From NCBI GenBank assembly GCA_016839945.1, contig JAEOTE010000104.1:1-31268 (forward strand): 31,268 nucleotides of DNA, given 5' to 3'. This document shows, in pieces, positions 1 through 31,268 of this stretch; the stretch's first letter is position 1, and each line of letters opens with the position of its first letter. The notes beneath the pieces were generated by a model, which was not told where the DNA came from, made no database searches, and saw nothing but the letters and a program-made list of their open reading frames with translations. A program made the translations under genes and the position numbers. This stretch comes from Candidatus Heimdallarchaeota archaeon (GTDB taxonomy: Archaea; Asgardarchaeota; Heimdallarchaeia; Heimdallarchaeales; Heimdallarchaeaceae).

Positions 1-1
1 C

Positions 2-127
2 TATGGAAGTGAAGAAGGAGGAGCTTATTACCAAATTAATGTATACGATGATCAAACAGATTTTTATACATATCACATAGGTTGGGGAATAATGGATATA
101 TATGAGATGTATCTATTCTATCAATGA
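2..127 (+). CDS. 3' end of a CDS entering from the left edge (partial), product uncertain
   Basis: Frame 2 is open from the edge: YGSEEGGAYYQINVYDDQTDFYTYHIGWGIMDIYEMYLFYQ then TGA at 125-127, followed by a T-rich tract. GWGIMD weakly recalls the GxGxxD/N end of S8 protease domains. Confidence 0.55.
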   Translation, partial: YGSEEGGAYYQINVYDDQTDFYTYHIGWGIMDIYEMYLFYQ

Positions 128-161
128 TTTCCCCTTTTTCTTTTTTATTTTTAATTTTTTT
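128..161 (+). terminator. Archaeal-type oligo-T terminator candidate
   Basis: tttcccctttttcttttttatttttaattttttt directly after the stop codon at 127. Confidence 0.5.
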
Positions 162-218
162 AGATGAGAAACTTTTATTTGATAATCTTTATTTATTTAA
201 TCTCCCATTATTTAAGAT

Positions 219-452
219 ATGAAATGGGAAGTTGCTAAGAACAAATATCCAGAAGAGTTATATGAAACCTTAAAACAACTTTGCGAGGAGTTCAACACAT
301 CTGTTAATAAGGAAAAAAGACTTTTGACATTCTTCTGTAATTGGTGTTATAAGACTAAAGGTTCACTTTGTTTTCCATGTGTAGATATGAAGAGAATATA
401 TCAAGAGAAATATAATACAAATTTAGAGCAAATTCTATCTAAATATAACTAA
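219..452 (+). CDS. Small hypothetical protein with CxxC-x7-CxxC putative metal-binding motif
   Basis: 77-aa ORF containing CNWCYKTKGSLCFPC. AT-rich TATA-like tttatttaa lies about 20-30 nt upstream, and no other gene occupies this space. Confidence 0.55.
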   Translation: MKWEVAKNKYPEELYETLKQLCEEFNTSVNKEKRLLTFFCNWCYKTKGSLCFPCVDMKRIYQEKYNTNLEQILSKYN

Positions 453-572
453 TTCATCACCTTCTTCATTATTACCCAAAGAGATAGTGAAGAACTAGTA
501 TTACCCTAATGTTATTACTGTATTAATCTGGTTTTAAGATAAAGCTTTGATTTTTGACATAGGTGTTTAGCC

Positions 573-932
573 ATGGCTCCAAAGAAAAAGAGTAAAGGTC
601 AAACTAAAATTAAAGAAGAATTAAAAGTAGCAAACCAACCTCCGGGAGTAAAATTCTATTCACTTGTAGATGTTGTCAATACAGAACGTATCTTGACAGA
701 AGTTGAACAAGGTAATCTAATTTTCCTAAATATTGGTAGAATTATATCTTTTCCTGACAGAAAAAAAGAGTTCCTTCAATCTCTCAAAGAAAGTTCAGCT
801 CAATTACATGCTACATTAAGAATGGTTTCAGAAGAAACAATTATGGTTGCTCCCCAATCTGTGCCAATCGAAATAAGATCTTTAACTCCTGTAAAAATGA
901 AAGATATTCAACAAGGAGAAGTAGAAGAATAG
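573..932 (+). CDS. sepF: Cell division protein SepF-like (archaeal DUF552 type), divergent
   Basis: Pattern ILTEVEQGNLIFLNI...EFLQSLKE...LRMVSEETIMVAPQSVPI matches the SepF core (GN-hydrophobic strand, helix, final strands ending in P). SD-like AGGTG at 560-564. Confidence 0.72.
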   Translation: MAPKKKSKGQTKIKEELKVANQPPGVKFYSLVDVVNTERILTEVEQGNLIFLNIGRIISFPDRKKEFLQSLKESSAQLHATLRMVSEETIMVAPQSVPIEIRSLTPVKMKDIQQGEVEE

Positions 933-942
933 AATTCTAAAC

Positions 943-3708
943 TTATCCTTCAATTTCTGTTTTTATTAGTTCTTTAGCCTTTTCAAGAATTGATGGTATA
1001 GTGTCAGTTAGAGGACCACCACCTATTGCAAGATTACCTTTCCCACCACCTGAACCACCTGCAATTTCTGATAATTCTCTAATTATTTCAGAAATATTAA
1101 TATCTAGTGCTGGACTTTTAGTACCAACAATAATCAACTTATTTTCGAAAGTAGAGACTAAAATGCATACTCCTTTCTCATAACTCTTAACAGCTTCAGA
1201 AGCTTGGAAAATAAGCTCTTTCTGATTACCACTTGTCTCCATTAAGATTGCAAAAGTATCTTTGATTTTTTCGGGTTCTATCTTAGATGGAGCATACTGT
1301 AATTCAGCAATTTTCTTATTAAGTGATTCAATTGTTTTCTTCTGTTCCTTCCATTCCTTGAAAAATCTTTGAGCAGTTTTTGGTAAAATCTTAGGTTCTA
1401 CACTCAAAATTGAAGCTGAATCATGAAGAATTGTATCTTGTTTTTGAATATATTTTAAAGCAGTTTCACCTGCTAGTATCTCTATTCTTACTACTCCATC
1501 TTGAATACGTTCACTACTGACAAGTTTGATGAAGCCAACGTCACCTGTTTTATCTAGATGTGTTCCACCACAAGCTTCTATATCCCAGTCACTGATAGAA
1601 ACAATATGTAATGACTTACCAGGTACAACTCCACCTTGATATATCTGGAATCCATATTCTTTTTCAGCTTCATCTCTGTCTTTGTCTTCTTTATCAATTG
1701 TTCTATTTTCAAGGACAACTCGATTAGCTTTGAGTTCTATTTGTTGTAATTCCTCAAATGAAATTGATTTATAATGAGTAACATCTAACCTCGCTTTTTC
1801 TTCTGTCTTTTCAGCACCTGCTTGCCAGATATGTTCTCCTAAGACTTTTCTAGCTGCATTATTAACAACATGAACTGCAGTATGATGTCTCATAATCGTC
1901 ATTCTTCTTTTTCCATCTATAATACCTTTAACTGCTGATCCTGCTTTAATATCACAATCTTCTTTTATTTCATGTACAATGGTTGAACCTTTTTTGAAAA
2001 CATTAATGACATGAAACTCTTGATTTCCATAAACTAACAAACCAGTGTCGTATATTTGACCTCCACCCATTGGATAGAAGAGAGTCTTTTCTAAGATCAA
2101 ATACTTGTTGTTAACATTTTCTAAAACTTTGGACTCAAATTCAGTTTGGTAAACATCATCATAAAAGAGTGGATAGGTTGTGTATTCTTTTTCTAATTTG
2201 ATGTCAATTTCTTCTTTTCCATCTTTACGTTTTGCTGCTTGTTTCGCAAAATATACTTCCATTTTGATGTAAAAGTCATCTGGAACTTCAACATCAATCT
2301 CTCTTTCTCTTGCTAGTTCTTTAACCATCAATGGGTTTATTCCATTGTTCTGATAAAGATCTACTAGTGTTTTAAAACTAAATTCAGTCTTTTTCTGTAA
2401 AAGTTGGTTTACTATATTTCTACCAGTCTTCTTTGTTTCTTCGTATCGTTTTACCTCAATATCAATTATCTTATGAATATCGTCCATATGCTCTTTGACT
2501 CTAGGATACGATGTTGAAAGATGGTCAATTTGTAGATCAAATAATTTTGTGAGAGAAAATTCTAGACTGTAAAGTTCCTTTAATGAGATTATCCTCCTAA
2601 GGAGTACTCTAAGATTATAACCCCCACCAACATTTGAAGGGATAGCGCCATCAGCAATGGTCATTGAGAGTGTTCTTGCGTGATCAGTTATTGCATAAAT
2701 TGCTTCTTGAGGACCTAATTCTTCTAACATCTGTTCAAAGGATAATCCTAGCTGTTTTGCTAATTTCTTTCTTTCTTCTCTAAGATCCTTTACTTCTTCC
2801 ACTGCAAGAAGTCCTGATAATCTCGCATATTCTACCAATAGTTTATGGTCTGCCTTGTATCCATTTTCTTTTTGTAAATATTCTACAGCTTTAGGAAATA
2901 TTGCTTCATATATAGTAGGAGTTCCTTGAGAGAACCAAGACACTCTTTCCAATCCCCATCCTACATCTATGACTTGCATATCTAATTTCTTAACAGCTCC
3001 ATTATCAAAACCATAAGCAATGAAAACATTGTTAACTAATTCTGTTCCATAAGCCATTGCTTCTAAATTAGGACCAAAATTACCTCCACCTGACCAGATA
3101 CCCTCTACATATGTTATTTCTTCTGGTTTAAGACCAAGTTCTCCAGTTAGATATTTGAAATTTAATTCCAAACATTTGTCCATCCAATAACCATCTGTTA
3201 ATGTTTTGGAATTGAATGAATGTTGCCCAAACATTACAAAACTTGTAAGATGTCTAGCAGTTTTACCTATATTGTCTATATCTGAGAATTCCCCTCCTGT
3301 TCTTATACACATCTGTGGAACTACTAATGGATTAGCGGGAGGATCTATTATGCCTTCTAAAACCCACGGTTGGAAATCAGCAATTGATGCAATAGTAAAA
3401 TCCATATCAGGTCTCCATCTTGCAACAACTGGATAATCCTTTATAGCAGTATGATCATTCTTTACAAAGTAATCAGTTAAGCTGTTTAATGTAGCATCGA
3501 AATCCAAGTTTTTCCCTTTCTTACCCAAGAATTGATATCCACCTGCACAACGGGTATCTCCACAGTTTTCCTTATCTGGAATCAGAGTCCAGTAGTTATG
3601 ACCACAAGAAGGACAAAGTTTTCTGATGAATCCCATTTCTTTGAAGAGTTTAACTTCATAGTCTTCTTTCTTAAATCGTTTCTTTAGTTCTTCTTTGGAT
3701 ATAGACAT
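943..3708 (-). CDS. alaS: Alanine--tRNA ligase, archaeal type, with editing and C-Ala domains
   Basis: N-terminal CPSC..CGDTRC, YPVVARWR, FTIASIADFQP, DVGWGLER, DHART, GGGYNLR, editing motifs HTAVH and CGGTH, C-terminal GGSGGGK. Confidence 0.98.
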   Translation of the reverse strand: MSISKEELKKRFKKEDYEVKLFKEMGFIRKLCPSCGHNYWTLIPDKENCGDTRCAGGYQFLGKKGKNLDFDATLNSLTDYFVKNDHTAIKDYPVVARWRPDMDFTIASIADFQPWVLEGIIDPPANPLVVPQMCIRTGGEFSDIDNIGKTARHLTSFVMFGQHSFNSKTLTDGYWMDKCLELNFKYLTGELGLKPEEITYVEGIWSGGGNFGPNLEAMAYGTELVNNVFIAYGFDNGAVKKLDMQVIDVGWGLERVSWFSQGTPTIYEAIFPKAVEYLQKENGYKADHKLLVEYARLSGLLAVEEVKDLREERKKLAKQLGLSFEQMLEELGPQEAIYAITDHARTLSMTIADGAIPSNVGGGYNLRVLLRRIISLKELYSLEFSLTKLFDLQIDHLSTSYPRVKEHMDDIHKIIDIEVKRYEETKKTGRNIVNQLLQKKTEFSFKTLVDLYQNNGINPLMVKELAREREIDVEVPDDFYIKMEVYFAKQAAKRKDGKEEIDIKLEKEYTTYPLFYDDVYQTEFESKVLENVNNKYLILEKTLFYPMGGGQIYDTGLLVYGNQEFHVINVFKKGSTIVHEIKEDCDIKAGSAVKGIIDGKRRMTIMRHHTAVHVVNNAARKVLGEHIWQAGAEKTEEKARLDVTHYKSISFEELQQIELKANRVVLENRTIDKEDKDRDEAEKEYGFQIYQGGVVPGKSLHIVSISDWDIEACGGTHLDKTGDVGFIKLVSSERIQDGVVRIEILAGETALKYIQKQDTILHDSASILSVEPKILPKTAQRFFKEWKEQKKTIESLNKKIAELQYAPSKIEPEKIKDTFAILMETSGNQKELIFQASEAVKSYEKGVCILVSTFENKLIIVGTKSPALDINISEIIRELSEIAGGSGGGKGNLAIGGGPLTDTIPSILEKAKELIKTEIEG

Positions 3709-3802
3709 TGTAACTCTAAAAACAAGATTTTGCTAAAATATAAAAATCTGTTTAATAAAAAGCAATACTATCCAATATTCTTTTAAGAGTAAGAAAAAGT
3801 GT

Positions 3803-4996
3803 TTGGTCATGGTAAAGATTGAGATTAAAGAACTAAAAGGAGAAGAACTTGAGCCAGCTATTGATTTAGCATTTTATGCATTCTTTCCTACACCTGGTTC
3901 TGTTGATAGACTAAAAGAAAAAATCCAATATTTTACTGAAGATACCGCATATGTTCTTTATGAAGATGATGTACCTGTTTCAGCATTGGTATGTAAGCCA
4001 ATACTCCAAAACGTAAGAGGAGTAGTAAAACCAATGTGTGGTGTCCAAAACGTTGCTACAAGCCCAGAAGCAAGAAGGAAAGGGTATGCAAAGAAAATCA
4101 TGTTTAAAGCATTTGATTATATGAAATTTCATAAACAAGTTTTTTCCACATTATATCCTTTCAAGGAATCATTTTATGAAAAAATGGGATATATTTCCTT
4201 TCCACAAATAAGAACAGCTGAATTTACACCCACTAGTTTGGAACCTTTACTTTCTATGAATATCAGTGGAACTGTAAAAAGAATGCAGATTAATGAAGGT
4301 TATGAGATTTATAGAACTTTCCTTCATGAAATGAGAAAAAACCTTCATGGTATGGGAGTTAAAATGGAGGCTGAATTGAAAAGAATCAAAGATGAAGCGC
4401 AATATTGGTTAGCTGTTGCTAAAGACAATGAAGAGGTTCTAGGGATATTAACTTACAAAATAACTGGATTCTGGAAAGAAATTAAAGTTAGGGATTTTTA
4501 TTACAAAAACTCTCAAGGTAAATATCTCCTTTTGAAATGGCTTGCATCACATTCAGATCAAATAAAAGAAGTTCATCTTCCTATTCGACCTGATGAATTC
4601 CCAGAAACTTGGGTATATGATACTCTTTGGGGAACAAAGGGGAAGATAAAAAGTAGGGATTGGGTTCCTTGTCCAATGGGGAGAGTTACAATTGTAGATA
4701 GCTTAAATGGACTTAATGTTGGTTCTGGAAAGATATCAATAAAAATTGAAGACGAATATTGTTCATGGAATAATGGAAATTTCTTGTTTGAAAGTAAAGA
4801 TGGAATTCTCCATGTTGAAGAAACAGATAACTATGATTGTGAATTAACTATTCAAGGATTCTCTGCTATTATATATGGGTGTTATAATTTAGATGATTTT
4901 CAATTTAGAGGATGGGGTGTTCTTTCAGAGGATACAAAAGCTAAAATTAAACAATTATTCCCTGTAGCATATCCATATTTACATGTAGATTTTTGA
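3803..4996 (+). CDS. Eis-like GNAT acetyltransferase (tandem GNAT plus SCP2-like C-terminal domain)
   Basis: VATSPEARRKGYA acetyl-CoA motif, LYPFKESFYEKMGY, MGRVTIV, IKIEDEYCSWNNGNF, C-terminal aromatic residue (VDF). Start may be the ATG at 3809. Confidence 0.9.
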   Translation: MVMVKIEIKELKGEELEPAIDLAFYAFFPTPGSVDRLKEKIQYFTEDTAYVLYEDDVPVSALVCKPILQNVRGVVKPMCGVQNVATSPEARRKGYAKKIMFKAFDYMKFHKQVFSTLYPFKESFYEKMGYISFPQIRTAEFTPTSLEPLLSMNISGTVKRMQINEGYEIYRTFLHEMRKNLHGMGVKMEAELKRIKDEAQYWLAVAKDNEEVLGILTYKITGFWKEIKVRDFYYKNSQGKYLLLKWLASHSDQIKEVHLPIRPDEFPETWVYDTLWGTKGKIKSRDWVPCPMGRVTIVDSLNGLNVGSGKISIKIEDEYCSWNNGNFLFESKDGILHVEETDNYDCELTIQGFSAIIYGCYNLDDFQFRGWGVLSEDTKAKIKQLFPVAYPYLHVDF

Positions 4997-5024
4997 AGAA
5001 ATTTTTCTTTCTTCTTTTGTTATT

Positions 5025-6248
5025 TTAAAAAAAATCTTGTACTTGAGGTGTAGAATCTGGATAAAAATCTCTGATATTCTTTGTGATATCTATTGCGATT
5101 TGACCTGTTTTACCATGAACTGAAAAAGGCATTCTGCTAACTCTTCTAGTATCCATTGTAACTTTACGATCTATTCTTGGATATCTATACAAGAGAATTT
5201 GACTTGAGAAATATTTTCTTAATTTTGTGTTTTCTGGTATAAGAATGTTATATTGATTATGATCAAAATTATCGATCTCTTTGATTCTTCGTAAAATCCT
5301 CTTTGCTTTGTTCTCAGTTAAACCAAATTCATTGAGTCTCTCTAATTCTTCCTCTAATTCCTTACGTGAGAAATTTTCTAAATCCTCTCCATGACAGTAT
5401 GGACATTTAATTTGATATTGCTTTAAACTAGATTCTATTTTGTCAAAACTCATTCCTTTAACTTCTTTTCCAATTGTTTCACTTAGTATCTCATAAGCTT
5501 TCATTTTTGAATTACAATTTCTACATTGAAGCAGAGGATTAACTGGATTAAGCAATGAGGGAAGAAATGATTTTTCTAAATACGATTTAGCCACCAAAGC
5601 ATATATTCTGTTTCGTAATGGTTTTGCTTCATTTGGAATCTCTTCGATAGATTGTGTTCTCTTCTTATCATGGACAAACGTAAGATAATCTAATATTGCT
5701 AGTCTTTGAGGTTGATCAAAATTTCTAGTTATTTCATCTAAAATCCAAGCATGTACTCCTCTTCTACCTGAATAAAACCAAATGACTTCTTTAAAACCAA
5801 AATCCTCTTTCATTGTTTTATCAATAAAAACTGCAGCATCTTGAACAAGAGACCAGCAATCCTTGCAAAAAACATCACCTTTACATCCACAAGTTCTTAC
5901 ACCTACATATTTCCCATCTTCATTATATGCATCATATTCGTCAATATCAATATCAAAAATAAATTCTCTATATTTCCATTTTATTTTTTGAATTGGAAAA
6001 TCCTTTGAAGGAGGTGTTTCATAAACAGCTCCAACATAAGCATGTTTTACTGAATTCTTTATCATAAAATCAAGCATATTTTTTGGTTTATGAAAAGAAA
6101 TATTTCGTACAAATCTATCCTCCCCAACAACAAATCCAAATTCTCTATTATGAAAGTCAGTTTTATCAATAAGAGAAGTAAATCGATCCAAAGGGAAATG
6201 ATCTTCATAGTACTTAGATATAGTCTCAGGCTTTAATTTCTTCATCAT
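5025..6248 (-). CDS. priS: DNA primase small (catalytic) subunit, eukaryote-like, with an extra zinc-ribbon insertion
   Basis: REFGF, EFIFDID, Zn motif CGC..FCKDCW, YSGRRGVH, YPRID, RMPFSVHGKTG. Start moved from 6305 to the ATG at 6248 because GAGGAGG (SD) lies about 8 nt upstream of it on the minus strand. Confidence 0.95.
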   Translation of the reverse strand: MMKKLKPETISKYYEDHFPLDRFTSLIDKTDFHNREFGFVVGEDRFVRNISFHKPKNMLDFMIKNSVKHAYVGAVYETPPSKDFPIQKIKWKYREFIFDIDIDEYDAYNEDGKYVGVRTCGCKGDVFCKDCWSLVQDAAVFIDKTMKEDFGFKEVIWFYSGRRGVHAWILDEITRNFDQPQRLAILDYLTFVHDKKRTQSIEEIPNEAKPLRNRIYALVAKSYLEKSFLPSLLNPVNPLLQCRNCNSKMKAYEILSETIGKEVKGMSFDKIESSLKQYQIKCPYCHGEDLENFSRKELEEELERLNEFGLTENKAKRILRRIKEIDNFDHNQYNILIPENTKLRKYFSSQILLYRYPRIDRKVTMDTRRVSRMPFSVHGKTGQIAIDITKNIRDFYPDSTPQVQDFF

Positions 6249-7605
6249 TAATATTTTCCTCCTCTGATGTTTCATCATCAGATTTATCATCAGATTTTTT
6301 ACCAAAGAACTTCTTGTATGCTTGACGTGAATAATTTAGCATATGGTTAATTCTTCTACCTCTAACATTCCATCCTGTATAGAGAGTGAAAAATCTTGCA
6401 CATGCTGATTGAAAACGTTGATTTATAATAAGTCTTGAAATATCATCAATTGCTTTATCAATAATACTTTCACTTTTATCTTTAAAACGGATTTTTATAT
6501 CTTCGACTATGTCTTCTAGTTTCTTATGAGCCCAATAGCAATAATATGCATTAATGCAAGTTTTGCAGCTTGGTGGAGAATAGTCAATACCTCCTCCTTC
6601 AATTCCATATATGTGTCTGATTTGGTAACCAATTCTCTGAACAAATTCTTCATATGTCATGCCTACATTATCGACTGAATTCTCGTACCAAAATTTATAC
6701 TGGTCATTAATTTTCATACCAGCCCTTTTAAGAAATGTGCCAACTTGCCAGTTTTCTGCATGAGATAAATGGCCTTCTGACTGTAAAACTCTAACTAGTT
6801 CGAGGATACATGGGGGGTAGCTTTCTGGCTTTGTGAATATAGCTTCACCTTCCTCAATTCCTAATCTTGAGAAATCACCTGCCACTCTAGCAGATCTTGC
6901 AATCTCTGTGATTTTATCTTTTATAGGCTTAATAGTTTCCTCCAAATCAGTAATTCTTTCTATGATCTCCTTAGATTTTTCTAAGATAGAAATAAATTGC
7001 TTCTCAAACTCTCTCTTTACTACTAATCTTATATCTGCCAATCTAACTATTGCCCACCCTTGATAAAGAAGGGCTTTTTTAGCTGCTATAATGGGTGAGA
7101 TTTTGTGAAATCTAATTGCTACTCTTTTATCGAGATCTTTAACAGTTGTACCAAATTTGCTCCTTTCATACCGACTAGGCTTTGTAGGTGTATCTGCTAA
7201 GTGGAACCTCTCATAAAAATCAAAATTAAAATCTTGATTCAGAGTATTTATGGTCTTGATATTTTTTTCTCCATAAAGGTCCTTTAACACATTTATTTTT
7301 TCATCAAAATCAGAGCTACTTACAAAACGAAATTCAAAAAGATCACCTTCAACCTCTTTAAGCCAAGATGCTAAACGAGGATCTTTAGAAACTGCTAAAC
7401 GTAGGAGAAAATGACCACCAATTTCCTCAACTTTAGTTTTAAACCATTCATCTTCAGTAATCCATGTAGGTCTATTTATTATCCAAAGATCTTGAGATAA
7501 AAATCTTTCAAGTCGTTTCTCTGCAAAACTGTACCAACTATCTACCTCTATTGTAATATCACCTGGATCTTTAAGAATATACCAATCTGGAAGTTCGAAA
7601 GACAT
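6226..7605 (-). CDS. priL: DNA primase large (regulatory, Fe-S) subunit, eukaryote-like
   Basis: HFLLRLA, EGDLFEFRF, YPPCI, HLSHAENWQVGTFLK, YQIRHIYG, YSPPSCKTC, CYW, SACARFF, INH. Overlaps the priS start by 23 nt. Confidence 0.95.
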   Translation of the reverse strand: MSFELPDWYILKDPGDITIEVDSWYSFAEKRLERFLSQDLWIINRPTWITEDEWFKTKVEEIGGHFLLRLAVSKDPRLASWLKEVEGDLFEFRFVSSSDFDEKINVLKDLYGEKNIKTINTLNQDFNFDFYERFHLADTPTKPSRYERSKFGTTVKDLDKRVAIRFHKISPIIAAKKALLYQGWAIVRLADIRLVVKREFEKQFISILEKSKEIIERITDLEETIKPIKDKITEIARSARVAGDFSRLGIEEGEAIFTKPESYPPCILELVRVLQSEGHLSHAENWQVGTFLKRAGMKINDQYKFWYENSVDNVGMTYEEFVQRIGYQIRHIYGIEGGGIDYSPPSCKTCINAYYCYWAHKKLEDIVEDIKIRFKDKSESIIDKAIDDISRLIINQRFQSACARFFTLYTGWNVRGRRINHMLNYSRQAYKKFFGKKSDDKSDDETSEEENINDEEIKA

Positions 7606-7643
7606 AAATTTTTCCTTTAAAGTTGTTACACTTAAACATATTA

Positions 7644-8774
7644 TTAAAAAAACTGTGTTAAAGTTTTTTGGTTGTCAGTTATTTTTAGAAGATTAGAAAT
7701 TTTAACACCCAACAATCTAATTTGAAAAGGTTTCTTGTCTTTAAATTCTTCCAATAACATATTTACAACCTCTTTAACTTGCTTTTTAGACATAACATGA
7801 CAAGAAAGAGAATAGCTTCTAGTAAAAGTTTCAAAATCTTGAAAACGAATTTTCAATGTTATTGTTCGAAAATTCATATTTTTCTTCTTAGCTTTTGTTA
7901 CTATAGTTTCAATAGAAGAGTCAATTAGAACATCAATATCTTTCCAATCCTTTGGACGATTGAAAAATGTTCTTTCTTCACTAATAGATTTTATTTCTCT
8001 GCTATTGAATTTATCATCCGTATTTTCTGTATTATAACCGTTAACTAATTTCCATGTTTTAAGTCCAGTTTTTCCAAATTTTTGATGTGCAAGCTGATAA
8101 GGAATCATTGCTAAATCTCCACAAGTTGTAATATTGTTATCATGGAAAATTTTGGAACTCTTTTTGCCTATCCCTGGAATTATTGTTATTTCTAATGGTG
8201 ATAAAAATTCTGAAATTTTCAAAGGTTTTACGACAACCAAACCATTTGGTTTATCAGTGTCACTCCCTATTTTTGCGAGAATTTTATTAGGCGCTATTCC
8301 AATAGAACTTGTGAGTTTTTCACTTGCATAAATGTCATCTTTTAGTTCAATTGCTAATTGCTTAGCTTCTTCATAATCAGATACAATATCAGTTAAATCC
8401 AAATAAGCTTCATCGTTACCCGCTACTTTCATTATTGGTGAATAATGTTTCAAAATATTCATTATTCTTTTTGATACTTCGGAATATAACCTAAAAGACC
8501 CTCTAACCATTGTTAAATTAGGACATAATTTTAACGCTTGAGAAATAGACATGCCTGAATGAATGCCATATTCTCTAGCTTCGTAAGAACATGTACTTAC
8601 TACACCTTGTTTTGTGTTTGGATTCCCTCCTACAACAATGGGTAATCCTGCTAATGAAGGATTTTCTCTTATTTCAACAGCTGCAAAAAAAGCATCCAAA
8701 TCCATATAGAGAATTATAGAATCAAATGTGTGTTCTTTCTCTGAGAAATATGGTATTTGGTTAACAATTGCCAT
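7644..8774 (-). CDS. dinB: Y-family DNA polymerase IV (DinB/Dbh) with C-terminal PIP box
   Basis: DLDAFFAAVE, STCSYEAREYGIHSGM, NDEAYLD, SIGIAPNKILAKIGSDTDKPNG, IPGIG, little-finger domain, C-terminal QKTLTQFF. The ATG at 8774 is preferred over TTG at 8813. Confidence 0.96.
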   Translation of the reverse strand: MAIVNQIPYFSEKEHTFDSIILYMDLDAFFAAVEIRENPSLAGLPIVVGGNPNTKQGVVSTCSYEAREYGIHSGMSISQALKLCPNLTMVRGSFRLYSEVSKRIMNILKHYSPIMKVAGNDEAYLDLTDIVSDYEEAKQLAIELKDDIYASEKLTSSIGIAPNKILAKIGSDTDKPNGLVVVKPLKISEFLSPLEITIIPGIGKKSSKIFHDNNITTCGDLAMIPYQLAHQKFGKTGLKTWKLVNGYNTENTDDKFNSREIKSISEERTFFNRPKDWKDIDVLIDSSIETIVTKAKKKNMNFRTITLKIRFQDFETFTRSYSLSCHVMSKKQVKEVVNMLLEEFKDKKPFQIRLLGVKISNLLKITDNQKTLTQFF

Positions 8775-8835
8775 GTCAAGAGAAAATTGCCATTTAGCTA
8801 TATAAACCCCCAAAAAAAGATATAAAGAAGAGAAA

Positions 8836-10854
8836 TTACTTTCTCTTTTTTTGTAGAATAATTAATGTAACAAGAGCAAATATGGTAAGTAAAGGTATAG
8901 CAATGTAGGTTGTAAACTCAGGAGTTAAAGGTGTTCCTGGAGTTGGTGTATCTATTATAAAATCATCATTACAATTATCAGTATCTTGGTTTGCTGGACT
9001 TCTCTGAAGGGTTTCATCTTCTCCTGTAGATCCTCCGCTCCAAGATGTTACTCCTCCAACTGATCCTGATCCCCAAGCAACAGCATCTTTTAGATTATCA
9101 TCTGGATCTCTTAGTATTATAACGTCTCCAGAATTAGCAAGTTGAAGATCACCTAATCCATAATCTGCTGCTGAAACTGTTATACCTAATGCTCCCATCT
9201 CACTTACGTACGTTGCACTATCCTGAGCAAAGATGAGTAAAGCTCCCGCATCTATTTGTGCGTTTTCTGGAATGGTATAGACATCTGCATTATCTTCAAG
9301 TTTCCAATTTTCTATATATACATCAAAACTAAAAGCATTGTACAATTCAACGAATTCTCCATTTGGTTCCGTATCAGCATCATATCTTATTTCTGAAATT
9401 AATAATAACCAATCAGCGGTGTTGATTATATTCACTTTCTTCTCAATTTCTATTGGATCTCCAACGGTTGGTGTTCCAATTACCTTCACAGTATGAATTC
9501 CATCACTATATCCTGTAGTGTCTATAGTTGTACTTTCTAATCCTAATGGATCTGGCCAAGTAGCAATACTTACTGAATCAATAAACAATTCTCCTAATGT
9601 GTAAGTGTTAATTGCAAAATTAGCTTGGAATTCAAAACTTCCATCTGCAATACCACCGGGTTTTGGTGATACGAGAGACACAGGTTGAGTAAAACCAACA
9701 GGAGTTTCACTATTTGCCCAATCGAAGTCAAAAACAGTCTTGAAAAATGCAGCTACGTTAGCATTTTTTACTATAGCTCCAGCTTCTCTATTGTTCACAA
9801 CAGAGTTATTAGACCAATTAATACTTGATACTTGTACAACTTCATTGTCAACAGAAACATACTTGTTGTGACAGTGTCCTAAACCTTTGAAGAATTTAAC
9901 CTGAATTCCGTGATTGATGAGTGTCTCTGTAACATTTTCATTTGCTACACCTGGTTCAGGTATTAAAACTCTAATCGAAACTCCCCTTAAAGCTGCATCC
10001 AAAACATCATCCAACAGATCACAATCAAATTTCATATATTGAAGTTCAAGATCTATAGAAGTGGTTGCATTTTGAATAAGGCTGGATAGAAGTTCATAGC
10101 TATTATTAGGTGAAAATATTGGTGTTACTTCTGCATACTCAATGAAGTTTGCTGTACTGAAAGGGTGAGTATATGTTCCTGAAGTTTCATTGGCTTGAAG
10201 ATAACCAACATGAGCTCCTGGAGTATAAGGTGTTGAACGATATAATCCATCATCAAGAAAAACATTTTCAAAGTGTGCTGCGATAGTTGAATCATTGAAT
10301 GCTAATCCCATTTCCCTGTTAGTTCTAGCTTCTGGTGCTTGAGGAATACTCGAGGGAGCCCAGTTGCCAGAATAAACATAAGCAACTTGACTATCAACAA
10401 TCCAGAATTTTGAGTGAGTAAATACAAACGCTACTTTATCAATCCAGTATACATCAATACCAGCAGCATCTAACCTGTATGCTGCTTCTTCAGTATAATC
10501 ATCTTCATAGGAATTTACTCTATCTTCTGATAGTTGAATTACTACGTCAACACCTCGGTTATGAGCTCTTATTAACTCATTAACTAGAGGCTCACTAGAC
10601 AAAGTGTATACTTCTAAATAAAAAGAAGTTTTAGCTGATTTTATTGAATCCATAACTACTTTGTATGCGGTATCTGGACCAACAAATGCTGTTATGTTTG
10701 TAGTTCCTTTGTAAGTAGTAGAAGAAGTAGGTACGATTTTTTCATCAAAAACTGGTAAATCTTCTGCTTGAGCTAAGTTTTCACTTATATATGTACTGAA
10801 AATAGGTAACAGCAGTATAAACACAAAAAGTGTTGTTAATTTTTTATTGTTCAT
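8836..10854 (-). CDS. Secreted, membrane-anchored phospholipase D-family protein (two HKD motifs, Ig-like region, lamin-tail domain, PEF-type C-terminal anchor)
   Basis: Signal peptide MNNKKLTTLFVFILLLPIF, HSKFWIVD..SGNW..NREMG, HNKYVSVD..SINW..NREAG, LTD motifs LLISEIRYD..EFVELYN..L.NSGD..TPTPG, tail PEF-TM-QKKRK. Confidence 0.88.
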   Translation of the reverse strand: MNNKKLTTLFVFILLLPIFSTYISENLAQAEDLPVFDEKIVPTSSTTYKGTTNITAFVGPDTAYKVVMDSIKSAKTSFYLEVYTLSSEPLVNELIRAHNRGVDVVIQLSEDRVNSYEDDYTEEAAYRLDAAGIDVYWIDKVAFVFTHSKFWIVDSQVAYVYSGNWAPSSIPQAPEARTNREMGLAFNDSTIAAHFENVFLDDGLYRSTPYTPGAHVGYLQANETSGTYTHPFSTANFIEYAEVTPIFSPNNSYELLSSLIQNATTSIDLELQYMKFDCDLLDDVLDAALRGVSIRVLIPEPGVANENVTETLINHGIQVKFFKGLGHCHNKYVSVDNEVVQVSSINWSNNSVVNNREAGAIVKNANVAAFFKTVFDFDWANSETPVGFTQPVSLVSPKPGGIADGSFEFQANFAINTYTLGELFIDSVSIATWPDPLGLESTTIDTTGYSDGIHTVKVIGTPTVGDPIEIEKKVNIINTADWLLLISEIRYDADTEPNGEFVELYNAFSFDVYIENWKLEDNADVYTIPENAQIDAGALLIFAQDSATYVSEMGALGITVSAADYGLGDLQLANSGDVIILRDPDDNLKDAVAWGSGSVGGVTSWSGGSTGEDETLQRSPANQDTDNCNDDFIIDTPTPGTPLTPEFTTYIAIPLLTIFALVTLIILQKKRK

Positions 10855-10915
10855 ATTATATTAGAGAAAAAATCATTAATAAATATCTATCGTAAAAGCA
10901 AGAATTAGTTGATTT

Positions 10916-11368
10916 TTACTTATCTTTGAGGATAGAAACAGCTTTAACTACATCTGGTGGAGTATTAGGCCTTTTTACAACTCTTTTAAGTTGCTTGAGA
11001 TATTGATTATACTCCTTTTCGCTGATTTCCAAAGAAGTTATTATCTCTTCTTTTGACAATTGTTCAACATTGGGGATGTCAACCACTTCTGATGCAAAAT
11101 TCATTGGAGACATTTTTTCAGCTTCTAAATCTCTTGGGTCTCCCCAAAATTGTTTTAAGAAGGAAATATCTTCTTCTTTTGCCCCCCATACAAAAATATA
11201 CAGTTTATTATCTCTTATTTTCTCAGTTATTGCTATCCTATTTTTGACAAATACAAAATAACCCTCTCCTGTGTCCTGTTGAATTGTTTGTGTATTATAA
11301 TGATTTGCAATTTCTTGAAGTTGGTTTAAGGATTTTTGATTGTCAATAGGTCCAAAAATAGCTTTCAT
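10916..11368 (-). CDS. Hypothetical protein
   Basis: 150-aa ATG ORF with typical composition, co-oriented between the XPD and PLD genes. No family recognised. Confidence 0.75.
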   Translation of the reverse strand: MKAIFGPIDNQKSLNQLQEIANHYNTQTIQQDTGEGYFVFVKNRIAITEKIRDNKLYIFVWGAKEEDISFLKQFWGDPRDLEAEKMSPMNFASEVVDIPNVEQLSKEEIITSLEISEKEYNQYLKQLKRVVKRPNTPPDVVKAVSILKDK

Positions 11369-11435
11369 AATATTTTACTATTGAAAGTATAATAAAATTG
11401 TTTCGATGAAAAAACTTCTTTGGGTAGATAGTCTC

Positions 11436-13589
11436 CTATGTTTTATGAAAATTGAAAAATTTGTCAACTTTTACTACTATATTATCTGGTTCAGGTTGCA
11501 CTACTGACATATTCTGTTTTAGCCATATAGGTAAATGTTTTTTGTAATAAAATCTAGCAAAACGATAATCCATTAAGACAATGACTGCAAAATCTTCTAG
11601 GCTTCTTATCGGTCTTCCTGCAGCTTGAGAAGCTCTTGTTAATGCGGGAATATTATATCCGTATTCTCTTCCTTTGGTGGGAAATTGACTTTCAAGATAT
11701 TCAATACTTGCATCTATTGTTGGACAAGGTTTAGCATAAGGAATCCCCACAATAATAACAGTGTGCATTTCACCTGAGGGATAATCACTCCCTTCAGACG
11801 ATCTTCCACCTAAAACAGATATTAAAACTCCACCTGATTTCTTGGATTCGTTCTTGAATTTATTTACTAGTTTATCATTTTCAAGAGATGTCATTCCTTG
11901 ATGAGCTATAAAAAGTGGTTTTGGTATCATTCTTTCTAAACCCATCTCTAACAAGCTAGACATTACAGAGTAACTAGCACAAAAGATACCAACATTCTTA
12001 GGAGTAGTTTCAACAACTCCTTGGATGAGCTCAAGCATTTTTGAGTAATTAGCTGGAACTCTGTCTTCTAATTTTGATGATAGTTTGTCAACTACTAAAG
12101 TAATGTGATTCTCTTCTTTATAGGGTGAAGGTAGAGCACTACTCTCTACTTTATTTGGATTCATTCCAACTAATGATATGTAGGCTTCAATAGGATCTAA
12201 TGTACCTGAAGCAGATACAGAACAATGGACATTAGTAAGTAATTCTTCTGTTACTGATCTTGGGTCAAGACAAAGTGTAAGTAATTTCGGAACTGGAGCA
12301 CCTCTTTGTGTTAATATTTTTGTAACAAAGTGTGCATAATCATTTCTGTTTTTTGTTTTAGTGAAAGTAGTAAGATATCTAGCTACAATTGAAATATAAG
12401 AAAAAGGAGCTCTATTTTGTTTTATTAGCTCTCTTTTAATTTGTTCACCTATCTTAACTATAGATTTTACTAACTCTGAATCGATTGTGAGATGAGATCT
12501 TTTTTCTACTTTCTTTATGAAATCCTTTGGTTCGATTCTCATTTCATCATCATTAGCTAAATCAAAAGCTTCTTTTGTTAAAACTTCCTCTAAAGCCTCC
12601 AATAAATCAAAAACCTCACCCATTTTGTATTTAGTAGCTTCAGTTTGAGCGTTGCTTATAGTAGAATTTGATAAAGTGGCACTACTTATATCCACAGCTG
12701 TAGATGGAAGATTGTGAGCTTCATCAATTACCAGAATAATCTCAGATAATTCTTTTTCAAGACTTGTCAAAAAAGTGTTCTGAATTCGAGGATTGAAGAT
12801 ATATTGATAACTGCATGCAACTACATCAACTTTTGATAGTAATCTTGTTGATAGCTCTAAAGGACAAACCTCTAGAGATTTACCAATTTCTAAAAGCTCA
12901 TCACTGTCTAGTACTTTTCCTTCAGTTGTTTTTTTTACTTTTTCAATTATTTTTTTATCAGATAATCTTGTAAAGAATTTACACTTTCTTTCCTCTTTCA
13001 AGAAGTTACAGATTTCTGAAGCATTCCCTGAATCAAATGCGAATTTTTTTACTAATGGATGTAAACAAATTTCTCTTCTACCACGCAAAGCAATTCCTGA
13101 TACTGGGGTAAGTTGTTTAATCATTTCAAGTTCTGAAATAACTCTGCTCATTTGTTGATGAGTTCTACAACAATAAACTATAGTTTTCTTTTTCTTCTTA
13201 ATTATGGGTAAAAGAGATGCAAGAATTGCTATTGTCTTACCAACACCATTAGCAGCTTGTATAATGCTGTGATTTCCTTTATTACTAGCTGAATTTATAT
13301 TCTTAATAATTTCATCTTGTAGAGGTCTTACTTCAATATATGGGAAATATTTTTGCCAAGGTTCTTTTGTTTCATCAATAAGAGTCTCTTTACTCTTAAT
13401 TTTCTTCTCTTTAACGATTTGTTTTACTTTTTTAGAACCAACAGTACTTTTGATTGTGTAACCACACTTAGTGCAATTTAAGCTATGGATACTTGGAACA
13501 AGTATTTTACCACAGTTAGGACAAAAAGTAAAATCTTGTGAACTTTCAACCTTTTCTTCTCTATTATTTGCACTCATTGGTTCTTGCAT
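11436..13589 (-). CDS. xpd: XPD/Rad3-family Fe-S DNA helicase (SF2) with N-terminal zinc ribbon
   Basis: Q motif FPY..VRPLQ, Walker A AANGVGKT, RTHQQ, Fe-S cysteines (CLHP, EICN, KCKFF, CPLE), DEAH, SGTL, SEG.DY, VGIPY, QAAGRPIR, DYRF. N-terminal FCPNCG..LNCTKCGY. Confidence 0.95.
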   Translation of the reverse strand: MQEPMSANNREEKVESSQDFTFCPNCGKILVPSIHSLNCTKCGYTIKSTVGSKKVKQIVKEKKIKSKETLIDETKEPWQKYFPYIEVRPLQDEIIKNINSASNKGNHSIIQAANGVGKTIAILASLLPIIKKKKKTIVYCCRTHQQMSRVISELEMIKQLTPVSGIALRGRREICLHPLVKKFAFDSGNASEICNFLKEERKCKFFTRLSDKKIIEKVKKTTEGKVLDSDELLEIGKSLEVCPLELSTRLLSKVDVVACSYQYIFNPRIQNTFLTSLEKELSEIILVIDEAHNLPSTAVDISSATLSNSTISNAQTEATKYKMGEVFDLLEALEEVLTKEAFDLANDDEMRIEPKDFIKKVEKRSHLTIDSELVKSIVKIGEQIKRELIKQNRAPFSYISIVARYLTTFTKTKNRNDYAHFVTKILTQRGAPVPKLLTLCLDPRSVTEELLTNVHCSVSASGTLDPIEAYISLVGMNPNKVESSALPSPYKEENHITLVVDKLSSKLEDRVPANYSKMLELIQGVVETTPKNVGIFCASYSVMSSLLEMGLERMIPKPLFIAHQGMTSLENDKLVNKFKNESKKSGGVLISVLGGRSSEGSDYPSGEMHTVIIVGIPYAKPCPTIDASIEYLESQFPTKGREYGYNIPALTRASQAAGRPIRSLEDFAVIVLMDYRFARFYYKKHLPIWLKQNMSVVQPEPDNIVVKVDKFFNFHKT

Positions 13590-13701
13590 CAGTCAAAGAG
13601 AAGCAATATAAGCTTTGTTAAGGGGGTATACTGAAATTAATAAAAGTGTTTTAGAGAGTTTAACTATAAAATTTCAAGGTTTTGGGTGTTTTTAACACAC
13701 T

Positions 13702-13718
13702 GAAAGTAATTATATAAA
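13702..13718 (+). promoter_or_regulatory. BRE/TATA-box candidate for the TPR operon
   Basis: Purine-rich gaaagtaa immediately followed by ttatataaa (13710-13718), within the 338-nt divergent intergenic region. Confidence 0.45.
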
Positions 13719-13791
13719 ATATTAAACTTAAATATTACTTCCTACTAAGTAAATATAGCGGAGTTGTTAGCAAACTTAACCAAAAAAATCC

Positions 13792-13911
13792 AGCAATGTT
13801 TAAATACAACAGAAAGACATGAAACAATTCAAGGGTTTCATCTTTAAGGGGTTAAAAAAATACGAATCTTTCTGGTAACATTGCTTAGAAAGAGACTATA
13901 TCATCAAGTCT
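13792..13911 (+). ncRNA. Candidate structured RNA / cis-regulatory leader (multi-stem junction)
   Basis: Perfect nested pairings: 13792-13800/13877-13885 (9 bp), 13810-13817/13867-13874 (8 bp), 13819-13825/13835-13841 (7 bp), 13843-13847/13852-13856 (5 bp), plus 13893-13897/13907-13911 (5 bp). The strand is assumed from the downstream gene. Confidence 0.4.
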
Positions 13912-13927
13912 GGTTGGGACATGCTTA

Positions 13928-15703
13928 ATGACTCAAGAAAATAAAAGACAAATAGACGAATTGATGGAAAATACTACCCTCCTATTGGAGACTATAGCTT
14001 CTGAAGTTATTCATTCTACAGAAAAAATTTATGGTTGCTATATCCCTGGTGAAGTTACTCCTAGTTTATTTGATTTTAAAGATCGAAGTTTCTTAGAAGA
14101 TTTCAAAATGAATCTTGAAGTTATTACTAATATAGTTAAAACAAATATCTCAACTCTCCCTTATGAAAAATCTGATGAAGCTCTGATTCTAGCAAATCTA
14201 CTTCTAGAAATGAATGAAGTTAATTTAGCTTCTGAAATGTATGAAAATCTACTAAAAGTAAACCCTGAGAATAAATTTGCTTGGACAAATTTAATGGCGG
14301 TATACATCAAACAAAACAATAATGAAAAAGCTATGGAATGTTATTTACATCTTCCTCCAGATTTTCTTGAGCATGCCGTTGCAGAAAAAAAAGATCATTC
14401 CCTTGATGTGTATAGAGTATTGAATGTAACAACAGCTTATCCTCTTCATTCATCAATTAGTTCATTAGGGGAACGAATTCAAGAATCAGGTGAAGAAAGA
14501 CAAGAGTATGAACAAGAATTAAGAGAACTATATACTATGAAGGAATTTGTTAAAGGACAAGAAGCATTAGTAAATGGAAGTTATGATCAAGCTTTTGTTC
14601 AATTCTCTAGTCTTGTTGCTAAAATGCCAGATAGTCATCTTTTACTTTTCTTTATTGGAAAAGCAGCACTAAATGGTAAACATTATCTCATTGCAGAAGA
14701 GAATTTTAAGAAAGCAATTCAGATTAAAAATGATATCCCTGAGTATTGGAATGAGTTAGCTAATTGTTTTCTAGCTCAACTTAAGAATGATCAAGCTGTT
14801 AAATCTCTGAAAACAGCATTAACTTTAGATCCTAATTGCAAAGAGTGTTGGTCTTTAGCAGGAAAGGCAATTTCCACAATTGAATCACTAGAGGAATATG
14901 ATTATTTCATTAAACAAATACAGTTGATGCCTTCAGCTGAAGCAATACTTGAATTTGTAACAGGATTAATTCAAAAGAAAAGATTTGAAAATGCTTTAGA
15001 AATTCTTCAAATAGGTGTATCGAAATTCCCAGAAGATTCACAGATACTAGAACATTTAGCATTAGTTTATGAAAGAATGGGAAGATTTGATGAAGCAATT
15101 TCTATATACGAAGATTTGCTTGTTTCTGGAAAATCAGTCCAAAAGTATCTCCAGAAAATTACTTCAATTTTAACAGTCTTGCATGATGATAAAAGACTCG
15201 TAAAGATACTGAAAATGGTTTCTTCATATTTACCTTGGGATGAAGCTGAACTTTGGAATAAGATAGGTGATCTCTTAATGAGAGCTAAAGATTATCTAGG
15301 AGCAAGCGAAGCATTTAGAAAAGTTGTTTCTTTTAACGCAGAAGATCCAAAGATACAATTCAACTTAGCTCTAGCTTATCAAGAATTAGCTTTATTTAAG
15401 AAAGCTGAAGAAACTTATAGGAAAGTAATGGAGTTAAATTCAAAAGACCATGCTGCACTAAATAACCTAGGAAATGTTCTAAAAGAGCTTAAGAGATATG
15501 ATGAAGCAATTGAAGCATATCAAACAGCTATAGACATCGAACCAAAGAAAGCAATTTCTTGGGCTAATTTAGGAATTCTTTATGAAGAACTTAAACTAAG
15601 GAATGATGCTAAAGAATGCTATCACAAAGCAAAGGAAATTGCAATGAAAAACAAAGACTATAAATCAGCAGCAAAGTTTGAAGAATGGGAAAATTCGGTT
15701 TAA
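13928..15703 (+). CDS. Tetratricopeptide repeat (TPR) protein
   Basis: Multiple TPR units, e.g. ALNNLGNVLKELKRYDEAIEAYQTAIDIEP, SWANLGILYEEL, YWNELANCF, LWNKIGDLL. Confidence 0.93.
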   Translation: MTQENKRQIDELMENTTLLLETIASEVIHSTEKIYGCYIPGEVTPSLFDFKDRSFLEDFKMNLEVITNIVKTNISTLPYEKSDEALILANLLLEMNEVNLASEMYENLLKVNPENKFAWTNLMAVYIKQNNNEKAMECYLHLPPDFLEHAVAEKKDHSLDVYRVLNVTTAYPLHSSISSLGERIQESGEERQEYEQELRELYTMKEFVKGQEALVNGSYDQAFVQFSSLVAKMPDSHLLLFFIGKAALNGKHYLIAEENFKKAIQIKNDIPEYWNELANCFLAQLKNDQAVKSLKTALTLDPNCKECWSLAGKAISTIESLEEYDYFIKQIQLMPSAEAILEFVTGLIQKKRFENALEILQIGVSKFPEDSQILEHLALVYERMGRFDEAISIYEDLLVSGKSVQKYLQKITSILTVLHDDKRLVKILKMVSSYLPWDEAELWNKIGDLLMRAKDYLGASEAFRKVVSFNAEDPKIQFNLALAYQELALFKKAEETYRKVMELNSKDHAALNNLGNVLKELKRYDEAIEAYQTAIDIEPKKAISWANLGILYEELKLRNDAKECYHKAKEIAMKNKDYKSAAKFEEWENSV

Positions 15704-15713
15704 TTAGATTTTT

Positions 15714-16271
15714 GTGAATTACATGCAATTTAGGGAAGACAAGTTCAAACAGAATTGGCAAGAAGCTCAAAAAAGCATCGCTAATTTTCTTGAAAAAAAT
15801 AGTTTCATGGTTTGGGAAGAGAGGGCAATAGAAAACAGAAGAGTAGATATTTTAGCAAAACGATCATTCAATAACAAGGCTTACTATTTAGTTTTTGAAG
15901 TGAAACATTATGAGAAAATAACTCCAAATATAGAGGATAAATCACTAGAACAACTAGAAGATTATCTAAAGTTACTTGTTAATAGAGAACTAGAAAGAAA
16001 GACAAAAAAAAGTCTTTTAGAGAATTATCTTTTTGTTGGATATCTTGTATTATCAAAAGATTATGGAATATATTTAAATCGTAAGAAAAACTGGAGAAAA
16101 AAACAATATTTTTCAGATGATGAAGTCCTCAATGAAATTTGGAGAAGAAATGTCTTCTTGTTTTGTTCTTCTCAGGCACACATACAGTCTAACCTTGAAT
16201 CCATCGGTTTTGCGTTTTATTCCCAATCAAAACTCTCTGATTTTTTTGAAAGTGGAATACAAAAACAATAA
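15714..16271 (+). CDS. PD-(D/E)xK restriction-fold nuclease (NucS-C/Hjc/Mrr-like) with C-terminal PIP box
   Basis: E..RRVDILAK..LVFEVKH..QLEDY (QxxxY) motif order and C-terminal QSKLSDFF. The start may be the ATG at 15723. Confidence 0.75.
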   Translation: MNYMQFREDKFKQNWQEAQKSIANFLEKNSFMVWEERAIENRRVDILAKRSFNNKAYYLVFEVKHYEKITPNIEDKSLEQLEDYLKLLVNRELERKTKKSLLENYLFVGYLVLSKDYGIYLNRKKNWRKKQYFSDDEVLNEIWRRNVFLFCSSQAHIQSNLESIGFAFYSQSKLSDFFESGIQKQ

Positions 16272-16300
16272 AAAATCCTATCGAAATATAATATTTGTAG

Positions 16301-17209
16301 ATGAGTTCAAAGCTATCACAATATAAAGAGCATCTCTTCTCTGTACACATTATAGATGAAGGAGTGAGTGTACATAACGAAAAGTACGCAAATTTAGTGG
16401 ATATAGATGATATACTCGTCTTTGGTTTTATATCAGCATTACATAGTTATACATTCTCTGTAGGTCAAGAAGAAGTTAAATCAATTGATTTTGGTTTAAG
16501 TAAATTTTTATTTGAACCACTTGATGATGGAAAATTAATCGTAGCAATAACAAAAGAAAGTTTTCCTAAGAGTGACGAAGAAGATTTCCTCAAAGGTATT
16601 AAGTTGCGTTACAGTCTTCTTACTGAAGCACTTTCTTTAGATTCGATTGACTCACTTCTTGACATTAAAGAAAGAGCTATTCCTTTAGATCTAGTAGTTG
16701 AAATAAGAAAAAAAGGTATAAAACAACAGAAGAAAGACAATGGAATTCAAGCTGAAATACCACAAATTTCAATTCCTGAAGTGACGATTGAAGAATTTTA
16801 TATTGAAAAAATAATGAATGAGGAAGTTTTGACTGAAAATAGATTAAATAGTATTAGAAAATCTCTTAGTAGCTTTTTTTTGGGGTACAAATATCTAGTT
16901 GCAGGATTGTTTGTTATTGTTAAGGAGGATCAATTAACGTCTTTTGTTTTTAGTAGAAAGAAAGTTGATGAGATATTTCCATTAATTCAAGAAATCTTAA
17001 AGGATAAAAGTATTGTTGATACAGAATTAACTCAAGAAACAAAACAAATAAACAAAGCTCAAATAGAAGATCAAGAAATTTGGACTTTAACATATGGTTC
17101 TACTAAAATTGCTGCTAGAGCAATTTTCTTTGGATTATCCTCAAGAGAATTAAATGAAATGATTCCTCATCTGAGTAGAATACTGTATTTTGTTAATAAA
17201 ATGATATAA
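16301..17209 (+). CDS. Longin-like domain protein with a second, degenerate roadblock/longin-like domain
   Basis: LFSVHIIDEGVSV..DDILVFGFISALHSY..EVKSIDFG..LIVAIT is the typical Asgard longin pattern (strand-G-strand, L.xGF.SA helix). The C-terminal half shows a helix-strand-strand-helix-strands-helix pattern. Confidence 0.7.
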   Translation: MSSKLSQYKEHLFSVHIIDEGVSVHNEKYANLVDIDDILVFGFISALHSYTFSVGQEEVKSIDFGLSKFLFEPLDDGKLIVAITKESFPKSDEEDFLKGIKLRYSLLTEALSLDSIDSLLDIKERAIPLDLVVEIRKKGIKQQKKDNGIQAEIPQISIPEVTIEEFYIEKIMNEEVLTENRLNSIRKSLSSFFLGYKYLVAGLFVIVKEDQLTSFVFSRKKVDEIFPLIQEILKDKSIVDTELTQETKQINKAQIEDQEIWTLTYGSTKIAARAIFFGLSSRELNEMIPHLSRILYFVNKMI

Positions 17210-17286
17210 TTATATACCTTCGATAGAAACGACAAAATTGATATAGTATAAGTTTCACAACATAGCGTAGAGAACTGGTGGGATAT

Positions 17287-17664
17287 ATGAGCCTATCTGG
17301 ACAACAAATTGAAGATATACTACATGAATTTGAAGCAAATACTGAAGGAATTTTAGGATGTTCAATAATTTATGCTAAAGATGCATTACTCTTAGCAGAA
17401 TCATCACAAAAATTCGAACGTTTAGTTATACAATGGCTAAGCGAGAAAATGTTGTCTCTTGCAAAAGAGTCATTACAACAACTAATGAAAGAATATACCT
17501 TACTAAGTGTAACAATTGAAGAGAAGGATCATTTCGTTTATTTAAGACCAATTGGTGATGAATATTATGCTGTAATAATCGCTACCAAAGAAGAAAATAG
17601 AGGTCTATTAGAGCATAACATAAAAAGACTCTTACAACGCTTGGCACCAATGATGTTGAAATAA
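17287..17664 (+). CDS. Roadblock/LC7 (MglB-like) domain protein
   Basis: IEDILHEFEANTEGILGCSIIYAKDALLLAE..SVTIE..YAVIIAT..NRGLL pattern and size about 125 aa. The ATG at 17287 is preferred over GTG at 17278. Confidence 0.85.
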   Translation: MSLSGQQIEDILHEFEANTEGILGCSIIYAKDALLLAESSQKFERLVIQWLSEKMLSLAKESLQQLMKEYTLLSVTIEEKDHFVYLRPIGDEYYAVIIATKEENRGLLEHNIKRLLQRLAPMMLK

Positions 17665-17721
17665 TCTATACATTTGAGGTAGAAAATTTTGGATGTTACG
17701 AAACTTAAAGTACTGGCAAAG

Positions 17722-18075
17722 ATGGCAAAAGGAGAAGAAGGACCTAATGTTAGGTTCCATTTCATATCTTCAAGTACAAACGAAGTTACTTGTTCCTGTT
17801 CTACATTAGAGGAATTGTATGAATGTATAATAAAGCTTGATCCTAAAACTATACAAAAACACGTTTGCTCAAGCGAAGAAATAGATAAATTTTCAAGCAC
17901 AAGAGATCTTGCTTTCTATATCCATTACGTATTTGGTGATGCAGAACTTTCTATGAAAATATATAGCTTAGCTGAAAGTCTTGAAAAAAGTCCTGACAAA
18001 CTAAAATTAGAGCTGGGTAATCTCCTTTTTACACGTCTTCTGAATTTTAGTGAAATATCCCTTATACCTGACTAA
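17722..18075 (+). CDS. DUF5752-like protein
   Basis: FHF..CSTLEELYECI..TIQKH..DLAFYIHYVFGDAELSMKI resembles the DUF5752 pattern (F.F, a.sL.el, si..H, DFa.Wi..vlGD.eLa). The ATG at 17722 is preferred over TTG at 17689. Confidence 0.6.
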   Translation: MAKGEEGPNVRFHFISSSTNEVTCSCSTLEELYECIIKLDPKTIQKHVCSSEEIDKFSSTRDLAFYIHYVFGDAELSMKIYSLAESLEKSPDKLKLELGNLLFTRLLNFSEISLIPD

Positions 18076-18108
18076 GTGAAAATCCCATATCTTTATTTTT
18101 TGAATTGA

Positions 18109-19608
18109 TTATGTTTCGTTTTCATCTATTTTTTTATTTTTCCCCTTATCCTTTTTTCTCCGTCTAAAAACTCTACCTACTCCTGATTTTGTTTTAGAAT
18201 AAGCTCCTCCAATTGCACCAGCTACTTTTTTAGTTGGTGAAATAATAACTTTCCTAGCAGTAGATTTTACACCTATTTTCACACCTTCTTTTATTATCAT
18301 GTTAGCATAAATTTTCCAAGAATCTTCTCCTCTCTTTATTCTATCAATTCTCTCTACTAATTCATCAAAAGGAGGTAAAAATTCAAATCTATATAGAATT
18401 GGTGATGCATACTTCCTAAAGTTAACAGACCAAAGGTAACTTAATAAGAAGAAAGCTATCATAAGAGGAAGCAAAATGATAGCAAATTTATCTTTAAGTC
18501 CAACTAAATAATTTACAGAGAAAGATTCAGTAAATATCTCTGCAAAAATATCCTTATCTGATAATATTTGAAGATATGTCACATGATAACCCAGTATCAA
18601 CCCCATTATACTCATTAGTACACCTAAGGGACCAATAGCTCTAGGTATCTTTAACAAACCCCATCGCTCTTCTTCCTCCACAACTATCTCTACTTTTTTC
18701 TTTCTCCTTCTCTTTCTCTTCTTTGTTTCTTCTTCACGTTCTTCTTGTAGACGAGTCTGATCTAATGCACTAGCTTCAATTCTCTTTACTTTCTTTCCAT
18801 AATTGGAGACAGTGTAAAAAATGAAAAATAGAGCAACTAAAATACTCCCTACATTATCACTTGGGGGTTGTCCTCTAATTGTATATATTGTTAATTTCCA
18901 CAAAGTAAAAGATGTAAAAATATAGAAAAACGCTAAGATTGTATAAAAAACATCATCTTTCTTTCCTAAAACAAATATAATTACGTTAACAAGAATAATA
19001 GCAATTATTGCAAAACAAGCAGTAAAAATAAGAAATGGATCTGAAGTATCAATCCCAAAATACATTAGGTAACCTCCCATTGCTGCATTTGCTAAAGATA
19101 AAATGAAAACAACTCCACCGAATAAAATTGATCCTTCATCAGCTTGTTTTCCAAGGAACATTACACTCCCTAATACCTTGCTTCCCCAAAAATTACGAGA
19201 TATTGAGAATGTTATAAAAACTGATACTATAATCCATGCTAAATAACAAATTCCAGCAATGAAAGGGGAAATATCGAAATTCGCAACTATAGGAAGGTAA
19301 TAAATAAGTGCAGAACCTCCTGCAGCTACAAGGAAAGCTGGTCCTACCCAATATTTAAAGGGATATCGAGAAAAAAATAAACCAAAAACGATGTATGTTA
19401 CTGCAACTGCAAGTTCTACTCCAATTAGTATATAACCTACATCTATTGCTGCTAGCTCTTTTTCAATTAGATAAAAAACTGTAGAAGTAACAGAAATAAG
19501 AATAAATGCTATTGTATAGAAAATATATTTCTTACTGAAGAGAACCTTTAATCCACTTGTAAATATAGTTTTAATATATTGGTAAAAAGCTTTTTCTACA
19601 TACGACAT
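18109..19608 (-). CDS. Multi-pass membrane protein of unknown function (about 10 TM helices)
   Basis: About ten hydrophobic 20-residue stretches, a highly charged loop (EEREEETKKRKRRRKKK) and a polybasic C-terminal tail. Confidence 0.85.
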   Translation of the reverse strand: MSYVEKAFYQYIKTIFTSGLKVLFSKKYIFYTIAFILISVTSTVFYLIEKELAAIDVGYILIGVELAVAVTYIVFGLFFSRYPFKYWVGPAFLVAAGGSALIYYLPIVANFDISPFIAGICYLAWIIVSVFITFSISRNFWGSKVLGSVMFLGKQADEGSILFGGVVFILSLANAAMGGYLMYFGIDTSDPFLIFTACFAIIAIILVNVIIFVLGKKDDVFYTILAFFYIFTSFTLWKLTIYTIRGQPPSDNVGSILVALFFIFYTVSNYGKKVKRIEASALDQTRLQEEREEETKKRKRRRKKKVEIVVEEEERWGLLKIPRAIGPLGVLMSIMGLILGYHVTYLQILSDKDIFAEIFTESFSVNYLVGLKDKFAIILLPLMIAFFLLSYLWSVNFRKYASPILYRFEFLPPFDELVERIDRIKRGEDSWKIYANMIIKEGVKIGVKSTARKVIISPTKKVAGAIGGAYSKTKSGVGRVFRRRKKDKGKNKKIDENET

Positions 19609-19702
19609 ATGTATACCTAAAGTGTGCGTTAGATAAAAAAGTTTGCAATCTATTTGAATAAAACTTTTAAAAATTCTAATTTAAAAGAAATAGGTAAAGA
19701 AA

Positions 19703-20554
19703 ATGTTTGAGAATCCTTTTCATTTATTTGACACATTTTTATTTGATGGAGATGGTGTTCTTTACAAAGAAAATAGTCCCTTGCCTGGAGCTATTGAATT
19801 ACTAAGTCAATTAGAAAAATCAGGAAAGAAAATTCTTCTTCTAACTAATAATAGTACTAAAGTTCGTACCGATTATGTTCAAAAGTTATCTGATATGGGT
19901 ATTGCTATTAAGAAAGAAGATATTCTTACTTCTTCGTATCTAACAGCAAAACATATCTCTGAAAAGAAACCTAATTCTCGCATCTATGTAATAGGTGAAG
20001 AAGGATTGAAGAAAGAACTTCAAAACCTAAATCTAGAAGTTGTAAACCCCAAAATAGAAACAAATAATGAAGAAATATTTGATTTTGACTTTGAAGGAAT
20101 TGACTATGTTGTTACAGGAATGGATAGAAAACTGAATTATGTTAAAATGGCTAGAGCGATGAATCTTCTTAGAAAGAAGGATAAAACAGTAGAATTTATT
20201 GCTACTAATGCTGATATTTCCTTCCCTACAAACAATGGTCTCATTCCAGGTGGAGGGGCAATGATAACAGTTTTAGAAGAATTATCAGGTAGGAAAGTAT
20301 CCAAAATAATTGGAAAACCTCAAGAAAAAATGTATTTGACCGCTTTGGAGATATCAAATACTCCTAAAGAGAAAGCAATTATGTTTGGTGATCGTTTACA
20401 CACAGATATTTATGGTGCAAATCAAATTGGGATTACTTCATGTTTAGTTTTATCTGGAGTGACATCTCAGGAGGATTTAGAGGAACCGTCAGATGATCTA
20501 TCTCCTGATATAATTATCAATGATTTACTAGATGTCTTAAAGCCTATTACTTAA
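19703..20554 (+). CDS. HAD-superfamily hydrolase, subfamily IIA (NagD-like)
   Basis: FDGDGVL, LTNNS, IATNAD, PGGG, GKP, MFGDRLHTDI, LVLSGVT. Confidence 0.95.
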   Translation: MFENPFHLFDTFLFDGDGVLYKENSPLPGAIELLSQLEKSGKKILLLTNNSTKVRTDYVQKLSDMGIAIKKEDILTSSYLTAKHISEKKPNSRIYVIGEEGLKKELQNLNLEVVNPKIETNNEEIFDFDFEGIDYVVTGMDRKLNYVKMARAMNLLRKKDKTVEFIATNADISFPTNNGLIPGGGAMITVLEELSGRKVSKIIGKPQEKMYLTALEISNTPKEKAIMFGDRLHTDIYGANQIGITSCLVLSGVTSQEDLEEPSDDLSPDIIINDLLDVLKPIT

Positions 20555-20633
20555 TAACTAAATATGATAATTTTTAGTTCTAAATGGTTAATGACACCTT
20601 ACATTTTTATATCCCATTTTTCTTTCTTCATAT

Positions 20634-23441
20634 GTGAAGTATCTTTCCCAAATTAGAAAAAAATCGATATGTGTTCTTCTAATAATCACATGTCTTTTCT
20701 CTTTCAACTCTTTTTCTTCGACGATTGCAGAATCTCAATATGAAAAATATAATAGAACATATGATGTCTTTGAGATTATCAAAGAGGGAAGTTTCAGAAA
20801 CAGGATTCAAAAAGCAAACTATGACGAGGAATTTCGAATTATTGTTAAATTATCACATCCTCAACTCATAAACCACTTCAAAGAAGCAGGAAAGAATATT
20901 TGGGAATTTAACTCATACTCTGGCATTGCAATTACCTTGTCAAAGAAAGAGCTTCTAGAGAAATTACAATCTGGGTTTTTTACAGAAGTTTGGAGTAATT
21001 TCGAAATCAAAGCAGCATCATCTTACCTTTCTAGTAATTCTTTGAATTTATCCCAAACAGTTTGTAATTTTACAGAAAAAGTTTCAGCTCCTTCTTTATG
21101 GGATGATGGATTGTATGGCAATAACACACGCATTTCAATATTAGATACTGGAATAAAGATGTCTCATCCAGCATTAGCTGAAACTATGGAAGGAGAAAGT
21201 AGGATCTTAGCAACAAAAAACTTCTTTGATAATACAACAAATGTTGAAGATGATCATGGTCATGGAACTGAAGTTGCTGGTGTAATAGGAAGTAATGGTC
21301 TATATGGATACATGAGAGGAATAGCTCCCAATTGTTACTTTTTAATTGGCAAGGTTCTATCACATGAAGCTACTGGGTCAATTGAACTTCTAATCAAAGG
21401 TATCGACTGGTCTTTAGAGAATGATGCAGATGTAATTAATCTATCATTGGGTAAAGTGGTTTCTGATAGGAATGCTCCAGAGGTTGTAGCAGTTAACAAT
21501 GCAGTAAAGCAAGGAGTTATTGTTTGTGTCTCAGCTGGAAATGCAAGAGGAATTCAAGAGTTAGGTTATAATGATTATCATACTTTGCTTAGTCCAGGTA
21601 TTTCTACTCAAGCAATTACTGTAGGTGCGATTGATAACAATAACATGTTATATGATCTGAGTGGTGCAGGACCTGTTGTTCAGAATTATAATCAAACATC
21701 TTCTGAATTCATTTTTGATTCTATTGAAAATGAAGCAACTTGGTTGAAGCCAGATGTAGTAGCTCCTGGTGTGATGTTAAATACAACAGCATCAAATGGA
21801 GATAATACTAAAGTTGTCTCAGGGACAAGCTATTCAGCAGCTGTTGTCTCAGGAATTTGTTCGTTACTTATTCAAGATAATTCAGAAGCTAAACCTTCAC
21901 TAGTCAAAGCTTCTTTTCTAGAAACATCAATAATTCAAACAATAGATTTTGTGTCACCTCTAGGAATATTTACTTCACATCCAATAGATCCTTCAATTCA
22001 AGGAGCTGGTTTGGTAAATGCTTTACAAGCTTTGAATTTCATAGAAGCCCCACCCAACTTGACTATATGGCCATCTAGAATTCCATTTACCGACAGTTAT
22101 TTTTTCAGGAACAGAAAAAATTCCTTTTATATTCACTTATTTGTTAATAAAGCAGTTGTTGATTTTCATGTGGAAATACCTTCTTACTACTCACAAATAT
22201 TTGATTTTTCTAATATTCCAACTGATCCTGATATCGGTCAATATGATATTCTAGTAACAATGAATACAGAAGATGATTTTATTGGTCTTCATACAGGATC
22301 TGTTTTGTTTAATTCAAACAATATTAGCACACCTCTAAGCTTAAGATATGAAACAATATTGCTGAGAGGCAGAAACTTAATCATCTGTAATGAGATTGGT
22401 GCTGAGAATTTATACTCACTTTATGGTACAGTGAGAAGTATAATTAAAGCATCAAAAATGGTGGGACTAGAACCTATTATTTATGTAAGAGATTCAGATA
22501 TAAGAGAACTTAGTTCAAGAAATTTGAATGATTATGAAGCTATTACAATTATAAATCACAATAAATCAAATTTACACACACTCACAGATGAGGATTTTTC
22601 AGCTCTTTCTGATTATATACTACCTGATGGTGATTATAAAGGAGGTTCTTTGATAATACTTCCTTCAACGAACAGTGATCTTAATAGTTTGAATAATCTT
22701 CTAAATCCTTTTAACATCTCATATGAGACACTTGGTATTGTTAATGAAACAATTGATTTAGCTTCTATTTCACATATTTTAGTAGATGATCCAAATGAAA
22801 TAGATGAAATATTCATTCCTTACCCACTAAATGTCTCAAAAGAGAATGATGCATTTAATTCTATAGCAAATAGATTTGTTTTCTCTGAAAATAGATATGA
22901 TAATGGATCCTTAATTATTGCATGTAACAACATCGAAATGTTTCTTAGCTCTCCCTATATCTACTCTAATTCAGTTTACAATGAGTTATTACTTGCTTCA
23001 GGTTTTGGAGATAATTCTGATCTTTTAGAAAATATCTACACAACCTCGATAGGTTTTGGATTGAGTTTTGAGTATAATCTTTCATCCACTGAAATAAAGG
23101 AGAATGAAAATCTAGTTTTAAGAATTAACGCAAACAATTATTTCAAACCTCTTACTAACTGGGATTTCTATCTTTCACTTGAATTAGAAGAAGTCAAATT
23201 TCTGGAATATGCAAAATACACAGATTTTGAGAATGGTACATATGAATTCTCTTTTAGACCTATTGACCTCGATATAAAACCTGGAAAATATTATCTAGCT
23301 ATTCGATCTTCTTCCAATAAAAACGAATGGGAAATCCATATTTTAGCAAGAGTATCATGGGGTCCTATTATTGTAGAACTCTCAATTTTAGTATGTATAG
23401 TTTTTCTTCTCACTTATAGGAAAAAGAAACCTAAGACGTAA
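20634..23441 (+). CDS. Membrane-anchored S8 subtilisin-like serine protease, Site-1-protease-like architecture
   Basis: Signal peptide, prodomain, catalytic ILDTG, HGHGTEVAG, oxyanion SAGN, SGTSYS, then Ig-like and alpha/beta (GATase-like) regions and C-terminal TM followed by RKKKPKT. Confidence 0.9.
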   Translation: MKYLSQIRKKSICVLLIITCLFSFNSFSSTIAESQYEKYNRTYDVFEIIKEGSFRNRIQKANYDEEFRIIVKLSHPQLINHFKEAGKNIWEFNSYSGIAITLSKKELLEKLQSGFFTEVWSNFEIKAASSYLSSNSLNLSQTVCNFTEKVSAPSLWDDGLYGNNTRISILDTGIKMSHPALAETMEGESRILATKNFFDNTTNVEDDHGHGTEVAGVIGSNGLYGYMRGIAPNCYFLIGKVLSHEATGSIELLIKGIDWSLENDADVINLSLGKVVSDRNAPEVVAVNNAVKQGVIVCVSAGNARGIQELGYNDYHTLLSPGISTQAITVGAIDNNNMLYDLSGAGPVVQNYNQTSSEFIFDSIENEATWLKPDVVAPGVMLNTTASNGDNTKVVSGTSYSAAVVSGICSLLIQDNSEAKPSLVKASFLETSIIQTIDFVSPLGIFTSHPIDPSIQGAGLVNALQALNFIEAPPNLTIWPSRIPFTDSYFFRNRKNSFYIHLFVNKAVVDFHVEIPSYYSQIFDFSNIPTDPDIGQYDILVTMNTEDDFIGLHTGSVLFNSNNISTPLSLRYETILLRGRNLIICNEIGAENLYSLYGTVRSIIKASKMVGLEPIIYVRDSDIRELSSRNLNDYEAITIINHNKSNLHTLTDEDFSALSDYILPDGDYKGGSLIILPSTNSDLNSLNNLLNPFNISYETLGIVNETIDLASISHILVDDPNEIDEIFIPYPLNVSKENDAFNSIANRFVFSENRYDNGSLIIACNNIEMFLSSPYIYSNSVYNELLLASGFGDNSDLLENIYTTSIGFGLSFEYNLSSTEIKENENLVLRINANNYFKPLTNWDFYLSLELEEVKFLEYAKYTDFENGTYEFSFRPIDLDIKPGKYYLAIRSSSNKNEWEIHILARVSWGPIIVELSILVCIVFLLTYRKKKPKT

Positions 23442-23814
23442 GAATTTGATAAATATTCTTTCCATATTTTGAAAGTATATTCATAGCTAAAGCTAAACTA
23501 AAAATCTCATTTGAAGCTGCTAATGCTATAAATGATTCGAGATTTTGTAAGATAACAAAACCTTCAGTACCCTTAATAATGACTTGATCAAGGTCTCCAC
23601 ATTTTATTTGTCCTACAGTCTTCTGACCAGCTGCATTTAGTGCGGATGCTAAGGCTGACATTACGACTTGATCAGTTCCCTTTTCTGCAAAAAAAGCAAG
23701 CTCTTGACCTTCAGCACTTACAATTGCAATAGCTGCTAAATCACATTCTCTAGATATTTCTCGAAGAATACTTATTAACTCACTTTTCTTTTCTGAAGAT
23801 AATTCTCTAATCAT
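23431..23814 (-). CDS. Roadblock/LC7 (MglB-like) domain protein
   Basis: LAAIAIVSAEGQELA..VMSALASAL..LDQVIIKGTEGFVIL is a classic roadblock pattern. The start is placed at the ATG at 23814. The 3' end overlaps the protease stop by 11 nt (convergent). Confidence 0.9.
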   Translation of the reverse strand: MIRELSSEKKSELISILREISRECDLAAIAIVSAEGQELAFFAEKGTDQVVMSALASALNAAGQKTVGQIKCGDLDQVIIKGTEGFVILQNLESFIALAASNEIFSLALAMNILSKYGKNIYQILTS

Positions 23815-23860
23815 TAATTTGTAGAGAGTTTTAGAATTCTTAAACTTTCTCAAGAATATC

Positions 23861-24496
23861 TTAAATGAGAACATCCCTATGTTTCTCACATACAGGAGTC
23901 AAAACTTCTTCAGTTTGACCTTTATACTTGTATGCCCATTGATTATAAACAAAAGCTGGTTTTCCACATACAAAACATAATCTTTCATCAGTTAGAGGTA
24001 TTTTCTTTCTAGGCATTCTGTTCCAATATTCTTTAAACTCTTCAAGACTATTATTATATTTTGTTTCAAGTTTTTTTGCATATTCATCATCCTTTGGTTT
24101 TTTCCCTAAAGAGTAAACAATATAACTCCAAACAGCAATATACAAAATATTCCCAAAAGATTTCAATGGAATAAAATGATACCCAGAAAGTTGAATTTTC
24201 CTTTCAGTTTTTCCAGGAGAGTATTCAACCATTACTTTTTTTCTATGCATACTATGCTGAAAATCAAGACTATATTTTTTTGAAATCCCTCCTATCCTTT
24301 TGCTTAATTCTCCAAATAGATAATCAATAGTTTGAGGGCTTCCTTTTCTATCGGATTCTAGAAATTTAAACTCTATAATTGGAAAAGTTATTTCTATGAA
24401 AGATTTGTTTACTGCAGCATTAGCTTTTCTAACAAGGTATTCATAAAGACCATTAGGAAATGTTAGATTCTTCTTTGCAGGATACATATAAGTCAC
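23861..24496 (-). CDS. Hypothetical protein with C-terminal CxxC...CxxH zinc finger
   Basis: 211 aa with C-terminal CFVCGKPA...PVCEKH. Start is GTG at 24496 or ATG at 24487. Confidence 0.75.
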   Translation of the reverse strand: MTYMYPAKKNLTFPNGLYEYLVRKANAAVNKSFIEITFPIIEFKFLESDRKGSPQTIDYLFGELSKRIGGISKKYSLDFQHSMHRKKVMVEYSPGKTERKIQLSGYHFIPLKSFGNILYIAVWSYIVYSLGKKPKDDEYAKKLETKYNNSLEEFKEYWNRMPRKKIPLTDERLCFVCGKPAFVYNQWAYKYKGQTEEVLTPVCEKHRDVLI

Positions 24497-24550
24497 TCTA
24501 AATATTGATATGATAAAAAAGAGTAAAACTTCCCTAAAAATTTAACGCAT

Positions 24551-24880
24551 TCAATCAGTTTTCAATGTCTCTTCAACTAATTTGAGGAGTTTGTCTCTCC
24601 TATTCCCTATAAGAGAATTAAATGGTTCTCCATCCTTAAAGACTACAAATGTAGGAAGACTAGCTATCATGTATTTGTTTGCAAATTCTGGTTCCTCATC
24701 CATATTCATTCGTAGAAATCTCATCTGATTTTTGTGTTTTTCAAATAACTGCTCAAAATATGGTTCAATACTTCGGCATGGACCACACCAGGGAGCCCAA
24801 GTATCTACTATTATTGGTTTTTTCTCATCCTTAAGGATGTCAGTGAACTCTTTGTATGTAACGTTAGGTACTTTACCCAT
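24551..24880 (-). CDS. trxA: Thioredoxin
   Basis: WAPWCGPC active site, cis-Pro SLPT, FKDG, 109 aa. Confidence 0.96.
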   Translation of the reverse strand: MGKVPNVTYKEFTDILKDEKKPIIVDTWAPWCGPCRSIEPYFEQLFEKHKNQMRFLRMNMDEEPEFANKYMIASLPTFVVFKDGEPFNSLIGNRRDKLLKLVEETLKTD

Positions 24881-24912
24881 TCAAATCCCACTATTACTTT
24901 TAATCGAGATTT

Positions 24913-24933
24913 CAGATAACATATATTTATCTG
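24913..24933. promoter_or_regulatory. Inverted repeat CAGATAA-N7-TTATCTG overlapping a TATA-like element upstream of thioredoxin
   Basis: Perfect 7-bp arms at 24913-24919 and 24927-24933, 33-53 nt upstream of the trxA ATG. The minus strand reads cagaTAAATATAtgttatctg. Confidence 0.4.
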
Positions 24934-25117
24934 TTCTCATTTATCTATCCGCAAAAACAATCTATTTTAAACTTATTGTTGATTTTGATAACTAATAAAA
25001 CTTAAAGACCAAAAGAAGGAAAGTTTAAGTATTTTATAAGGAACTTTCTGAAGTAAGAAAATTATAGATTAATGAGACTAGTCTTTGGAAATTATTGACT
25101 AAGGTGATATTCAAAAA

Positions 25118-27142
25118 ATGTCTTCTCGTATTTACGATTCAATCAAAGATAAGATTAAAGAAATCCTAAAAGAACATTATAATTTGGATACTGAGGTAGT
25201 ATGGAATAAACCTCCATCTCCAAAAATGGGGGATATCAGTTTTCCTTTATTTAATATTGCAAAGATCCAAAAATCTACACCTGATGAAATAGGCAAGAGA
25301 ATAATTGAAAAGTTATCCGTGCCAAAATACATAAACAAGCTTGAATTAAAAGATGGCTTTCTAAATATCTTCTTAGAGAAAAATTCTTTCGCAAAAAAAA
25401 CTTTGTTAGAAACGATAAAACAACCAAATTATGGTCAAAATACATCAAAAGCATCTGAAAGAATAATAATAGAACATACATCTAGCAATCCAGTGGGACC
25501 ATTACATATTGGAAATGTAAGAGGATCAGTTTTGGGTGATGTGCTTGGAAGATTATACAAATTCCAAGGTGCAGCAGTTAATGTTAGGTATTATATTAAT
25601 GATTTAGGAAGACAAATTGCTCCATTAATAATAGGATATAACTTACTTATGGAAGAAAAAGTAAAACCTGATTCAAAGATAGATCTTTGGATAGGGAAAA
25701 TCTATGCAATAGTGAATACATTTCTAGAGATTCAGCAACTTAAATATCAACTTAAAGTTTTAAACATCAAGATTAAAACAGAATCCAAATTATACGAATT
25801 AAATCCTGAAGATGTAAAAAAATATCTTTCTCATTTAGAAAACTCTAAAACTGAACAACAGGAAAAAGACAATTTAACTAAATGGCTTCAAAAATTAGAG
25901 AGAGTCAGCACATCTCTTCAGAAAAGATTACCTAAATTGTACTCGCTTTTATTCAACTTAGTGGAGGACAATATCGAAGATTTAAACAAATTAACAATAG
26001 AATATGTTATAAAATATCAAGAAGGAAAAGATGAGGAAATAGTTAGCAGTTTTAGGGAAGTATCTAGAGAAGCAATTTCTGGTCATGTTACAACATTGAA
26101 TCTTTTCAATATATTCCATGATGACTTTGATTGGGAATCTGATGTGGCATGGTCAGGAGAAGTGACTCACATATTGAAAGAATTAGAACAGAATTCTGTT
26201 CTAAGACATGATGGACATGCAAGACTGCTAGCAAATGATAAAATAGCAACAAATTTTGGATTTAAGGAAAAATACAACATAAAATATGAAATTCCTGATT
26301 TAATAATTGTCAACTCTGAAGGCATAACTTTGTATCCTTGTAGAGATATTGCTTATCATTTACATAAATTAGATAAGTTTGATGCAACTTTTTGCTACAA
26401 CGTAATTAGTAAACAGCAACAATTGGCACAATTAACAGTGCGCTTAGCTTTATACGCTCTAGGGAATCAAGATATTGCTGATAGGATATCACATTTTGAT
26501 TACGAATATGTATCCTTAGTTGGTAGAAAAATGGCAGGGAGAGAATTCGAATATGTCACCCCAGATGAGTTATATGATGCTGTGAAAACTGAGGTTGATT
26601 TATTACTAAAAGAGAGAAATTATACAGAGGAAGAAAGTCAAGAAATTTCTAGAAAAGTATCAGCTAGTAGTGTTAAGTATTATATCCTAAAAATGGACCC
26701 ACAAAAAGCAGTTGCTTTTGATGTAAAAAAAGCAGTAAGTCTTAATGAAAATACTGGACCATTTCTTCAATATTCATATGCAAGAGCACTTAATATCCTA
26801 AAGAAAGCAAAGGAAGAAAAAATAGATTTTCAAACTATACTTGATTCTGCTCAAGATCTAAAATTTGAAATCGAAAAGAAAGAAGAATGGGATCTGCTAC
26901 AACTAATTGAAGAGCTTCCATCTATTATAGTTAAAGCTGTTGATTCCCTTCGTCCTGATTCTATTGCAAATTTCTCTTATTCATTAGCTTCTACTTTTCA
27001 TAAATTCTATGATGTTTGTTCAGTCCTTAAAGCTGAAACTGAAGAGTTAAAGGCTACAAGAATGATTTTAGTATACTCAACAATTAAGTGTCTAGAAAGT
27101 TTATTCGAAATAATGGGTATAGACACATTAGAAAGAATGTAG
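25118..27142 (+). CDS. argS: Arginine--tRNA ligase
   Basis: EHTSSNPVGPLHIGNVR (HIGH variant), YYINDLGRQ, RDIAYH, KMAGR, GPFLQYSYARA, FHKFY, terminal ERM. SD AGGTGAT at 25102-25108. Confidence 0.98.
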   Translation: MSSRIYDSIKDKIKEILKEHYNLDTEVVWNKPPSPKMGDISFPLFNIAKIQKSTPDEIGKRIIEKLSVPKYINKLELKDGFLNIFLEKNSFAKKTLLETIKQPNYGQNTSKASERIIIEHTSSNPVGPLHIGNVRGSVLGDVLGRLYKFQGAAVNVRYYINDLGRQIAPLIIGYNLLMEEKVKPDSKIDLWIGKIYAIVNTFLEIQQLKYQLKVLNIKIKTESKLYELNPEDVKKYLSHLENSKTEQQEKDNLTKWLQKLERVSTSLQKRLPKLYSLLFNLVEDNIEDLNKLTIEYVIKYQEGKDEEIVSSFREVSREAISGHVTTLNLFNIFHDDFDWESDVAWSGEVTHILKELEQNSVLRHDGHARLLANDKIATNFGFKEKYNIKYEIPDLIIVNSEGITLYPCRDIAYHLHKLDKFDATFCYNVISKQQQLAQLTVRLALYALGNQDIADRISHFDYEYVSLVGRKMAGREFEYVTPDELYDAVKTEVDLLLKERNYTEEESQEISRKVSASSVKYYILKMDPQKAVAFDVKKAVSLNENTGPFLQYSYARALNILKKAKEEKIDFQTILDSAQDLKFEIEKKEEWDLLQLIEELPSIIVKAVDSLRPDSIANFSYSLASTFHKFYDVCSVLKAETEELKATRMILVYSTIKCLESLFEIMGIDTLERM

Positions 27143-27152
27143 AGGAAAAAGG

Positions 27153-28154
27153 ATGAATAATGATTCAATGATTTATGGAGGATTCGATTTAACATTCATT
27201 GACATTGATGTCAAACCCTTAGACTCGAAATCTCATCAGTTAATAGAAACATTTCCTCCATTTAGATCACACCATACTAACACAGAAGTTAAATTATTTC
27301 CAGGAGGAAATGGTTTTAATCTTTGTAGAACTCTTGCTACACTCGGGAGAGAAGTCACTTTTGTAGGACCTTCTTCCTCTTTCTATGAAAAACTTGTTGA
27401 TCAAAATAACATCGATGTTAACATTTTTCCTATAGAGGGAGTTGATGTCAATTATACCATTATTGTGAATTCATTAAAGGGAGAAATACAATTTAACTCC
27501 ATAAATAATAACTTATCAACTGAACATCTTAATGATGAATTGATAGAAATTTATAGAAGAAGCTCATTAAAATCAATAAGTAATATTGCATTGAATCCAA
27601 CTTCAATGGATTGGATTAGCTCACTATTATTAAGTCTGTTTGATAGGAATATGTGCATAGAGGAATTAAAGAACTTATCATTTGAAGAAAAGCTAAATAG
27701 TTTTTCTAGCACCTCTATTGATGGTATTTTGTTCATTGATCCTTCTGACATTTCATCTTTCAAAAACATGAATCAATTTGCACAAATATTGAAAAAAGTA
27801 AAACTACTAGAAGGAGAGAAGTACCTTTCAGTAAATGAATATGAATTAGAAGTTTTACTTTCATTTTTTGGCAAATCACCTCAAGAGTTTGCAAAAAAAT
27901 TAGAGTTCCCAATAATCTTACATACTGCAAATTTTGTGAAATTTTTTGGAAAAGAGTATCTTGAACTCCAAACAAAAAAACCTGAGAAGAAAACAACTTT
28001 TGTAGGGGCTGGTGATTGTTTCAATGGATCCTTTCTACATTCAATTTTAGATTCTTTTTCTGTTTATGATTCTCTAAAATGTGCAATAGAGTCTGCAACT
28101 TATTTAATAGAAACAGGTTTTTACCCAACTGAAAATGTCATAAAGGATATATAA
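27153..28154 (+). CDS. PfkB/ribokinase-family carbohydrate or nucleoside kinase
   Basis: PGGNGFNLCRTLATLG, VNEYE, anion-hole VGAGDCFNG. Confidence 0.88.
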   Translation: MNNDSMIYGGFDLTFIDIDVKPLDSKSHQLIETFPPFRSHHTNTEVKLFPGGNGFNLCRTLATLGREVTFVGPSSSFYEKLVDQNNIDVNIFPIEGVDVNYTIIVNSLKGEIQFNSINNNLSTEHLNDELIEIYRRSSLKSISNIALNPTSMDWISSLLLSLFDRNMCIEELKNLSFEEKLNSFSSTSIDGILFIDPSDISSFKNMNQFAQILKKVKLLEGEKYLSVNEYELEVLLSFFGKSPQEFAKKLEFPIILHTANFVKFFGKEYLELQTKKPEKKTTFVGAGDCFNGSFLHSILDSFSVYDSLKCAIESATYLIETGFYPTENVIKDI

Positions 28155-28225
28155 CACATAGAATAATACATTAGTATTATCACCAGACTAATATAATAAA
28201 AAAACAAAGGAAGAATGTATAACTA

Positions 28226-29260
28226 ATGTCCTTACATGTTGAAGATTCGAAGGAATACAAATCTATTGAACGAAGGATTGAGATACTCAATCTCCTTAAG
28301 GAATATTATGGTACAGGAGGGAATTTCTATGATTTTGATACAGGAGAAATTCCTCTTCGAGAATTAATTGCATTTATGACAGATGAAGGATATCCACGAA
28401 GTTTACCAGAAGCAGAAGTTGTTATTCAAAGAATTCATGATGAAATTCTTGAGCTAGAAAACAAAAAGAGAGATATGAGGTTATCAGAAATAAAATCAAG
28501 ACATCTCAATTCTTTACTAATAATTACTTCTTGGACTAAGTTAATTGGTACTCCAACTAAAGGTGTTTACTTAGATAAACCCGTTACTGACTTAAGAAGA
28601 GATACAATAGTGATGCTGACAGATGAAACTCAAACCTTTAAGGAAATTACTGATGAAAGAATAGCTGTGATTTTTGGACCTGGTATTTATTATTCAGAAT
28701 TTGCTGTAGATAGCGGGAATTATCTGGAAGATTATCTAGAAATCAATGGAATATGTTTACCTCTAGATTTACTTGGAAAAATATACACAGCTGAAAAGAT
28801 TTACCATTCAGATAAGATTGAAGCAACTATTACAGAAGTTTCTACAATTCTACCATTTCATATCATAGAACAAGCAGAAACAGTACAAACATATGTAAAA
28901 GGAATTATCAGTAGGAATGTTATTCATCCAAACAAGATTGCTTTAGATAAATTCAATCAACACATATCAGATCCTGCTTCATATCAAACGAGTTCTGGTT
29001 TTAAAATTATGTCGGCACATCCATTATGGTATAATAAATTATTAGTAGAATCTGATCATTTCTTTAGGACAGGTAGTGGAAAAATTGCTTATAGTACAGC
29101 AGGTATTGGATCTCTTTCTGGTATGGTTCACAAATTGAAACCATTATTCTTCCCAACTCCAGCAGATGAAAAAAATCAATTAGAAAGGATAAGCGAAATC
29201 GTGAAACAATATCGAGAAATGGGACATAAACTACTGAAAGCTTGGATGCCTTCATACTAG
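28226..29260 (+). CDS. Hypothetical protein (344 aa, soluble)
   Basis: Long ATG ORF with normal composition and an upstream TATA-like atataataaa. No family recognised. Confidence 0.85.
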   Translation: MSLHVEDSKEYKSIERRIEILNLLKEYYGTGGNFYDFDTGEIPLRELIAFMTDEGYPRSLPEAEVVIQRIHDEILELENKKRDMRLSEIKSRHLNSLLIITSWTKLIGTPTKGVYLDKPVTDLRRDTIVMLTDETQTFKEITDERIAVIFGPGIYYSEFAVDSGNYLEDYLEINGICLPLDLLGKIYTAEKIYHSDKIEATITEVSTILPFHIIEQAETVQTYVKGIISRNVIHPNKIALDKFNQHISDPASYQTSSGFKIMSAHPLWYNKLLVESDHFFRTGSGKIAYSTAGIGSLSGMVHKLKPLFFPTPADEKNQLERISEIVKQYREMGHKLLKAWMPSY

Positions 29261-29268
29261 TGTATTAA

Positions 29269-29793
29269 TTATAAAACTTCTATTTTTGCCATGTTTTCCA
29301 GAGCTCTTTTTTCAATTTCTAAAGGTTCTTTTTGACATTCATAGAATCTACTTAATTCATCTATTTCAGATAAAGGAAGGGTTAAAGTTATTTCTTTATC
29401 TTTGAGGATTTTTGATTCTTCTAAAAACGATTCCAAATTCTGTTTGTTTTCTTTATTCGATCCACCAAACGCTATAAATAAAAGATGTGAAGATTCCTTT
29501 TTAATTCCGAATAACTCAACAGCATTAATAATCTGTCTTCTTCCAGATAGACGTATTAAAAATTCAGTAGCTTTGTCTCTTGCTATGTTTCTTTTTGTTT
29601 CAAAAGCTTTCATTGTATGATAAACCGCTACTTTCAATTGTTTTTCGCTAACTATCCATTTTGGATCTATTATCTGTAATATTGAGGGAATTGTTTTTTT
29701 GGATTTAATGTTTTCAACTAGTTCTTCTACATTGTAATCTGAAGGAGCTTCATATATCCTAAAAACGAGAAACACTTCATTTCCTTCCTTCAT
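29269..29793 (-). CDS. cgi121: KEOPS complex subunit Cgi121
   Basis: QIIDP..IVSEKQLKVAVYHTMKAF..NIARDKATEFLIRLSGRRQI..AVELFG..ALENMA. Confidence 0.92.
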   Translation of the reverse strand: MKEGNEVFLVFRIYEAPSDYNVEELVENIKSKKTIPSILQIIDPKWIVSEKQLKVAVYHTMKAFETKRNIARDKATEFLIRLSGRRQIINAVELFGIKKESSHLLFIAFGGSNKENKQNLESFLEESKILKDKEITLTLPLSEIDELSRFYECQKEPLEIEKRALENMAKIEVL

Positions 29794-29801
29794 TTCCTTC
29801 T

Positions 29802-31268
29802 CTACAGCTCCTTAGGACCTCTTATAACTTCAAGAATCATTTTTTCTGTATCTATTGGTTCTAATTCTGATGTTGCAATTTTAATTGCTGAAGTTAGACG
29901 ACTTTCTGATGACGAATGAATTTCAAACAATGGATCTCCTTTCTTATATTTCTCTCCTCTCTTCACTTTTAGTAAGACTCCTGCTGTTTTGTCACTAGGA
30001 GCACCAGCTTGTCTGGCAATAGTAGATATAGCTGCACTATCAACTCCATAGACGACACCATCGCCTTTTGCATCAATTGAATCTATGTAGTCAGCTTTTG
30101 GAATATCATCAACTTTGATGTTCTTATTCCCACCTTGTCCCTCAACTATTTCTCTAAATTTTGTTAGTGCTTTACCACTTCTTAGTACTTCTTCTGCATA
30201 CTCAAATCCATAACCACGTGGACACCAGTTGTGAGCTTCAAGAATTATCCCAGAAAGAGAAAGTGATTTTCTCATCAAATCACTACTCCCACTTTGATCA
30301 ATTAGAATACTTAAGACATCTCTTGCTTCCAGAGCTGGTCCAATCATTGTTCCTATTGGTCTATCTCCTGGACTAATAATACAATCTAATTTTATTTTCA
30401 ATGAATATCCAAGAGAAGTGAATAAGCTCCCTACTTCTTGAGCGTCTTCTCTATGAACAACCTTAGCTCCCTTTCCAGTAGGTAAATCAATAAGAACATA
30501 TTCTGATCCTGCAGCTATTTTCTTTGATAATATACTAGCAACCATGAATTCTTTGGGATCTATTTTGATTGTTTCAAGCACACTAATTATTTTATCAGAT
30601 ACATCCGCTAATCCTACTGTTTCACCACTGACAATACATCCTCCAGTAGTGTCTACTACGTTTGCCATTTCTTCTAAAGTGAGTTCACATGGCATTAGTA
30701 ACTCTACAGAATCTATTGTACCTGCTGGGGAAGTTATTGCTCTTGTTGAAACCTTTGGAATTGTTAAGCCTGCAGCTGCTAATATAGGGATCATAATAGG
30801 TGTAATTCTATTACCCGCAATCCCTCCTATAGAATGCTTATCAACAACAGGTTTTTTCTTTGGTTCAAGTATTTGTGAGTTAGCAATTATTGCTTTTGCA
30901 ATTGATGTTGTTTCTTCAATTGTTAATCCTTGAACCTGGAATAATGACATTAATACTGCAATTTGTGTTGGATGCAGTAAGTTCTTATCTATAGCTTCAA
31001 AGATTGAATTTATCTCTTCTTCTTTTAGAGTATCTCCTCTCATTTTCTTATGAATTAAAAGAATAATATTTTCATTTGTAAATTCTTTAATAACAATTTC
31101 ATCACTACGATGAATACCATATTCCTTGGAAATTTTAGTAGAGATTCCCACTTGATTTTCTGGATAATTATCACTAGTGGATACTTTTAAACCAATATTA
31201 AAAGGTGAAATCTCAACTAATTGTCCAGGCATAATTTCATATTTTTTAGCCAGATTTGAATTAATAAG
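29802..31268 (-). CDS. deoA: AMP phosphorylase (archaeal thymidine-phosphorylase-like), 5'-truncated at the window edge
   Basis: DKHSIGGIAGN, PKVSTRAITSPAGT, SILSKK.AAG, IDLPTGKGAK, IGPALEA, AGAPSDKTAG. The frame stays open upstream of ATG 31232 to the edge (LINSNLAKKYEI-MPGQLV), which fits the N-terminal double-psi barrel of archaeal AMP phosphorylases. Confidence 0.93.
   Translation of the reverse strand, partial: LINSNLAKKYEIMPGQLVEISPFNIGLKVSTSDNYPENQVGISTKISKEYGIHRSDEIVIKEFTNENIILLIHKKMRGDTLKEEEINSIFEAIDKNLLHPTQIAVLMSLFQVQGLTIEETTSIAKAIIANSQILEPKKKPVVDKHSIGGIAGNRITPIMIPILAAAGLTIPKVSTRAITSPAGTIDSVELLMPCELTLEEMANVVDTTGGCIVSGETVGLADVSDKIISVLETIKIDPKEFMVASILSKKIAAGSEYVLIDLPTGKGAKVVHREDAQEVGSLFTSLGYSLKIKLDCIISPGDRPIGTMIGPALEARDVLSILIDQSGSSDLMRKSLSLSGIILEAHNWCPRGYGFEYAEEVLRSGKALTKFREIVEGQGGNKNIKVDDIPKADYIDSIDAKGDGVVYGVDSAAISTIARQAGAPSDKTAGVLLKVKRGEKYKKGDPLFEIHSSSESRLTSAIKIATSELEPIDTEKMILEVIRGPKEL

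Follow-up and report, generated by a model that had tools for sequence, protein, structure and literature searches.

The window analysed here is a 31,268-nucleotide stretch of DNA from a Heimdall-group Asgard archaeon of family f1, named Heimdallarchaeaceae by the sources. Its xpd gene lies at positions 11436..13589 on the minus strand and encodes an intact XPD/Rad3 Fe-S helicase of 717 amino acids plus a stop codon. The open reading frame list, its translation and matches to Pfam and NCBIfam divide the protein into a leader, a zinc ribbon, a linker and a helicase core; the translated N-terminus reads MQEPMSANNREEKVESSQDFTFCPNCGKILVPSIHSLNCTKCGYTIKSTVGSKKVKQIVKEKKIKSKETLIDETKEPWQKYFPY. The leader (residues 1-20; 13530..13589, minus strand) differs in sequence and length between orthologues and is predicted to be disordered, with pLDDT below 50 over residues 1-19 of the AF2 model. 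It is followed by a C4 zinc ribbon classed as TFS/Rpb9 N-ribbon type (residues 21-44; 13458..13529, minus strand; FCPNCGKILVPSIHSLNCTKCGY), with cysteine ligands at residues 23, 26, 39 and 42. A low-complexity linker, delimited by pLDDT and orthologue comparison and Lys-rich in this XPD (residues 45-77; 13359..13457, minus strand), leads to the helicase core (residues 78-717; 11439..13358, minus strand), which comprises HD1, the 4Fe-4S domain, the Arch/HBB domain and HD2. The first-pass annotation had described an XPD helicase bearing an additional C4 ribbon at its N-terminus, at 13370-13530. Open reading frame, Pfam, motif and orthologue data confirm this architecture; the span corresponds to ribbon plus linker when read on the minus strand.

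The core contains a Q motif (RPLQ, residues 88-91), a Walker A motif (GVGKT, 115-119) and a DEAH box (289-292); the last two are invariant in an alignment of XPD relatives. The Fe-S cysteines C175, C194, C203 and C242 show no or almost no variation among 56 aligned relatives. Pfam recognises DEAD_2 (PF06733, 114 bits) and Helicase_C_2 (PF13307, 118.9 bits), as well as HBB (PF06777, 75.6 bits) over residues 328-508; this Arch region is confidently folded in the AF2 model, which has a mean pLDDT of 88.4 and values mostly above 90 in the core. The NCBIfam model TIGR00604 (rad3) scores 332 bits, above its cut-off of 246.95. By sequence, the protein is the organism's XPD/Rad3 Fe-S DNA helicase, and 5'-3' polarity is predicted.

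Archaeal XPDs from Thermoplasma acidophilum (Ta0057; 4a15, 2vsf, 9p55) and Sulfolobus acidocaldarius (3crv) are likewise four-domain SF2 Fe-S helicases, with the same HD1, four-cysteine 4Fe-4S, Arch and HD2 domains and the same Walker A and DEAH motifs. The best solved relatives are the Thermoplasma structures 4a15 and 9p55 (E ~2e-56; 195 bits over residues 86-687), while human XPD scores 136 bits in two stretches in the PDB sequence comparison. The core had initially been called eukaryote-like; these scores place it nearer archaeal XPD. Eukaryotic XPD/Rad3 in TFIIH (6nmi_B, 5fmf_Y) belongs to the same helicase family, TIGR00604 being above cut-off, but is less similar in sequence; it carries no ribbon and reaches Pol II via TFIIH subunits and coupling factors. 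The archaeal XPDs that have been characterised begin immediately ahead of the Q motif and are stand-alone monomers (PMC7690668). In comparison, the Heimdallarchaeaceae protein has 77 additional N-terminal residues and a tethered zinc ribbon.

The fusion is conserved in close orthologues. A survey of Asgard genomes found it family-wide in Heimdallarchaeaceae: the ribbon is present on all full-length XPD orthologues recovered from the family (28 of 30 genomes). XPD orthologues of the sister families lack it and have an otherwise similar core, and no ribbon was found on XPD outside the family among 201 genomes sampled across the phylum. Nor was a split form, with a separate ribbon frame adjoining a ribbon-less xpd, present within ~1.5 kb in three loci of family f7. 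Among the papers searched, none joins XPD, zinc ribbon and Asgard. The ribbon-bearing orthologues form a single clade with an SH-aLRT of 100 in a quick IQ-TREE search, with a small circularity from the inclusion of the ribbon columns (~30 of 715) in the alignment. Since they form one clade, the simplest reading is that the ribbon was gained once, in the XPD of the Heimdallarchaeaceae ancestor.

Across 37 orthologue ribbons the pattern FCPNCGKIL-x9-CTKCGY is conserved, and the residues F, C, C, G, K, C and C are invariant. Because these residues are fixed in 37 distinct ribbons while leader and linker drift, the ribbon is neither a chance pattern nor the product of a mis-called start; such conservation indicates that it is maintained by selection in the family.

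The ribbon conforms to the pattern of Rpb9 and TFS N-ribbons: CxxC-x(11-17)-CxxC, a phenylalanine ahead of the first cysteine and two hydrophobic residues following the first knuckle. The N-ribbons of TFS/TFS4, Rpb9, A12.2 and C11 (PF02150; TIGR01384; 7oqy_Y, 7ob9_I) are also C4 ribbons, with F before the first cysteine and the form CPxCGxxL ... CxKCGY. When a profile of the 37 XPD ribbons was run against a six-frame translation of the whole genome, the only significant matches besides XPD were two N-ribbons, one in TFS and one in an 86-aa protein derived from TFS (E 1.6e-6 and 4.5e-6; the next of 123 scored candidates had E 0.03). The genuine TFS of this genome, at C38, has 114 amino acids and contains QTRSADE. 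In the opposite direction, PF02150 scores the TFS-N protein at 38.9 bits and TFS at 33.8, and the XPD ribbon is the third-best site in the genome at 23.1. A pattern of about three matches (XPD, a ~89-aa frame and a ~115-aa frame) recurs across genomes of the family. A tail-only search had suggested that the 86-aa protein is confined to the family with the fusion; this was rejected, as looser homologues occur in families f3 and f4.

Profile comparison gives a similar result. Aligned by hhalign, the XPD ribbons match the TFS ribbons of the family with a probability of 98.9% (E 3.9e-17); the control against MBF1 ribbons from the same genomes reaches 17%. The form FCPxCGK[IL]L is common to the XPD ribbon and the TFS of the family, whereas TFS in five other families reads FC[ED]xC[GED]S[LM]. 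Most TFS of the family have an inter-knuckle loop 3-5 residues longer than that of the XPD ribbon; an equally short loop, of 12 residues, occurs in TFS of genus g5 (LEFCPKCGKLLIPESSKLICTKCGYT). A profile search of the PDB with the ribbon places RPA12 N-ribbons at the top, with the TFS4 chain 7oqy_Y among the matches. When the N-terminal model is compared on its own with the PDB by Foldseek, 7oqy_Y ranks first and the top 50 are mostly Rpb9, A12 and C11 chains; no match reaches E <= 0.001 and the many polymerase entries in the PDB are redundant, so the rank order is suggestive only.

Family models are less discriminating. The proposal of a TFS/Rpb9-type ribbon holds in that its nearest relatives within the genome are TFS N-ribbons; Pfam does not favour an Rpb9 ribbon over a generic one. 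In NCBIfam, the only non-helicase matches of note are TFS_arch (TIGR01384, E 2e-6) and TFS4 (E 0.002), and the TIGR01384 score of 28.4 bits lies below the cut-off of 64.75. PF02150 stays below its cut-off of 25.2, with 18.5 bits on the whole protein, 22.5 on residues 1-80 and 25.0 on residues 17-50. The generic Pfam models Zn_Ribbon_1 (26.9 bits), DZR and Zn_ribbon_3 score level with or above Zn_ribbon_RPB9 on the XPD ribbon. Among the 37 orthologue ribbons, PF02150 matches 22 (best E 1.3e-8) and DZR matches 36. Pfam alone was rejected as a means of telling a TFS-type from a generic ribbon, since both kinds of model score alike.

These scores are one reason to take seriously a second explanation, which we consider quite possible: that the ribbon is generic or repurposed, TFS-derived or not, and binds nucleic acid or a repair or replication protein rather than RNA polymerase. 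Candidate targets would be forked or damaged DNA, for XPD loading, or proteins such as PCNA, RPA, a nuclease or one encoded by a neighbouring gene. Ribbons of this kind do occur in other settings. An unrelated ~220-aa protein from another Asgard family has a near-identical internal ribbon (GFCPNCGKIILKQDFSNRCSKCGY). Its score against the XPD-ribbon profile, 41 bits, exceeds that of TFS, yet on PF02150 it reaches only 16.5 bits; the XPD-ribbon profile is therefore not exclusive to TFS. Other XPD-like helicases, such as P0070, bear unrelated N-terminal ribbons. In addition, the hydrophobic strand ahead of the third cysteine ([IL]L[IV]C in TFS) is unconserved in XPD ribbons. Against this explanation, the genome holds no significant relatives of the ribbon other than the two of TFS type, and polymerase docking is the sole known function of this ribbon type in Rpb9, A12.2, C11 and TFS (PMC8448823).

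The gene neighbourhood, which is kept across the family, also fits a repair or replication partner. Conserved neighbours of xpd are orf150, a PLD/LTD gene, dinB, priL, priS and a 185-aa open reading frame; this is a replication and repair context, not a transcription context. The 185-aa frame, regarded as a putative nuclease in the first-pass annotation, stays linked to xpd in two families; neither it nor orf150 has a match in Pfam or NCBIfam. orf150 lies downstream of xpd; the idea that it is a partner specific to the ribbon was rejected: it is found in 11 of 12 f7 genomes, where XPD is ribbon-less and the two genes are unlinked, and this also counts against a generic ribbon with a neighbouring partner.

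The linker is the point at which the likeness to TFS ends. It had been described as similar to the TFS linker, a description that fails: the hhalign alignment of XPD with TFS is limited to the ribbon, and the conserved TFS linker motif (F/H)TEE-x-H has no counterpart in XPD. The initial stretch of the TFS4 linker contacts the polymerase jaw through two beta-additions (PMC8448823); loss of this jaw-contacting segment from XPD favours a ribbon that no longer binds polymerase. The orthologue linkers are 21-97 amino acids long and range from basic and Lys-rich to acidic, and a Lys-rich linker was therefore rejected as a conserved TFS-like trait. The strongly basic linker of this XPD and some orthologues would suit nucleic acid binding, but it is unconserved and acidic in several others. 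The flexibility of the linker is supported by the AF2 model, in which residues 49-73 have pLDDT below 50 and are predicted to be disordered.

AF2 modelling renders the ribbon three-stranded with moderate confidence (pLDDT 65-83). In the whole-protein model, built with a 56-sequence alignment, the ribbon (pLDDT 65-73) has no confident packing on the helicase core. It is unlikely, then, that the ribbon acts in cis, by docking reversibly on the Arch domain, the Fe-S domain or the DNA entry pore in an autoinhibitory or stabilising role, or by self-association. N-terminal accessory domains regulate many SF2 helicases and a tether of this length could bring the ribbon to any face of the core; however, the flanks of the ribbon have pLDDT below 50, the fivefold variation in linker length is a poor fit to a fixed intramolecular geometry, and the sister-family XPDs manage without a ribbon on a similar core. 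That the extension is not made at all, the true start lying near the core and the upstream frame being an annotation artefact, is highly improbable: only the general risk of over-extended open reading frames favours it, and the frame is open, the invariant residues persist in orthologues down to 49% identity while the flanks drift, residues 6-155 contain no methionine (only Met codons being considered) with the core beginning at ~78, and sister-family xpd genes begin directly ahead of the FPY motif with no ribbon frame upstream.

The reading we tentatively favour, at somewhat less than an even chance, is that a TFS-derived ribbon serves XPD as a tethered docking module, likely for RNA polymerase. 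We infer that the ribbon arose by duplication of TFS: in the Heimdallarchaeaceae ancestor, XPD would have taken up, in one event, a duplicate of the N-terminal zinc ribbon from TFS of that same lineage. Nothing but the ribbon is shared with TFS: XPD contains neither the linker motif nor the C-terminal catalytic ribbon (acidic QTRSADE hairpin) with its transcript-cleavage function. The ribbon would form an independently folded mini-domain of ~28 residues, hung from helicase domain 1 by a disordered linker of 20-100 residues; an independent fold on a disordered tether suggests a docking module rather than a part of the motor.

The likeliest target would be the site of TFS-type N-ribbons on archaeal and eukaryotic RNA polymerases, which faces downstream DNA and lies between the Rpo2 lobe and the upper jaw of Rpo1''. 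There the XPD ribbon would compete with TFS. Once docked, it could keep XPD beside an elongating or stalled polymerase, from where XPD may load on downstream DNA. Its biological role may then lie in transcription-coupled repair, displacement of stalled polymerase or resolution of transcription-replication conflicts. When XPD residues 1-80 were co-folded with the 401-aa Rpo1'' and a 231-aa Rpo2 lobe, each with an alignment, the score was 0.03 (mark, 0.32), which is evidence neither way. Docking of the ribbon on RNA polymerase is an inference.

If polymerase docking is correct, the logic would be shared with bacterial Mfd and with CSB/ELOF1-dependent TFIIH recruitment in eukaryotes, where a DNA motor is delivered to a stalled polymerase by a polymerase-binding module. 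Neither has a sequence relationship to this XPD; binding site and motor polarity differ, and coupling in Heimdallarchaeaceae is putative.

The link between XPD and a transcribing polymerase is a eukaryotic theme, and the Heimdall lineage stands near the eukaryotic stem. To our knowledge, no pathway of nucleotide-excision or transcription-coupled repair with XP-type proteins has been defined in Archaea. Quite possible, though less likely than not, is the full form of the proposal: that XPD in Heimdallarchaeaceae is physically coupled to RNA polymerase by a TFS-derived ribbon competing with TFS for the jaw/lobe site. It would then be a counterpart, in a single polypeptide, of TFIIH recruitment and, among Archaea, the first transcription-coupled repair device of the eukaryote-like XP type to be defined. 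Archaeal XPD has been known solely as a stand-alone enzyme whose knockout gives weak phenotypes (PMC7690668).

The tethered TFS-like zinc domain on XPD suggests a direct link from a repair helicase to the polymerase. XPD is fused, family-wide and under selection, to the module that seats TFS, Rpb9, A12.2 and C11 on polymerase, and this makes the link a concrete hypothesis. If it is false, the fusion is a warning that Asgard genomes carry short 'TFS-like' ribbons which are portable and promiscuous. If it is true, a single domain accretion can link XPD to the transcribing polymerase, independently of TFIIH.

The xpd gene is a minus-strand ORF of 717 residues (11436-13589). Residues 1-20 are a variable leader, residues 21-44 (nt 13458-13529) a C4 zinc ribbon, FCPNCGKILVPSIHSLNCTKCGY, and residues 45-77 a linker of low complexity; residues 78-717 form a complete XPD/Rad3 helicase, assigned by Pfam, TIGR00604 and motifs; the coordinates and residues quoted for ribbon and linker in the first-pass annotation are right. 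Judged by sequence, the helicase is an ordinary XPD/Rad3 member. DEAD_2, HBB (Arch) and Helicase_C_2 score far over their Pfam cut-offs, and TIGR00604 'rad3' scores 332 bits (cut-off 247). When 56 relatives are aligned, the Fe-S cysteines C175/C194/C203/C242, DEAH and Walker A (GVGKT) are invariant or nearly so; the AlphaFold2 (AF2) model built on this alignment has a mean pLDDT of 88.4, with the core mostly >90. The helicase is nearer in sequence to Thermoplasma XPD (195 bits) than to human XPD (136 bits); consequently, the earlier label 'eukaryote-like' is unsupported. The genome also has a distant second DEAD_2 gene (contig C121:7597-8106, locus L010; 55 bits). Relatives have similar paralogues, ~785 aa long, 25-28% identical to XPD and without a ribbon match.

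Searching 5.8 billion proteins yielded ~49 close XPD relatives (49-91% identity), which are Heimdallarchaeaceae where the source gives a name. The ribbon is present in every full-length one. Across 37 distinct ribbons, all four Cys are invariant, as are F just ahead of Cys 1 and G and K following Cys 2, and the leader and linker around them drift freely. On this conservation, the ribbon is real and conserved by selection. Within the class, 28 of 30 whole genomes of Heimdallarchaeaceae (five genera) have XPD orthologues that align from the N-terminus, with frames of 700-760 aa; orthologues of sister families f4 and f7 (37-43% identity, frames of ~650 aa) align from query residue 60-80. These ribbon-less genes start immediately ahead of the FPY/Q motif, and no separate ribbon ORF was found within ~1.5 kb of them in three f7 loci. 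In a quick maximum-likelihood tree, with ribbon columns in the alignment, the 34 ribbon-bearing XPDs form one clade (SH-aLRT 100), so one gain is enough. In a sample of 201 genomes from across the Asgard phylum, XPD-sized frames with a strong ribbon match were found in Heimdallarchaeaceae only.

Pfam by itself cannot tell the type of ribbon, going by its scores. The RPB9/TFS match anticipated in the first-pass annotation is found in 22 of the 37 orthologue ribbons (DZR matches 36); in this XPD, Zn_ribbon_RPB9 (PF02150) scores 18.5-25.0 bits, below the cut-off of 25.2 and level with Zn_Ribbon_1, DZR and Zn_ribbon_3. Tests controlled by context say more. When PF02150 is searched against six frames of the 3-Mb genome, two proteins are above cut-off: the canonical TFS (contig C38; 114 aa, with a QTRSADE C-ribbon) and an 86-aa TFS-N protein (contig C133). 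The XPD ribbon ranks third. A profile of XPD ribbons finds only these two TFS-type ribbons significant in the genome (E ~1e-6); the next match has E 0.03, among 123 scored candidates. The trio recurs across Heimdallarchaeaceae genomes. Profile-profile comparison of XPD ribbons with the family's TFS-type ribbons gives a probability of 98.9, and the control with MBF1 ribbons, encoded beside TFS in the same genomes, gives 17. FCPxCGK[IL]L is common to the XPD ribbon and the family's TFS; TFS in five other families of the class has FC[ED]xC[GED]S[LM]. In genus g5, TFS shares the short inter-knuckle loop of XPD, in a pattern near-identical to the window's ribbon. TFS_arch (E 2e-6) and TFS4 are the only non-helicase NCBIfam matches of note. 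RPA12 N-ribbons top the PDB profile search, with TFS4 chain 7oqy_Y among the matches; with the isolated N-terminal model, Foldseek places 7oqy_Y first and Rpb9/A12/C11 chains make up most of the top 50, no match being significant. On the combined evidence, the XPD ribbon is best read as a probable descendant of the lineage's own TFS ribbon. Kinship with the Rpb9/TFS N-ribbon holds for the N-terminal module; the whole protein is not a TFS.

Some features limit this kinship. The XPD-TFS alignment is confined to the ribbon, and the TFS hydrophobic strand ahead of the third Cys is not kept. The linker, said earlier to be Lys-rich and similar to that of TFS, varies from 21 to 97 residues among orthologues, is basic in this XPD and acidic in others, and does not contain the conserved TFS linker motif. 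Ribbons of such shape also exist beyond TFS, since two genomes of another Asgard family encode an unrelated ~220-aa protein with the internal ribbon GFCPNCGKIILKQDFSNRCSKCGY, which scores 41 bits on the XPD-ribbon profile, more than TFS, and only 16.5 bits on PF02150. Of the two zinc motifs inside this protein (L144:22-681, plus strand, and L145:1423-2073, minus strand; genomes G195 and G109), the first is nearly identical to the XPD ribbon in pattern; the protein's only Pfam matches are weak ones to IBR and DZR.

The 86-aa TFS-N protein lies outside the window (C133:94-351; locus L001:94-351, plus strand). Its TFS N-ribbon, at 37.8 bits on PF02150, is followed by a linker resembling that of TFS (YEVxDEVEHK) and by an acidic tail with RRERFIEGIDFFETE at its end; the catalytic C-ribbon is absent. 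It is found in 28 of 30 Heimdallarchaeaceae genomes, with looser relatives in two sister families (L142, L143), and might, as a TFS derivative, bind the polymerase in competition with TFS itself. Several Heimdallarchaeaceae genomes encode TFS divergently from an adjoining MBF1-like gene (L002, L058, L059, L062, L065, L068) whose product has an N-terminal CEMCG...CPSC ribbon and an HTH.

AF2 models the XPD ribbon as small and three-stranded (pLDDT 65-73, or 78-83 modelled alone), flanked by two disordered segments and without confident packing on the core; as modelled, the N-terminus is built like a docking module on a tether. We know of no role for TFS-type N-ribbons besides polymerase docking. 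In the cryo-EM structure of Sulfolobus TFS4-RNAP, hydrophobic contacts hold the N-ribbon between the upper jaw of Rpo1'' and the lobe of Rpo2, and two strands from the initial part of the linker extend jaw sheets (PMC8448823). Most economically, the fused ribbon would still visit this site, bringing XPD to the polymerase's downstream face. XPD moves 5'-3'; loaded downstream of a stalled polymerase, on the template strand, it would travel toward the lesion and the polymerase. The same geometry has been proposed for eukaryotic TC-NER; here we infer it.

Rpo1'' frames of 860-1016 aa, against ~400 aa elsewhere, occur in G006, G007, G028, G032, G043, G045, G046 and G065 (e.g. L092-L094); the Rpo1'' match begins only at residue 80, and this looks like an intein inserted near residue 80 of Rpo1'' in some relatives. 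Rpo1'' of the organism's own genome (C5:1844-3046) has none.

The xpd gene heads a minus-strand run (5025-13589) with orf150 (no family), a PLD-like/lamin-tail-domain protein, dinB (Y-family polymerase), priL and priS. This run is kept in most Heimdallarchaeaceae loci; in genus g4, xpd directly abuts dinB-priL. Transcribed divergently are a TPR gene and an ORF of 185 aa (15714-16271, plus strand, in the window; also at loci L049, L050, L052). The latter, labelled earlier a PD-(D/E)xK nuclease with a PIP box, has no family match in Pfam or NCBIfam. It lies in a divergent operon adjoining xpd in Heimdallarchaeaceae; in f7 it shares the strand of ribbon-less xpd and immediately precedes it. As linkage is kept in two families, its product may work together with XPD.

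This repair and replication neighbourhood, together with loss of the jaw-binding linker and the altered ribbon hairpin, calls for caution, and docking of the ribbon on RNA polymerase is quite possible but held tentatively. Repurposing of the ribbon to bind DNA or a partner is almost as likely. A cis-regulatory action on the helicase, on whose core the ribbon is not confidently packed, is unlikely. For a ribbon so conserved, an N-terminal extension arising as an annotation artefact is extremely improbable. The first-pass interpretation, with a proposed RNAP tether for XPD, is supported in part.

Reviews regard archaeal XPD as stand-alone and give no defined NER pathway for archaea (PMC7690668). 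No paper on an XPD-ribbon fusion was found in a literature search. On sequence grounds, the observed fusion of XPD to a lineage-specific zinc ribbon is confirmed, the ribbon being probably of TFS type and a putative docking module. With docking, which we infer, as its key step, the fusion turns archaeal transcription-repair coupling into a simple binding question.
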